Shown here: positions 1 to 64,000 of the stretch, in pieces | Layout: every line of letters starts with the position of its first letter | How positions within the stretch are numbered: the stretch's first letter is position 1 | Source of the DNA: Octopus sinensis | Lineage: Eukaryota | Length of the DNA: 64,000 nucleotides | Reading direction: 5' to 3' | Assembly: GCF_006345805.1 (NCBI RefSeq) | Contig: NC_043007.1 | Coordinates: forward strand, 54,870,001-54,934,000 | Notes under the pieces: model-generated | What the model saw: only the letters and a program-made list of their open reading frames with translations | Told to the model about the DNA's origin: nothing | Databases searched by the model: none | Made by a program: the position numbers and the translations under genes

Positions 1-735
1 TTTCGATGTCTTCCATTGTGGCCATCAGCCACAACTCTACTCCGAATCCCTTCCAATTTACAACGTTGGTCTCCTTTATTGACCCTATTTCTACTTCCTC
101 CTTTGCTGACCCTAGAATGGCTGTTACCAGCATTTCTGTTTTTATTTCTGGGGGCACCTTTGGGACTCTTACCCGTACCCCTCGTCTTCCTTTATACGTC
201 GGCCACATAGTGAAATTTTTGGCTTTCAGGACAGTGGAAGCTAATGAGGCCGCCACTTCCTTTGTTGCGCATCTCACCTCCACCGTACCATATTTCTTTC
301 CTCTGTCTACAAAAGTTGCTTTTTTCATAATGTCCCCCAGACATTTCTCTATTTCTTCAATCGTCACTCTCACCAGTTTTCTCGTGTTCCTATCTTGCGT
401 TCTATACGTTATCATCTTGTTATTTCTCTCCTCTATTGTTTCAACAGGCGGAACCAGCTTTACGCTGTCACCCTCCCTTTTGACGAACTTCTCGTATTCC
501 TTCAATTGTTCTTTTCTAAAGAACACTTCTCTTATTCTCAGAGACTCATCACTTTTTGTTGTAGCGACCCCCGCGTAAGTCTTCATGACTTGAGGGTCGG
601 CACACCTTCTATAAAAGGTTCACACACGCAGCGGCAAACGTCTCGCGCGATTCAATTTTTTAACAATTTTTTCCAAATTTTTCACATACAAAATAACTAA
701 CCAACACAATCAATGAAGACTGGAATTGTTAGCTC
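1..735 (-). mobile_element. 5' end of a young retroelement; ORF from ATG at 586 running off the window edge, resembling a non-LTR ORF1 (RRM-like)
   Basis: Minus frame MKTYAGVATTK...RGVRVRVPKVPPEIKTEMLVTAIL... without stops; absent from the ORF track because it has no stop in the window; CpG-rich. Family assignment uncertain. Confidence 0.5.
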
Positions 736-1240
736 TTCTTTTTTCTCTACATTGTATACTTTATAGACAATAGTCTTTTCTTTAATTTAATTTTTTATTA
801 TCCATCTGGACTATTCCATTTCTGCACGCTAATTTTATTTTTAATTTAATTCCCATTCATGTGAAACCACTTATTCAAGTTCAAATCATTAATGCAATTT
901 TATACCAATTGCTATTTTTACTTATATTATACTTTAGTTTGATTTTAATTATTACTTACTACATATAATTCAATTGTTATTATTATTTTTATTGTTAAAG
1001 TGAAAGCATCTGACATAAAATAGAGAAATATTTTTGTTTCACTTTTAACACGTAATACTGAAATAGTGGAGAAGATATGATATTGCTATGGGCTCGCTCT
1101 AGGCAAGAAATTGAACATTTTTTTTTGCCCATGAAACTACATGGATCCTAAGTAAGGCATGTGTAAAATTTGAATGAAATTGGTTGTGTAGTTCTCAAGT
1201 TTTAGGGAATCGTAGTGGCGAAGACAGACACACATTCTCA

Positions 1241-1279
<39 letters not shown>

Positions 1280-1756
1280 GCACACACACACACACATTTG
1301 TGTGTGTGTGTCTTAGTATCTGTGTTTGTCCCCCAACCACTGCTTGACATCTGGTTTTGCTGTGTTTATGTCCTTGTAACTTAGTGGTTCAGTAAAAGAG
1401 ACCTATAGAATAAGTACCAGTCTTAAAAAGCAAGAATAAGTACTGAGTTCGATTCGTTTGACTAAAATTCCTAATGACTGAAAACTTAAATAAAACCCAC
1501 AGTGGATTACTACTTCCACATCTTGAATGTTTGCTGCTAAACTGTATCACCTCTCCTCCCCACATTGTAGGCCATCAAAGACTCACAACCAACATTTCAA
1601 CCTTTACATCACAGACATCTTTTTACTGTTACTGAAACAATAGGCTCAGAGATAACTGCATAGTGTCTTCACTCATTTCCACCTTACTTGTTACCCATTC
1701 TTAAAAATGGGTCTAATTAAACTTTTAAAGCAGTCTCTATGTTTTTGTGCTACAAA

Positions 1757-2030
1757 AGGTGTATGGCTTAGTGGTTAGGGTATTTGGTACATAGTCGTAA
1801 TGTTGTGGGTTCGATTCCCAGCAGCATGTTGTGTCATTGAGCAAGCAAGATACTTTATTTCACATTGCTCCAGCTGGCAAAATGAGTTGTACGTGTATTT
1901 CAAAGGGTCAGCCTTGTCACATTCTGTGTCATGCTGAATCTTCCTCAGAACTACATTAAAGGTACGCGAGCAGGTTGTTCCGTTGATTGGATCAATTGGA
2001 ACCCTCATTATCATAACTGACAGAGTGCCA
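1757..2030 (+). mobile_element. tRNA-derived SINE
   Basis: A-box TGGCTTAGTGG, B-box GGTTCGATTCC; related copies at ~19060-19190 (+), ~42420-42720 (-), ~60350-60716. Confidence 0.8.
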
Positions 2031-2424
2031 GTCAACAGTTTTAATGATTAAGCTAATTTCAGATAAATATCGGGAATAGAATTAAGCTGTTATAATCACA
2101 GTATTTCATAATCTTATGATATCTTGTTGATGTTAAATTTGGTCTTATGTTGACTATGAGTGGTGAAAACTTTTACTTGATCTCACATAGATAAATGTGC
2201 ACATTGTAATTTACTTGTATACAGATTACAATGTATGTTTGTAGTTCCTATCATGACCAACACACTGAATATGTAAATCTGAACTATAAATATCTACCAT
2301 GAATAGTAAAACTTGTGTATATAAGTAGCAGAAACATTATAACTACCAGGAGAGCACTGTTTTTGATTGTTTTTACTTATTTAGCAATTTTCACAATTTT
2401 ACTAAGAGCTATGTCAGTATGTCA

Positions 2425-2767
2425 TAGACGCAGGTGTGGCTTGTGTGGTAAGCAGTTTGCTTCTCAGCCACAAGGTTCCAAGTTCACTCCCACTGCATGG
2501 CATCTTAGGCAAGTGTTTTCTGCTATAGTCTTGGGCTGACCAAAGCCTTGTGAGTGGATTGGGTAGATGGAAACTGAAAGAAGTCTGATGTCTGTGTGTG
2601 TTAGTGTCTGCCACTTGACAGCCAATGTTGGTGTGTTTATGTCCTGTACCTTAGCAGTTCAGCAGAAGAGACTGATAAAATAAATACTGGGGTTGATTCA
2701 TTCAACTAAAATTCTTCAAAGTGGTGCCCCAGCATGGTTGCGATCTAATGACTGATAAACAATAAAG
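2425..2767 (+). mobile_element. tRNA-derived SINE of the most abundant family in the window
   Basis: ggcgcagg.gtggctgtgtggtaag...ggttcagtcccactg...ttgggcaagtgtcttct head; further copies at ~3766-4131, 20505-20880, 36700-36850 (-), 54145-54300, 54610-54740, 55030-55185. Confidence 0.8.
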
Positions 2768-2882
2768 TTGCATTTTAGCCCAGATATACTGTATAAAAAT
2801 GATGTCTTCAAGTTTTGCCCTCATCACTCACTGGGTTTACCCTTTAATAATCACATGTTTATACTTGTTTTTCAGCTTTATT

Positions 2883-3122
2883 ATTATTCTTATTTTAGTG
2901 TCCTTTGTCTGAAATCTTTCGTCACATATCCTGTGACCTCTCCAGCAACTCTCTGTCCCATGTGTCTCCTCCTGTACTGTTTAGTCCATTCTGCCTACAC
3001 CATAGACAGGCAGAATGGACTAAATAGCATAGGAGGAAACACATGGGATGGAGAGTCACTGGAGAGGTCATAGGATGTGTCATGAAAGATTTCCAGACAA
3101 GAGACACTAAGATAAGAATAAT
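2883..3122. mobile_element. ~240 bp foldback MITE (near-perfect hairpin)
   Basis: Arms of ~113 bp complementary around a ~10 nt loop (..gtccattctgcct acaccatagac aggcagaatggac..). Confidence 0.85.
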
Positions 3123-3208
3123 CACGTTTACCCTTGAACAATTTACACCTGTTTATACTTTTACCTCTCTTTAGTTTTAATAAATGTTTTCTTTTCCTTT
3201 TTTTTCAG

Positions 3209-3277
3209 ACTATTGTCTTTGAGAGTTATTAATGTTTATGATGTTGACCACAAAACATATTTAATTAAGTTATCATT
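3209..3277 (+). CDS. NEMF: NEMF coding exon a (probably exon 2): [22 protein letters not shown]
   Basis: tttttcag acceptor, gtaagt donor; NFACT-N start motif. Confidence 0.93.
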
Positions 3278-6200
3278 GTAAGTATTATTTCGTCACTGAC
3301 ATTTGCTTTCGTTTCTATTATTTTAATAGAATAATAAAATTGAAATATATATATATTTTTACCTGAATATGAAATTTTATATATTCATTACTTTTTGAAA
3401 TCAAATTTTTAATTTTGGAATTGTACTTACTTGGCAAGTAACTTTATATGAAATAGTATATTGAAACGGGAACAGCTACATCTTGGAAAAATCATAATAG
3501 TAATTTAAAACACTTAACATTGCATTCACTTTTGTTTATCTCTTGATAGCTGAAACTGGAGTTTGATGCAGCTCTGTTGCTCACTAGAACCAGTCAAACT
3601 GTCCGACCCATGCCAGCATGGAAAATGGATACTCAACGATGATGAGTATTGAGAATATGTAAAAGTTTTGTAATCCATCAATGACCTGGTCAGTGGCATG
3701 GAACTATGTCAGTTTTCGGGTCATACATGAATAACAAAATGTTTTTACACTTTCTAGTATACAATAGGTGCAGACGTGGCTGTGTGGTAAGAAATTTGCT
3801 TCTCAATCACATGGTTCCAGGTTCAGTCCCCCTGTGTGAAATCTTGGGCAAGTGTCTTCTACTATAGCCTCGAGCCAACCCAAGCCTTGTGAGTGGGTTT
3901 TGTAGACGGAAACTGAAAGAAAGCCTGTTGTATGTTTGTCTGTGTCTGTGTTTGTCCCCCATCACCACTTGACAACGGGTGTTGGTTTGTTTATATCCCT
4001 GTAACTTAACAGTTCAGCAAAAGAGATTAAACAATAAGTAACTGTCTTTAAAAAAAAAAATAAGCATTAGGGTTGATTTGTTCAGCTAAAATTCTTCATG
4101 GCTGCAGTCTAATGACTGAAACAGATAAAAGGTAATACCATAATATACACTTTACATACACTATTATAGCATACAATACTATAATATACAATACTATAGT
4201 ACACAATACTTATAAATCACAGAAGTGAATGTAAAGGTATATATGCGTGTTTTAAAATTCAGAATTTTTAGAGCAAAATGTGTTAGTGGATAAGGTTGCA
4301 AACTCATTGAATAAATTCACTGTTGCTATTGTATTCTGTATCTATGTAGAAACTGTACTTCAGTAAGCTTGGGCTCCTGTAACTGTCAAAAATAGGGACT
4401 GCATTTTCTGGAAAGTTGGAATACATTGATATTTTTCAAGGAGGTGACTTGTTTCTCTTCTGCTGAATACCATGAAACTAGAGTTAAAGCATCAAAAATC
4501 TCTTGAGAGTTTGGGAATATTTAAATTTAGAAAAATAAAAGATATCTTCTGCATGATTAAAATGAGGCCTTTCATTGCTATTTTTGTTTTCTATTTAAAT
4601 ATTGTTTACTTTAGACTTTAACAGATCATTACTTGTGTGATAATACTACAGTTTAGTAATGTTAGTAACTTTTCATTTTACTAAGTGTTCTGAATTTAAT
4701 TTATGAGTATTCAATGTTGATTTTTGGTGTTGATAAGTACCAGTAATATACTAAGTTACTTCAGTTCATTGCATTTCTCACAAAATAATTTTGTAATTTC
4801 TCACAAAATCATTACTTCTTTTTAGTTTAAAACTGGACAAATTCCAAACTACTTTAATATTGTAAAATTATTTTCTTATTAAATAGATTGAAGAAATCAA
4901 ACATTAAACATTTCAAAATACAATTTGAATAAATAATCTACTTTTTACTGTTTTATTTCTTTAGACCTGACAACAAAGCAGTTTTGGTTATTGAATCTGG
5001 CATCAGAATTCACAGCACTGAATTTGAATGGCCCAAACATGTGGCTCCCTCTGGATTTGCTATGAAGGTTATTTTAGATTTTAAAGTTTCTGAAAGGATT
5101 TGTAATTTTCTTACTAGAGTAGTAAAGAATGATTTGGTTGTTTCCTTCTCATTTTGTTTATATTTAATGCTTTAGAATTTAGGTTACTCTCTCAAATGTA
5201 ATCTGTATTTATTCACATTGTTTTGAATTAATCATGCATTATCTCATTATTTCAATGATGTGACTATATTTTAAAAATGACATTATAGGCTAGGTGTGAG
5301 AGATTTGATCTAGCCAGTATGAACCTAAAACAGGTAAAATGTTTTGGCTGGATATAGCTAGTTTAAATACTAAAAGGTTAAACCAATGTTTTGATTAGAA
5401 TATTCCCTTTAAAAATGGTGCGGGGGAATTATGGTTGGGTGGGTATCATGATGAGATACAACTTTCTGCTATAGGTAGCAAGAAGAAAGTAAATGAAGAC
5501 ACCTGCAGTTTATCCTCTCTGAAATAACTACATAGAGATGAATTTTTTTAGTGATGCTACAATGATTTATTTATTTTATATTGCACATTTGACCTTTCCT
5601 AACAATCTCATAGCACAGCAGAGTCTGCTTTAGAAAGACTGGCTTTCCTCATAAAGACTTCAAAATAATTCAGTTCTGGACAATTACTCACCTTGTGTGG
5701 TGCTCAAGTGAGACCCACTACAAAATATTGTCTCACATCTGGTCTCACAGAAGTGTTGTCTCCTCACTGATTTTTTTGTTACCACAATGGTCTCCATTTA
5801 TCAGACCTGATCGATTTCATGCCACCATCACTCTTTCCCACATATCTCTCCTTTTATCATGTTTTCTTGTGGCTGCCTATTTGTTTAATTTTAATAGCTT
5901 GATCAGAAGAGGTTGGGCAGTGCTTGTAACACTTCTCAAGACCTCTGAGACTGTAAGAGGAAGGGAGGAAGTAATCCTCATGTCACAGGTCTGGTTTGAA
6001 TTCTTGGAGGATCAAAAGTAGATATTAAACCAGGCATTGGATAAAGTATACCACTCAAGAAAAGAAGAATCTCTCTATGATAAACTCCCACAGTTTCTGT
6101 CTTCCAAATATCACTCATAAGACACTGGTCAACCCTACCTAGATACATAGCTCTGAGCTTGACCTAGAATTCATGTAATTGTGAATCAAATGTCTTAGCC

Positions 6201-9200
6201 ACTTAACTGTGATAGTCAACTGACCCTCAACATTTACATAGTCTTCTTCTATATTGTTTTTTTTTTAAATTTAGTTTTTGTCACGATTTGTGAACAATAA
6301 TGTGATTGGCCACAAGTTATGTGGTGATCTCACTAGTGCTGGTGCCAGGAAAAATACAAAGAGTCTAAGATTTCCCCTGACCCACTTCCTAAGGAGTGAG
6401 ATAAATGAAACTTGGCATAATTATTAGTCCTCTACATAGCTACCACAAATGTTGACACACTTCTCCCATCGTTTTAGGCAGCCGTGAAGATCTTGTCTGT
6501 ATAGAAGTCGGTAGACTACATCTTGGAAAGAAGTTCATCATCACCCAAAAAGTGCTTTCTCTTCAAAAAAGACTTGATGGTTGGAAAGAGGTGGAAGTTA
6601 GATGGTGCAAGGTTGGGAGTGTAAGGGGATAAGGTAGGATTTCGTAGCTGTAGGAGTATGCTTTCATCTGTGCAACATACACAATGTGAATTAGGGCTTT
6701 GTCTTGGCAGAGGCTGACTCCTTTGGTCAGTATGCTGGGCATCTCTGCTTTGATGGTGTCCTGCAATTTCTGTGGCAGAGAGGCATAATATGCCCCATAA
6801 ATTGTGGTGCCCTTTGCCAGAAGATCCATCATCATCACTCTGTGCTGGTCCAAAAAGACTGAGCATCACCTTATCTGCTGAGGGTTGGACATGAGCCTTC
6901 TTTGGCAGTGGTGAGTTATCATGCTTCTATTGCTTTGACTGGACTTTAATCTCAAGATCATAGTGATAGATCTGTATTTCATACTGTGTGATAAGTCTGC
7001 TGAAAAAGTCCTCCTCATTTTCTTGGTACATTACCAAAAGAGCCTGGGAGCAATTGACTTGTTCCTGCTTCTGAAAAGGTGTAGCATCTGGGGAATCCAT
7101 CATGCAGCCAACTTCCGCACGTGCAGGTGGTTGTGAATAACCTTTTCCACGGACTTATCTTCACTTCTTGGGCTAATTGCTGAACAGTTTGCAGTGATCT
7201 TCCAAAATGGCAGCTTCCACTTTATGGATGGTGTCATCATCAATGGCAGAATGTGGTTGTCCAGGAATAAGAGCAGTTTCCACTAATGTCCAACCACATT
7301 TGAACTGGCAATGCCACTCCATGACTATGTTGTATGATGATGCATTGTCACCATGAACTTCTTTCATCTCATTGAAAGTCTCTTTTGGTAGATGACCTTT
7401 CAAGTATAAGAACTTGATCACTGATCTGCATTCAACTGCCTCCATTATAGCACCTTAGTTCACTTCAGCAGCTGTAAAAGACAAACGAATACTAGTGGAA
7501 AGCTGAAATTTATAATGTGACATGTAGAGACATGTATGATTATACCTGTACAAGTTCCATTTCCTGCAATAACTGCAAGTGGGTTAGGGGAAATCTTTAA
7601 TGAACACCCCTTGTATATGTAGCACACTCCATAAAGTGCTTGGAGTTAGGAAGTGCAACCATCCGTAGAAACCATGTGAAAACTGATACATTAGAGTGAG
7701 ATATGGTCCTAACATGGATCTTGTTGACCTGTTCAAGCTATGCCAACATGGAAAGCAGACAAAATGATGATGATGATAGCTTCATTTGCATTTGAGTTTC
7801 CTAAAAAGCGATTTATATTTCTCTCTCTCCACAGACAGCTCCCTACTTGAAATACTTTCTCTATATTCATACTCTGTTCTTCCCTTTATTTCCATGGGTC
7901 CTTCCAGTTTCTCCTTCTCTCACTGCTCTTGTTGCACTCACCTACTGCTTTCCCATCCTCTGTCTCTTTTTCTCTCATTCTTCTCTTCCCAGAGCTTTCA
8001 TGTTTTCTTTCGTGTTCCCTTCATACCTTTTCATATAATGTTTTCCCCACCTTCATAACCCACCTTACTACTCTGTTGCTTTCTCATTAACCAATCTCTT
8101 CTCTTTTCCCAATCCCTTTCATAATCCTTCCCTTCACTACCTCTCTTTCACACCTATAAATCTGTTACTGTCATCATCACTTTATCCTCTCTCATTTTCC
8201 CACCTAGAATCATCATACACCCTTGCCTATTCTTCTACAGTTATACAGACCCCCTTTTAGACCCTTAGTCTTGCAAGTTGCATAAAAAAAACACACTCAG
8301 TATACTTTGTGAAGTGGTTGACATTAGGAAGCCATATAAACATTGCTAAAAATCAAACATTGGAGCTTGACACAGTTGTCTGAGGAACTCTTTTACCTTC
8401 CATCAATACAAATAAATCAATAGTAATATTCAAAAAAATCTCACCCTTTACTTAAGCACTAAGTGAATATTTGTAAACACAAAAATACATTTGTTTTTAA
8501 TTATAAACATACAAAATTCACTGAAATAATGAAAATAATAAATTAACGATATTTTATGACCATGATGAGATTTTTAAAATTGGTAACATATTTAATCAGG
8601 TATTTTATATACTTCTCTATTCACAGCTTCGGAAACATCTCCGGGGTCGTCGTTTGGAGGCTGTGCATCAGCTTGGCGTCGACCGAGTTGTTGATTTACA
8701 GTTTGGTTCATCAGAAGCAGCTTATCATGTAATATTAGAGATGTATGATCGTGTAAGGCAATTAGATTTTTTACCTTATTCTTTTACTTAGTTTCTTTGT
8801 TGGCTTTTCATGTAGTCAATTTTGTTTTTTGCTGGCAGGGTTGTCAGTCATGATTTTCAAATTTTCTTTTTTTCTAGGGAAATATTGTTTTAACAGATTA
8901 TAATTATGTTATCTTAAATATTTTGCGCCCTCGGTCCAATGAGAGTGAAGATGTAAAGCTTGTCGTTCGGGAGAGATACCCAGTTAGCAGTGCCAAGCAA
9001 TATGAACCTGTTGAACGTGAAAAGTAAGGCCATCTTTGTTTCCTTACACTATAGACTGCTATTTCTACTTGTGCATTGTTGAATTGATGTGTCATTGATT
9101 AGCTTATAAGAAAAAACAAAAACAAAAAATTACTGTAATATCTTGTAATATGATTGGATTTAGGAGCTGATGATTTCATCAATATGTAGTGATTGAAAGA

Positions 9201-10986
9201 AGTATATAGTGTGGAGTGTTTTCATGTTGCTTATTCGTAATCAGTTGATTCTCCTGCTTCCTTGTGAGTATGAAGTCAATTTTACTTGTGTGTTCACCTG
9301 ATTGAGGGTTGATCAAGTAGTTGGCCAGTATCCTGAAGGTAGTGTTGCAAAAGGTTACATTATTTGCATCACAGAACTGCAGGAATTTCAATAATTATTT
9401 TCTGAACCATATCTATGACCTCTCCATAACATACTGGAGTAGCTATCATGGTATTGCTTAACTTGTCCAACAAAATCCCTGGTCATAATAACCAGATTGC
9501 TGTCATTTATTATTGATATGTTAGGTTGTCAAGAAAGTTTTTGCAGTTTTTAACCTTTAAATTCAGATGCACATATTTCAGCTCAAACAAAACTTTATTA
9601 ATCAAAATAAACACTGTCAGAATCAACACACTTTTGCCAATGCGAAACAAGTTTATTTATGCCAGTAATGTAAAAATCCTATGTTCTGGGGGCGATGAAG
9701 TTGTTGAAGGCGTGTTTGGTATTGTCTTGGTTTTTGAAGCATTTCTTAGACAGGAAGTTATCGAGAAGCTTGAAAAAGTGGTAGTCGGTAGGCGAGAGGT
9801 CTGGTGAGTATGGCGGATGAGGCAGAGTTTTGTAGCCCAATTTGTTCAACTTCTGCAGGGTTACTTGTGTGATGTGTGGCCGAGCGTTGTCATGGAGAAG
9901 AATTGGTCCTTTTCTATTGACCAATGCTGGCTATTGTCAGAGTTTCTTATGCATCTCATCCATTTGCTGACAGTACTCCTCTGCTGTAATGGTTTCACCT
10001 GGATCCAAAAAGCTGTGACGGATAAGACCGGCCGCAGACCACCAAACAATCACCATGACCTTCTTTTAGTGTAACTTTGGCTTCGGGAAGTGCCGTGGAG
10101 CTTCGTCAGCGTCCAACCACTGAGCTGAGCATTGCTGGTTGTTGTAAAGAATCCACTTTTCATTGCAAGTCACAATCCGGTCGAGAAATGGGTTGTTCTT
10201 GTTGTGTAAAAGAAGGAAAGATGACACTTCAAAGCGGTGTTTCTTTTGGTTGTTGTTCAATTCATGTGGCACCCATTTCTAAAGTATTTTTGTTTTTCCA
10301 AACTCTTTCAAGTGGTTGGAAATTGTTGTATATATTACGTCTTATTCAGAAGCAAGCTCTAGAACAGTTGTGTGTGAATTGGCTTCCACTAAGGCTCTTA
10401 GCTGATCATTGTCAACATCTGATGGCTGACCACTACGCTTATCATCTTCAAGACTCTCATCACCGCTACGAAATTTCTTGAACCTGGACCAAATGCATCG
10501 TTGATATCGTGAGCTGTTTCAGAACTTTTCGGCCTAGCTTGAACTGGAATAAGAAAATTGTGTGAATTTGCTTTTTGTCCATGCAATATTCAATGTTCCA
10601 GAAAAAAATGGCCTAATTATTTAAAAAGAAAAAAGAGTAACACGATTAGATAGAGCGAAAAATAGGCTTTAAAATGATATATAAAGTCAAAGTAATTTAA
10701 TGAAAATTAATTTGAAAATACATCATTTAAAACCAAAATTTAAAATTCCGCGAGAACTTTCTTGACAACCTAATAATTTGCACTAGGCCTCACAGAAAAG
10801 GTCCTTTTATCCACTAGTTAGTTTTGATTCAAGGATCACTGTTATCCATGACTAGCCTAAGCTTAATTATTCTGTTACTTCAAGTATCCCACATGGTTGG
10901 TAATTAAGTATCTTTTATTATGGTGTTTGGTTGACCAATGCCTAGTGGATTTGGTTGACAGAAATTGAAAGAAACCTGCTGTTTAC

Positions 10987-11020
<34 letters not shown>

Positions 11021-14000
11021 ATATATTATAGCACCTTGGTTTACTTCAGCATATATATATATTTATATATGCACACACACACACACACACATTTACAGTG
11101 TGTGTATGTGTGTTAATTTATGTCTCCTTGACATCACATGATAGTTGTGGATGAGCCTACTGTCACACAAGCAGTGATGTTTGTTTCCAATGTCCCATAA
11201 AAACATCTGTCTTTGGAGAAATATTACCTTGCTTGAAAACAGGCAACAGTTGGTGACAGAAAAGGCATCCAACCATAGAAAACCTGTTTCAACAAATTCT
11301 GTCTGACCGATGCAAGCACAGAAAAGTGGACATTAAAACAATGATGATGATCATATTTCATGCTTGTGAGGTGTCTGACTGAGGCTTCCAACCATCTTAT
11401 TTTTTGTACACAGAACATATCTAGTTGCCTCATATCAGCACCTCTGCAATCTCTCAAAATTTACCTTTTATTGTGCTAAAACTGCTAGTGGAATCCTTGA
11501 GTTTTATAGCTGTATGTATACATGACAGACTGGATAAACAGAAATTTCAGTCTTCAGATTTCATGTAGTACTGATAATCTGATGTTTTCTCTTTCAGAGT
11601 TAGGGGTGAAATGCATCGTAACAAACATATGCATTCATGTTATATTTGCTAATATATCATTTACATGAACTTAGAGTATAGAAATAAAAGATAGATCACT
11701 CAGTAATCAATAGTAATATTTATTGATTGATTTGCATAATATACCTCACATGGGAAACTCAGAATATAGCAACAAATGAGCAACTAAATTCTTATATATT
11801 ATTAATATTTCAGAATTTACTCGATTCTTAAGGAATCCAAAAATGGGAACCCACTCAAACGGACTCTACTTCCTGCAACTGGTAATTGTTTTTATTTTTT
11901 ACTTCAGTATTGGGACAAATGTAGTTGTAAAATTTCTTGTTCTAACATTGATTCCTAAATTTCTGCATGATAGAATGCCTTTTCAGCATTCTGTGGTGGT
12001 TCCTGACCCGATCAGTACTAGATAGTGTTCCATTTGAAATATTAACAATACTTGTATCCTTCCTTTGTATCAACTCTTATAATATTTTGTCAGAATTACA
12101 CTCATGGCACATGATGTGAATAAAAAATGGTTGTGAAGTTAAGGGTGCAAGATTACTACCTACATAATTTGTAGGCCTCACACATTTAATATCAAGGCAT
12201 GATTTAGCACCATCACTTTGTCTTTGGGTACCTTTAGCAGACTTCACTCTGTTGTGAGTGTTTGGACCAGATCTCTGGTTTTGTACTGTTTTTCTTGCAG
12301 GTGTTCAAGCTGGACATTATCACATCAATCTCACATATCTGAGTCTGAGAAGACCTTCAAGGATTACAAGCACCCTTTACCTTACAAACTTAAAAAAAAA
12401 ATCTCCAAAACATCATTGTTAGCTGAATCATTTCTACTGTAACTACTGGGTTGTGCTCATAATAAAAGTCACATGTATTATCATTAAATGTTTAAGTAAA
12501 GATCCACTCTTTGCTCTGATTGAATAGATAATAGTAAAAGGAACATCCTACAGTAAAATGACTTCTTCAATGTATGCAAATGTTCAAAATGGCTAAAGTC
12601 AACTCATCTATGCTAGCAAATAATTAAATTTAATTTTACCTTAAAAGGACCATAATGCAAGGTATTTATAATGAGTTACAAAACAGTCCAAATGTGAATA
12701 TATGTGTTGTCATAGAAAATTGAGCTAATGTTTAGTCATAAGAAATAATTAATATTTTCAAGCTTAAATAAGTATTTTTATTTATGTGTTATTTCTTTTT
12801 TCTTAACAGATTTTGGTCCTGCTCTTATAGAGCATTGTCTTTTAAGTGCAGGATTTAGTGATGCTGTCAAAATTAATGATGGCTTCCACATAGATACAGG
12901 TGGGTTTATCAATTTATATATAGGTATGTGTGTGTGTGTGTAACCATACCAATATATTGTTATGTTCTACCTCTGTGGACAAAACCTTGTTATACTGGAG
13001 TTTAATTTCGGTTTCAAATTTTGGCACAAGGCCAACAATTTTGGGGGAGGAGCTAAGTCAGTTACATGGACCCCAGTGCTCAACTGGTACTTATTTTATT
13101 GACTCTGAAAGGGATGAAAGGCAAAATTGACCCCCAGCAGAATTTGAAATTAGAACATAAAGATGGATGAAATGCCATTACACATTTTGCCCTTCATGCT
13201 AATGTTTCTGCCAGCTTGCTACCTTGCTTAATTTTGCAGCAATTTAACAATCAGAAATTACTGAAATCTCCCATGACCAGCCCTAGAACTTTCTGCTTAA
13301 ATATAAACTTCCTTATAAAGAACCACCTTGTTACATGCACAAAAGCAAGCAATCAGCCAGTCACTATGATCTGCTTTTGTGTTTTAGTGTGTTTGCTCAT
13401 GCTACATCATATTGTGTACTATTTGTAATTTCTTAAAGTACAGCAGTTAAAATGAAAAACTAAATGAAGTAACTTTTATTTTATGTCATTACCCTTCAGC
13501 ATTCTGATTATTTGTCAAATGTAATGCATATTTGCACATTATTTTGAATTAATCATGCATTATTTTGTAGCTTAGAGATTTCAATGATGTATATTTTTAC
13601 AATTACATTGTAGGGGAAGTATGAGATGCCTGATCTGGCCAGTTTGAACATAAAACTGTTAGAATATTTGGGTCAAATATAGTCATTTAAATAATAAAGG
13701 ATTAAATACCAAACTAAAGATTATAAAACAGAGTAGAAAAAAATCCCCTTCAAAATTAATCAGTCTGACAAGATAAAAGTTACCATGCAAACTTCAAGTG
13801 AGCAGAATATTTCTAAACTAACATGAATACATAGTAAAAAAACCCATTAAAAATAGGGAGAAAATGTTAAGTCTTTGAATAATGCTACTGTCCTTAACAA
13901 TTTCCTAAGCTATTATCCAGCAAATGGCGTTAAATATATTTCAAACAGTTGAAATCAGAAGAAGCTGAGGAAGTCACTCAAAGATTTGTGGTTATTCATG

Positions 14001-17000
14001 GATGGTTTGACAAGTGCAAGAAACCCTCTAATCTTCATAACATTCAAATAACAGTGGAATCTCAGAACCATTTTGCATTGTGCATTCAATTTGTCTGGTA
14101 TCTCCTCTTACTTCTGTTGTAAATTGTTGGCTCAAGCCACAGCTGTGGAATTTGGAACAGATGTAGGATGGCTAGCTCAGAAATGGGCTGAGAGGAAGCT
14201 ATTCTTGAAAGGTTAGGCAGTGATGGCACAACAATTAAATCATCCCCATTATTCTTTTACTACCTAATTGTCATGCCTTACTCCAATTATTATCCGATCA
14301 GACTGGAGTCTCAGCTCTTCAGATGGCTTCTTGTGGAAGGTCCAGCTACTGCCAGTACCCTCTGTATTGGGAGCTAGGTATGTTGTAGTAGTTGATACAC
14401 AAACACATGGTTAGGCTGCATAACTTACAGAGATTCTTGGAAGTTGAGAAGGTGTTGCTTGTGAGACACATTTTTCCACAGCTATAGTTCTGGGTCAAGC
14501 AAATACCAGGTCTGGCTGTCTGGAGTGTCATGCACTCAACACCCTTAACTAGTTGAAAATAGGATTGAGTTCTATCCCAGCAGTTTATGAAATAGTAACA
14601 GAGGAGGAAGAATGCTGCCATTGTCAGGAAAACTCTGGGTATCAATGAAAATGAACTGGCTAATCTGTCCCAAAGCATTGTCAGGCTGAAGACTACTATG
14701 TATAACTTCCTGAAGCCCATGGTCTGAAAGTGTCCCTGAGGGTTGTTACTGGTTCAAGACCAACTGCACAGACACAAAAGTGCCATTTGACAGTCTGTTG
14801 AAGATGCAAGCAGAGTGACAAAGTCATCTACCTGCACTCTTTCAGTATTCAGCCATTGTAGTTTTGTAAAGTTATGTTGAACAGTTGCTGTTGAATGTGG
14901 GATAGATCTGGCTATCAGTTGAGTCCATTGGGATGATTATCTTGCTGCCCTCCTTTAACTGGGCAGGGAAAGCAGTTTTCCTCTGTCTAGTGATTATAAT
15001 AAAGGCAGCTGTGTGATGCAAGACAGAGAGAGAGCAAGTGAGAGATTAAGAGCAAGGATAGAAACAGGTGTTCTGCTGTAAAGGAGATACATTGTTACCC
15101 AACCTGAGGGAAGAGCAGGAGAAAGAAAGAGAGAATGTGTGAGAGCAGGAGTACAGGAGAGAGAGATGACAAAATGCTGGGCAGGAGATGGAGATCAGAA
15201 TATAAATGGGATAGTTGAGAGAGAGAGAGAGATGGTAGTAAGTGCCAGGGCATATTCTTGAGGTATGGAAGTCATAATATAAGTGGCAAGGCATTGTCAA
15301 AGAAGCATGAGTAGGGGAGGGGAATGTAGTGAATGGTGAAAACTTGGGTATATAGAGAGGTGGGGGCTACTAGCTAGCAATGGTACAGTGAACAGGGCTG
15401 TGAGGGCAGGATTGAGGAGTGAGAGATAAGCATAGTGCATGAAAGAGGAGATGTTAGGAAGAGAAGAGATGTAGTTTGGTTTGTTGTAGGAGGGTGTGTG
15501 CAAAGTTTTCTTGTTACATGTGGCTGGAACACACAGCACTTCTAAAACTCAGTTTTGCTGACATGGGTGGGTCTTCTCAAGAACTTCATATCACCAATCT
15601 TGGTCCATTGTCATTTCCTCTGCGAGGCCCAACATCCCGAGATCTATCCTTATCTCTTCATCCCATGTCTTTCTGGGTCTCTCTCTTTTGTGGGCACACT
15701 CCACTTTCAGTGATCAGCACTTCTTTATACAGCTGCCCTCATTCATATGCATCACATGTCCAAACCCATGTAATCTTCTCTCTTGCATGCTGCATTTGAT
15801 TCCTCTTATGCCCAACATTTCTCTTAATACATTTGCACATTGTTGTACATGCACACTGATGTTGCACATCCAACAGAGCATACTACCCTCATTCCTTTCT
15901 AGTCTACACATGTCTTCCACATTCAGAGCCCATGTCTCACAATCATGGAGTATAGCCGTTCACAAACAAGCATCATACAATCTACCTTTCACTCTGAGAG
16001 AGAGAGAGAGTCCTTTTGTTGCCAACAGAGGTAACAGCTCTCTGAACTTCCATCCTATTCTTCTCTTAGAATACTTTCAGAGCATCCTCCACCATTACTA
16101 ATTTGGTCACGTATGTAACTGAAACTATCTACAAGAGTACCTCCTGGGTATTTGAGAGAGTCTAAGTCCCATGTGCTCTTCGTGCTTATTGTTCCTGCAC
16201 ATCTTCCTCATACAAAGACGACTTTATCTGTTAATCTACTTGTGATTCCACTGCATCTCTTATGTGTCCATAGTTTACACTGGGTGCAGTGAATGGAATT
16301 ACTTCCAACTCCTTTTCTACATATTGAGCAGGGCCATTTACCCGATGGGAAGAGAGTCTTATCTTCTTTCTTGCTAGCAACAACTTTGGTCTTTGCTAGG
16401 TTAACTTTAAGGCTGTTTGATTCCAGGTTTTGCTTCTATACCTGGAATTTCTTCTCCAATTCTGTTACTGATTCTGCAATAAGAGCAAGGTCATCAACAT
16501 AAAGTTGTTTCCATGAGCATCCAGTTTTGAATTCCTCTGTTTATGACCTAGAAAACTATAATGAATGAGGGGGCTGAGAACTGAACCTTATTGAACTCCT
16601 ACTTGTATGCTAGGTTCATCACTGTGTGGCTGACTCTCACCTTACTGACAACCCCACTGTACATGGCTTGTACAGCTCTAACAAGCCACTCCTCTACTTA
16701 GAGACCACCAGATAACAGAGTGGGGGACTCTGTTGAAAGTCTTACTTTTGGCCAAATAGTTTTCCTGCAGCTGTCTCACTAAGAAGATGGCATATGTGGT
16801 ACTTCTCCCAGGTCCAAAACCAAACTGCATCTCATCTAGTTTAATTCTATTTCCTAATCAATTGAGCTATAACCTTCTTAGTAACTTTCATGATCTGATC
16901 TAACAGTTTCATACTTCTGTAGTTATTTCTATTTAGGGTATCACCTTTACCCATGTAGTAGCTAACTATAATACTACTACACCAGTTATTGGGGATAGCG

Positions 17001-20000
17001 TCTCCCTGAATAACCTGATTAACTATATGGATGACTAGGCTGTGTCCTACACCATCGGATATTTTAGTCATCTCAGCAGTGATTCCTGATGGCCTAGGGG
17101 CTTTCCCTGACTTCATATCCTTAATTGTCTTATCTATTATGCTGCTATCAACTCTGATGGCTGGTCCCTCAATTGGTTTGATATTTGAAAGACTCTCCTA
17201 TTCATTTTCCACATTTGGTAACCTTTCATAGTGGCACTTCCACGAATCTTTTTTCTCTGAGTCACTAAGTGTATCATCATTTTTCATTAAACTTGTATAT
17301 TTTCTGGGGTTTTTTTTTTTTAACCTCATTCAGCTTTCTATGTAAACTTTATAATATTAGTCTTTGCAATTTTCTTCCCTATGTGTCACCCTGGTGACAA
17401 ATAAAAAATTGGTAGAATTGTTATGGCATTAGAAAAAATACTTTATGATATTTGTTCCAGTTCTGAGTTCAAATCTCTCTGAGGTCAGTTTTGTCCTTCA
17501 TCCATCCAGGCTTGATAAAATAAAGTATTGATTAATTACTAGGGTTGATGTATTGACTAACTCCATCTCCTCAAAATAGCTGATCTTGTGACTAAATCAG
17601 AAACAGTTTTAGAGCAAAGAATTACCAGAATTGTTAGAGCATTGCAGTATTTGTTCTGACTCCTTATGTTTTGATTTCAAATCCTACCAAAGTCAACTTT
17701 ACCTTTCATTCATTTAAGGTTGATATAAGTACCAGTCAAAAACTGGGGTTTGATGGTAATGAGTAATCCTTTTCCCTCAAAGTTGTTGGCCTTGTGCCTC
17801 AATTAGAAACCATTTTTATGTTCAGATATTTTGTACAGTGTGTGAATGATTATGATGTCCAATTTTTATCCCATCTTTCCTCCTCTCTTCCCTTTCTTTC
17901 CCTCATTATAAACTGCCATTGTAATTTCATTGGATGAAATGCTTTGCAGTGTTTGTTTTGACTCTTCACATTCTGAGTTCAAATCCTGCCAAGGTCAACT
18001 TTTTATCCTTTTGGACTGGGTTAGAGGAAGGGAGCTGATAAAATAAAGTAGCAGTCCACTACTGCTAACAATGGTATTGACTAAACCTCTCTCCTCAAAA
18101 GTGCTAGCTTTGTGCCTAAATCAAAAACCATTATTATTGTTAATGTTGTAACTGAAGGTGTGATGCTGAATTCTTAAGGACTGTGTCCTCTTCCTGCTAG
18201 GGTATATATTTTACTTTCTAACCTTTGAAAATTGATAAAATTGCACTAGTAAAGTACTTGTCTCAATGTGAAAAAATTTTTCTACTTTAGGCACAAGGCC
18301 TGAAATTTTGGGGGCGGGGGCCAGTCAATTAGATTGACCCCAGTACGCAACTGGTACTTAATTTATTGACCCTGAAAGGATGAAAGGCAAAGTCGACCTT
18401 GGCGAAATTTGAACTCAGAATGTTTCTACCAGCTTGCCACCTTCTCAATGTGAAAAATCATCATTATTATTGTTATTATGATAATAATATTATTTCAATA
18501 CATCCTTCCAATTAAGTAACTGTCTTTTAATAGGAGTTGATTTTTTTCCCCTATTTTTTAGATTTTGACAAATTGATGAATGCTTTAGAAAAAGCTGCTG
18601 AACTGTTTCAAAATCTCTCAACACAGAAGACTAAGGTTTGCATTAATCTAACTTTCAGACCTTAAATTTTATTTTTCTTCAATCTGACTTTTATTAGCTT
18701 TATATCTTAATTATCATCATATTAGTGATATAATGAAAACCACAAATGACTGAGTATTGTGTCTGTGGCCAATGCACTTCCCTTTTAGATGGTTCTGATT
18801 ACTTGTGTAAATATAGGCACTATGAACTGTATAGCTTTGCTCTAAGCATTGCAGCACTGTATAATCGATGAGACTTTTATAGGCTTATACTACTTAGCTG
18901 AAATCCTTTTGGAATGATGCAAGTTTAATTTGATTCATTTTATACGGTCAATAATGATGAAGTCTTTAAGTGGTACCTTTCTCAATCAGTGGAATATATA
19001 GTAGAGTCTAAACTATCATTCAGAGAGATTATTGATTTTATTTTCAAAGTTAGTATGGAGATTGTGTGAAGATGTGGTGAGGGTGTTGGATTGTGGATTT
19101 GATTCTTAGACTTATGGTGAACAGTGTCCTTGAGCAAGGCACTTCATTTCACATTGCTCCAGTTCACTCAGCTGAAAAATGAGTATCGGTGGTAGTTGGA
19201 AAATTAACTCTGCTGTTGTCTGGTACCTTGTTCAGGATGGAGTCTTGTACCTTGGTCACCTAAATACCTTGAAGACTTGGAAAAGCTCTTCTCATGAGCC
19301 TGTAGAATTCTATGGCAATAGTATGTGATTGAATAAGTTATGGGATTTATGTAGAGTTTCTTAAATTTATAGCCAAACAGATTTTGGAGATAGCTTTTTG
19401 TACAAAAAATTGTTCCATTTAAGAAAAAAACAAACAAACAAAAACAAGCTATCTTCCTAAACAGTTGTTGAATATTGTAATTCAAGATGAAATTTCCATT
19501 TGAAATATTTCTTTTTACCTTCATTGCTTATCTGTCATTTGTTACTTGTCACATATATTTGAACTTTATTGTTTATATCTTATCAATTCTTGCTTGTGTT
19601 ATAGCTCTTGTGTGTTCCAAATCACTGTCACTTGTGTGATATCTCCATTGTCACTTCTCTCTGTCACTTCTTATTTCAGGGATATATAATACAGAAGCGA
19701 GACATGAGACCTGCGACTAAAGGAGAGGAGACAAAAGAGCTTTTAACGTAAGTTACCCTTTGTGAATAAATAACCTGTGGTATTGTATCTGAATATTCAG
19801 TATTGTTCACTGTATGACACTTTACTATTGTCCAGGACTGACCAAAGCCTTGTAAGTGGATTTGACAGATGGTAACAGAAAGAAGCCAATTGTGTCTGTC
19901 ATGCACTTTGCTTGTCTTTCCCTGCCACTCCTTCAGCCCAAAGCCACTCTGTCATCTCACTCTCCTGTCCTCCCCCGCCAACTGTATCATTTCTATTCTG

Positions 20001-20444
20001 TCGCTCCCCAATATACCTGTGTTTCACCACTCATTTGCATTCCTCTTTCCTTCCTCTCTCCCCCGTTGCACTCTCACAAACTCTGCTCATGCAATTCTTT
20101 ACCACTCCATTTACATTCACCTTATACCATGAGGGTATGCCCTGATATATTGCAACCATCTCTCTCTCTCTCATCACCTGGTACAAAGCAACCTCACTCA
20201 ATACCACTTCTATTAGTTGAGAGATCTTTGTCTTGCAGGTTACTTGGTTACCTTGCTGGTGCTCGTAAAAAGCAACCACTACACTCTGTAAAGTGGTTGG
20301 TGTTGGGAAGGGCATCCGGCCATAGAGACCATACCAAAGCAGACAGTAGAACTTGGCATAGTCCTATGGCTTGCCAGCATTTGTCAAACTGTCCAACCCA
20401 TGCCAGCATGGGAAATGGATGTTAAATGATGATGATATGATATG

Positions 20445-20503
<59 letters not shown>

Positions 20504-21495
20504 GTGTGGTGTGGGTGTGTGGTAAGAAGTTTGCATTCCAATCACATGGTCTCAAGTTCAGCCTCAATGCGTGGCACCTTGGGCAAGTGTCTTCAACTAT
20601 AGTCTCAAGTTGACCAAGCCTTGTGAGTGGATTTGGTAGATGGAAGTTGAAAAAAAACTCGTGTTGTATATATATGTGTGTGTGTCTGCCTCTTCCCACT
20701 ACTACTTGACAACTGTTGTTGGTGTGTTTATGTCCCCATAACTTAATGGGTTGGCAAAAGTCATTGATAGAATAAGTACCAGGCTTAAAAAGAAATAAGT
20801 ATTGGGGCTGATTATGTTGACTGAAATTCTTTAAGGTGGTACCCCAACATGGCCACAGTCTAATGACAAATAAATAAAAGACAATGTGTGTATGTGTGTG
20901 CGTATGTATGTACATGTGTGTGTGTACATGTATGTCGAGTGTATGTGCGTATGTGTTTGTATGTAAATGTGTGTGTGTGTATATATGTGTGTATGTTTTA
21001 TTTTGCTTTGTCTTGACATTGCATAATATTTGTAAATGAGTGTCACTGTCATACAAGTAGTATCATTAATTCCAATATTTTGTGAAAACATGTTTAGTCA
21101 TGAGCAAATATTACTTTGCTTGGAAACAGGTGAGTGTTGGTGACAGGAAAGGCATCCAGTTGTTGAAAATCTGCCTGAATAAGCTTTGTCTGATTCATGC
21201 AAGCATGGAAAAGTGAATGTTAAAATGATGATGAAGATGGTGATCAATGTCTGTCAGAATTGTATTCACATTGTTTTGAAAGGGAATGTGTTAGAACTGA
21301 AGGTGAGTTTTTAGATAATTCAAGGGTTTATTCAAGAATATAAACATTGTTTATATCCTAGAAAAAGTATGAACTTCTACTACTTTCTATATTTAAAAAT
21401 AAGACATCATCTCTTCTTAGATTAAGCTATATTTGATGTCAATGTCACTTTGCCATTCAGCCACCTATGTATTGTTCTGTGTATGATTCTAGGTG

Positions 21496-21559
<64 letters not shown>

Positions 21560-22398
21560 AGATGAATATGGTACATAAGTTGAGGCACCAGAATTAGTAC
21601 GGTATTATCCATACAATTTCAAAATAAGATGATTAGAATCAAAATAAACAACAAGGATATCCAAAGGTAATGCAGTACAATCATTTCATGCAACTCCATT
21701 TAATTGAACAATGCAATCATTACATCAATTTAAAATGCAGAGCAATCCTCAGCTGCACAAAGACATAGAATTTAATTTAAATTAGAACAGATGGACATAT
21801 TAGTATAATTATACCTAAAATCTCCAAGAAATTAAGGAGATAGACAAGAACATGCTGCTTTCACTTCAGCTTAGAAGCTACTACTTCTTGAAGGTATAAT
21901 TATACTAATATGTTTATCTATTCTAATTTAAATTAAATTCTATGTCTTTGTGCAGCTGAGGATTGCTCTGCATTTTAAATTGATGTAATGATTGCATTGT
22001 TCAATTGAATGGAGTTGCATGAAACGATTGTACTGCATTACCTCTGGATATCCATGTTGCTTATTTTGATGTATATATATATATTCATATATGCATCATA
22101 AAACACATACCCTCATGCTGAGCTCCCTCAATACACAAATATATGAGCATTACACATACCCAGCACATTACATAATATAAACAAACTTATCATTCAGCAA
22201 CCCAAAACCTTGTGAATTTGACATTGAAATAAGTATAAGAATATGTAATACACATGAAATAAACATGTAAAACATATGTGCAAGATGTGTAAAATCCCAC
22301 AAATTATGCGTATTTATAAAAAAATGTATTGACCACATGAAACTAAACAATCATGTGCACAGGTCCAAAATATACACATGGAAATTTTGTGGCATTTA

Positions 22399-22430
<32 letters not shown>

Positions 22431-24481
22431 TGCAAGAATGTGTATGTATCTACAGTAATGTGTGTTGTGTTCTGTGTGTAAGTATGCATGTACATATATG
22501 TGGATGTATGTGGACGCACAGAAAACCATGTAATACAAAGACTGAAACAAAAAAGTATGTACACTAATCCACAAATATGCACACAAAATGCACATGAATT
22601 AATAACATGAAATTACAAAAGCTGCAAAGTTTTGGCACCAAAACTCAAAGTAAACTCTTGGCAGTCAGGTGCACATACAAATTAATATAAGCTTTTATGT
22701 GCAAAAGTTTAAGATAAAAATACATGTATACACATACATGCTAAAATACATGTATACACATGTATACATACACATGTATACACATAAAAATACATGTATA
22801 CACATACATGCTAAAACATTGACACTTCATTTTCTCCAAATGTCAAATCTAAGGAGGATAATTGTCTAAGAGTTGTTCTCCAAGTGTCGTTTCCCTTTAT
22901 TTCTTGTTTTTGCTTACCAAAATTTCTTGCAAGACTTCCTGTGACTTTAATCCAAAATGGAAATGAAAAGCAATTTTTCTATGTGATTGGCTTGAAAAAT
23001 TGAGATTTTTCTTAACATGAAACCAATGGTAGCCTTGATACATAGCTAAAGAATCTGAATCTACCAATGCAGTCATTCTCATTGTTCAAAAACTCTTATT
23101 TCTAGCAATACTGGTGCTCCTTGGTCACTTTCAGTGACAGTGAATTATTTCCGTTTTTGGTTTTAAATTGCGTCTAGCCACTTAATTTATATATATATAT
23201 ATATATAATAAAATCATCTCCTCATCATCCACTTTTCCATGCTTGCATGTGTTGGGCAGAATTTTGTTGAGGGGAACAGTCAACGGCATTTGAGAACATA
23301 AAAATTAGAGTTACCAGTATCATGATGATTTGCACTGGGTATCAAAACACTGACATGATGACAACTGCTTAGTGTTTGTGAAATTTGTAAAGGCTGTAAG
23401 ACATCACATGGACAGCTACAATGAAAACTCCAATGCTGTAGCCAGCAGGAAGGAACACAGCAGGCATTCTGACTGCACTTGCATGCTAGTATTCATGTGA
23501 CTACTTCTGGATATGGTGATGGAAGATCTGAGCAAGGGGACCTGGGCTTTGGTGAAAGAGATGAGTGTTGGAGTCGCCACCTGAATGAAGATCTTCATTA
23601 CTACTTGTTAGGGACAAATTCTGACAGTGAAGACCAAGAGAACCACTTGATGAAAGCAAAAAAGCTCCTGAACAAGCTGAGGCATCCTGTTGAGCTGAGG
23701 ATGATCTGGTTCTTCTCAGAAGAAAATAACTTCTTCCTGGACTAGTTGCACAACACCCAGATCAACAGGGGGCTTGCCTATAATCCATATGATGTCCCAT
23801 ATATGAAAATCAGATTCCCCCAATCTGTGATGGTCTTTGGGTGTGTCTCCAATGAGGGTGACATCATACTTCCTTGCTATACATTTGGAAAGAGTCAGAA
23901 ATGGTTGTTGGAGAATTTCAACAACTTCACCAACCTCAACTTCTCACTTTCTGGACTCCCTAAGTTGTAATTCATGGATTACAGTGTATGGAGTGTGGTT
24001 GAGGAAAACCAGTTACACTGCCTGCAGCACGAAGGCCAAGCTGGTGGGCAAGATCAAGGTATAAGGAATGTGTGTGCCAGGTTCTGGAGATGTCTGAAGG
24101 CTGTGGTGGGTACTCTGAGTAAACTGTTACCCCCAGCCATAATCTAGTTGATATTTTATGATTTTTTTAAAGTACATGCATGGATGTGATATGCAAACTG
24201 TTAAATTTAGCCTGAACATCCTGTATATATGCACCTTTCTTAGTTTATGTGTAGGCATATCATCACTATTATGATTTTAATGTCCATTTTTCCATATTTG
24301 CATGAGTCAGACAATCCTTTGAGGCAAATTTTCTACAGCCAGATGCCCTTTCTGTTGCCAATTCTCACCAAGCAAGAAATGTCTCCTTTGCTGGGCAGGT
24401 TTCAAAATAAGATTGGAAACAAATGGCATCACTTGTATGACATTGCTGCTTATTTGCAACTGTTGCATAATCTGAAAACAA

Positions 24482-24517
<36 letters not shown>

Positions 24518-26707
24518 ATGAAATACAGTTAGACAAAATATTGGAAGCACCTTCTTAAATGGAAGTTTTATTACCTAATATGGAGTTGGTCAAACTTTGG
24601 CATCACTTACAGTTTTGATATGTCAAGGAATTGACTTGTCCAGGTTCTGAGCAGATGTTTGGGGAATTTTGAGCCATTCTTCAAGTAAAACTTGCTTTAG
24701 CTCTTTCAGCAGTGAGGGTGGAGCAAAGTGACTCCTCACTTGCTGCTTGAAAATGCACCGTAAATATTCAATTATATTGATATCTAGTGATTGTGGTGGT
24801 GTTTGTAGGGTCAATCCAGGTGGTTTACTTAAATTTTGTGCTCTTTGTTCCAATTTTGAATCACATTTGCCATGTGAATTGATACATTATCATCCTGGAA
24901 GATTGTGCTATATGAAGTAACAATGTTTGTACCATAGAATGAACATGATCAGCCAAAATACTCAGATCATCCTTGGTGTTAACTTTGCTATGTGAAACAA
25001 CTAAAGGGCCAAGAGAATTTCATGGTATAGCTGCACAAATCATCAAAGAGCCACCTTCATGCTTCGCAATTGGGGACCAAGCAGTCAAGGTTGAAGGCTT
25101 GTTTCCAGACTCATTCTGAATTGAGGAAAAGGGTGAATGATGATTCATTAGAAATGACATTGTTTCATGAGCCATTGACCACTTCTGGTAATCTAGACAC
25201 AATTTTGTTTGCTTATCAATGTTGATAGGAAAAAACAGAAGTTCAGAAATTGCAACCCTCCCATGGTATCCAGCTTTAGGGAGCTCATGATAAATGGTTT
25301 TAGTTGACACAAGATTGACAAGGTAGTGGTTTAGCTCTACTGTCAATTTTGCTGCCATAGTTTTATTTAAATTTATATTTCTATATATTGAGTTTAAATT
25401 AATTTTACACCTTTTTATAGCAACATTATAATGGGAAATGCCATCAATACATGACAATACCTACTCTAAACATCTGTTTGATACTCTGTAGTTGAGATTG
25501 TTAAATGAAGCAATATCACAGGAAAATAATAGTAGTAGTAATAAAGATAATATTAATAAAGAATTTTTAAAATGTAAAGAAAATGATACTGGTGATGAAA
25601 ACAGTAGTAAACTAATGATGAAGGTAGTTGTGGGTATTTTTTCTTAATTCTCTTAATTCTCCTGTCTGTATTTAACTAACTGTAAAGCATTGGTACCAGA
25701 TGCTCCAGGAATTTTACCCATGATAGATTTGTGTCATATTCAAGAGGGCTGTTCAGGGTTTTATGTCTTGTCTGCCATTTTTACATTAGTTTCATAATAT
25801 ATGGTTATCTAACAGTTAAAAAATTTTTTGTATTCTTCAGATATGATGAATTCCATCCATATCTTTTCTGTCAGTATGAAAAACGGCCTTATTTAGAAAT
25901 GGACAGTTTTGATAAGGTATTGAAATATTATACATTAAAAATAACATGTATTCAATTGTTTTTAAATTTCTTTTTTGATGTAATTATATTTAATGTACAT
26001 TTAAATGAAGCAAATAAAATTTATATGTCTTAATAAAGATAAGGTTATAAAATATTTTTTACAAAGTTGGATATATTTATGCAGGAAAATATATGTCAGA
26101 AGTGTATATAATTAATAACTATATAAAAGATTTCTATAATATATCAGGACGTTAAGACCTGTTGGATCATATGTATGTCAATGAGCCAGTTCTCATAGCT
26201 AAAGCTGTTGAAGAATTACAGAAATTACAACCATGAAAGCAAAACCTAGAATTGAGAGGCCTTAAAGTAAACCTATCTGATATAAGTTTTTAATATCATC
26301 ATCATTTAATATCTACCTTCCTTGCTGGCATTGATTGGACGGTTTGACAGGAGCTGGCCAGGCAGAAGACTGCACCAGACTTCTGTGTCTGTACTTTTTA
26401 CGAGGCACCAGCATAAGTGAGGTCAGTTTTGGCATGTTTTTTACAGCTGGATGCCCTTCCAAATGCCAAATACTTTACAGTGTGGACTGGATGTTTTTTA
26501 TGTAGCATCAGTACTGGCAGGGTTACCAAGTAAGGAATCTTTGAGAGGAGAGGGGGCATTGGAAGATGTATCAGAAGATTAAAGGTTAGATTGAGACAAG
26601 GAGACAGAAACAGGTGTCTTGCTTTAGAAAAGTTAGATTGTGACAGAGAGAGACAGAAAAATAGAAATAGATGACTTGCTGTAGAGGAGGTACATGGTTA
26701 CTCAGTC

Positions 26708-26763
<56 letters not shown>

Positions 26764-29700
26764 ATGTGAGATCATGATCAAGAATGAGGACAGAAACAGG
26801 TGTGCTGCTGTAATGGAGATGCATGGTTACCCAGCCAGAGGGAAGGACAAGAGAAAGAGAGAGAGTGTAAGATAACAAGAGTGTAAATGAGAGTAGGAGA
26901 GAGATGGTGGCAAAATGTCAAGGCATACCCACAAGGAATGGGGATCAGAACATAGATGGAATGATAGAGTAAAAGAAGAGAGTGGTAGATGGTGGCAAGT
27001 GCCAGAGCATACACTCAAGGTATGGAGGTCATAATATAAGTGGAAGATATATTGGCAAAAAGTGTGAGTAGGGAGTGGGGGTGGGTAATGCAGTGACTGG
27101 TGAGAATCTGAGTATGTAGAGTGAGTGGAGATAGTAATGATAGTGAGCAGGGCAGTGAGGACAGGATTGGGGAGTGGGAGATAATTATAGTGTATGAAAG
27201 GAAATGTGAGGAAGAGAAGAGATGCAGTTTGGGGGAAGAGATGTAGTTTAGTTTGTTGGAGTAGGGTGTGTGAAAAGTTTTGTTATGTGTGGGTGGAAAT
27301 CACAGTGCTTCTAGTATCCAGTTTCACTGACATGGATGAGTCTTTGCTAGAACTTCATATTGCCAGACATCTCTGTCCATTGTCATTTTCCCTGTGATCC
27401 CCAACATCCTGAGATTGGCCCTCACCACTTCACCCCATGTCTTCCTGGGTCTCCCTCTTCCACAGGTACCATCCACTTTAAGTGACTGGCACTTCTTCAT
27501 ACTGCTGTCCTCATTCATATGCATCACATGTCCAAACCAACATAGTCTTCTCTCTTGCATGCTGCATTTGATTCCTCTTATAGCCAACTTTTCTCTCAAC
27601 TCATTTGTGCTTTGTTGTTCATGCACACTGATGTTACACATCCAGTGGAGCATAAAAAGAATATAAGACTCATCTGCTATTTGCAAAGTGGTTATGCAGA
27701 AAATGCAGAAACAGATTACGCATATGGTAAACTATAGTGCACAAAAGATGTAATAGAATCATAGGCAGGCCGACAGAGAAGAATTTTTTATGTAGCAGAT
27801 ATACTGAAATAGTTACCAGAAAGGGCAATTATTAAATGAATTTCTTCAAATATCTGGAAGTTTCTTTAGAAGTAGCTGACTGCTTCTGTTAACATATGTG
27901 ACCGAATTGACAATGAAAGTGAGTTTCTGTAGCCAGAGGAAGAACAGTGTGGAAAACTTTTATAGAACTGTTAACTCTGTTGGCAACAAAAGGACTTCCC
28001 TTTGTGTGAAGGGCAGACTGAATGGTGCTTGTGTGATATTGTGTGGCATCATTGCATAGGTATTGAATACAGAGCCTGTGAGTGAGCTGGAAAAAATTAG
28101 GTGAGCACATTCTACTGGATGTATAATGGTAGTATGAATAAATTTTGGAGCACAAATGATCTGAGAGAAAAACCGGGTATAGGGAGAAATGACTGTAGAG
28201 TGTAAGAGAAGAGACTGCACAGGTATGGATATGTGATGCATATAGAGAATGGCAGGTAAGTGCTAAGGGATCTGAGTGGAAGAAGAGAACATAGAGAGAA
28301 ATGGTGAAAGCAGTCTTAGGATGCTGAACTTCACAGTGGGGATGACAAGGGACCGCAACAAGATGCTGTGCTGCAGAAGAGCAATATAACTTATGCAAGC
28401 AAGGAAAAAACTGACAAAATGTTTAAATAATCTATCTAAAAGGTTTATATAATTTACATAAAAGATTAACATCAACTCTGTAAAAGATTTAATGCATGTA
28501 AAAAAATTCTAACATGCAATTTTCATATTTTGTTTTTCTCTTACAAAATAATTTCTTTGTTTATTTTTGTTAAGTTAGTGTTTTGTTTCTTTTCTTTTTT
28601 TATAGGCTGTTGATGAATTTTTTTCTAAATTAGAAACCCAAAAGTTAGATATGAAGATATTACAGCAGGTAATTCATATTTCAAACCAGAGGATTTTTTC
28701 ATGAATCTTACAAATGATTTTCCAAAATTATTAATTTTTTAATTGTTAATATTAGATCAAAAAGTTTATTGATTTTGAATTAGGTTTCCTACCATATTAT
28801 AATATCATTTTCCTTATTTTGTAATATCTTGACCAAATCATGAATTAAACTTTAATTTATTGCTTCAGGAAAAAATTGCAGTGAAAAAATTGGAAAATGT
28901 GAAAAAGGATCACGAAAAAAGGATGCAAGAATTACAAAAAGTCCAGGTATATATTTTGTTCTAAATTGTCTCGTCTTCAATTTAGCAGAAAACCACTGTC
29001 TTAGAAATTGCAGGCAATATGAGGAATGGATTAGGAATGTACTACTGATGCATATTGTGTGTTAAAATACTATGAGTTGATGGTGAAGAGTTGCTATTAC
29101 AAACTGAGGGAAACATAGAGAGAAGTTGTTTGAACAGAGTATGACAGGAGTTAGAGTGAATTGTGTAAATTCAATTAATGAGAAATGAAGAAACAAGTGT
29201 TAAAATGATGAGGATGATAATTACAATGATTATAGTGTTTTCTAGCTTTCACATGCAAGAAACTCAGCTGCTGTTTGGAACTATGCAAATAAGTGCTGGC
29301 TTAAGGTATATCAACGATACTGGGTGTGGGTAGATACTTTATTTGATTTGCAGACATCCAAAGTTACAGATTTAAATTATTAAATGAATGGAATAATAGC
29401 TTATTTGCCAATTATTGTTAATTTTTTTGTGTCAGAGGGTCAATTAATGAAGGAGTTTAGAAATTATATCTATGTGGTGTTGCACACTCATTTTCATCAT
29501 TTGACATTTATGTACACACACTCACACACACACACACATAAAGTAAAGATTATTTGCCAACATAATGTAGCAGTCCCGGATGGGACGAATGTTACTGTTG
29601 TTTAGCCCCAGGAAATGTTGTTTCCAGCTGACTATACAACACAATATCTGTATCCTTATATTATCGAACAGGGGCTAAACAACAGTAACATTCATCCCAT

Positions 29701-32700
29701 CCAGGACTGCCACTTTATGTTGGCAAATAGTTTTTACTTTAAAGTACTCTTACTGAATACCTCTTTTTGAGAGATTTAGAAAGAATAATGTTTATATATA
29801 TATTGTTACGAACCTGCCGTCGCTCAACTCGAACTCGGGACCCTACTAAGTCGAGCGACGACGACTACCACGCTCAGTCAAATCGGAAATCCACCACAGA
29901 AAACGGTGGTGGGGATGGCAGCGAACACAGACCGGAGACAACAACAACAACAACAGGAAGAGAGAGACAGCGGAAGGCAGTTGCTTACATTTAACAACAG
30001 TTTATACAATTTTTATAACGTCAAATAAAACGTAATACATATCAGATACATTTAAAGAAAAACATCTAACAGATTGTACAGAGTTAAAAGAAAAACAATC
30101 AATGCATTTAAACGTAACACAACGTCCAAAAACAATCAAAACAAATGTTCAACACAATACAGAGTTCGAAAACAGTCCACATTAAAGTCTTTCTCTTCTC
30201 TTCAACAATTCTTTTTACATTTCAATAGATTACAGTTTATGTCACAATGTTCTTTTCCCTTCTTTTTCCTTCTCTTTTTACAGTTCTTTTGATACAATGT
30301 TCTTTTTCCTTTTTTTCTGACACAGTTCACAAGTTCTTTTCTCTTTTCTTTTAACGCACATCACCATCCAAAATTCGACAACAAAAACATAAACAAACAT
30401 TACCACACGTTCTGAGTCTGCAACAATTTCAGCTCCTACTACAACACGGCCTTCTCGCCATAATCTCCCTCACTTCCTCTCGCTTGACAAATCCTCAATC
30501 CCCTGTGTCTGTCTTTCTCGCCATCACAACCGACTCTGCATTGACCCTCACGCCAACTGACTATCAAACCCCCAGCTTGCCGCATTTTAAAGGGTGGTAG
30601 ATTTATTTTTTTCTTAAACTTTCCCTGACTGTAGGGATCAAAAAATGTCACTTCCTAACACATTAATTTTCCCTACAGATGACAGGACAAAGTGCCATAA
30701 CTTCTTTCGCCAGTCCATCTGGCACTAAACCAACGAAACTGGGTCATAACACTTTTTCTTCAACTGACCTTGTATCAATATATATATATATATATATTAG
30801 CAGAGACACCCAGCGTTACCTGGGAATGAAATTGTTCATAATATATTGGAAGAAAAACGCAAAATATGTTGTCTAGAAATTTGTTATTCTAAATTCAATT
30901 TATTCTTTAATTGGGAAATCAATTCTGAATTCATAATACAAAAAAAAACAAAAAAACTACAAAATTTGCCACTTTTATGAAGAGAGATAAATTCTATCAC
31001 ATATGATGAAGTAAATTACGTATCCATCTTGGCTAAATACATAGATTAATAGATACTGGAGTGCATCATATGATTGGTGGGCGACATTTATCTGTTGAAT
31101 TTTATTTCCTCTTCTTTGAATAATATTTCTCTTCCTCGTCGCCTGTAATAATTACTGCTACTTCATTTGTAGCTGGCACATTGTAGCAGTCTCTGTGCTC
31201 AGAAATAGGCTTTTTGTTTGCATCAATAACTATCTTGTATTCAGCGGGTGGTGCAGATTCCAGTACATACTTGAAGCTTCTGATGTAGCTATTATTTGCA
31301 TGCAACATAACTTGCAGATCAAAGATTAACTCTTCTTTCAAATTAGGAAGGTTAAGTGACCATTGCAAAGCCTGCTCCTTGTAATTTGCCACAAAATATA
31401 GCTGTAAAAATTGAGGATTGTTGCCTTCAGATGGCAACAAAGATCCAATACAATGATATACTTGACCTTGAACTTTGCTATCAAAGGAGGTCATTTGGAA
31501 AGCAGAATTATAATTCCTAATGTTTTTCAAGAAGTGCATGCTCGTTGGTGTGTTTCCCAAAAGCAATGCCTTCAAAGTATCTGTGGGTGTATCCAATGTC
31601 CGTAAAACAACTGTTCCTCCATCGCAACACATAGTGGTGGTTTCGCTTTCCCATTTCTTTCCTTTACAAAAACTGCACCCCTTGACACTGCTCTAATATC
31701 AATCAATTTCTCTGTAGGATAATCATGTTTTGGATCATAGTTGGAAGCTGATCTTTTCCAAGTTTCCTTAAAATGTGCAATTCTTGATGAAAATGTTTAC
31801 ATCTTTCCTCTGAGGATTGGTGAAGTCTTGCAGCAACTGTTTACTCCTGGTTTTTCCTTTGTCTCATCTCTTGCTGATCTATTGTCTCATTCCCAACTCT
31901 GGCAGCTTGTCTATGTCTTGCATCCTTTAAACGTTTTCTCTTTTTTGACTCTTGGCTCCTGCGGATTGCATTTTGTTGACATAATTGTTCTAATCATTTT
32001 ATCTTTGCCTCTTGTGTCTTATTAGCCCTCTTGTGCAGCAGCTCTCCTTTGGTAATTTTCATGTCTTTGCTGTTGTTGTGCAGGAGTCTCTAGTGACCTT
32101 ACTGTGGCTATCTGTACTTATCTTTGCTTCACTGTAGAATACTGATCCTCTACATCTACCCTGTCTCCTCTTGTGGAGAGTGAGAACATTTTTCTTGGAA
32201 ACATTTTTGAAAATTAAAATGGTGATTAAATGAAAAAATGAGTGAAAGTTATGTGAATATTTTCATAAGAGTGATTGAAAAAATGGCGATTGTGGCCGCC
32301 ACATGTACATGCGCACACACATACACATCATACATGCAGTATCAAACATCAGCGTCTCTCTCTCTCACTTTCCCCCTCTCTTCGTGCTGGCTTTCTTTCA
32401 ATTCACCTATAGAATATACATACAGTATTAAACATCAGTGTCTCTCTCTCTCATGCTATCCCACTTTCTTTCAACTTTTCCTATAGAAACTGGTTTTCTC
32501 TCTGTTTCTTTCTCTCTTCTCTCTATCTTTTTCTCATTCTGTATACATAGTATATGCTTACACATAGTCTCTCTTGCCCTCTGAAATAGTTCCTGTCTTT
32601 TAGTCTATGCTTGTTTCCTTCACTCTCTCTCTTTCTAATTCACTCACACACTTACACTATTTACATTTCTCCCCCTATCGAAGAACGTTGTGACGAATGC

Positions 32701-35493
32701 GAAGATTGAGGAGGAGAAGTAAAGAGCCACTTCCTCATTTTGCTTCTCTGTTTCTTTCTCTCCCCTCTCATTCACTCATTGGCATTATGCACAGACATAC
32801 AAATACACAGACATTTGCTAATATATATATATATATATATATATAATTAATTAATAAGGGTGAGAGAATTAGATACTAATTTAATAGTATATCTATTCAA
32901 CACCAAGTGGCCTAGTGCTCCGAGAAACCTGGATTATTATAATATTTTATAATATATTACAATATTTTTACAAAATAAATATAAGAGAGTGGTCACTATA
33001 TGGCTCACTCTAGCACCAGTTAATCCAAAAGGTTTCAACCACAAAAATACATGTTTCCCATGAAAGTCAGTACGATTGTTAGCTCACACGGACAGGGCAA
33101 ATAAAAAATAACAAAAATACAGATTATTTTGGGACAATTGTTTCGCTATTAATGAATTAAATGTAATTTTACTTACAAAAAAATCCACTTGTAGCTCGTC
33201 AGCCAAAACTATCTGGATGAAATCCACTCAATCACACGCCAGATTTTACCATAACGATAAATACGCGTGTGGTTCAATTGATTACATCCGACGTTATAAT
33301 TCAAATGCCCCAACTAACAGCGCGCCAAACTTTCACGGAAAACAAATACAGCATTTAGAAATAAATGCAGCATAATTATAATTAATTAATAAGGGTGAGA
33401 GAATTAGCTAATTTAATAGTATATCTATTCAACACCAAGTGGCCTAGTGCTCCGAGAAACCTGGATTATTATAATATTTTATAATATATTACAATATTTT
33501 TACAAAATAAATATAAGAGAGTGGTCACTATATGGCTCACTCTAGCACCAGTTAATCCAAAAGGTTTCAACCACAAAAATACATGTTTCCCATGAAAGTC
33601 AGTACGATTGTTAGCTCAAAATCTGGCGTGTGATTGAGTGGATTTCATCCAGATAGTTTTGGCTGACGAGCTACAAGTGGATTTTTTTGTAAGTAAAATT
33701 ACATTTAATTCATTAATAGCGAAACAATTGTCCCAAAATAATCTGTATTTTTGTTATTTTTTATTTGCCCTGTCCGTATGAGCTAACAATCGTACTGACT
33801 TTCATGGGAAACATGTTTTTTGTGGTTGAAACCTTTTGGATTAACTGGTGCTAGAGTGAGCCATATAGTGACCACTCTCTTATATTTATTTTGTAAAAAT
33901 ATTGTAATATATTATAAAATATTATAATAATCCAGGTTTCTCGGAGCACTAGGCCACTTGGTGTTGAATAGATATACTATTAAATTAGTATCTAATTCTC
34001 TCACCCTTATTAATTAATTATAATTATGCTGCATTTATTTCTAAATGCTGTATTTGTTTTCCGTGAAAGTTTGGCGCGCTGTTAGTTGGGGCATTTGAAT
34101 TATAACGTCGGATGTAATCAATTGAACCACACGCGTATTTATCGTTATGGTAAAATCTGGCGTGTGATTGAGTGGATTTCATCCAGATAGTTTTGGCTGA
34201 CGAGCTACAAGTGGATTTTTTTGTAAGTAAAATTACATTTAATTCATTAATAGCGAAACAATTGTCCCAAAATAATCTGTATTTTTGTTATTTTTTATTT
34301 GCCCTGTCCGTGTGAGCTAACAATCGTACTGACTTTCATGGGAAACATGTATTTTTGTGGTTGAAACCTTTTGGATTAACTGGTGCTAGAGTGAGCCATA
34401 TAGTGACCACTCTCTTATATTATTTTGTAAAAATATTGTAATATATTATAAAATATTATAATAATCCAGGTTTCTCGGAGCACTAGGCCACTTGGTGTTG
34501 AATAGATATACTATTAAATTAGTATCTAATTCTCTCACCCTTATTAATTAATTATAATTATGCTGCATTTATTTCTAAATGCTGTATTTGTTTTCCGTGA
34601 AAGTTTGGCGCGCTGTTAGTTGGGGCATTTGAATTATAACGTCGGATGTAATCAATTGAACCACACGCGTATTTATCGTTATGGTAAAATCTGGCGTGTG
34701 ATTGAGTGGATTTCATCCAGATAGTTTTGGCTGACGAGCTACAAGTGGATTTTTTTGTAAGTAAAATTACATTTAATTCATTAATAGCGAAACAATTGTC
34801 CCAAAATAATCTGTATTTTTGTTATTTTTTATTTGCCCTGTCCGTGTGAGCTAACAATCGTACTGACTTTCATGGGAAACATGTATTTTTGTGGTTGAAA
34901 CCTTTTGGATTAACTGGTGCTAGAGTGAGCCATATAGTGACCACTCTCTTATATTTATTTTGTAAAAATATTGTAATATATTATAAAATATTATAATAAT
35001 CCAGGTTTCTCGGAGCACTAGGCCACTTGGTGTTGAATAGATATACTATTAAATTAGTATCTAATTCTCTCACCCTTATTAATTAATTATAATTATGCTG
35101 CATTTATTTCTAAATGCTGTATTTGTTTTCCGTGAAAGTTTGGCGCGCTGTTAGTTGGGGCATTTGAATTATAACGTCGGATGTAATAATCAATTGAACC
35201 ACACGCGTATTTATCGTTATGGTAAAATCTGGCGTGTGATTGAGTGGATTTCATCCAGATAGTTTTGGCTGACGAGCTACAAGTGGATTTTTTTGTAAGT
35301 AAAATTACATTTAATTCATTAATAGCGAAACAATTGTCCCAAAATAATCTGTATTTTTGTTTTTTTATTTGCCCTGTCCGTGTGAGCTAACAATCGTACT
35401 GACTTTCATGGGAAACATGTATTTTGTGGTTGAAACCTTTTGGATTAACTGGTGCTAGAGTGAGCCATATAGTGACCACTCTCTTATATTTAT

Positions 35494-35533
<40 letters not shown>

Positions 35534-35888
35534 CACATTCACATACACAGTAATCCCTCAACTATTGCTGGTGTTACGTTCCAGAACCTCCCATGACAGG
35601 TGAAAATCTGTGAAGTAGAAACAGTACTGTACCGTATATTTTTATTATTTTTATAATTTGTATATATTTTATTATAAATGCAAAACAACACCATGGAGGC
35701 ATCAATGTAAGCTTAAATAATAAACGGCAATAGGTGAACTGTAATATGGCAAGGGATTACTGTATATATGTATGTATGTGTATATATATATATATATATA
35801 TAAAATATTATATAATATTTACTATAAAATTGGATTTAATCCTAATCTGATTTTTTTCCCTGTAAATTTGGATATATTCCCTAATATT

Positions 35889-35922
<34 letters not shown>

Positions 35923-36849
35923 AAATGGCAGACCTCAAAAAAATAGTGGTCTATGGCAGCAAATATCAGTTCAAATAGAGCTAACAAAATATTGTTAAAG
36001 CATTGTGAAAAGGAGAGAATTCTAAGATTTTGAGCAAGGAAGAAGAATATGCTCCAAATGTTTCAATTCTTTAACATTATATTTAAAGAAACATCATCAC
36101 ATTACCTGTTAAGATTTGTAGAATTATTGATTTCTTAAAGTTTCTTTTCATCAATAATTGTCTTATTAAAAATTAACTTTCAATTTCAGGAGTTGGATAC
36201 TTTAAAAGGTCAGTTTATTGAATACAATCTAACATTGGTAAGTGATTAATTTTGTAATTACTTAGTAAATACGCTTGTGAAAGTCAATAGTATACATTTG
36301 TTGTTCTTGTGTTGGATTGACATAACCATAACTCATGCTTGAAGCAGAGAGAGTAGTTCATTAAATGACTGAAAGAATATTTAAATCCATGATAAAACAT
36401 GCTAGGCTTTTATTAGTCACTCCACTAAGTGGCCAGACTTTGCCAGTATATATATATATATATATATCATTATCATCATCATTGTTTTAATATTTACTTT
36501 TTCATGTTTGCATGGGATGGACAGAGTTTGTTGAGGTGGATTTTCTATGGCTGGATGCCCTGCCCGTTGCTAATCCTCACCTGCTTCCAAGTAAGGTAAT
36601 ATGTCCCCATGACCAAACATAGAAATGAAGGACACCATTTGCATTACGGTATCACTTACAACTAACACATTATGTCAAGGCAAAAGGACAGTAACACACA
36701 CACAATTTTAGTTTCCATCTAACAAATCCACTTACAAGGCTTTGGTTGGTCTGTGACTATAGTAGAAGACACTTACCTAAGGTACCACACACTAGTATTG
36801 AACCCTGAACTATGAGGTTGGGAAGTAAACTTCTCATCATACACCCCTG

Positions 36850-36886
<37 letters not shown>

Positions 36887-39800
36887 GAGGGACGTTCAAT
36901 AAGTAATGCCCCTGACCCACTTGCAATTGTTTGATCTAGCTGAAATATTGCATGTGCAATTATTTGTATCTCTATAGATTAAGTGGCAAATTACAGCTCT
37001 AAACTAATTGTGGTTTCTGATTTACAGGTGTTTGAACTGAGTCAAGTGTGAAATGGAGCCTGTTGAGTGTCGAGCAGTGATCCGGGTTTTGTATTTGAAA
37101 GGACGCACACCACGGGAGACTTTTGTTGAAATGAAAGTAACTTATGGTGATGATGCCCCATCATATGACCTTGTAAAATGTTGGCATCGTGAATTCAGAC
37201 ATGGTCAGAACTCTGTGGAAACAGCTCCCAGATCTGGTTGCCCTACTTCTGCCATTGATGAGGCATCTGTCCGTCAAGTTGAGGCTGCCATTTTGGAAGA
37301 TCGACTCATGACTATTCGCCAAATAGCCCATGAGGTCAAGATTAGTACCGGGTCTGTGGAAACTATCATTCATGACCATTTGCATATGCAAAAGGTATCT
37401 GCCAGATGGATTCCCAGGTTGCTCACACCTTTCCAGAAGCAAGAACGCGTCGAGTGCTCGAGGATGAATTTGGAGATGTGCCAAGAAGATGAGTCAAGAT
37501 TTTTCAAAAGACTGATTACACAGGATGAAACCTGGGTCCATCACTATGATCCAGAGACCAAAGTCCAGTCAATGCAGTGGAAGCACCGTGACTCACCTCC
37601 TCCAAAGAAGGCAAGGGTGCAGCCCTCCGCTGGCAAGGTCATGCTCACAGTCTTCTGGGACCAGGACGGAGTAGTGATGACAGATTTCCTGGCAAAGGGT
37701 ACCACAATTACAGGAGCCTATTATACTTCACTTTTGAGGAAATCAAGAGAAGCTATCAAAATCAAGAGGCGGGGCAAGATCAGCAAAGGTATTCTCCTCC
37801 TGCAGGACATCGCTCCGGTCCACAACTCGCGTGTCGCCAGATCAGAAGCACAGGCGTGCGGTTATGAACTCCTCCCCCATCCTGACCTTGCACCCTCTGA
37901 TTTTCACTTCTTCCCAGCCATGAAGCTGTTTTTGAAAGGAAAGCGTTTCCCAGATGATGCAGCCTTGATTTCTGAAGTCACGTCGTGGTTGGAGGACCAA
38001 GCTGGGGTCTTCTACAAAAACGGTCTTCAGAGCTGCATCAAACGATGGGAGAAATGCGTAACTCTGGGTAGTTCCTATGTAGAAAAAGACTAATAACTGT
38101 GCCAAGTTTCGTTGCTCTACTGCTATGGGAAGTGGGTCAGGAGCATTACTTATTGAACGCCCCTCGTATATATATGTCCCTCTTGCATTTCTTGAGGCTC
38201 TTCTTTTCCTCTGCGGCCTTCAAGAGCTTCTCCATCCGGTATGCCTCAAAGTCTTTCTTTAGTTGCTGACGAATCACTCTGCTGAGAATGGAATATTCAA
38301 GATGATCTTCAATAGTCCTCTTCATATTTTTCCTCTTCTCGAGTAACTTCGTAGTTTCTTCCGAGATTCTTCCCTTCTTTTCTCTTGGGCATACACCCTT
38401 AGCCTTCCTTAAACACTCCTTCAGTTTCCCTATCAGTGAGTTGTAGTCATCATCTATGTCGCCTCCTTGGCACCAGTCTTCCTGCATGATGGCTTCCTGC
38501 ATGATGGCTTCCTGCAGCTTTGTCTCGTAGACTCGGACACGTTTTCCCTTCGACGCCAAATATAACGCAATCTTCTCCCTCTTCTCGTCGATGACGACCC
38601 TCGCCCTTACCAGACGATGATCACTGCCGGTGTTGAATGGCGTCACGACGGAGACGTCATGCAATATGCGTTGCTTATTAACCAGGATGTAGTCGATCTC
38701 GCTTCGGTGCTTAGAGTTTGGCGATATTCAAGTCCATCTCTTCCTCTCCCTCTTCCTGAATAGGCTGTTTCCGATGTAGAGCTGCCTCGCCTCTGCCATG
38801 GTAGCCAAACGTTCTCCTCTCTCGTTTCTCTCTCCCATGCCAAATCTCCCGATGTATTCCTCTCCTTGTCGTCCATGTCCAACCTTTGCATTGAAGTCTC
38901 CCATCACGACAGTGTAAGTGGACTTCATAGCCAACCCTTTGTCTAGTTGTCGATAGAATTCTTCCACCTCGTTGTTGTCGCTGGAACTTGTGGGAGCATA
39001 GGTCTGGACAATCTTGAGGGTGGCCTTCCCTGAGAGGTTCACATTTAGTACACCAATCTGTGATGATATGAAGTGGCAAGAAGCGACCCTCGAAGCCCAT
39101 TCCTTACTTACGATGAATCTGATACCTCCGACCGATCTAGCACCTTCTGCTCTTCCTAATCTCACAATGCAATCATCTTACCACCGTATACTCGCTTCCT
39201 TCTTCCAGCGTGTCTCGCACAGCCCTAACATGTCACACCTGATCTTCTTCCTCTCCTCCATTAGGTGGTTCAGTTCTTGCCACCCTGCCATAGACCTGCA
39301 GTTGTAGGTGCATATGGCAAGTTTAGTCCTGTTCCATGACGGCTTTCGGGAACCTGTGATTCTTAGCAGCCTCTCGTCGCTCGAGTTGCACTCCGCCGTC
39401 ATGGAGTGGCCCGATTGACGTGCAGGGTACTGAGGCCCTTTTCCTTTTCTCTTTGTTCTTCGTGCTGTTTTAGCCATAAGATGACGCCATCCCACTGGCT
39501 GGGCGGGCAGGCCGGTATTTTGTTGGATGGCCGTTGACTCTTCAGGAGTTCATCCGCCCTTTGTTGGGTCTTATTTTTCCATCCCACAGGGAGTTCAACA
39601 GCACCCTCCTCACCAAGCGAACCTGGTGGGGTTGTCAGTTTAGTCGCTGACGTCCCGACCATGCAACAGGTTGTACTGGATTACATGTTACCAGTAGCAC
39701 TCTGGAGCGACCTGACATATGCAAGAAATGCACGAGGGACATGGTACTATATAGATCGGAGGTGACGGCCCTGAAAAATACAGATGGAATACCAGTCAAC

Positions 39801-42800
39801 GAGAAGAGCGAGATGGAAAAAATTTGTGAAGACTTCTACACCAAGCTCTTTAAGTCTACCAGAAATGTCCAGCCGTTACCACCACTCCAACAGGAAGAAA
39901 ACGTGCCACCTATCCTTGTCAGTGAGGTTGAAAGAGCCATCAGCTTGATGAAAAACGGAAAGGCTCCAGGGAAAGACGGTATAACATTGGAGGTGCTAAA
40001 GTCAGGCAGAGAGCAGCTCTGGAAAATCCTTGCTGAGCGATTTATGCACTATCTAGACGAGGGAAGAATTCCCTCGCAGTGGAAAGAGTCAAATACCATC
40101 CTGCTGTATAACAAGGGCGACAGAGAAGATCTAAAGAACTACCGACCCATATGCCTGCTGTCTCACGTGTACAAGCTGTTCACGAAGATAATTCTGAACA
40201 GGTTGTCACGTCGTCTCGACGAACAACAACCGAGGGAGCAAGCAGGCTTCCGGAAGAACTACAGCACAATGGACCATATATTTGCTCTAACGCAACTGCT
40301 TGAGCGAGCAAATGAGTACAAGCTGCCTCTTTGCGTTGCGTTTATAGATTATGAGAAGGCCTTCGATAGAATCGAAACCAACGCAGTGCTGAACTCGCTG
40401 CAGAGGCAAGGAATCGAAGCGAAATATGTGCAGCTGCTCAGAGAGGCAAATTCCGGATGCATCACCGACATAGCTCTACTGTCATCACCCATACGAGTGC
40501 CGGTCGAGAAGGGAGTGAAACAAGGAGATACAATCTCTCCCAAACTTTTCACTGCATGTCTTGAACAGATCATCAGAGGCATCGAATGGCAAGGTGGTGT
40601 CAACATCAATGGCGAGCTCCTCCCTCACCTCCGTTTCGCTGACGACATCGTACTCATCACTGAAAACATGGATCAGCTTCAGACCATGCTGACGGAGCTC
40701 GACATCAAAAGTTCTGCAGTAGGTTTCAAGATGAAAACAAAGTTCATGCGGTCAGACAACGTACCAACAGATCAAATGGTGATCGGCAGTGATGAAATAG
40801 AGGAGGTGAGAGAATATGTCTACCTGGGACAGGAAGTAAATATGTGCCGGGATATCAAAAAGGAGATCTCACGGAGAGTAAGGGCCGGATGGAAGGCATT
40901 CAATGGCATAAGGGATGTGCTCAAGGGAAGGTTGGACAGGACCACCCGCGCCAACCTCATTAACAGTGCAGTTCTACCTGCAATGTTATATGGTAGTGAA
41001 ACATGGGCTACCACAAAGAGAGAAGAGCAAAGACTGATAACGGCTCAAAGAGCCATGGAAAGGTCAATGCTTGGTATCTTGTTGAGAGAGCACATAAATA
41101 GCAACATCATCAGAAAGAAGTCTGCCGTGAGAGATGTCATCGCAGAGTATACTCGCAGCAAGTATAGATGGGCTGGACACGTCGCCCGGCTCACCGATAA
41201 TCGGTGGACGCACGCAGTTGTCAAGTGGTACCCGCGTGAGCGGAAAAGACCACCCGGAAGACCTCCACGACGGTGGAGTGACGATTTCAAGAGGACAATT
41301 GGGATCACGTGGATGAGAAAGGTGCGATCCAGAGAGGAGTGGACAGCGTGCTGTGACCAGCGGTGTCAAATGGACGCCTGACGGACTGGTCAGTCAAAGT
41401 GATCAAAGTGATATATATATATCATTGTGTTGACCAGACTATCAGATGTTCTTCACAATGCGCTTCCTTGCATTATTTTAGCTTTCAAATGATGGAATGA
41501 TGTCACCCTGGTGATTAGGTGGGCAGGCCAAGTTTTTCCCCCCATGTACAGAATGTCAATCCATTGTAGACTCATTTATAGCTGAGTGAAATGAAGTATT
41601 TTGCTCAAGAACACAATGTGCCATAGATCTAGAAATTGAAACCACAATCTTGCAACTGTGAGTTCAACACTCTGACAACTAGGTTGTGAGCCTTCACTCA
41701 CACCCACCCGCACACATGCACGCACACCTGTATGACCCCTGAAAGTCATAGTCATAGACCCATTCAGGAGCAATGGACAATGATGCTTTACCATTTTTGT
41801 GACTTATCAATATCTGCACACAAGTGTTGTAAACATTATCAGACACACATACACTATGTATGTTCTTTGATTGTTTGCTAGTCAGCTGTGATTTGACCCA
41901 GAGGAGATGACTCTCTCATCTCACCTCTATGTTTACAACATTCACACTGCTTGATTTTATTTCTACATATGCTTTGTTTAGGCATACTAGCAGATGGTTT
42001 TTACACTATCTTACATATAGTCATAGACAGGCTATCCAATTTGCCTCTGGTTCGGTTCAAGTATGTGATGTTGATAAGCTACAAAGATGGTGAAACATCG
42101 ATGTCCATCAGTCCTGAATAGGACTCGGAATGAGTTGTCTCACTCTTCTATGGCTATGACTTTCAGGTGATTTAACACCCTTTGCTTTGAGAGAGTTATC
42201 TCCTCCACTTCAATTTGCAGCCGACTGGCAAACAAACGAAGCACATACATTGTGTGTTTGATAATGTTTACAACACTTGTGCTGCTTCTAATTTATAATT
42301 GAATGTACACACACACACACACACACATACACACACGTCTGCTTCAGTAAACTCTGTCCAACCTATGCAAGCATGGTAAAGTGGATGTTAAAATGATGAT
42401 GGTGATGATGATGATAACTGGCATGGCATCAGTTATGATGATGCATGATCCTGATGATCTGATCAATGGAAATCCTGCTTGTGAAATTAACATACAAGTG
42501 GCTGAGCACATACAAGTAGACATGCATACCTTTAATGTAGTTCTCACAAGAAAATTCAGCATGACACACAATGTGACAAGGCTGGCCCTTTGAATTACAG
42601 TACAGCTCATTTTTGCCATCTGAGTGAATTGGAATAATGTGGAATAAGTGTCTTGCTCAAGGACTCAATGTGCCACCAGGATTCAAATTCTAGACCTTAC
42701 AGTTGTTTGCCAAATACTGATTGAAGTTTGCTTTCAATTTAAAAATTTTAAAACATTTTTACTGATAACATCCAGTTGTCTATTTTTGATATGAATTTTT

Positions 42801-45800
42801 GGATCTTTTCGGTTTGAATGACAGTTTTTAACATAATTTCTAGGTAACTAAAAAATTTTAAACTTCGTATACTGGTAGAATGTGTTTATAAAACATCATT
42901 TTCTCTTGGCTTTCTTGAGAAAATTCTGTAGTTTGTAACATATTTCGTCTTTAATTTCTTGCATTTCGGCAATTTTAACCAATCAATGACTGTCTATTGA
43001 GGTGAAAGCATTCTGTGCCATATGAATATGTCCCTCCTTTAAGAAACAGATTGGGTTTATTTACATTTGTGAAGAAAAAAAGATACCCTTCCCCCACCCC
43101 TAACCCTAACTAACCCTAAATCTAAAATAGATTGAAATGCAATAGATCGATTCTAGGGTCATAATTATGGGTGACAATTTCATATGAAACTGCTAGAGAA
43201 AATGGCAGTTTTTTTCTAGCGGTGTCATATGAAATTGTCACCCATAATTATGACCCTAGTATCGATCTATTGCATTTCAATCTATTTTAGATTTAGGGTT
43301 AGTTAGGGTTCAAACTGAAAAGATCCGAATTGTTTTGTTTGCTAAGACCAATTAAAAGCAACAAGACTACACTTTCCCTTGCACCATCACCCCTTTCTGT
43401 GTGTGTGTGTTTGTGTGTGTGCACGCGCACACACGATAACTGACTTGAAAAGTAGTTAACAAAAAAGGACAGATATGGAAAAATCTCTTCCCCTCTACTA
43501 TCCACAATCACTATGGTTTTGACATATTTAGACCCCTCAATAACAGTTGTCTGGAGAGTGCCAGTGATTGGTAAACATCAGTGAAATAGAGGACAGTACA
43601 GAAAAAGCTTGACATCTTAAAAGACAAAGTGCATTGACATACAAGTAAGAGAAAAAATTACAAAGTAATATAGTTCTCTGAGAAAATATTCTGACTGGAT
43701 GTAGAAACAAAAAAAAAATGCAAGTGCAAATGTAGAATAATAGTAGAATTTCATCAGAATACAAACTGAAAGACAGGAGGACTTAGGATGTATGAATGAG
43801 ACAAAGGTAGGGATAAAAAAGAAAGTGGAAAGAAAAAGGCATGGTAGGGTGGGAGCAACAGCAATTGAGTAAGAAAACGAATATAGGAAGAAGAGAAATC
43901 ATGAGAGAATGACAAAGAGAAAAAAAAAGATAGAGAGGGGGAAAGAGAGTAAGTAGTAGTGAGAGAGAGGGAGAGTAAGGAACATGAAGGGAGAAAATGA
44001 AAGAGGCCTGGGAAAGGAAGATAGAGAGGATGAAAGTATAAAATGACTAGCAGTATCGCCCGGCGTTGCTCGGTTTGTAGGGAAATAACTAAAGCAATTT
44101 TAGAGAGTTATAGCCACAAAATGGGGAAAAAATGATGGTAAATTTTTTTTTTAGTAAAAAGGTCGATGTGCATCCCCTAGACATCTGTGGTTTGTGTTTC
44201 TGATTCTCGACCCCATGTCGAATTTATCGATTTTTTTCAGAACTGGGGAACTTTTCAAAATTTTCGCTGCGTTAGTTTTGAATTATGACATTGGGCTATG
44301 TGTGTGTCAAGTTTCATCAGAATCGGTTGAAGCCGTGGTCAGGGTGAGGGTACAACCTAACAGACACACAGAAACACACACAGACAAATGCCGTTTATAT
44401 ATAGAGAGATTACAGTGAGAGTAAACATCTACTGAGGAGATTAAAGAGGAAGCTCACCTCACTCCATCTGTCCCTCACTTTTCTTTCCCTTCCACTTTTG
44501 ATTCCTCCATGTCATTGATTCTGAACTCTGGAACTCGAGTTGTTTTCCATAAGGATGTACAGGTCTGACAGGACCAATCCTTGTTCAACATTGTCTTTCA
44601 TACTGCAATGGAAGCATGGCTCTGAATTCTAATGGAATGTAGTCTGTGCGCTTATTTATGATATTCATGCTCTTCTAGTTCATAGTCATTCAGGACTGTA
44701 TTAAACACAACTGATCTTGATCTCTGTATTGTGTCCTGTAGTATAAACTTGAACATGACATTACATTGTTGGCTAGTATTTCTGAAGTTACTGTGTAACA
44801 GGTAACATTGACTCTTTACAAGTTGGACTCATCATCATTTATGATGATGATTATGAATGTATTACTATAAATATATTATGGCAAAATAATACTTCTCAAG
44901 TATAGAAATTTCATTGATTATCTATCATTTCATCCTAAGAATTGACTAAATTGTAGTGATTGGTTATGATGTCAGATATCTTTGATTAAAAGTTGCTTTT
45001 TCATATTGGCTAAAGTCATTCAACTAGAAAGTAAAACTATATTAGTACAGTAAAAAATGTTATAAAAATTTGGACAACATAAAGGCTGAGCAAAATTGTT
45101 TTATAATTTTAATTTCTTTTGATTCATATGATACAAAACAAGCAATTGGAATGCACAAAATAGCTTTCCTTTAGTTGGGTTGTCATAACTTGATAAAAAC
45201 AATATTAACTAGGTAATGTTTATATGATGACAATTGAATGATGCTTGATATGTACTCCATATCAATCCATACAAATATTTTAAAACAGGAATACAAACAA
45301 CTGCTTAGTCAGTAATTAACACTGAGATGGGCAGAGAATAATGAGCCTGTGTGTGGTTAGAGGTTACCACACATAACCTTCTGGTTATGAAGTAGAGCCT
45401 TCATCAATATTAATCTCGTTGCTAGTGTATTGGTCATTTTGCATTATAAATGGAAAGTTAATCCACTTGTCATACTCAGATTTAAAACAACATGTGTTTT
45501 GACTCACCTATGTCAGAGTATTGGTTAGTAGGCTTTACTAATCAACTGAAAATATTTTACTAAAATGTTAGATTCATTAAAATACTTTTGAATTAATTTG
45601 TTTTATTTGAAATCTTGTTAGGTTGATCAAGCCATAAGAGTTGTTCGGAGTGCTTTAGCCAATCAAATCAATTGGACAGAAATTTCTGAATTACTGAAAC
45701 AGGCTCAACTGCAACAAGATCCAGTTGCTTGCTCCATTAAATCCCTAAAATTAGAAACTAATCACATCACCATGCATCTCAAGTGAGTATTTATGTTTCC

Positions 45801-48800
45801 TTGAAACCCTAATATTTAAATTTACTATTTTGGAGATACTAGCTGGCTAATTGTGAAGGTAAATGAAAATTTACAAATAAAAGGGTTGACAGTTCATGCC
45901 TTGTTGCTGGTATTGAACTGAGTTTTCAGTAAAGACATGTAAATGCTTTTTGGATCAGTTGACTTAACTGTAATATAGGTACCATATAAGTGGAAGAGAA
46001 TGGTACTGTATATCTTATACATCTTTCATTAGGTTACTGTGTTGTGTTCATATTTTGTTATGGAATTATTGGAGAAGAAGATGCTATTAATAATTATATT
46101 GCCAAGGCATATTGATAACGTTACTCTCTTTAATGTTATTGTGATTGTCTGTTTACTATTCTGGACTATTTAATATAGTAATGCTTTTGTATTTTTTTTA
46201 TGACTAAATGTTTGAATAATTTTCTTAAGAAATAATTTTTTCTTTCATTTAATACATAAAAGGAAGACCATATTTGATATTGTTATCCTCAAAAAGTTAG
46301 AGTGGCCATAGCTGGGTTGTATTTGATCATATTTATACTGGTTTAGGACTGACAACAACAACTTATACTGCAGATTTCAGTAGAACTCTGAAGTTGATTA
46401 CTACTGGAATAGTTTAAAGGCATTAATCAGTTATTGCAAACATGGAGAGATACACTCTGCTTGGTTGTGATAATTTCTGTGAGGTAGTATTCTTAGTGGT
46501 ATGGCATAAACAATAAGAAAGTAATATGAAAATAGAGTTAGAACACAGTTAAATAAATAATGTTGACAAGCAACTGCAGATAACAATTAAAAAAAAAAGG
46601 GTATAAAGTTGCAAATACAATGACCCCTATGTTCTATAAGTAAATATTTAAACTTGTCAAAGCATCTTGCTCATTGTTCTGTAAGGGATCTTGTGAGCCT
46701 TGAATGATGAAATGTTTGGAAACTATATCTTTTTATTTGACCTTGTAGGCATTAATGACTTTTATAAAAATCTTACCTCATTTTGGAATTTCATGTTTTT
46801 CTTACTATGAACCCCATTGTCTAAAGCAAAATATGATTGTGCAGGGTTTGAACTGATGAGCAGATATTCAGTGGTTCAACATCACAACTTTACAGTCAAT
46901 GTTTCCTTGGAACATGATTCTGATAATAATAATATCTTAATAAATGCTGATGTTTTTATCTATTCTTGTATTCCAGTGATCCTTATATTGATAGTGATGA
47001 AGAAGAAGACGAACAACCAAAGTCTCTGATGATTGACATTGATCTTGGTCTCAGTGCTTATGCCAATTCTAAAAAGTCAGTGTATTATTTTTATCATTCA
47101 TGAAACATTTTAGTTGCTTGTTCTGTTGCTCTGTTACTTTTAAATTCATTTTAAATTTAAATAGAAGAAATTATCAATAAAAGAGAAGTGAAGTAAAAAA
47201 AAAAATCAATGCTATATAAATCTAATTGCCATATTTAAAGTCAGGTAATGGATTGACAGAATTGTTAGAGCATTAGAAAAAATACTTTGCGGTTTTTGTC
47301 CTGGCTTTTCACTTTCTGAGTTCAAATCCTACCGTGGTCAGCTTTGCCTTTTATTCCTCCTGAGTTGATAAAATAAAGTACCAGTCAAGTACAGGGGTGG
47401 ATGAAATTGATTAGCCCTTCTCCTTAAAATTGCTGGCCTTGTTCCTAAATCTGAATAATATTTAATTTATTAGTAGGAAGATGGTTATGACAGTGGAAAA
47501 CTAGATTAATAAACTTGCTGTATTTAAAGAGTGTAGGTGATGGGTGTGTACATGAACGTGTGTGTATGTATATGTGTAGTGTAGTGAGGTGAAGGAAGAT
47601 GTGATGCTGGGCTGTTACTTGATGTAGTGTAGTGCACTGTGTGTACATGTGCATACCTCTACATGTATATGTGTATATATCTGTACATCTGTGCATATCT
47701 ATACATGTGTGGGTGTATCTGTGCATAAGTGTGTATATCTGTACATGTGTGTATAAGTGTATGTAGGTTGGTACATGTGTATATGCCTATGTGTGTGTGT
47801 GTTTGTGTACATATGTGTGTGTATTTCTGTATAAGCATTGGACATGCTTGCGTGTACATTTGTGTATATGTACTTGTGTGTGTATGTGTTCATATGCATC
47901 TGTGTGAGTGCATCGCTAGCCACTACACATTCTTTATTTTCTCTCCATTTCTTTCTGTGTTCCTTTCTGTGGAAGAGCGTAGGCTCGAAACATTAAAGAC
48001 TTTTTTCACTTCCCAAGCATTAAACTAATACATCTGTTTGTTGTCTACACCACCTGTCTTCGTCTTTTATTTTTTTGTGAATTCTCCCCTAGATATGCAT
48101 GTAGGTATATGTGCATATGGGTGCATGTGTTACATGTATGTACATGTGTGTGTGTGTTTGTGTGGGTGTGTGTGTGTATGTGTAGACGTTTTTGTGTGCC
48201 TAGATTTGTTCATCTGTTTGTGTGTGTTACATATATGTGTATATGTATGTGATTTTGTACACACTTGTGTGTACATATACATGTGTATGCATATATTTTA
48301 GCTTTTGTCTTTTACTTGTTTCAGTTATTACAATGTGGCCATGCTGGGGTATCACCTTGAAGAATTTTAGTTGAATGAATTGACCCCAGTTGTTTTTTGT
48401 TTTTTAACTCTTCATGGGCCAGCGGAGTCCTTTGGGACCCCAGCAAATTTTAAAAGTTATGCAACTTTTATATTATTTATTTAAATGATTTTATATTGTA
48501 TGACTTTTATTGTCAATAGGTTATGTATGCACATACAAATTTTGAGTTTAAAATTTCTAGTCATATGGATGTTATAGCATAAAATATGGTCATTGGTGTC
48601 CAATTGGACCCCCATTGGCCTTCTGTGGAATTATTTTTTTCTGTTCTTTTTTCAGATATTCTGATGAACTGTTGGTCAATTTTCTTTGTATTTGTACTAG
48701 TATGAATTGATATACTAAATAATTTTGTTTTATTTTATATTTAGTGCTATATGTATAGTTTATACATATATAAAAAATGTTGATTTCTTTCAATAAAGGT

Positions 48801-51800
48801 TTTTTTCAGTCAATAAATTATATTTTAATTTCTCTCCATTAAATGCTAATAATTACAAATATATACTTATAAAGTGCTAAATTTCTTGTTCTGTATCATG
48901 CACTCACACATATATAGGAGATTAAGCAAATATCACTTTACAGATAGCACAGAAATGTGCAAAAATAAAAGTGGGGTCCTTTTGTGTAATTCCAACCCTG
49001 CTGGCCCACAAAGGGTTAAAACTTATTCTGTTGGACTCTTTTGCTGAACCACTACATTACAGGGACATAAACATACCATCACTGCTTGTCTAGTGATAGT
49101 GATGATAGTGGAGGAAAAACACAGACACAAAGACACACAAGATACACATACATATGTGTATGTTGGTGGTGTGGTGTCAGTGTCGGTGGTAGATGTGTTA
49201 TCAGTGTTGATGGTAGCTGTGTTGTCAGTGGTCGGTTATGGTGGTAGTAGTAATGCTGTTGGTGGTTCTGATGGTGGTGGTAGTGGTGTTTGTAGCGGTG
49301 AGGATGGTGGTGTCTACTGTGGTAGTAGATGTGGTGGTGTTGATGTTTGTAGCAGTAGAGTTGTAGTGGTTGTATCGGTGTTAGGAGTTGAACTTTGCAG
49401 GTGCAGTCATACAGATATATTACGTGTAAATGATTCTGTGATAACAGTTTAATAACTAGTTTGATAGTTGAAACATCTTCATAATCTTTTTCAGAAATAA
49501 CACACGCATGCACGTGCCAGTGTGGCACATTTTGTGACTTTCTATACTTTTGCTGCAATTATAGGAATGTTTGTTAGATATTAATATATGTTATTCTGAA
49601 AATGGATGTACAAAAAGTCTTTGCTGCTGTAAAAGTGTTAATAGTAAAGATTACAGATTAATGAAATTTGTTGTCTGTACATGTGCTGGTTGATATTTTC
49701 TGTGATTTTCAGTAAGTTTGCATCAATGTCTAGTTTTCATATAATTTTTTATCTTTTTATCTAAGTAAAACTCAAACCTCTAAGACTGATTATTTGCAGT
49801 GTAAAACTGCAAATAGCTAGTCTTACAGGCTCTCTTTATCTTGAATTTTTATCTAAATTATGTTTCTCTTCAGGACAATATTTACATACATCAAATTTAA
49901 TGAAGTAGCTTCAATTGTGACTTAAGGATCTTGTATTGTGAGATAGTAATTAAAGAAAAGTTGAGATAACGGGGAAGTTAATTTATTAAAATAACTATTC
50001 AAAAGAAATGAAGTCGGTGGGAAGGGGAAAATTCAGGTATGTTTTATTGCAGTTTGGATGACAGAGAGTTATGATTCTGTTTCAACACTCACCACAGCCA
50101 ATTTGCAAGAAAATTTAGATGTTTGTTGATGGTTGAGGAAAACTATGTCTTTGATGTAACTGCTTGTGGCACCTGAGAATCTTGAGTGCTTCCTACATTA
50201 CACTTTCAGTGTGTCCTTGCGAATATAGAAAACTACAGTAGTAGCAGTTTTTCATTGTCACAGATGTTAACTGCTGCAACTAAAAATTCACCACTTTCAT
50301 GGAGCCAAGATGCATCAGTTGCATGTGGTCTGAATTTAATTGAGAGGAACTTGTGTAACATCATCTACATTCTTGTTCCTCATCAGCTGAATTCAACAGC
50401 ACAGAGATATAGAAGTTGTGGAAACCCCTGGTACCCATATGACTATGAGGTTGTTTGACCATAGGATGGAAGTCTGTCATGCCATAGTCTTACCCACAAA
50501 CAGTGGGGGTTCAAATTTGGAGTTTTCTACCTCCAAGACATGTTCTGTGTGAAACTGGGAGTCCATCACTGCCAGTGGTCTTATAGCTTGCTTGATTACT
50601 ATACTCTACAGTTGGATAGCCAATGATCCTGTGCTGGCTACATCTGATCATTTGGCATGTCTTTGTCCTGGGTTTCTAGAAGCCTTCCTCACTAACCTAG
50701 TAAGCTGGGGATGTCAGTTTGGCCACCAATGACCAGAGTATACCAGTAGCACACTCTAAAATATTATTTTAATAGTGCAAGTTTACTAATTGTATCAGTA
50801 TTGTATCATGTTTCATGAACATAATCAATTGAATTGTATTATATTTCTGTATATTTTAAGGTATTTTGATAATAAGAGGCAAGCTGCCAAAAAGGAACAG
50901 AAAACCATTCATGCTTCTGCTAAAGTAGGACATTTTTTTTTAACCTTCTATTTTCATGTTTCATTGTTGTTTAGCTCCAGGTTGCTTTTGACACCTCAGT
51001 TATTTCTTGAGCCTTCTTCATTGACCTATCTCTTGTTTTATATTTGCTGTCATCCCCATTTTGTTAGTTTTCCCTTATTGGCCTGGGATATAAGGGTCTC
51101 ATATGTGAGCAACACCAAGTATTCTTAGTTGGATCCAGCCTTTCCTTTGAAAGTTTTGCTTTATTTTTCATGCTGCAAATACTTTCTACTACCATTTCAT
51201 GTCATGCTTTGCTTTTAGTGCAAAATGTATCATCTTTGCAATGATTTTTTTTTCAAACATCAGCTGACATATTTGAGGCTCAGCAACTTTCTCAAATCAT
51301 GTGCTCTTATAAAATAAACCAGGTAAAACTTAGAGCTCTCCAAGTCTGCATTCACTTCCCACAAAGTACACTTCTTACACATTTTTCATATAGACTATCA
51401 TTTCAAACAATAAAAACCTCCTATTAAATGGTTTCTATATGTTTATTTATAATTATAGTTAGCCCACAATAGCATTGTTGGTTACAGATCATGGTAGGTT
51501 AATCACTGGTTCAATGCATTTTCTTTGGAAACAGTGATGAGTGAGTTTTTTAAATTTGGAACTGGAAAGAATAACACAAACAACTTGACTCACAGAGCAC
51601 TGGATTTCCAGTTTCCTTGCTGTTGCTTATATTATGTGGTTTTGTATAGAAATGAAAGATGTGTGCATGCATACATATTTATATATGACTGGTATGTTTG
51701 TAATTTCCACTAGCTCCAGCTATGGTGAAAGATACTTATCTAAGTGCCATGCAGGGGTATTGAAATCCGAACCATGTAGTATTGAAGTGAACTTTTTAAC

Positions 51801-51807
51801 CACTCCT

Positions 51808-51882
<75 letters not shown>

Positions 51883-54800
51883 TATTTTAACATTTTTAAT
51901 ACTTTTTGATTTTGTTAATGTCTAGCAGATGTAATTTAGTAAATTATTTAGTCTTTAGAGAGTGTGTATTCTTTTTTTGGAGCATTAGATATTGAAGCAG
52001 ATAACTGATAGTGTTTATTTGGTTGATTTAGGCTTTGAAATCTGCTGAGAGGAAGACAAAGGAAACATTAAAAGATGTTGCTACAGCAGCTACAATTAAC
52101 AAAGCACGTAAAACACATTGGTAAGTGGATAGATGAAAACTATTTTAGTATTATTACATTTATGTACAGAATGTAATTCAGAATACTGCTTTTGGCTTGA
52201 TTGTTGAAGTTTCCTTTTCCATTATTTATTCTTTATGATGTTTACTATTTGAACCCTTTAATGGGGCTTGAGTATTCAGTTAACAGAGAATTCACTTCAT
52301 TTCATATACATACGATGTCTTTGAGAAGGTCATGAAGAATTATACATAAAAAAAAAAACAAACAAAAAAGCCTCAGGAATAATTAGAACTTTCATCTTCT
52401 GAATCGATTGATAAAAAAAATTGTCAAAAATATCATACATGTAATCATACAAATAATTTATTAAAACAAATTTATATTTAAACAGATAATGAACAAGGAA
52501 AACATTTGGCAATATTCTAGAATGTTTGATTTATAATATAAACATAATGCAAAGTAGATATAAAAAATATGTTTAATCTCTTACAGCTGTTTCAAGAATA
52601 GCTAAGCATTTGGATTGTATGTTATTAAGTAAAGAAAGCAAAGTATTCTGTCATCAGAGAGAGGGAAAGAGATGTAGGAAAATATAGAAATAAAGAATAT
52701 CCTTAATTGAAGATATTAATAGCTACCAGTTCTTCAAGAAACCAAGGAATATCCAGGGTGAAAGATAGATGTGTTTGGTATTTTCATGTTCTAAGAGTTA
52801 ATAAAATCCTAGGCAAAAGATAATGTCAGAAGTTCCATAGGTGAAGCTTCAAGGAGAATTCCTAGCAAAAGATAATAGAATTTACTAGTTCCATTATCCT
52901 TTGCCATGAATTTTTTTGTATTCATGCAAAATCCTTCATTTACAATGTTGAGTGCTGCAGAGAGAAAGAGAAAGGTTACCTTCCATTCAACCAAGTTTAT
53001 TATCCAGTTTTGATATTCTTAGTTTGAATATTCCCATAATTTGGAATGAGATATTCTTTGCTAGATTAACTTACCTTGGATACACCACAAGTAGATGAAC
53101 TCTCCATTGGTGCCATATTGATATAATGATATCCAAGGCTCATCAGTGTCTGCATTTCAATTAAACTATTTCTGTCATTTTATCTCTGTTGTTTAAAGTT
53201 TGCATTTTTCTTTTTCATTGTGAAAGCATACGTAATGCATTTATTTTAAAGGTTTGAAAAGTTCCTTTGGTTTATCAGTTCTGAGAATTATGTTGTTGTT
53301 GGAGGTAGAGATCAGCAACAGAATGAGATTTTAGTGAAGAAATATTTAAGGCCAGGTTTGTTCTCTTTTTATGTTCTGTTACTGTTTGCCAATTTTCATA
53401 ATTATATATATAGTTGAAGACATCAAAAATTTTACCATTAGCCTTAATAACAATGAGGTTAAGATTTGGAATATTGACTATATGAATTTATTCATTTCTG
53501 GAGCAGTTGTGTAGGATTACAGGTTACAGCATATATTTCTGCTAGTGTCAGTGTCACTGTTAATACATTCCATTCTTGAAGATCATTGAGAAGTAAGAAC
53601 ACTGTTTAAACATGGTGAAATAAATATAAATAGCAAAACAGCTAAAATAAAAAGATAATATATGTCTTGGTAGACCATGTTTAGTTTTGTGTATCCATAA
53701 TCCAAGAAAATTATAGAATGTATATTTTACTTCTTATTTTCTGAAATATGGTTTTACTGTTTTCTTTTATTTATTTTTTCTTTTCTTTTCTTTTTTTCTT
53801 GTTTAGGAGATCTCTATGTCCATGCAGACCTTCATGGTGCTAGCAGTGTTGTTATCAAGAATCACACAGGTATAAAATCTTAACTAAAACAGCATTTTTC
53901 CTTTGTTTTCTGAATTGATGATTTCTTTGTCTTAAAAATGGTGGGATTAGAATCACTGTCCAGAAGTGGAAGTTTATTAGGTGGAGTTTTTGAACCTAGA
54001 CTTTAGTACCAATGCTTAGACAATAGTCATGGGTTGAAAATTCATCGAATTACATCCTTGCCTGGTTTCATATAAGCAGTGTTCCGTGCTTAGTAGCTAG
54101 CCATAAGTTCTATTCATAAAAGTAACATGGAACATAGGCACACGTGTGGGGGTGTGGTGAAGAAGTTCATTTCCCCATCATGTAGTTTTGGGTTCTGTCC
54201 CAGTGTGCAGTGCTTTGGGCAAGTGTCTTCTACAGTAGCCCCAAGCCATGTAAGGTGACCAAAGTCTTGTGGATGAATTTGGATGACTGAAACTGAAAGA
54301 GAGCCATTGCATGCATGCGCATGTGTGTGTGTGTGTGTATGTGTATATATAGGCACAGGAGTGGCTGTGTGGTAAAGCGGCAAGCTGGCAGAAACATTAG
54401 CACGCTGAATGAAATGCTTAGCAGTATTTCGTCTGCTGTTACGTTCTGAGTTCAAATTCTGCCAAGGTTGACTTTGCCCTTCATCCTTTCAGGGTTGAAA
54501 AATTAAGTACCAGTTACGCATTGGGGTTGATGTAATTGACTGAATCCCTTTGTCTGTCCTTGTTTGTCCCCTCTATGTTTAGCCCATTGTGGGCAATAAA
54601 GAAATAAGAAACTTGCTTCCCAACCACATGGTTCTGGGTTCAGTCCCACTGTGTGGCACCTTGGGCAAGTGTCTTCTACTGTAGCCTTGGGCCAACCAAA
54701 ACCTTGTGAGTGGATTTTGTAGACGGAAACTAAAAGAAGCCCAGTGTATGTTTATGAATTTGTCTTGCAAGATTCCTGATGTGAAATTGTGTGTTGAAAC

Positions 54801-55188
54801 AGATATTGTTATATTTCAGGATGGTCATTTTTTTTTCCCTGCCAAATAATCACACACACTATATAGTTGTTCTTAACTCGTTTATTATTGTTCTTATTTT
54901 ATTGTATGTCCATTGTCACCTGGTGCAGCCATCTGGTTCGCCAGTCTTCAGTCAAATCGTCCAACCCATGGAAAGCGGACGTTAAACGATGAAGATGATA
55001 TATATATATAGATAGATAGATACATTGATGCAGGCATGGTTGAGCGGTAAGAAGCTTGCTTCCCAACCACATGATCCCAAGTTCAGTCCCACTGTTTGAC
55101 ACCTTTGGGCAAGTGACTTCTTCCCTAGCCTTGGGCCAACCAAAGCCTTGTGAATGAATTTGGTAGACAGACACTGAAAGAAACCTAT

Positions 55189-55219
<31 letters not shown>

Positions 55220-58200
55220 ATGTATGCATGTATGTGACCAAAGTGTATGTACGCCACTATATTTTTATATATAAAAAATACCAAAATGGGATAAGAATGC
55301 AAAACATCCAGACAGGTAATATAAAAAAAGGGACTACAAAGCATCCAGACAGATGATACAACGAAAACAAGGATGGGTCATTCGGAGTTTTATATCTAAA
55401 TTTTGTAGGGCTCTATTATTCATTCTATTCTTTCCTTCTTTCTATCAGCCCCTTCACACTTTGTTCATTCCCCTCTTCATTCTTTCATTCTCCCTCTCTC
55501 TCATTTCCTGGCCTTCTCTTCATGCTCACCTTCACTCTTTCACTTCACTCTGTCCCTTTCATTTTTTCTCATCCCTTCTTAATTCTTTTATCCTTCTGCC
55601 TCTACCTCTCTTTCTTCTCTCCCCATGCGACCAGTGTTCGGCCAAGCCTTACCTTTCTTTCTTGGTTCAACTACCATCTGTGCAACATCTATATTCCTCA
55701 CTGTGCCTGTCAAATCTTATGTCCCTACCATAAGGCTTTACTTCCGCACACGCCAGCTTAATTTAATTCATCTTTAGTCGAAAGACACTCATTGTTATGT
55801 CCTATTATTTGTATTTTTGTACCATTTCTCCGTTTTTTTTCCATCTTTGTTTTCGTATACATTTGCTGCTTTCTTCCAAGGAATCTAGTGCTCTTAGTCT
55901 AGTTTTTCCTTGTGGCTGGCCAGATTGGAGCTATCTCGTGTATAACCAGCCGAAATTGCAAAGATAATCTGGAACTCGACTGAGGAAAGAAAGCTTCGAA
56001 TGACCCACCCTTGTTTTCTTTGTATTGTCTGTTTGGATGTTTTGTTGTCCCTTTTTTGTATCACCTAACTGTCTGGATGTTTTGTGTTCTTGTCCCATTC
56101 TTGTATTTTATATATATATATGTGTCCGTTGCCAGCCTCGCCTGGCCCCCGTGCCGGTGGCACATAAAAAGCACCATCCGTTCGTGGCCGTTTGCCAGCT
56201 CTGTCTGGCACCTGTGCAGGTGGCACGTAAAAAGCACCCACTACATTCACGGAGTGGTTGGCGTTAGGAAGGGCATCCAGCCGTAGAAACACTGCCAGAT
56301 CTGACTGGGCCTGATGAAGCCTTCTGGCTTCACAGACCCCAGTTGAACCGTCCAACCCATGCTAGCATGGAAGACGGACGCTAAACGATGATGATGATGT
56401 GTGTGTTTGTGTTTGTCCCCCATTACTGCTTGACAACTGTTGTTAGTGTGTTTACATCCCTGAGCGGTGACAAGCAAGCAAACCAGCGGAGATTGTGGCT
56501 CATTGATTTTTGTTGTTGTCACTTAAAGCATGTAGAACCCATGCTCCATACTTCTGAACCTTTCCCATCGAGTGAAGATGCTTCTCTATAGCAGTGTGGG
56601 AGCTTTCCATTTTCTCTGCCAGTTCCCTTGTCGTTTGACGAGAATTTTCGTGCAAAACTTGGTTTAATCGCTCTTCATCAAACTCAACTGGACGGCCAGA
56701 ACGAGGTGCGTCTTTGAGGTCAAAATTTCCATTTTTGAACTTTGCATACCAATCATGAGTGGTTCTTTCAGCTTTGGCACTCTCTCTATACACAGCACAA
56801 ATGTGGTGAGCAGCTTTTGTGGCCTTAGAACCTTGATTAAAAGCAAAAAGGATGTGTCGAAAATGCCCATTTTTCTTAACTTGACATTCCATTTTAATGA
56901 TCTGAAAAACAAAAATTAACTAAAATTAACTAGGAAAAAAAAAACAAAATAGATTCCAAAATGATTCAAAATAGAATTCTCGAAAAAAATAGATTAAAAA
57001 ATTAAAAAAAAAATGGCAGGAACTTAGTTGCCAACCCAATATTTCCTTGAATCATAAAATGAGTTATGTATATGCTTTGAATTTCTTTGTTCACCTAGTG
57101 AAACCTGTTCCCCCGAAAACACTAAATGAAGCTGGAAGCATGGCTATCTGTAATAGTGCTGCTTGGGATGCCAAAGTTATCACAAGTGCTTGGTGGGTGT
57201 ACCATGACCAAGTTTCAAAGACTGCACCTACTGGAGAATACCTTACAACGGGTAGTTTTATGATCAGAGGTGAGTAAATATTTACAAATGAATTTTTCTT
57301 GTTTTTACTTGTTAAAGTACATGAGAGTCAATGATTAAAGGTTAGTGGATACAAATTTTTCTTTATCACATTGCAATTCTCTGAGATGGTGATAAAATTG
57401 ATTGATTTGATCCCTTAATTTATCAAGTTTGAACACTTTGAAAATAAATAAACCAAAACATTTCTACAGCAAGGCACCATTGCCCATATTGCTTCAGTTT
57501 TATTTGCAGGTTGTCTGTTGGAAAATCTTGATCAACTGAGATTATCCAAGTAATTAGTAGAGAAAAAATCTCTCTGGGGATGGAGGTGGTTTAATTGCTG
57601 AAATTAAACAAGATTACTTCAATCTGCAAAGTCTGTGTTGGTTCTCTAATTTCCATCAAATCTTATTTTGAAATTATCTCCCTTGTTTATATTAAAAAAA
57701 AAAGATTTGAAAAACCTTAGGAGTTTTTATTTACTAACTGCTTGGTAATCTTGATTGATTAAAGTATGTCAATTCATTATATTATCTCCCACATTAGTGT
57801 TAGAATACAGAATACTGCTTCAGGTATTTTTTACCCCTTAGTCATATTGTTTTAACACTGACTTTATCACTTTTACAATAGAATTTTTCCTCAGCCAAAC
57901 CAATATTGCTTTTCATCTTCAAGGGATCATAAGGTAGTACAAAGGTTGATTCTACCAATAACATCATTTCCTATACAGTATTAGCCTCATGCCCAGGGAA
58001 AAGAAAGGTGTCCTTTATTTTTAAGACTATTTTAGAAAAAATTGACATATTGAATGTTCATGCAGAGGTGGTTTGTTAACTAGCAATGCTATACATAAAA
58101 GCTGTGACAGAAACTGTTCTTTTCTCTCAGATGCTTAACAGTTGTGATAAGCTCCAGTAAACTGCAGACCTCTTGCTAGTGGTAGAAAATAAAATGGTGT

Positions 58201-59733
58201 TAGTTCTTATTATTCAGAAATCATTAATTTCTATTTTTTTCTTTTGCTTTTTGTTTCATTCAGGAAAAAAGAACTATCTCCCACCATCATATCTTGTCTA
58301 TGGGTTTGGTTTGCTCTTCAAAGTGAGTAATTCAGTGTAGTTCTTTTCCTTTTTCTTTCTTTGCAAATTATTTCAACACATGAGCTACGTTAGTTATCTT
58401 TGTACATTTGCTGGACCTGTATAATTTGTACATGTGTATTTATATTTGCTTAGGTTTGTATATCTGATTGTTAGAGGAGGAAAACTTCAATTTTTCTTTA
58501 TCTCCTCCTTTTTTGCCCATTTTCTTTCCATTGTTTTTTTTTCCATTTACCATTTCACAATTTCTATTTCTATTGTTTCTCTTAAATCTTTCCTTCTTAG
58601 TTTTTCTTCCTAATCATGCTATTCTTATTCTATTTCCCATTATGTCTTTTTCTATTTAAATCTAATTTACTTCTTTCTTCAGCTAGAGGAAGGTAGTGTG
58701 TTTCGTCATGCAGGAGAACGAAAGGTGCGAGAAGTTGAAGAGGAGGATGTGATTGAAATGACTGAATTAGATGCTGACAAAATAGCTTCAATGGATGACT
58801 CTTCACAGAGTGAAGGCAGTGAAGATGAAACTAATGCTGATCAAGAGCAAGTCAAAGTTCAGAAGAAAAGTAGTGATGATGTTGATGCAGAATCTATTTC
58901 AATGTCTAAAATTAATAAGGACAATGAAAGCAAATCTGTTCATTGGAGTAAAGAGACTGAAGAAGCATTCTTTCCAGATACAACCATTAGTTTGAAGTAC
59001 AGTGGAGAAAAGTAAGTAAATCCAGTTGTTGAAGCATCAGCCGTCCATATAATCACTGTAGTTAATCTACATTAGTTGTTGTTAGTTCTTAAATAACTGT
59101 CTTGGTAATACAATTGCTATAAGCAGTTTGAAAGAAGCACAACAAATAAGTAGTTTAGATGGTTGGCCTATTGATCAGATCATTTTAAGTTCAAATGCTT
59201 AGCTAGTATTTTCATTTTCTTAGAATTTTGCCAAGTTCACTATATTGATGACTGCATTTGTGCCACTTCACTAACTAAACTTCTTCCTTTCATAAACCAA
59301 CACTTCCTCACTGGCATTATATCCAATACTATGTCCAATACTATTTCTTCTGTTAGCTTTCTAGACATGTCTGTTACTGTCAACAACAACAACAACCAAC
59401 TATTCACTTTCATTTAAAATCCTATCGATTCACACTACCATCTCATAGGGCTACATTGAACTCCAACACTTTGGAATGGTTTGTATGACTGGATGCTATT
59501 CCAAATGCCAACTACTCCACAAGTTGAAGCAATGAAGATGAACCTCAAAATTTTGAGCCTCATGGAGGACATGGGTGTTTTTTTTCATGGCACCAGCACT
59601 AGTGAGGTTACCAAGCACTTGTCAGACAAAACTCCTTCAACTGGGTGGGGTATAATATTGAAGGATGGAAAAGTATGATAGAGAGGACAGGAACCTCTTG
59701 CTGAAGAGGTGAATATACAGTTTCTTCAGCTGG

Positions 59734-59776
<43 letters not shown>

Positions 59777-60293
59777 CTCAAGGTACAAGTTGAATATGAA
59801 AAAGAGAACAGGGATAGAGAAACAGAAAAGTTGGGCAGGTTGGTAAGTGTGCTGGAGTGTGAAAAGAGTGTGACAGATGATTAGAGATGGAGATTGAGTT
59901 GGACAGTGAATATCAGTTTGTAGAAGGGCAGTAGGAATTAGGAGTGGGTCAAGGTAGAGGTGATAAGGGATGGAAAAAGGGATACAAAGTGAAGTGTTGG
60001 GGAATGAATGGTATCATTTGTAGCATCTTAGTGAGTAGTGCCTTTAGAAGACTGATTGAGGGATGGATGTTAGAAGATGAGTTGTTGGGGAAGGCTTGAC
60101 AGGACCTCATTTTTACTGAGAAGATCACATCTTCTCAAGTGCAGCATATCACCATTCATCTTAGTCTTTTGTCATGTCCTCCATGAGATTCAACATTTTG
60201 AGGTTCATCTTCATTGCTTCATCCTATAAATAGTAAAGAATCTGATGAATTCCATTTTCCTTCTCTCATGTATTTTATATATACAGGTATGTA

Positions 60294-60327
<34 letters not shown>

Positions 60328-63300
60328 GGTATGTGTGTGTGTATATATAAAGGGAATGACCATGGGATTGTACCTTGAAAGTTACCCATCTGAGGCACAA
60401 GTCCAGGCAAAGTTGTCTATGGAAGACCAGCAGTTGTCCATGCATACCAGTCTCCCCTCTCCATGCCTCTGCAGTTATCCAAGGGAAAGGCAAAGGCTGA
60501 TCCAGCTTGGAACCAGTGACATCACAACTCATTTCTACAGCTGGGTGAACTGGAGCAATGTGAAATAAAGTGTCTTGCTCAAGAACACAACACATGGCCA
60601 GGTCTGGGAATATATATATATATATATATACATATTAGAGGCACATGGCTCAATGATTAGAGTGTTGGGCTCACAATTATGAGGTAGTGAATTTGATTCC
60701 CAGACCTGGCCATGTGTTGACTTAGCTGGACATGATGACTTTTGTGTGAATAATAACAAGTAGTGAGCGGACTAAGCTCTCCACATACATATATACGTGT
60801 ATATATATATATATATATTATATATATATATATATAATATATATATATATATAATATATATATATATATTATTATTATTATTATTTTCAGTTTCGCCTCG
60901 TATTGCATATTCTGTATAATTTATTAGTTATTGTTGACCATCGGTTTCCGGCTTCGTGTCTCGCTAAATACAGAATAGATATTTATATTTAAGTTTCTCC
61001 ATACAGGGGTTTTTTCAATGGCGGCCGATTTTCGCGGGGTTCCACTATTCCCTTCTCTCTCTCTTTCCCTCTTTTACGTTGTCTGCCCTCCCCCCCTCTT
61101 CCTTTCCCCCCTTCCATTGCTAAGAGCATTTTTAAGCCAGCCCGTCAAGTTCAACCTTCGCATATTCCTGGTGCACCCGCCCTTGCCCACCCCCACCACC
61201 AATACCGGATATCTCTATATTTTTGCTCCATCTATACCGGATGTCGCTTCTCCCACCACCATTATAGGTGTCTACTCTTCGAACCCCCCTCTTCAATACG
61301 CTATTTCACCATGCATTACCCCTCTCGTGATATCCTACGTTCTACTTGTCTAGAACCTGTCATCGTTTCTCCGAACACCCCTCACCACTGGTACTCCCCT
61401 ATATTTCTGCACCCTCCCCCCACATAAAAAGCACCATCCGAACGTGGCCGATGCCAGCACCGCCCCGACTGGCTTCTGTGCAGGTGGCACATAAAAAGCA
61501 CCAACTGACCGTGGCCGATGCCAGACCCCTCTGGCACCTGTGCAGGTGGCACGTAAAAAGCACCCACTACACTCCCGGAGTGGTTGGCGTTAGGAAGGGC
61601 ATCCAGCTGTAGAAACACTGCCAGACCAGACTGGAGCCTGGGGCAGCCCCTGGCTCCCCAGACCCCGGTCGAAACCGTCCAACCCGTGCTAGTGCGGAAA
61701 ACGGACGTTAAACGATGATGATGATGATGATGATATATATGTGGAGAGCTTAGTCCGCTCACTACTTGTTATTATTTACACAAAAGTCATCATGTCCAGC
61801 TAAGTCAACATTCTCTTCCAGTGTTAATCATACATCATTCATCTATTCTGTGCTTCTATCTCATGAAATACTAACCTGTCTGTAATTTAATTCAGCTAAC
61901 TCCCATAATTATAATTTTGATGTCCCTGAGCAGTTTCACTGTTGCCTATAATTTAATCTGGCTAATTCACATAATCATAAATTTTTTTTTCTTGATGTCA
62001 CTTTCATTCTATGATCTTTTTTAGCTTCAGTTTTCACTGTCTGTCTCTCTTTATTCTATGATGTTTTCTACTGCCTTTAGCATAGCTACCCTTGAATTGG
62101 CTGCTATTTCTGCAGCTAGTCAAGCCATTTTCCCTCCCCACCTTCTGGTTGCAGCTTATATAAATCCTTTCAATCCAAGTGGAGAGCCTAGATCTCTTAT
62201 TACTTATTATTCTCACATAAATCATCATGTCCAGCTAAGTGAACCCTTCTATCCAGTGTTAATCGTACATCATTCATCTATTCTGTGCTTCTATCTCATG
62301 AAATACTAACTTGTGTAATTTAATTCAGCTAATTCCCATAATTGTAATTTTGATGCTTCCTGAGCAGTTTCATTGTTTCCTCATTTGTGATGCGTCCATG
62401 CAATTCTGTCCCCATCGCCTATACTGGAAATCTCTTCTCTCTGACTGAGAATCTCTTCTCTTTGACTGGAAACCTCTTATATTGGAAGTCTCCTCTCCTA
62501 TCCTGGTAGTCTCCTCTCTTTCCTTATATCAGCCCTGCCTCTGCACCACAACCAGTACCAGTTTGGCCACTAGGCTCTCCAGTAGGCTGTCATAGTTCCT
62601 CCCACCAGTAGTCTCATCCACATCACTGTTTGCATCAAAAAGAGTCTACGTTACATATTTAGTCAATTGACATTAAATGATGGTGATGATGATGAACATA
62701 TACATGTATATGTGTGTGTGTGCTTGAGCCTTCTACTGCCCCATTGTATACATCATCATCGTCTAACGTCCGTTCTCTATGCTAGCATGGGTTGGACGGT
62801 TCGACTGGGGATCTTAGAAGCCAGAAGGCTGCACCAGGCTCCAGTCTGATCTGGCAGTGTTTCTACAGCTGGATGCCCTTCCTAACGCCAACCACTCTGT
62901 GAGTGTAGTAGGTGCTTTTTACGTGCCACCGGCACAGGTGCCAGGCGAGGCTGGCAACAGCCACAATCGGATTGGTGCTTTCTACATGCCACCGGCACGG
63001 AAGCCAGTCAAGGCAGTGCTGGCAACGGCCACGTTCGGATGGTGCTTTTTACGTGCCACCGGCACGGAAGCCAGTCTAGGTGGCGCTATGGCAAGTAACT
63101 GAAAAGAGGGCAGCAATGTTGAACTCCCTCTTTCACCAAAGCCAATCGCATAAGAATGGTCATTGAAAAGGTGATTACACTGGCCTTCGAGCTGAAACAT
63201 ATAAACATACACACGCATGCACGTGCACACACACACATGCATGCTTGCACATTATTGATTTAATTGATTCAAGCTTTATTTTATTTTGTCAGGCTTACTG

Positions 63301-63383
63301 TGAATAAAGTTCATTTGGATGCTGATGCCTCTAGTGATGTGATGAAAGTTCTTTCTCAAGTTCAAGAAGAGAAGAAAGTTAAG
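3209..63383 (+). CDS. NEMF: Nuclear export mediator factor NEMF / Rqc2 (ribosome quality control subunit); partial multi-exon CDS, 22 exons, 5' and 3' ends outside window
   Basis: Manually spliced exons translate to a continuous frame resembling NEMF: [127 protein letters not shown]. All introns GT-AG; exon lengths sum to 2239 nt (1+746x3). Confidence 0.97.
4965..5067 (+). CDS. NEMF: NEMF exon b: [34 protein letters not shown]
   Basis: ctttag acceptor, gttatt donor; conserved ESGIRIH motif. Confidence 0.95.
5180..5381. mobile_element. piggyBac-like MITE family (second copy ~13488-13704)
   Basis: Two diverged copies sharing ttttgaattaatcatgcatt...ggccagtttgaacataaaac; ends resemble TTAA-CCCTT...AAGG-TTAA. 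Confidence 0.5.
6368..7612 (-). mobile_element. Degenerate mariner transposon, same subfamily as the 36886-38166 element
   Basis: Broken ORFs [17 protein letters not shown]..., [29 protein letters not shown]; TIR remnants cccctgacccactt / aagtgggttagggg...tgaacacccc. Confidence 0.9.
8627..8752 (+). CDS. NEMF: NEMF exon c: [42 protein letters not shown]
   Basis: tcacag / gtaagg; conserved DR motif. Confidence 0.95.
8878..9023 (+). CDS. NEMF: NEMF exon d: [48 protein letters not shown]
   Basis: ttctag / gtaagg; GNIVLTD motif. Confidence 0.95.
9180..10870 (-). mobile_element. Old RTE LINE endonuclease fragment interrupted by a mariner
   Basis: Minus-strand peptides FLQFCDANN...IDFILTRK on the left of the mariner; probable continuation at 10775-10870. 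Confidence 0.55.
9521..10773 (-). mobile_element. Full-length but degenerate mariner (Hsmar1/cecropia-like)
   Basis: TIRs ttaggttgtcaagaaagtt / aactttcttgacaacctaa; [41 protein letters not shown] in broken frames. Confidence 0.93.
11814..11881 (+). CDS. NEMF: NEMF exon e: [22 protein letters not shown]
   Basis: tttcag / gtaatt; phase-compatible, aligns to the G..LKR.L.P segment. Confidence 0.85.
12810..12899 (+). CDS. NEMF: NEMF exon f: [30 protein letters not shown]
   Basis: taacag / gtgggt; [10 protein letters not shown] motif. Confidence 0.93.
15020..17270 (-). mobile_element. Degenerate 5'-truncated RTE LINE (RT region plus long CT-rich 3' region)
   Basis: [43 protein letters not shown] peptides; 3' part nearly repeated at 26760-27660. 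Confidence 0.85.
18275..18442 (-). mobile_element. SINE-like family (ttctgagttcaaattctgc...tttgcctttcatcc)
   Basis: Many copies: ~13010-13225 (-), 17410-17815 (+), 47250-47450 (+), 54375-54545 (+), 63477-63690 (+), 63705-63850 (-). Confidence 0.75.
18562..18635 (+). CDS. NEMF: NEMF exon g: [25 protein letters not shown]
   Basis: ttttag / gtttgc; phase-compatible. Confidence 0.85.
19680..19747 (+). CDS. NEMF: NEMF exon h: [22 protein letters not shown]
   Basis: tttcag / gtaagt; GYIIQKR motif. Confidence 0.93.
21557..22070. mobile_element. Inverted-repeat element (178 bp arms) carrying a degenerate type I hammerhead; Penelope/retrozyme-like relic
   Basis: Arms 21638-21815 and 21893-22070; + strand tgcag-CTGAGGA-ttgc...gcat-GAAAC-gatt-GTA-ctgca; flanked by (TA)n. 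Confidence 0.75.
23280..24223 (+). mobile_element. Degenerate, internally deleted Tc1/mariner-superfamily element (maT/DD37D-like)
   Basis: [21 protein letters not shown], and SP..N.MDY.VW-like remnant; ends ...aacatcctg-TA. Confidence 0.6.
24526..25460 (-). mobile_element. Degenerate Tc1-like (DD34E) transposon fragment
   Basis: TA-CAGT terminus; peptides [39 protein letters not shown]. Confidence 0.8.
25841..25916 (+). CDS. NEMF: NEMF exon i: [25 protein letters not shown]
   Basis: cttcag / gtattg; Y.EFHP motif. Confidence 0.95.
26293..27660 (-). mobile_element. 3' end of RTE LINE with long CT-rich 3' region and (GAT)n tail
   Basis: [17 protein letters not shown]...GRGRPRKTW peptide; terminal catcatcat at ~26295. 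Confidence 0.85.
27860..28390 (+). mobile_element. Highly degenerate RTE 3' fragment, opposite orientation to the neighbouring copy
   Basis: [14 protein letters not shown]-like and RRL..YGYVM remnants. Confidence 0.55.
28606..28668 (+). CDS. NEMF: NEMF exon j: [21 protein letters not shown]
   Basis: ttatag / gtaatt. Confidence 0.95.
28869..28946 (+). CDS. NEMF: NEMF exon k: [26 protein letters not shown]
   Basis: cttcag / gtatat; coiled-coil segment. Confidence 0.93.
29539..29741. mobile_element. MITE with ~70 bp terminal inverted repeats
   Basis: taaagtaaa..tatttgccaacataa...gttactgttgtttagcccc / ggggctaaacaacagtaac...ttatgttggcaaatag..tttacttta. Confidence 0.8.
29804..30777. mobile_element. 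Probable solo LTR (974 bp)
   Basis: Begins TGTTAC, ends GTATCA; flanked on both sides by ATAT within a (TA)n tract; CpG-rich and non-coding. Confidence 0.65.
30797..32840 (-). mobile_element. Internally deleted Helitron with Rep N-terminal relic
   Basis: ORF 31102-31632 has [56 protein letters not shown]; 3' end hairpin cccaggtaacgctggg followed by CTAA (CTRR). Confidence 0.9.
33120..33215 (-). ncRNA. Type I hammerhead ribozyme (antisense to NEMF)
   Basis: Reverse complement of the + strand copies. Confidence 0.85.
33650..33745 (+). ncRNA. Type I hammerhead ribozyme, copy 1; predicted cleavage after 33732
   Basis: Stem I ttttgg/ccaaaa (extended cagat/atctg), CTGACGA core, stem II gcta/tagc with long insert, GAAAC-aatt-GTC. 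Confidence 0.88.
34184..34279 (+). ncRNA. Type I hammerhead ribozyme, copy 2; predicted cleavage after 34266
   Basis: Identical motif. Confidence 0.88.
34718..34813 (+). ncRNA. Type I hammerhead ribozyme, copy 3; predicted cleavage after 34800
   Basis: Identical motif. Confidence 0.88.
35256..35351 (+). ncRNA. Type I hammerhead ribozyme, copy 4; predicted cleavage after 35338
   Basis: Identical motif. Confidence 0.88.
35548..35762. mobile_element. pogo/Tigger-like MITE
   Basis: TIRs cagtaatccct / agggattactg, followed by TA. Confidence 0.75.
36190..36237 (+). CDS. NEMF: NEMF exon l (48 nt): [16 protein letters not shown]
   Basis: tttcag / gtaagt; matches E.D.LKG..IE.NL. Confidence 0.9.
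36886..38166 (+). mobile_element. Young full-length mariner transposon (irritans-like), 1281 bp
   Basis: 37 bp TIRs with 2 mismatches (cgaggg.cgttcaataagtaatgc.cctgacccactt), TA on both sides. Confidence 0.96.
37053..38093 (+). CDS. Mariner transposase, 346 aa; open frame but with a 4-aa deletion in the YSPDL motif
   Basis: HTH region, [42 protein letters not shown]. Confidence 0.92.
   Translation: MEPVECRAVIRVLYLKGRTPRETFVEMKVTYGDDAPSYDLVKCWHREFRHGQNSVETAPRSGCPTSAIDEASVRQVEAAILEDRLMTIRQIAHEVKISTGSVETIIHDHLHMQKVSARWIPRLLTPFQKQERVECSRMNLEMCQEDESRFFKRLITQDETWVHHYDPETKVQSMQWKHRDSPPPKKARVQPSAGKVMLTVFWDQDGVVMTDFLAKGTTITGAYYTSLLRKSREAIKIKRRGKISKGILLLQDIAPVHNSRVARSEAQACGYELLPHPDLAPSDFHFFPAMKLFLKGKRFPDDAALISEVTSWLEDQAGVFYKNGLQSCIKRWEKCVTLGSSYVEKD
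38174..41411. mobile_element. Probably full-length RTE-clade LINE with inverted 5' half
   Basis: 38174-39717 (-): 5'UTR plus APE endonuclease ([34 protein letters not shown]) with two in-frame stops; 39723-41411 (+): RT ORF and (TCAAAGTGA)2 tail. Confidence 0.95.
39741..41381 (+). CDS. RTE reverse transcriptase domain (546 aa, C-terminal part of the single ORF)
   Basis: [65 protein letters not shown]. Confidence 0.95.
   Translation: MVLYRSEVTALKNTDGIPVNEKSEMEKICEDFYTKLFKSTRNVQPLPPLQQEENVPPILVSEVERAISLMKNGKAPGKDGITLEVLKSGREQLWKILAERFMHYLDEGRIPSQWKESNTILLYNKGDREDLKNYRPICLLSHVYKLFTKIILNRLSRRLDEQQPREQAGFRKNYSTMDHIFALTQLLERANEYKLPLCVAFIDYEKAFDRIETNAVLNSLQRQGIEAKYVQLLREANSGCITDIALLSSPIRVPVEKGVKQGDTISPKLFTACLEQIIRGIEWQGGVNINGELLPHLRFADDIVLITENMDQLQTMLTELDIKSSAVGFKMKTKFMRSDNVPTDQMVIGSDEIEEVREYVYLGQEVNMCRDIKKEISRRVRAGWKAFNGIRDVLKGRLDRTTRANLINSAVLPAMLYGSETWATTKREEQRLITAQRAMERSMLGILLREHINSNIIRKKSAVRDVIAEYTRSKYRWAGHVARLTDNRWTHAVVKWYPRERKRPPGRPPRRWSDDFKRTIGITWMRKVRSREEWTACCDQRCQMDA
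41816..42282. mobile_element. Old inverted-repeat element with decayed type I hammerhead
   Basis: ~31 bp IR (cacaagtgttgtaaacattatca.acacaca); internal tgatg-TTGATAA-gcta caaaga tggt-GAAAC-atcgat-GTC-catca at 42066-42110. Confidence 0.6.
42801..43326. mobile_element. Non-autonomous TIR element with telomere-like (CCCTAA) repeats and an internal ~210 bp foldback
   Basis: Ends ggatcttttcggtttgaa / ttcaaactgaaaagatcc; palindrome at 43102-43310. Confidence 0.75.
44047..44409 (-). mobile_element. Complete non-autonomous Helitron (363 bp)
   Basis: Minus strand: A|TCTCTCTATATA... 5' end; 3' hairpin ccgagcaacgccggg then CTAG|T; inserted at an A/T site without TSD. Confidence 0.9.
45622..45782 (+). 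CDS. NEMF: NEMF exon m: [53 protein letters not shown]
   Basis: tgttag / gtgagt. Confidence 0.95.
46977..47075 (+). CDS. NEMF: NEMF exon n: [32 protein letters not shown]
   Basis: ttccag / gtcagt; DIDL.LSAYAN motif. Confidence 0.93.
47912..48090 (+). mobile_element. Short repeat with a minimal hammerhead-like motif (degenerate)
   Basis: cttt-CTGTGGA-a-gagc gtag gctc-GAAAC-att-aaag at 47963-47998; embedded in (TG/TA)n low complexity. Confidence 0.4.
48408..49015. mobile_element. piggyBac-like non-autonomous element nested in a SINE
   Basis: TTAA on both sides; TIR c.ctt..tgggccagc / gctggccca.aaaggg; the interrupted SINE resumes after 49019. Confidence 0.8.
50861..50924 (+). CDS. NEMF: NEMF exon o: [21 protein letters not shown]
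   Basis: tttaag / gtagga. Confidence 0.93.
51812..51875. repeat. (GA)n microsatellite, representative of many (TA)n, (CA)n and (GA)n tracts in the window
   Basis: Directly visible. Confidence 0.95.
52032..52120 (+). CDS. NEMF: NEMF exon p: [30 protein letters not shown]
   Basis: atttag / gtaagt. Confidence 0.95.
53252..53355 (+). CDS. NEMF: NEMF exon q: [34 protein letters not shown]
   Basis: ttaaag / gtttgt; NFACT-R start. Confidence 0.96.
53807..53869 (+). CDS. NEMF: NEMF exon r: [21 protein letters not shown]
   Basis: gtttag / gtataa. Confidence 0.96.
55262..56112. mobile_element. Inverted-repeat element (~130 bp arms) between (TA)n tracts, possibly Penelope-like
   Basis: 55262-55392 is complementary to ~55995-56112; only weak resemblance of 55640-55745 to a GIY-YIG C-terminus. 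Confidence 0.5.
56125..56399 (+). mobile_element. Young short non-autonomous retroelement, probably RTE-dependent, with (GAT)n tail
   Basis: Internal tandem tggcacgtaaaaagcacc, ggttggcgttaggaagggcatccag, tail cggacg.taaacgatgatgat; close copies 61415-61735 (+) and 62750-63085 (-). Confidence 0.75.
56494..57039 (-). mobile_element. 5' half of a mariner (mellifera-like)
   Basis: TIR ttgggttggcaactaagt with TA; [18 protein letters not shown]...[21 protein letters not shown]...GAWVLHALS. Confidence 0.9.
57099..57269 (+). CDS. NEMF: NEMF exon s: [57 protein letters not shown]
   Basis: acctag / gtgagt; NFACT-R core. Confidence 0.97.
58264..58322 (+). CDS. NEMF: NEMF exon t: [20 protein letters not shown]
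   Basis: attcag / gtgagt. Confidence 0.96.
58683..59011 (+). CDS. NEMF: NEMF exon u: [16 protein letters not shown]...acidic linker...[14 protein letters not shown]
   Basis: cttcag / gtaagt; RH.GERKVR and FPDTTI motifs. Confidence 0.93.
61740..62375 (+). repeat. Diverged direct duplication of a ~200 bp unit (61740-61945, 62179-62375); first 71 bp also present inverted at 60715-60785
   Basis: gtggagagc.tag...tcatcatgtccagctaagt...catcattcatctattctgtgcttctatctcatgaaatactaac repeated. Confidence 0.8.
63293..63383 (+). CDS. NEMF: Probable NEMF exon v: [30 protein letters not shown]
   Basis: tgtcag / gtatgt, phase-compatible with the previous exon; lies in a poorly conserved linker, so supported mostly by splice signals. 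Confidence 0.7.
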
Positions 63384-64000
63384 GTATGTAAGTGGCAGTT
63401 AAGACATTTTATCCAAAATGTATACAATGTAATCAGATATCTTCGTGATCATGGCAATGTTAAAACTCATGATGGCTGTGAGTTGGCAGAAACGTTAGCA
63501 TGCTGTGCGAAATGCTTAGCGGTATTTTGTCTGTCTTTACGTTCTGAGTTCAAATTCTGCTGAGGTCAACTTTGCCTTTCATCCTTTTGGGGTTGATAAA
63601 TTAAGTACTAGTTGCATACTGGAGTCGACCTAATCGACTGGTCCCCTCCCGCAAAATTTCGGGCCTTGTGCCTAGAGTAGAAAAGAATATTAAAATTCAT
63701 GAGTGTTCAACTGGTACTTATTTTATCGACCCTGAAAGGATGGATGGCAAAGTTGGCCTTGGTCGAATTTGAACCCAGAACATAATGATGGACGAAATGC
63801 CACTAAGTGTTTTTACCTGGCATGCTAACAATTCTGTCAGTTTGCCACCTTAATCTGCCAGAACATATTAAGACTAAATGTGCAAGTCATCATTTTAAAT
63901 CTTGCTGTTTAGCATGGATGTGACAGTTTATATTTCAATGTATTCTCAAAATATATAGATATATTTTTAGATCAGAGATCATGCAACATTCATTATTTAG

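Follow-up and report, generated by a model that had tools for sequence, protein, structure and literature searches.

Non-LTR retrozymes were defined by Cervera and de la Pena (2020; PMC7229834), who gave unit lengths of 170-400 nt for animals, showed circles in coral, mussel and axolotl, and named Penelope-like elements as candidate helpers. More recently, retrozymes were linked to the pLTRs of Penelope-like elements by co-occurrence and similarity, with families of 51-972 bp, and local tandem amplification was proposed as the origin of retrozyme arrays (Li, Clavereau and Pollet, bioRxiv 10.64898/2026.07.22.740005). The available text of both studies leaves open which enzyme spreads retrozymes, and whether rolling-circle reverse transcription or subsequent tandem amplification produces the arrays. 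A Penelope-like protein has been studied in vitro: it cuts AT-rich DNA on both strands and extends both, and its reverse transcriptase (RT) starts at two internal sites of the RNA, the stretch between which corresponds to the genomic "tail" (PMC11167929). Inverted genomic copies of Penelope elements have a head-to-head order with a 30-40-bp tail at one end (PMC8557442, PMC3846280).

Here, we describe an array of repeats from Octopus sinensis that lies in a window of 64,000 nt (NCBI RefSeq assembly GCF_006345805.1, contig NC_043007.1, forward strand, positions 54,870,001 to 54,934,000). The unit of this array is a non-LTR retrozyme and, thus, of a kind already known. Like the metazoan non-LTR retrozymes, it consists of tandem non-coding units, at least two in a row and each with a canonical type I hammerhead ribozyme, has a GC content below 50% (32%), is predicted to form a highly self-paired circle in which the ribozyme is free to fold, and co-occurs with Penelope-like elements. 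Unlike the retrozymes of 2020, its unit is 534-535 nt rather than 170-400 nt long (PMC7229834). This length was taken as a sign of novelty in the preliminary description, which was made from the sequence alone, but it falls within the 51-972 bp of the later survey (bioRxiv 10.64898/2026.07.22.740005). What sets the unit apart from the retrozymes described in the available text of these two sources is that its copies can be inverted head to head, have two fixed ends and target (TA)n. The features of the array are collected in Table 1; unit positions are counted from the base after the predicted cut, with 33733-34266 as the reference monomer.

Table 1. Array features and flanking NEMF exons, in window coordinates
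Feature	Position	Strand	Basis
Left (TA)n target tract	32821..32841	.	TRF row 32821-32845 and flank
Inverted arm, 777 nt, with the outer (3') end at unit position 290 and the inner one at ~47	32842..33618	-	Self-BLAST, exact end calling (L070)
Tail of 130 nt (unit positions 161-290), bounded by the fixed ends; at this insertion end only	32842..32971	-	
Type I hammerhead, minus-strand copy, predicted cut at 33133	33127..33208	-	
Tandem arm, 1,879 nt; runs from unit position 420 through three whole units to position 160	33618..35496	+ (sense to NEMF)	
Type I hammerhead 1, predicted cut after 33732	33657..33738	+	
Type I hammerhead 2, predicted cut after 34266	34191..34272	+	
Type I hammerhead 3, predicted cut after 34800	34725..34806	+	
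Type I hammerhead 4, predicted cut after 35338	35263..35344	+	
Cut-to-cut monomer, 534 nt, predicted self-paired circle	33733..34266	+	Circular MFE against shuffles
Second monomer, 534 nt	34267..34800	+	
Third monomer, 538 nt	34801..35338	+	
Right (TA)n target tract	35497..35533	.	TRF row 35485-35533
NEMF exon 5' of the host intron	28866..28946	+	tblastn with NEMF protein; donor GT at 28947
NEMF exon 3' of the host intron	36190..36237	+	tblastn with NEMF protein; acceptor and donor read

The array had been read as a simple tandem of units inside a NEMF intron. Its boundaries at 32842 and 35496 were confirmed by exact end calling; the plus-strand cut sites with their spacing of 534, 534 and 538 nt were confirmed as well. 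The tandem structure did not hold: the part up to 33618 is an inverted arm, and the array is made of two arms that lie head to head and point apart, with (TA)n on both sides. Similarly, all five hammerhead motifs reported as identical do agree letter for letter, but only four of them share the plus strand, the fifth being a minus-strand copy. Most of the mechanistic information lies in two features overlooked in the initial reading, namely the inversion and the pair of fixed ends. No more than one substitution and four gap positions distinguish units within the window. The assignment of the intron to NEMF was borne out: an NFACT_N search returned a single exon of 44 residues, below cut-off, which led to the Octopus vulgaris NEMF protein (95% identity), and this protein aligns to the window in 22 exon blocks, by which the array falls into intron 28947-36189 and its long arm is on the strand of the gene. 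In other words, four sense ribozymes lie in an intron of a housekeeping gene. Over the array, the only open reading frames are stop-to-stop frames of 87-97 aa that are antisense to the ribozyme, and no matches to Penelope proteins were found in the window.

The hammerhead motif, TTTTGG-CTGACGA-GCTA[43 nt]TAGC-GAAAC-AATT-GTC^CCAAAA, is not a chance occurrence. Its exact pattern has 984 matches genome-wide and none in the reversed control, while variants at core position 7 add 699 matches, again with none in reversed controls. Stems I and II with the extensions originally proposed were found as described. Among 17 hammerheads compared, the core is invariant and seven of 24 pairs are changed on both sides, and the hammerheads are predicted to self-cleave. 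In the Rfam search called for in the preliminary description, no family reached its gathering score in the window, and at E<=10 the hammerhead model gave no match on 34100-34700, where only three chance-level rows of non-hammerhead families were returned. We attribute this miss to the 43-nt insert in stem II. The unit is an example of a hammerhead class that escapes Rfam. The extended stem II had also been regarded as a ground for novelty; instead, it is common to local Penelope-like elements of the Hydra clade and to other Penelope loci. Palindromic stem III and dimer cleavage have been described (PMC4209133). Stem III of the unit consists of two pairs plus a tetraloop, which is typical of invertebrates (PMC7229834), and an obligatory dimer for cleavage is therefore not established. 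Hammerhead-like motifs with a palindromic stem III also lie near Penelope loci at L107:7021, L107:7416, L116:851 and L074:2621, three of the four with a long stem II.

The unit belongs to a dispersed family. In a search of the 2.7-Gb genome, the best 40 of 758 candidates gave at least 233 matches on many contigs, with whole units at 92-100% identity. On contig C1, the 90 exact hammerhead matches form 32 clusters, and extrapolation from the 984 matches gives ~350 loci genome-wide. Among the core-position-7 variants are subfamilies of 89-99% identity and others of 70-80%, whose unit is ~505 nt long, as well as an unrelated protein-coding family. Nearly all insertion sites are in (TA)n. Because of this, target-site duplications are hidden at the loci read, except at L069:3590-4575, a single-orientation insertion with little TA flank and a duplication of ~10-11 bp. 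No LTR arrangement was seen among the loci read. The longest arrays have 14-17 units (L052, with 14, and L056). These dispersed near-identical copies with an intact type I hammerhead support the early reading of the unit as a young, non-coding, retrozyme-type retroelement. Literature searches outside subscription papers, Repbase and Dfam returned no report of a cephalopod retrozyme; the family may already be catalogued in Repbase, Dfam or preprint supplements. At unit positions ~161-185 (window 34427-34450), an internal AT-rich duplication of ~20 nt forms a hairpin, and it accounts for the longer tail of the young subfamily compared to the older ones.

The predicted fold of the unit is conserved. 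As a circle, the monomer has a minimum free energy of -150.5 kcal/mol compared to -105.2 +/- 6.5 kcal/mol in 60 shuffles (z -6.9; none as low), and in this fold hammerhead stems I and II form with a probability of ~1. Across ten units, 15 of 128 pairs have changes in both bases, and pairing is kept in 98.5% of cells as opposed to ~40% with slid partners. Because these ten sequences are related, representing essentially two subfamilies, and the structure was derived from the same sequences, the covariation is support rather than proof.

Since the family is young, the footprint of insertion is still preserved. Ends were read at 41 loci, among them that of the window (L070); after removal of two duplicates (L059, identical to L058, and L064, identical to L053), 39 independent loci remained, and L116, identical to L105, was outside the 41 (the 40 loci are the best scorers for the whole unit, not a random draw). 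Sixteen of the 39 have a single orientation, with the outer end at position 290 in 11 and at 160 in five, and 23 are inverted. At 22 of the 23 inverted loci, position 160 forms one outer end and position 290 the opposite one (19 by the motif rule, and L034, L049 and L056 by end calls and BLAST), and in none are the two ends alike. Under independent choice, 22 mixed loci out of 22 have a probability of at most 2.4e-7. At the exception, L036 (L036:4369-4562), the ends are at 160 and at 500, the latter with 22 foreign letters. Inverted loci of the subfamilies follow the same rule wherever both ends could be classified (8/8), including the diverged subfamily, in which the two ends are ~105 nt apart; at four more, only one end was classified. 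Thus, the tail between the fixed ends is 105-130 nt long. On C1, 16 of the 32 clusters have the order minus-then-plus and none plus-then-minus. By contrast to the fixed outer ends, the inner ends are scattered around the unit, and one of 62, counted from the loci read, is within 5 nt of the cut.

Several other explanations of this pattern were considered. Copying by fold-back as the cause of the inversion is excluded because either arm can be the longer one. Priming by simple TATA matching was rejected because the unit has eight TATA sites while only two ends are used; three single-orientation loci do start at 287-291, where TATA matches the target. Microhomology at the inner junctions was unconvincing, with at least 3 nt in five of 22 compared to 7% expected and a mean of 1.1 versus 0.8 nt, and three inner junctions have extra or unresolved bases. 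In L1 twin priming, both target ends prime and a head-to-head inversion results, as we propose for the unit. Unlike in L1, the unit's start sites are both fixed and internal, and either arm may be the longer one and may exceed one unit. With the pLTR and tail of Penelope elements, the unit shares the inverted copies, the extension at one end, the two RT starts 3' of the hammerhead and the AT-rich targets (PMC11167929, PMC8557442, PMC3846280). It differs in having no ORF, a tail of 105-130 rather than 30-40 nt, and many head-to-tail repeats. No tail or inversion footprint in retrozymes was found in our literature searches, which covered sources other than subscription papers, Repbase and Dfam. 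Among the loci read, we also noted a nested three-part insertion (L062:3196-4796), an array of 14 units whose 5' end borders on non-TA sequence close to a Hydra-like fragment in the opposite orientation (L052:107-1375), three pairs of loci that share the same insertion and flanks and represent duplicated segments or redundant assembly (L053/L064, L058/L059 and L105/L116), and an insertion present twice in tandem (L053).

The footprint also bears on how arrays arise. The array could be a minisatellite that grew by unequal crossing-over from one pLTR-like insertion, following the local amplification route of the preprint (bioRxiv 10.64898/2026.07.22.740005), or it could be an assembly artefact; the uneven identity between the units of L056, which goes down to 92%, could reflect local amplification or read errors, and the copy number at the window locus comes from the assembly. 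Against both speak the hundreds of loci dispersed through the genome, whose outer ends are fixed, whose inner ends are random and among which inversions occur, and the contigs of four independent sequencing runs, which contain the unit and one of which bridges its end to its start. We, therefore, regard this explanation as extremely unlikely, and as a general origin of the family it is already largely refuted. Instead, the footprint favours arrays that arise during insertion itself, copied from a template that does not end at the cut site. The inner ends ignore this site, as expected for a circular template, while a cut linear template would end there.

This genome contains at least two large Penelope-like groups. 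The first, family A, was obtained by a GIY-YIG search (best 150 of 5,029 candidates) and has intact RT-endonuclease frames of 781 aa at 97-99% identity. Its copies are young, with an upstream open stretch and (TA)n ends (L103-L106, L116). A CxxxxCxxC linker and a CCHH motif, as we read the translations, suggest that it is Neptune-like. Its tail is ~31 nt long and runs into the element's 5' end; by the descriptor used, it is without a canonical hammerhead, and it has no sequence in common with the unit. Given this tail and the lack of shared sequence, family A was rejected as parent or helper. The retrozyme array beside L105/L116 was likewise rejected as a part of family A, since it lies ~700 nt past the end of the element in a separate TA tract.

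The second group, family D, was first reached through the hammerhead pattern (L151, C1:78090000-78098000). An RT search gave 11,807 candidates, and many of the best 140 that were scored have frames over 700 aa. The marks of the Hydra clade are a CxCX5C linker, DKT, the lack of CCHH and (TA)n ends (PMC8557442). Family D has the CxCX5C linker before a C-terminal GIY-YIG domain (L151, L163, L165, L167; the domain at E 6.4e-4, below the Pfam cut-off), DKT in place of DKG (in one copy, the 5'-truncated L168), and (TA)n ends together with a canonical hammerhead. By eye, its translations have no CCHH but CxxC and CxH beside conserved E and N. By these marks, family D would belong to the Hydra clade. 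Asparagine-rich (AAT)n inserts are present between RT and endonuclease (L151, L163-L168). While few families of this clade have been described outside cnidarians in the available text of PMC8557442, its elements are very abundant in this genome.

The Hydra-clade family resembles the unit in several respects. Its hammerheads have the same build, in which the stem II region spans 45-60 nt and stem III is palindromic, and its ends are in (TA)n (L151, L155, L157, L158, L163, L164, L167, L058). In L163 and L164, stem III is changed on both sides with the palindrome retained, which hints at a dimeric stem. At the eight 3' ends with hammerhead that were read among the 11,807 candidates, the element ends ~40-45 and 137-158 nt after the cut, giving a tail of 97-115 nt, and all four inverted loci (L151, L158, L155, L157) have one short and one long end. 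Based on the common hammerhead build, the (TA)n target and the length of the tail, we consider it reasonably likely that the Hydra clade is the helper of the retrozyme, and the genome thus offers a candidate helper with long open frames. The link to Penelope-like elements drawn in the preliminary description is supported. The two also differ in that the Hydra family encodes RT and endonuclease and in the positions of the ends, which are ~40/137-158 nt compared to 160/265-290 in the unit; the first Hydra end at 40-45 nt, as opposed to 160, counts against this helper. Also against it, no significant likeness was found outside the hammerhead between the unit and the Hydra 3' ends examined, and the ends read are few. 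Homology of the tails was rejected, as none of 20 pairwise alignments exceeded shuffles (21 of 300 were as high as the best), and so was that of the whole unit with the 3' end of L151 (score 56; shuffles up to 66).

A related explanation is that the unit is the pLTR of an unsampled autonomous Penelope-like family, and the arrays are its 5'-truncated partial tandems. Tail, inversion, TA target and hammerhead are all features of pLTRs, a match to known elements, almost all of them Penelope pLTRs, exists for 24 of 57 retrozyme families of Xenopus (bioRxiv 10.64898/2026.07.22.740005), and the sampling of Penelope loci here is small. Still, we regard it as very unlikely. None of the loci examined, a part of the genome's copies, joins the unit to an RT or GIY-YIG frame, and the nearby Penelope fragments are set off by TA or other DNA; therefore, the unit is not shown to be a pLTR. 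Moreover, as many as 17 units follow each other head to tail, with every position included, and the subfamily with 20-30% divergence has the same circular permutation. No parent with the same pLTR as the unit was found among the Penelope loci sampled. Two candidate chimeras of retrozyme and Penelope ORF, L065 and L052, turned out not to be continuous. At L058 (Hydra) and at L068 and L105 (family A), a retrozyme lies in or just past the (TA)n that follows a Penelope 3' end, and the two kinds of element thus share targets.

Based on these data, we suggest that the unit is probably a non-LTR retrozyme of the non-autonomous type, for which a Penelope-like element, most likely one from the Hydra clade, supplies the copying machinery in trans. 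In this model, transcripts through an array, e.g. the NEMF pre-mRNA, would be cut by the hammerheads into monomers of 534-535 nt, which a host ligase would close into self-paired circles. Judging from the footprint, the GIY-YIG endonuclease of the helper would open a (TA)n tract, and its RT would start inside the RNA at position 160 or 290 after the cut. Both positions are just behind a hairpin and a UUAU run. The RT would then roll around the circle across the ribozyme junction and stop at random, giving rise to arrays of arbitrary length. Where both target ends are primed, one cDNA would start at 160 and the other at 290, and the two would be joined head to head; while the pattern of ends is observed, this cause is one that we infer. 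More speculatively, a dimer of the Hydra-clade RT/endonuclease may bind a single circle of retrozyme RNA at two sites separated by 105-130 nt, one site for each opened (TA)n end, with both RTs rolling around the circle. The array would thus be written at insertion, and the rule of one short and one long end would reflect an asymmetric, coupled two-ended priming step of Penelope transposition. As part of this tentative scheme, some octopus tissues may also contain the RNA in large amounts, and it may cleave NEMF pre-mRNA where it is sense in the intron. In general, the footprint suggests a tie between the retrozyme and Penelope-type two-site priming by a named candidate clade. It predicts that copying starts at 160 on one target end and at 290 on the other, with read-through of the junction, and for such predictions an in vitro assay with a Penelope-like protein already exists (PMC11167929).

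The same retrozyme and class of helper could also operate on a different template, namely the uncut linear transcript of a multimeric array, with the hammerhead being slow or helper-dependent and circles a by-product or absent. For the Penelope-like protein in vitro, the template is mainly RNA that has not been cut, and the hammerhead can be dispensed with and is assisted by the protein (PMC11167929), most of the frog retrozyme dimers tested were uncleaved (eight of nine, with one active; bioRxiv 10.64898/2026.07.22.740005), and an RT could cross the cut site on a linear multimer too. We consider a linear template unlikely, because the core of the hammerhead is invariant across 17 sequences while its stems are changed on both sides, conserved long-range helices enclose the ribozyme, and the arrays of 14-17 units (L052, L056) would require very long uncut transcripts. 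We, therefore, favor the circular template.

Most words of the unit are present in sequencing runs of five organism codes and seven studies, with no listed run recorded as RNA. The contigs of four of the 21 listed runs were compared with the window at 28550-33376, and all four runs cover the unit. In run X7, a contig skips the NEMF intron 28665-28866 at GT..AG, and this run, therefore, contains spliced RNA. Its spliced contig has a depth of 8.2, the bins of the unit add up to 6,851-11,826, and most of those in the intron are at 0, although contig depth cannot rank expression. In run X1, which is without cover of NEMF exons, a 565-nt contig goes from 33314 around the unit end to 33285 and is as long as expected of a closed cycle of 535 nt; the same contig would also arise from tandem DNA or from a multimer. 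Thus, the X7 and X1 contigs are weak hints of expression and of a circle, respectively. Among the loose contig ends listed, none leads toward an ORF.

Further mobile elements are present in the window. In the next NEMF intron, an uninterrupted frame of 350 aa at 37041-38093 (+) looks like a mariner-type transposase. Endonuclease-like frames at 38146-39549 (minus) and an RT-like frame of 576 aa at 39651-41381 (plus) presumably are LINE-like pieces of an internally inverted copy (38146-41381). Finally, NEMF introns contain fragments at 31102-31692 (-) and 27324-27731 (-), which resemble a Helitron Rep-helicase and the 3' end of a LINE, respectively.

Follow-up and report, generated by a model that had tools for sequence, protein, structure and literature searches.

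Two fixed termini at the outer ends of head-to-head arrays of a predicted hammerhead retrozyme in Octopus sinensis

Retrozymes, Penelope-like elements and the octopus array

The retrozymes of the coral, the mussel and the axolotl are largely circular, and it has been proposed that the reverse transcriptase (RT) of Penelope-like elements (PLEs) copies such circles into cDNAs longer than one unit (PMC7229834, in the part available to us). The mobilisation of metazoan retrozymes by PLEs rests on co-occurrence and phylogeny.

In the twin priming of L1, both strands of the target prime cDNA and the 5' part is inverted; the second site is variable and the arms are adjacent. In the family described here, unlike L1, both sites are fixed and the arms overlap over whole units. 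PLEs show an inverted, 5'-truncated copy and a tail of 30–40 bp that is often found at one end only (available parts of PMC8557442 and PMC3846280), and how they make the inverted repeats and the one-sided tail is called undefined in PMC8557442. The literature on EN+ PLEs attributes the tail to resolution by the endonuclease and explains the inversion by self-priming (PMC8557442, PMC3846280 and PMC8969392, as far as these were available). On AT-rich DNA, the purified PLE protein PAc (Poseidon of the green anole) cleaves both strands and extends them; its reverse transcription begins at two fixed positions inside the RNA, between which the genomic tail lies, and the protein has been modelled as a dimer (PMC11167929, available part).

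The array analysed here lies in a stretch of 64,000 nucleotides of the Octopus sinensis genome (NC_043007.1, positions 54,870,001 to 54,934,000 of the forward strand; below, "the window" means this whole stretch). It occupies 32842..35496 and is one of many insertions of a repeat, with two head-to-head arms in (TA)n and a repeat unit of 534 nt, for which window 34267–34800 serves as the reference. Phases are nucleotides counted after the predicted hammerhead cut of this reference unit (Table 1). An earlier note, made from the letters of the window alone, had described two arms of about 1.45 and 3.5 units, joined at 33618 with about one shared A, with outward 3' ends in (TA)n, nearly identical copies, and ends and junction away from the ribozyme cut. 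This geometry was borne out: the arms and their junction are as listed in Table 1, both outer ends meet (TA)n called by TRF, the predicted cut sites coincide with neither array end nor junction, and the unit copies vary by one substitution (33778) and by indels of 1–3 nt.

Table 1. Parts of the array at 32842..35496 (window coordinates)
Feature	Position	Strand	Remarks
left arm	32842..33618	-	phases 47–534 then 1–290; 777 nt = 1.46 units; 3' end = A terminus
right arm	33618..35496	+	phases 420–534, three whole units, 1–160; 1879 nt = 3.52 units; 3' end = B terminus
inversion junction	33618..33618	.	phase 47 meets phase 420; one A common to both arms; without palindrome
left (TA)n target tract	32821..32845	.	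TRF; final TATA common to tract and A end
right (TA)n target tract, after four extra bases	35497..35533	.	TRF match 35485–35533
130-nt "tail"	32842..32971	-	phases 161–290; A end has the tail, B end is without it; phase mapping
predicted type I hammerhead, left arm	33120..33215	-	cut between 33133 and 33132
predicted type I hammerhead 1	33650..33745	+	cut after 33732
predicted type I hammerhead 2	34184..34279	+	cut after 34266; alignment against family 2
predicted type I hammerhead 3	34718..34813	+	cut after 34800
predicted type I hammerhead 4	35256..35351	+	cut after 35338

The two arms are 99–100% complementary over up to 574 nt, which is far above chance. The array holds no reading frame of 120 aa or more, including the RT/GIY-YIG frame of an autonomous PLE; the locus has no terminal direct repeats besides the units themselves, and the GC content of the unit is about 0.32, below 50%. 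Around the array, plus-strand splice-like signals bound short segments at 36190–36238 and at about 32685–32720; read by eye, they suggest that the array lies in an intron, in which case the host pre-mRNA would hold four sense hammerheads and a long hairpin. Nearby are a mariner-type transposase frame (37041–38093, 350 aa; Transposase_1, HTH_48) and a LINE-type element (38146–41381) with a 576-aa RT frame (RVT_1) on the plus strand, beside which endonuclease-like frames on the minus strand (38146–39549) appear by eye to be an inverted 5' part. A 196-aa frame without a Pfam match (31102–31692, minus strand) presumably resembles a Helitron fragment.

Each unit carries a predicted type I hammerhead, for which self-cleavage is likewise a prediction. 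The core motif is present at all five places of the array, and every copy of the unit combines the CUGACGA core with GAAA and the GUC cut triplet; stem II has 4 bp and an inner hairpin, the minimal stem III ends in a palindromic loop, and stem I closes the motif. Stems I and II appear in the minimum-free-energy (MFE) fold of the unit. Against a sister family (family 2, below), 9 of the 22 named hammerhead pairs are altered on both sides with the core kept, effectively a single contrast between two families, while slid controls of the same comparison pair at only 29–39%. Rfam gave no match at gathering score in the window, and its U4 match in 34100–34900 (E of 3) was put down to chance. The commonest polymorphism within the hammerhead core lies at phase 469, which we take to be the free N7 position.

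The genome (2.72 Gb) contains 419 exact copies of a 24-mer from the unit core and 1894 matches, allowing up to two mismatches, to a 23-mer at the cut site. The short, tandem, non-coding, low-GC units, the predicted hammerhead in each and the many dispersed loci therefore class the repeat, by sequence and structure, as a non-LTR retrozyme and not as an autonomous Penelope-like element. These traits are those given for metazoan non-LTR retrozymes in the available parts of PMC7229834, PMC7761336 and bioRxiv 10.64898/2026.07.22.740005. The unit is longer than the 170–400 nt of metazoan retrozymes and falls inside the range of 51–972 bp of the bioRxiv study; circles and cleavage have been demonstrated in metazoan retrozymes, whereas the octopus family is known here from sequence. 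Head-to-head arms, fixed paired termini and (TA)n targeting are not described for metazoan retrozymes in those parts of the same three sources.

Termini and haplotypes across independent loci

The mapping covered 70 stretches besides the window and came down to 66 independent loci. Forty of the loci ranked highest in a BLAST comparison with the full unit (40 of 759 candidates scored), a choice biased to at least one unit, and 28 others came from the first 100 listed of the 419 exact-core matches. Excluded before counting were L070, L099 and L100, which overlap other stretches, and L059, L065 and the second half of L053, which have the same flanks as others.

Throughout the 66 loci, the outer ribozyme-sense 3' ends lie at two fixed phases, about 290 (A) and about 160 (B). 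Forty-three loci are inverted, every one of them head-to-head; 39 of these pair an A end with a B end, none is A/A or B/B, and four have one damaged end. That all 39 intact pairs should be A+B has a probability of 2e-12 under independent choice at even odds. Among the 23 single-arm loci, 17 end at A and 6 at B. The array in the window is an ordinary A/B member of the family.

The inner 5' ends behave differently from the outer ends: they occur all round the unit, those of the two arms do not adjoin, and their clustering by phase is not significant (Rayleigh p 0.09, 0.47 and 0.34; scan p 0.13 and 0.05). The length of one arm does not correlate with that of the other (Spearman -0.25, p 0.12). 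The arms overlap at their junction by 0–3 nt in 31 of the 43 inverted loci, and no inversion junction is shared between any two independent loci. Most of the 23 single-arm 5' ends directly adjoin (TA)n, and no carryover of a source junction was seen. An apparent stalling of B arms before the A site (9/39 at phases 297–347) was dropped as not significant (scan test p 0.32). The junctions at L091 and L067 are complex, with two or more short additional pieces of the unit, which suggests template jumps during joining. L058 and L059 are copies of one site, yet their junctions differ; inner phases can therefore shift after insertion or in assembly.

These results bear on the idea, put forward in the earlier note, that start phases are arbitrary. 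This idea fails at the outer ends; only the inner ends scatter. At their outer ends the loci do share fixed termini, an outcome that the note had named as counting against rolling-circle copying, and they share two of them; two fixed termini are better read as fixed internal start sites of reverse transcription than as evidence against a circle.

Are the two arms products of one event? Both carry the same haplotype, defined by 11 polymorphic sites, in every one of the 41 loci that could be scored; among permuted pairs of arms, 66% are mismatched. Private variants are common to both arms in 10 instances and confined to one arm in 59. Target duplications containing G or C, of 8–18 nt and mostly 12–16, flank 13 of the 66 loci, against a mean of 2.7 and a maximum of 6 with shuffled flank pairs; most of the remaining flanks are pure TA and so uninformative, and at the window's own locus a duplication is not resolvable within the (TA)n flanks. 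Conversion between arms could raise the agreement of haplotypes but cannot make paired ends. The A+B pairing, the shared haplotypes and the target duplications therefore speak for a single event primed from both target strands, as the earlier note had proposed, and we regard twin priming at two fixed sites in one event as very probable.

The enzyme, the template and rival explanations

A sister family offers a comparison. Family 2, a retrozyme of 524 nt that is identical to the 534-nt unit at 289 of 553 columns (52%), ends at about 274 and 164, with a tail of about 110 nt. Its 27 distinct loci (the duplicates L162, L168 and L169 left out) comprise 22 A+B pairs, one shortened A end with B, three single arms and one unresolved; 22 of the 23 inverted loci are thus A+B, and the remaining one, L150, has the shortened A end, as read by eye, and a palindromic junction. 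Family 2 and autonomous loci were retrieved with queries that hold the A end, with which B/B pairs could not be sampled. Family 2 (L131:7625-8310, L142-L170; 1450 first-look candidates) has a GUA cut triplet and a U-U first pair of stem II.

The genome is rich in GIY-YIG matches; these include two RT+GIY-YIG families that are young, with proteins of 781 and 775 aa. The 775-aa element (L171, completed by L205) has a tail of about 40 nt and inserts in (TA)n. Nine inverted loci were found among 32 stretches, and seven of these have one tailed and one untailed end, the exceptions being L229 (tail/tail) and L231 (a third end). This element forms partial tandems, and a motif scan found no hammerhead inside it; length beyond one unit therefore needs no ribozyme circle. 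Both young families (L126:1474-5174; L171:4243-7877) have an extra upstream frame of about 470–480 aa that overlaps the RT/GIY-YIG frame, and the one scanned gave no convincing Pfam match.

The 534-nt family shows the Penelope-type signature, with head-to-head inverted copies, a tail at one end, and an AT-rich or microsatellite target with a short duplication. It differs from EN+ PLEs in lacking an open reading frame and in its tail of 130 nt as against 30–40; the segment between A and B is nonetheless best read as the Penelope tail. The one-sided tail counts here as a near-strict rule, as it holds in every intact inverted locus. Like PAc, the family has two fixed starts 3' of the hammerhead and AT-rich targets, whereas the PAc sites are adjacent and A and B are 130 nt apart (PMC11167929, available part).

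In 60 GIY-YIG/PLE stretches, neither BLAST nor a two-family nhmmer profile matched the unit to a PLE at the nucleotide level, 150 of 5029 GIY-YIG candidates having been scored. Matches at L128/L129, L131 and L140 proved to be only separate retrozyme insertions, and the CACCC found 16–20 nt before the A end in both retrozyme families and the 775-aa element is too short to assign a partner. The assignment to a Penelope-type enzyme is made because the insertion footprint matches, and with a high degree of confidence we attribute the writing of the array to such an enzyme.

Retrozyme arrays at L068:2268 and L128:6864-7975 are inserted within or close to the 3' (TA)n of the 781-aa element, which is consistent with targets common to both. 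The places L140:5660-6250 and 8150-8450, L124:8021-9470, and L126:884 and 6819 hold more hammerhead-bearing elements, some inverted in (TA)n, and also a distant relative of the unit in which no ribozyme is obvious.

What did this enzyme copy? In the 39 A+B loci, 31 A arms and 35 B arms cross the cut site, and both arms exceed one unit in 19 of these loci. Length changes at the cut (16/210) lie within the 3–12% of seven control windows, and 5' ends within 2 nt of it number 1 in 109, with 1.0 expected. Since the arms cross the cut precisely and 5' ends do not gather there, the template was continuous, either as a circle closed by ligation or as a multimer left uncleaved. On the same grounds we discarded run-off at the ribozyme cut and imprecise template jumps across it. 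The data suggest that retrozyme arrays are born multimeric. A monomer circle is, in our judgement, the likelier usual template.

The strongest alternative keeps twin priming at two sites and replaces the circle with an uncleaved linear multimer transcribed from a genomic array, extra length then coming from the source and from later duplication. Uncleaved RNA is the main substrate of PAc in vitro (PMC11167929, available part), and long possible masters exist, of 17.3, 13.7 and 9.4 units. At L049 (35T) and L083 (452T), moreover, private variants occupy one unit index of both arms only, a pattern for which a monomer circle would need gene conversion. Long arrays also carry graded or periodic variants, in one arm at L031, L038, L039, L042, L067, L068 and L077, and these need later turnover, multimeric templates or assembly polishing; some of them point to unit turnover after insertion, and polishing of tandem copies may blur variant patterns. 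Against copying of a multimer, however, independent loci have in common neither an inversion junction nor two unit-specific variants in the same register (ten pairs of loci share one, several of them at CpG or near ends), and the single-arm 5' ends that adjoin (TA)n retain no inherited source junction. Further, each of 12 variants is fixed in every unit of at least two loci, which implies a repeated one-unit bottleneck, and three private variants occupy all four units of both arms (L087, L094). We consider the linear multimer unlikely, though it deserves to be kept in mind.

Another possibility is that each strand is primed on its own RNA, the two RNAs being held by an asymmetric dimer. Most A arms pass the B start, as their crossing of the cut attests, so one molecule would need strand displacement, and the uncorrelated arm lengths fit two templates as well. 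The haplotype agreement and the 10 shared private variants would, however, need the same source every time, and the strict alternation of A and B is simpler with one RNA; we judge two RNAs to be distinctly improbable.

Local growth of a satellite by unequal crossover from single inserted copies, a route given in the available part of bioRxiv 10.64898/2026.07.22.740005, would account for the graded variants at L077 and L086 and the periodic ones in other long arrays. It cannot yield two arms that each exceed a unit, end at complementary fixed points and share a single target duplication, and a sub-unit arm offers no tandem overlap for expansion, yet nearly all B arms cross the cut. Unequal crossover explains later growth rather than origin, for which it is very improbable.

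The inverted arm might also have arisen by fold-back self-priming, as proposed for Penelope (PMC3846280, available part), or by later inverted duplication of DNA. Penelope has head-to-head inverted repeats with palindromic junctions in the same source, the junction of L150 is palindromic, and the distance from one inner phase to the other departs weakly from uniformity (Rayleigh p 0.025). Yet inner phases lie less than 50 nt apart in only 9 of 39 loci (about 7 by chance), and at the present locus they are 47 and 420; moreover, nothing would lead a folded-back strand to stop at the other fixed site, as every intact one does. The data argue against fold-back self-priming in the 534-nt family, for which it is largely refuted, and the fold-back and duplication routes together have hardly any probability left. 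Classical LINE-type twin priming, with one fixed 3' end, a variable second primer and adjacent, non-overlapping arms, is just as implausible: LINE-type RT genes are present and five of the 39 A arms stop at phases 148–227, close to the B start or short of it, but the arrays lack a tail of poly(A) or repeats, the outer end of either arm is fixed, the inner phases are uncoupled, the arms overlap over whole units, and the signature equals that of the resident Penelope-like element.

The transcription data are contigs of sequencing runs guessed to be RNA; none of the runs that carry the unit is recorded as RNA. In runs X1–X20, which carry nine organism labels from 12 studies, the unit word share is 0.67–0.91. 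A single 565-nt contig (534+31) in run X5 is of a kind that a circle or a tandem would each yield. Changes of A to G make up 12 of 16 changed places in run X8 and 16 of 17 in run X13, where one 229-nt contig at a depth of 2.4 has many sites absent, by eye, from two DNA runs, and another contig, at a depth of 13.8, has seven such changes in 13 bases spanning the GAAA of the ribozyme core (by eye); depth in X13 is low and the DNA runs compared come from other samples. These hyper-edited contigs lie at window 34783–34795 and 34433–34571. The abundance of A>G suggests that the paired arms are transcribed and undergo A-to-I editing, and the changes would destroy the ribozyme GAAA in those transcripts. 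A writing of such edits back into DNA was rejected, there being no excess of A>G over T>C (13 vs 14 multi-unit, p 0.56; 13 vs 19 singletons).

A proposed mechanism and its meaning

Taken as a whole, the reading that we prefer, and hold to be likely, is that of a non-coding retrozyme written in trans by a Penelope-like RT/GIY-YIG enzyme from one RNA, probably a circle. By analogy with the class (PMC7229834, available part), transcripts of the array would cleave themselves and the monomers would be ligated to circles. A Penelope-like protein, likely a dimer, would bind the RNA 3' of the ribozyme, and staggered nicks about 12–16 nt apart in (TA)n would supply two 3' primers, one beginning at phase ~290 and the other at ~160. 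Both RTs would then travel toward the 5' end of the RNA, past the cut site and for more than one unit, until the two cDNAs halted at unrelated points and were joined with an overlap of 0–3 nt. Failure of one primer would leave a single-arm insertion, and long arrays may add or exchange units later.

In its most specific form, which we advance tentatively as slightly less likely than not, the dimer would grip one circular ribozyme RNA and two RTs would start at fixed sites, one for each target strand, rolling round and displacing each other's cDNA; the tail would then be the spacing of the active sites on the RNA.

The single elements of this picture are already known or have been proposed. The counted coupling of the two fixed starts to the two target strands was not found in our literature searches, and the available part of PMC11167929 does not report for PAc that the two start sites are coupled within one insertion. 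The genome offers a countable footprint, with two starts, one per strand, and one haplotype, in two retrozyme families and an autonomous element, and the A and B phases name nucleotides that can be tested in the existing in vitro PLE system. If the proposed mechanism is true, inverted repeats, one-sided tails and retrozyme arrays would all be products of one coupled, two-site, rolling-circle form of target-primed reverse transcription.
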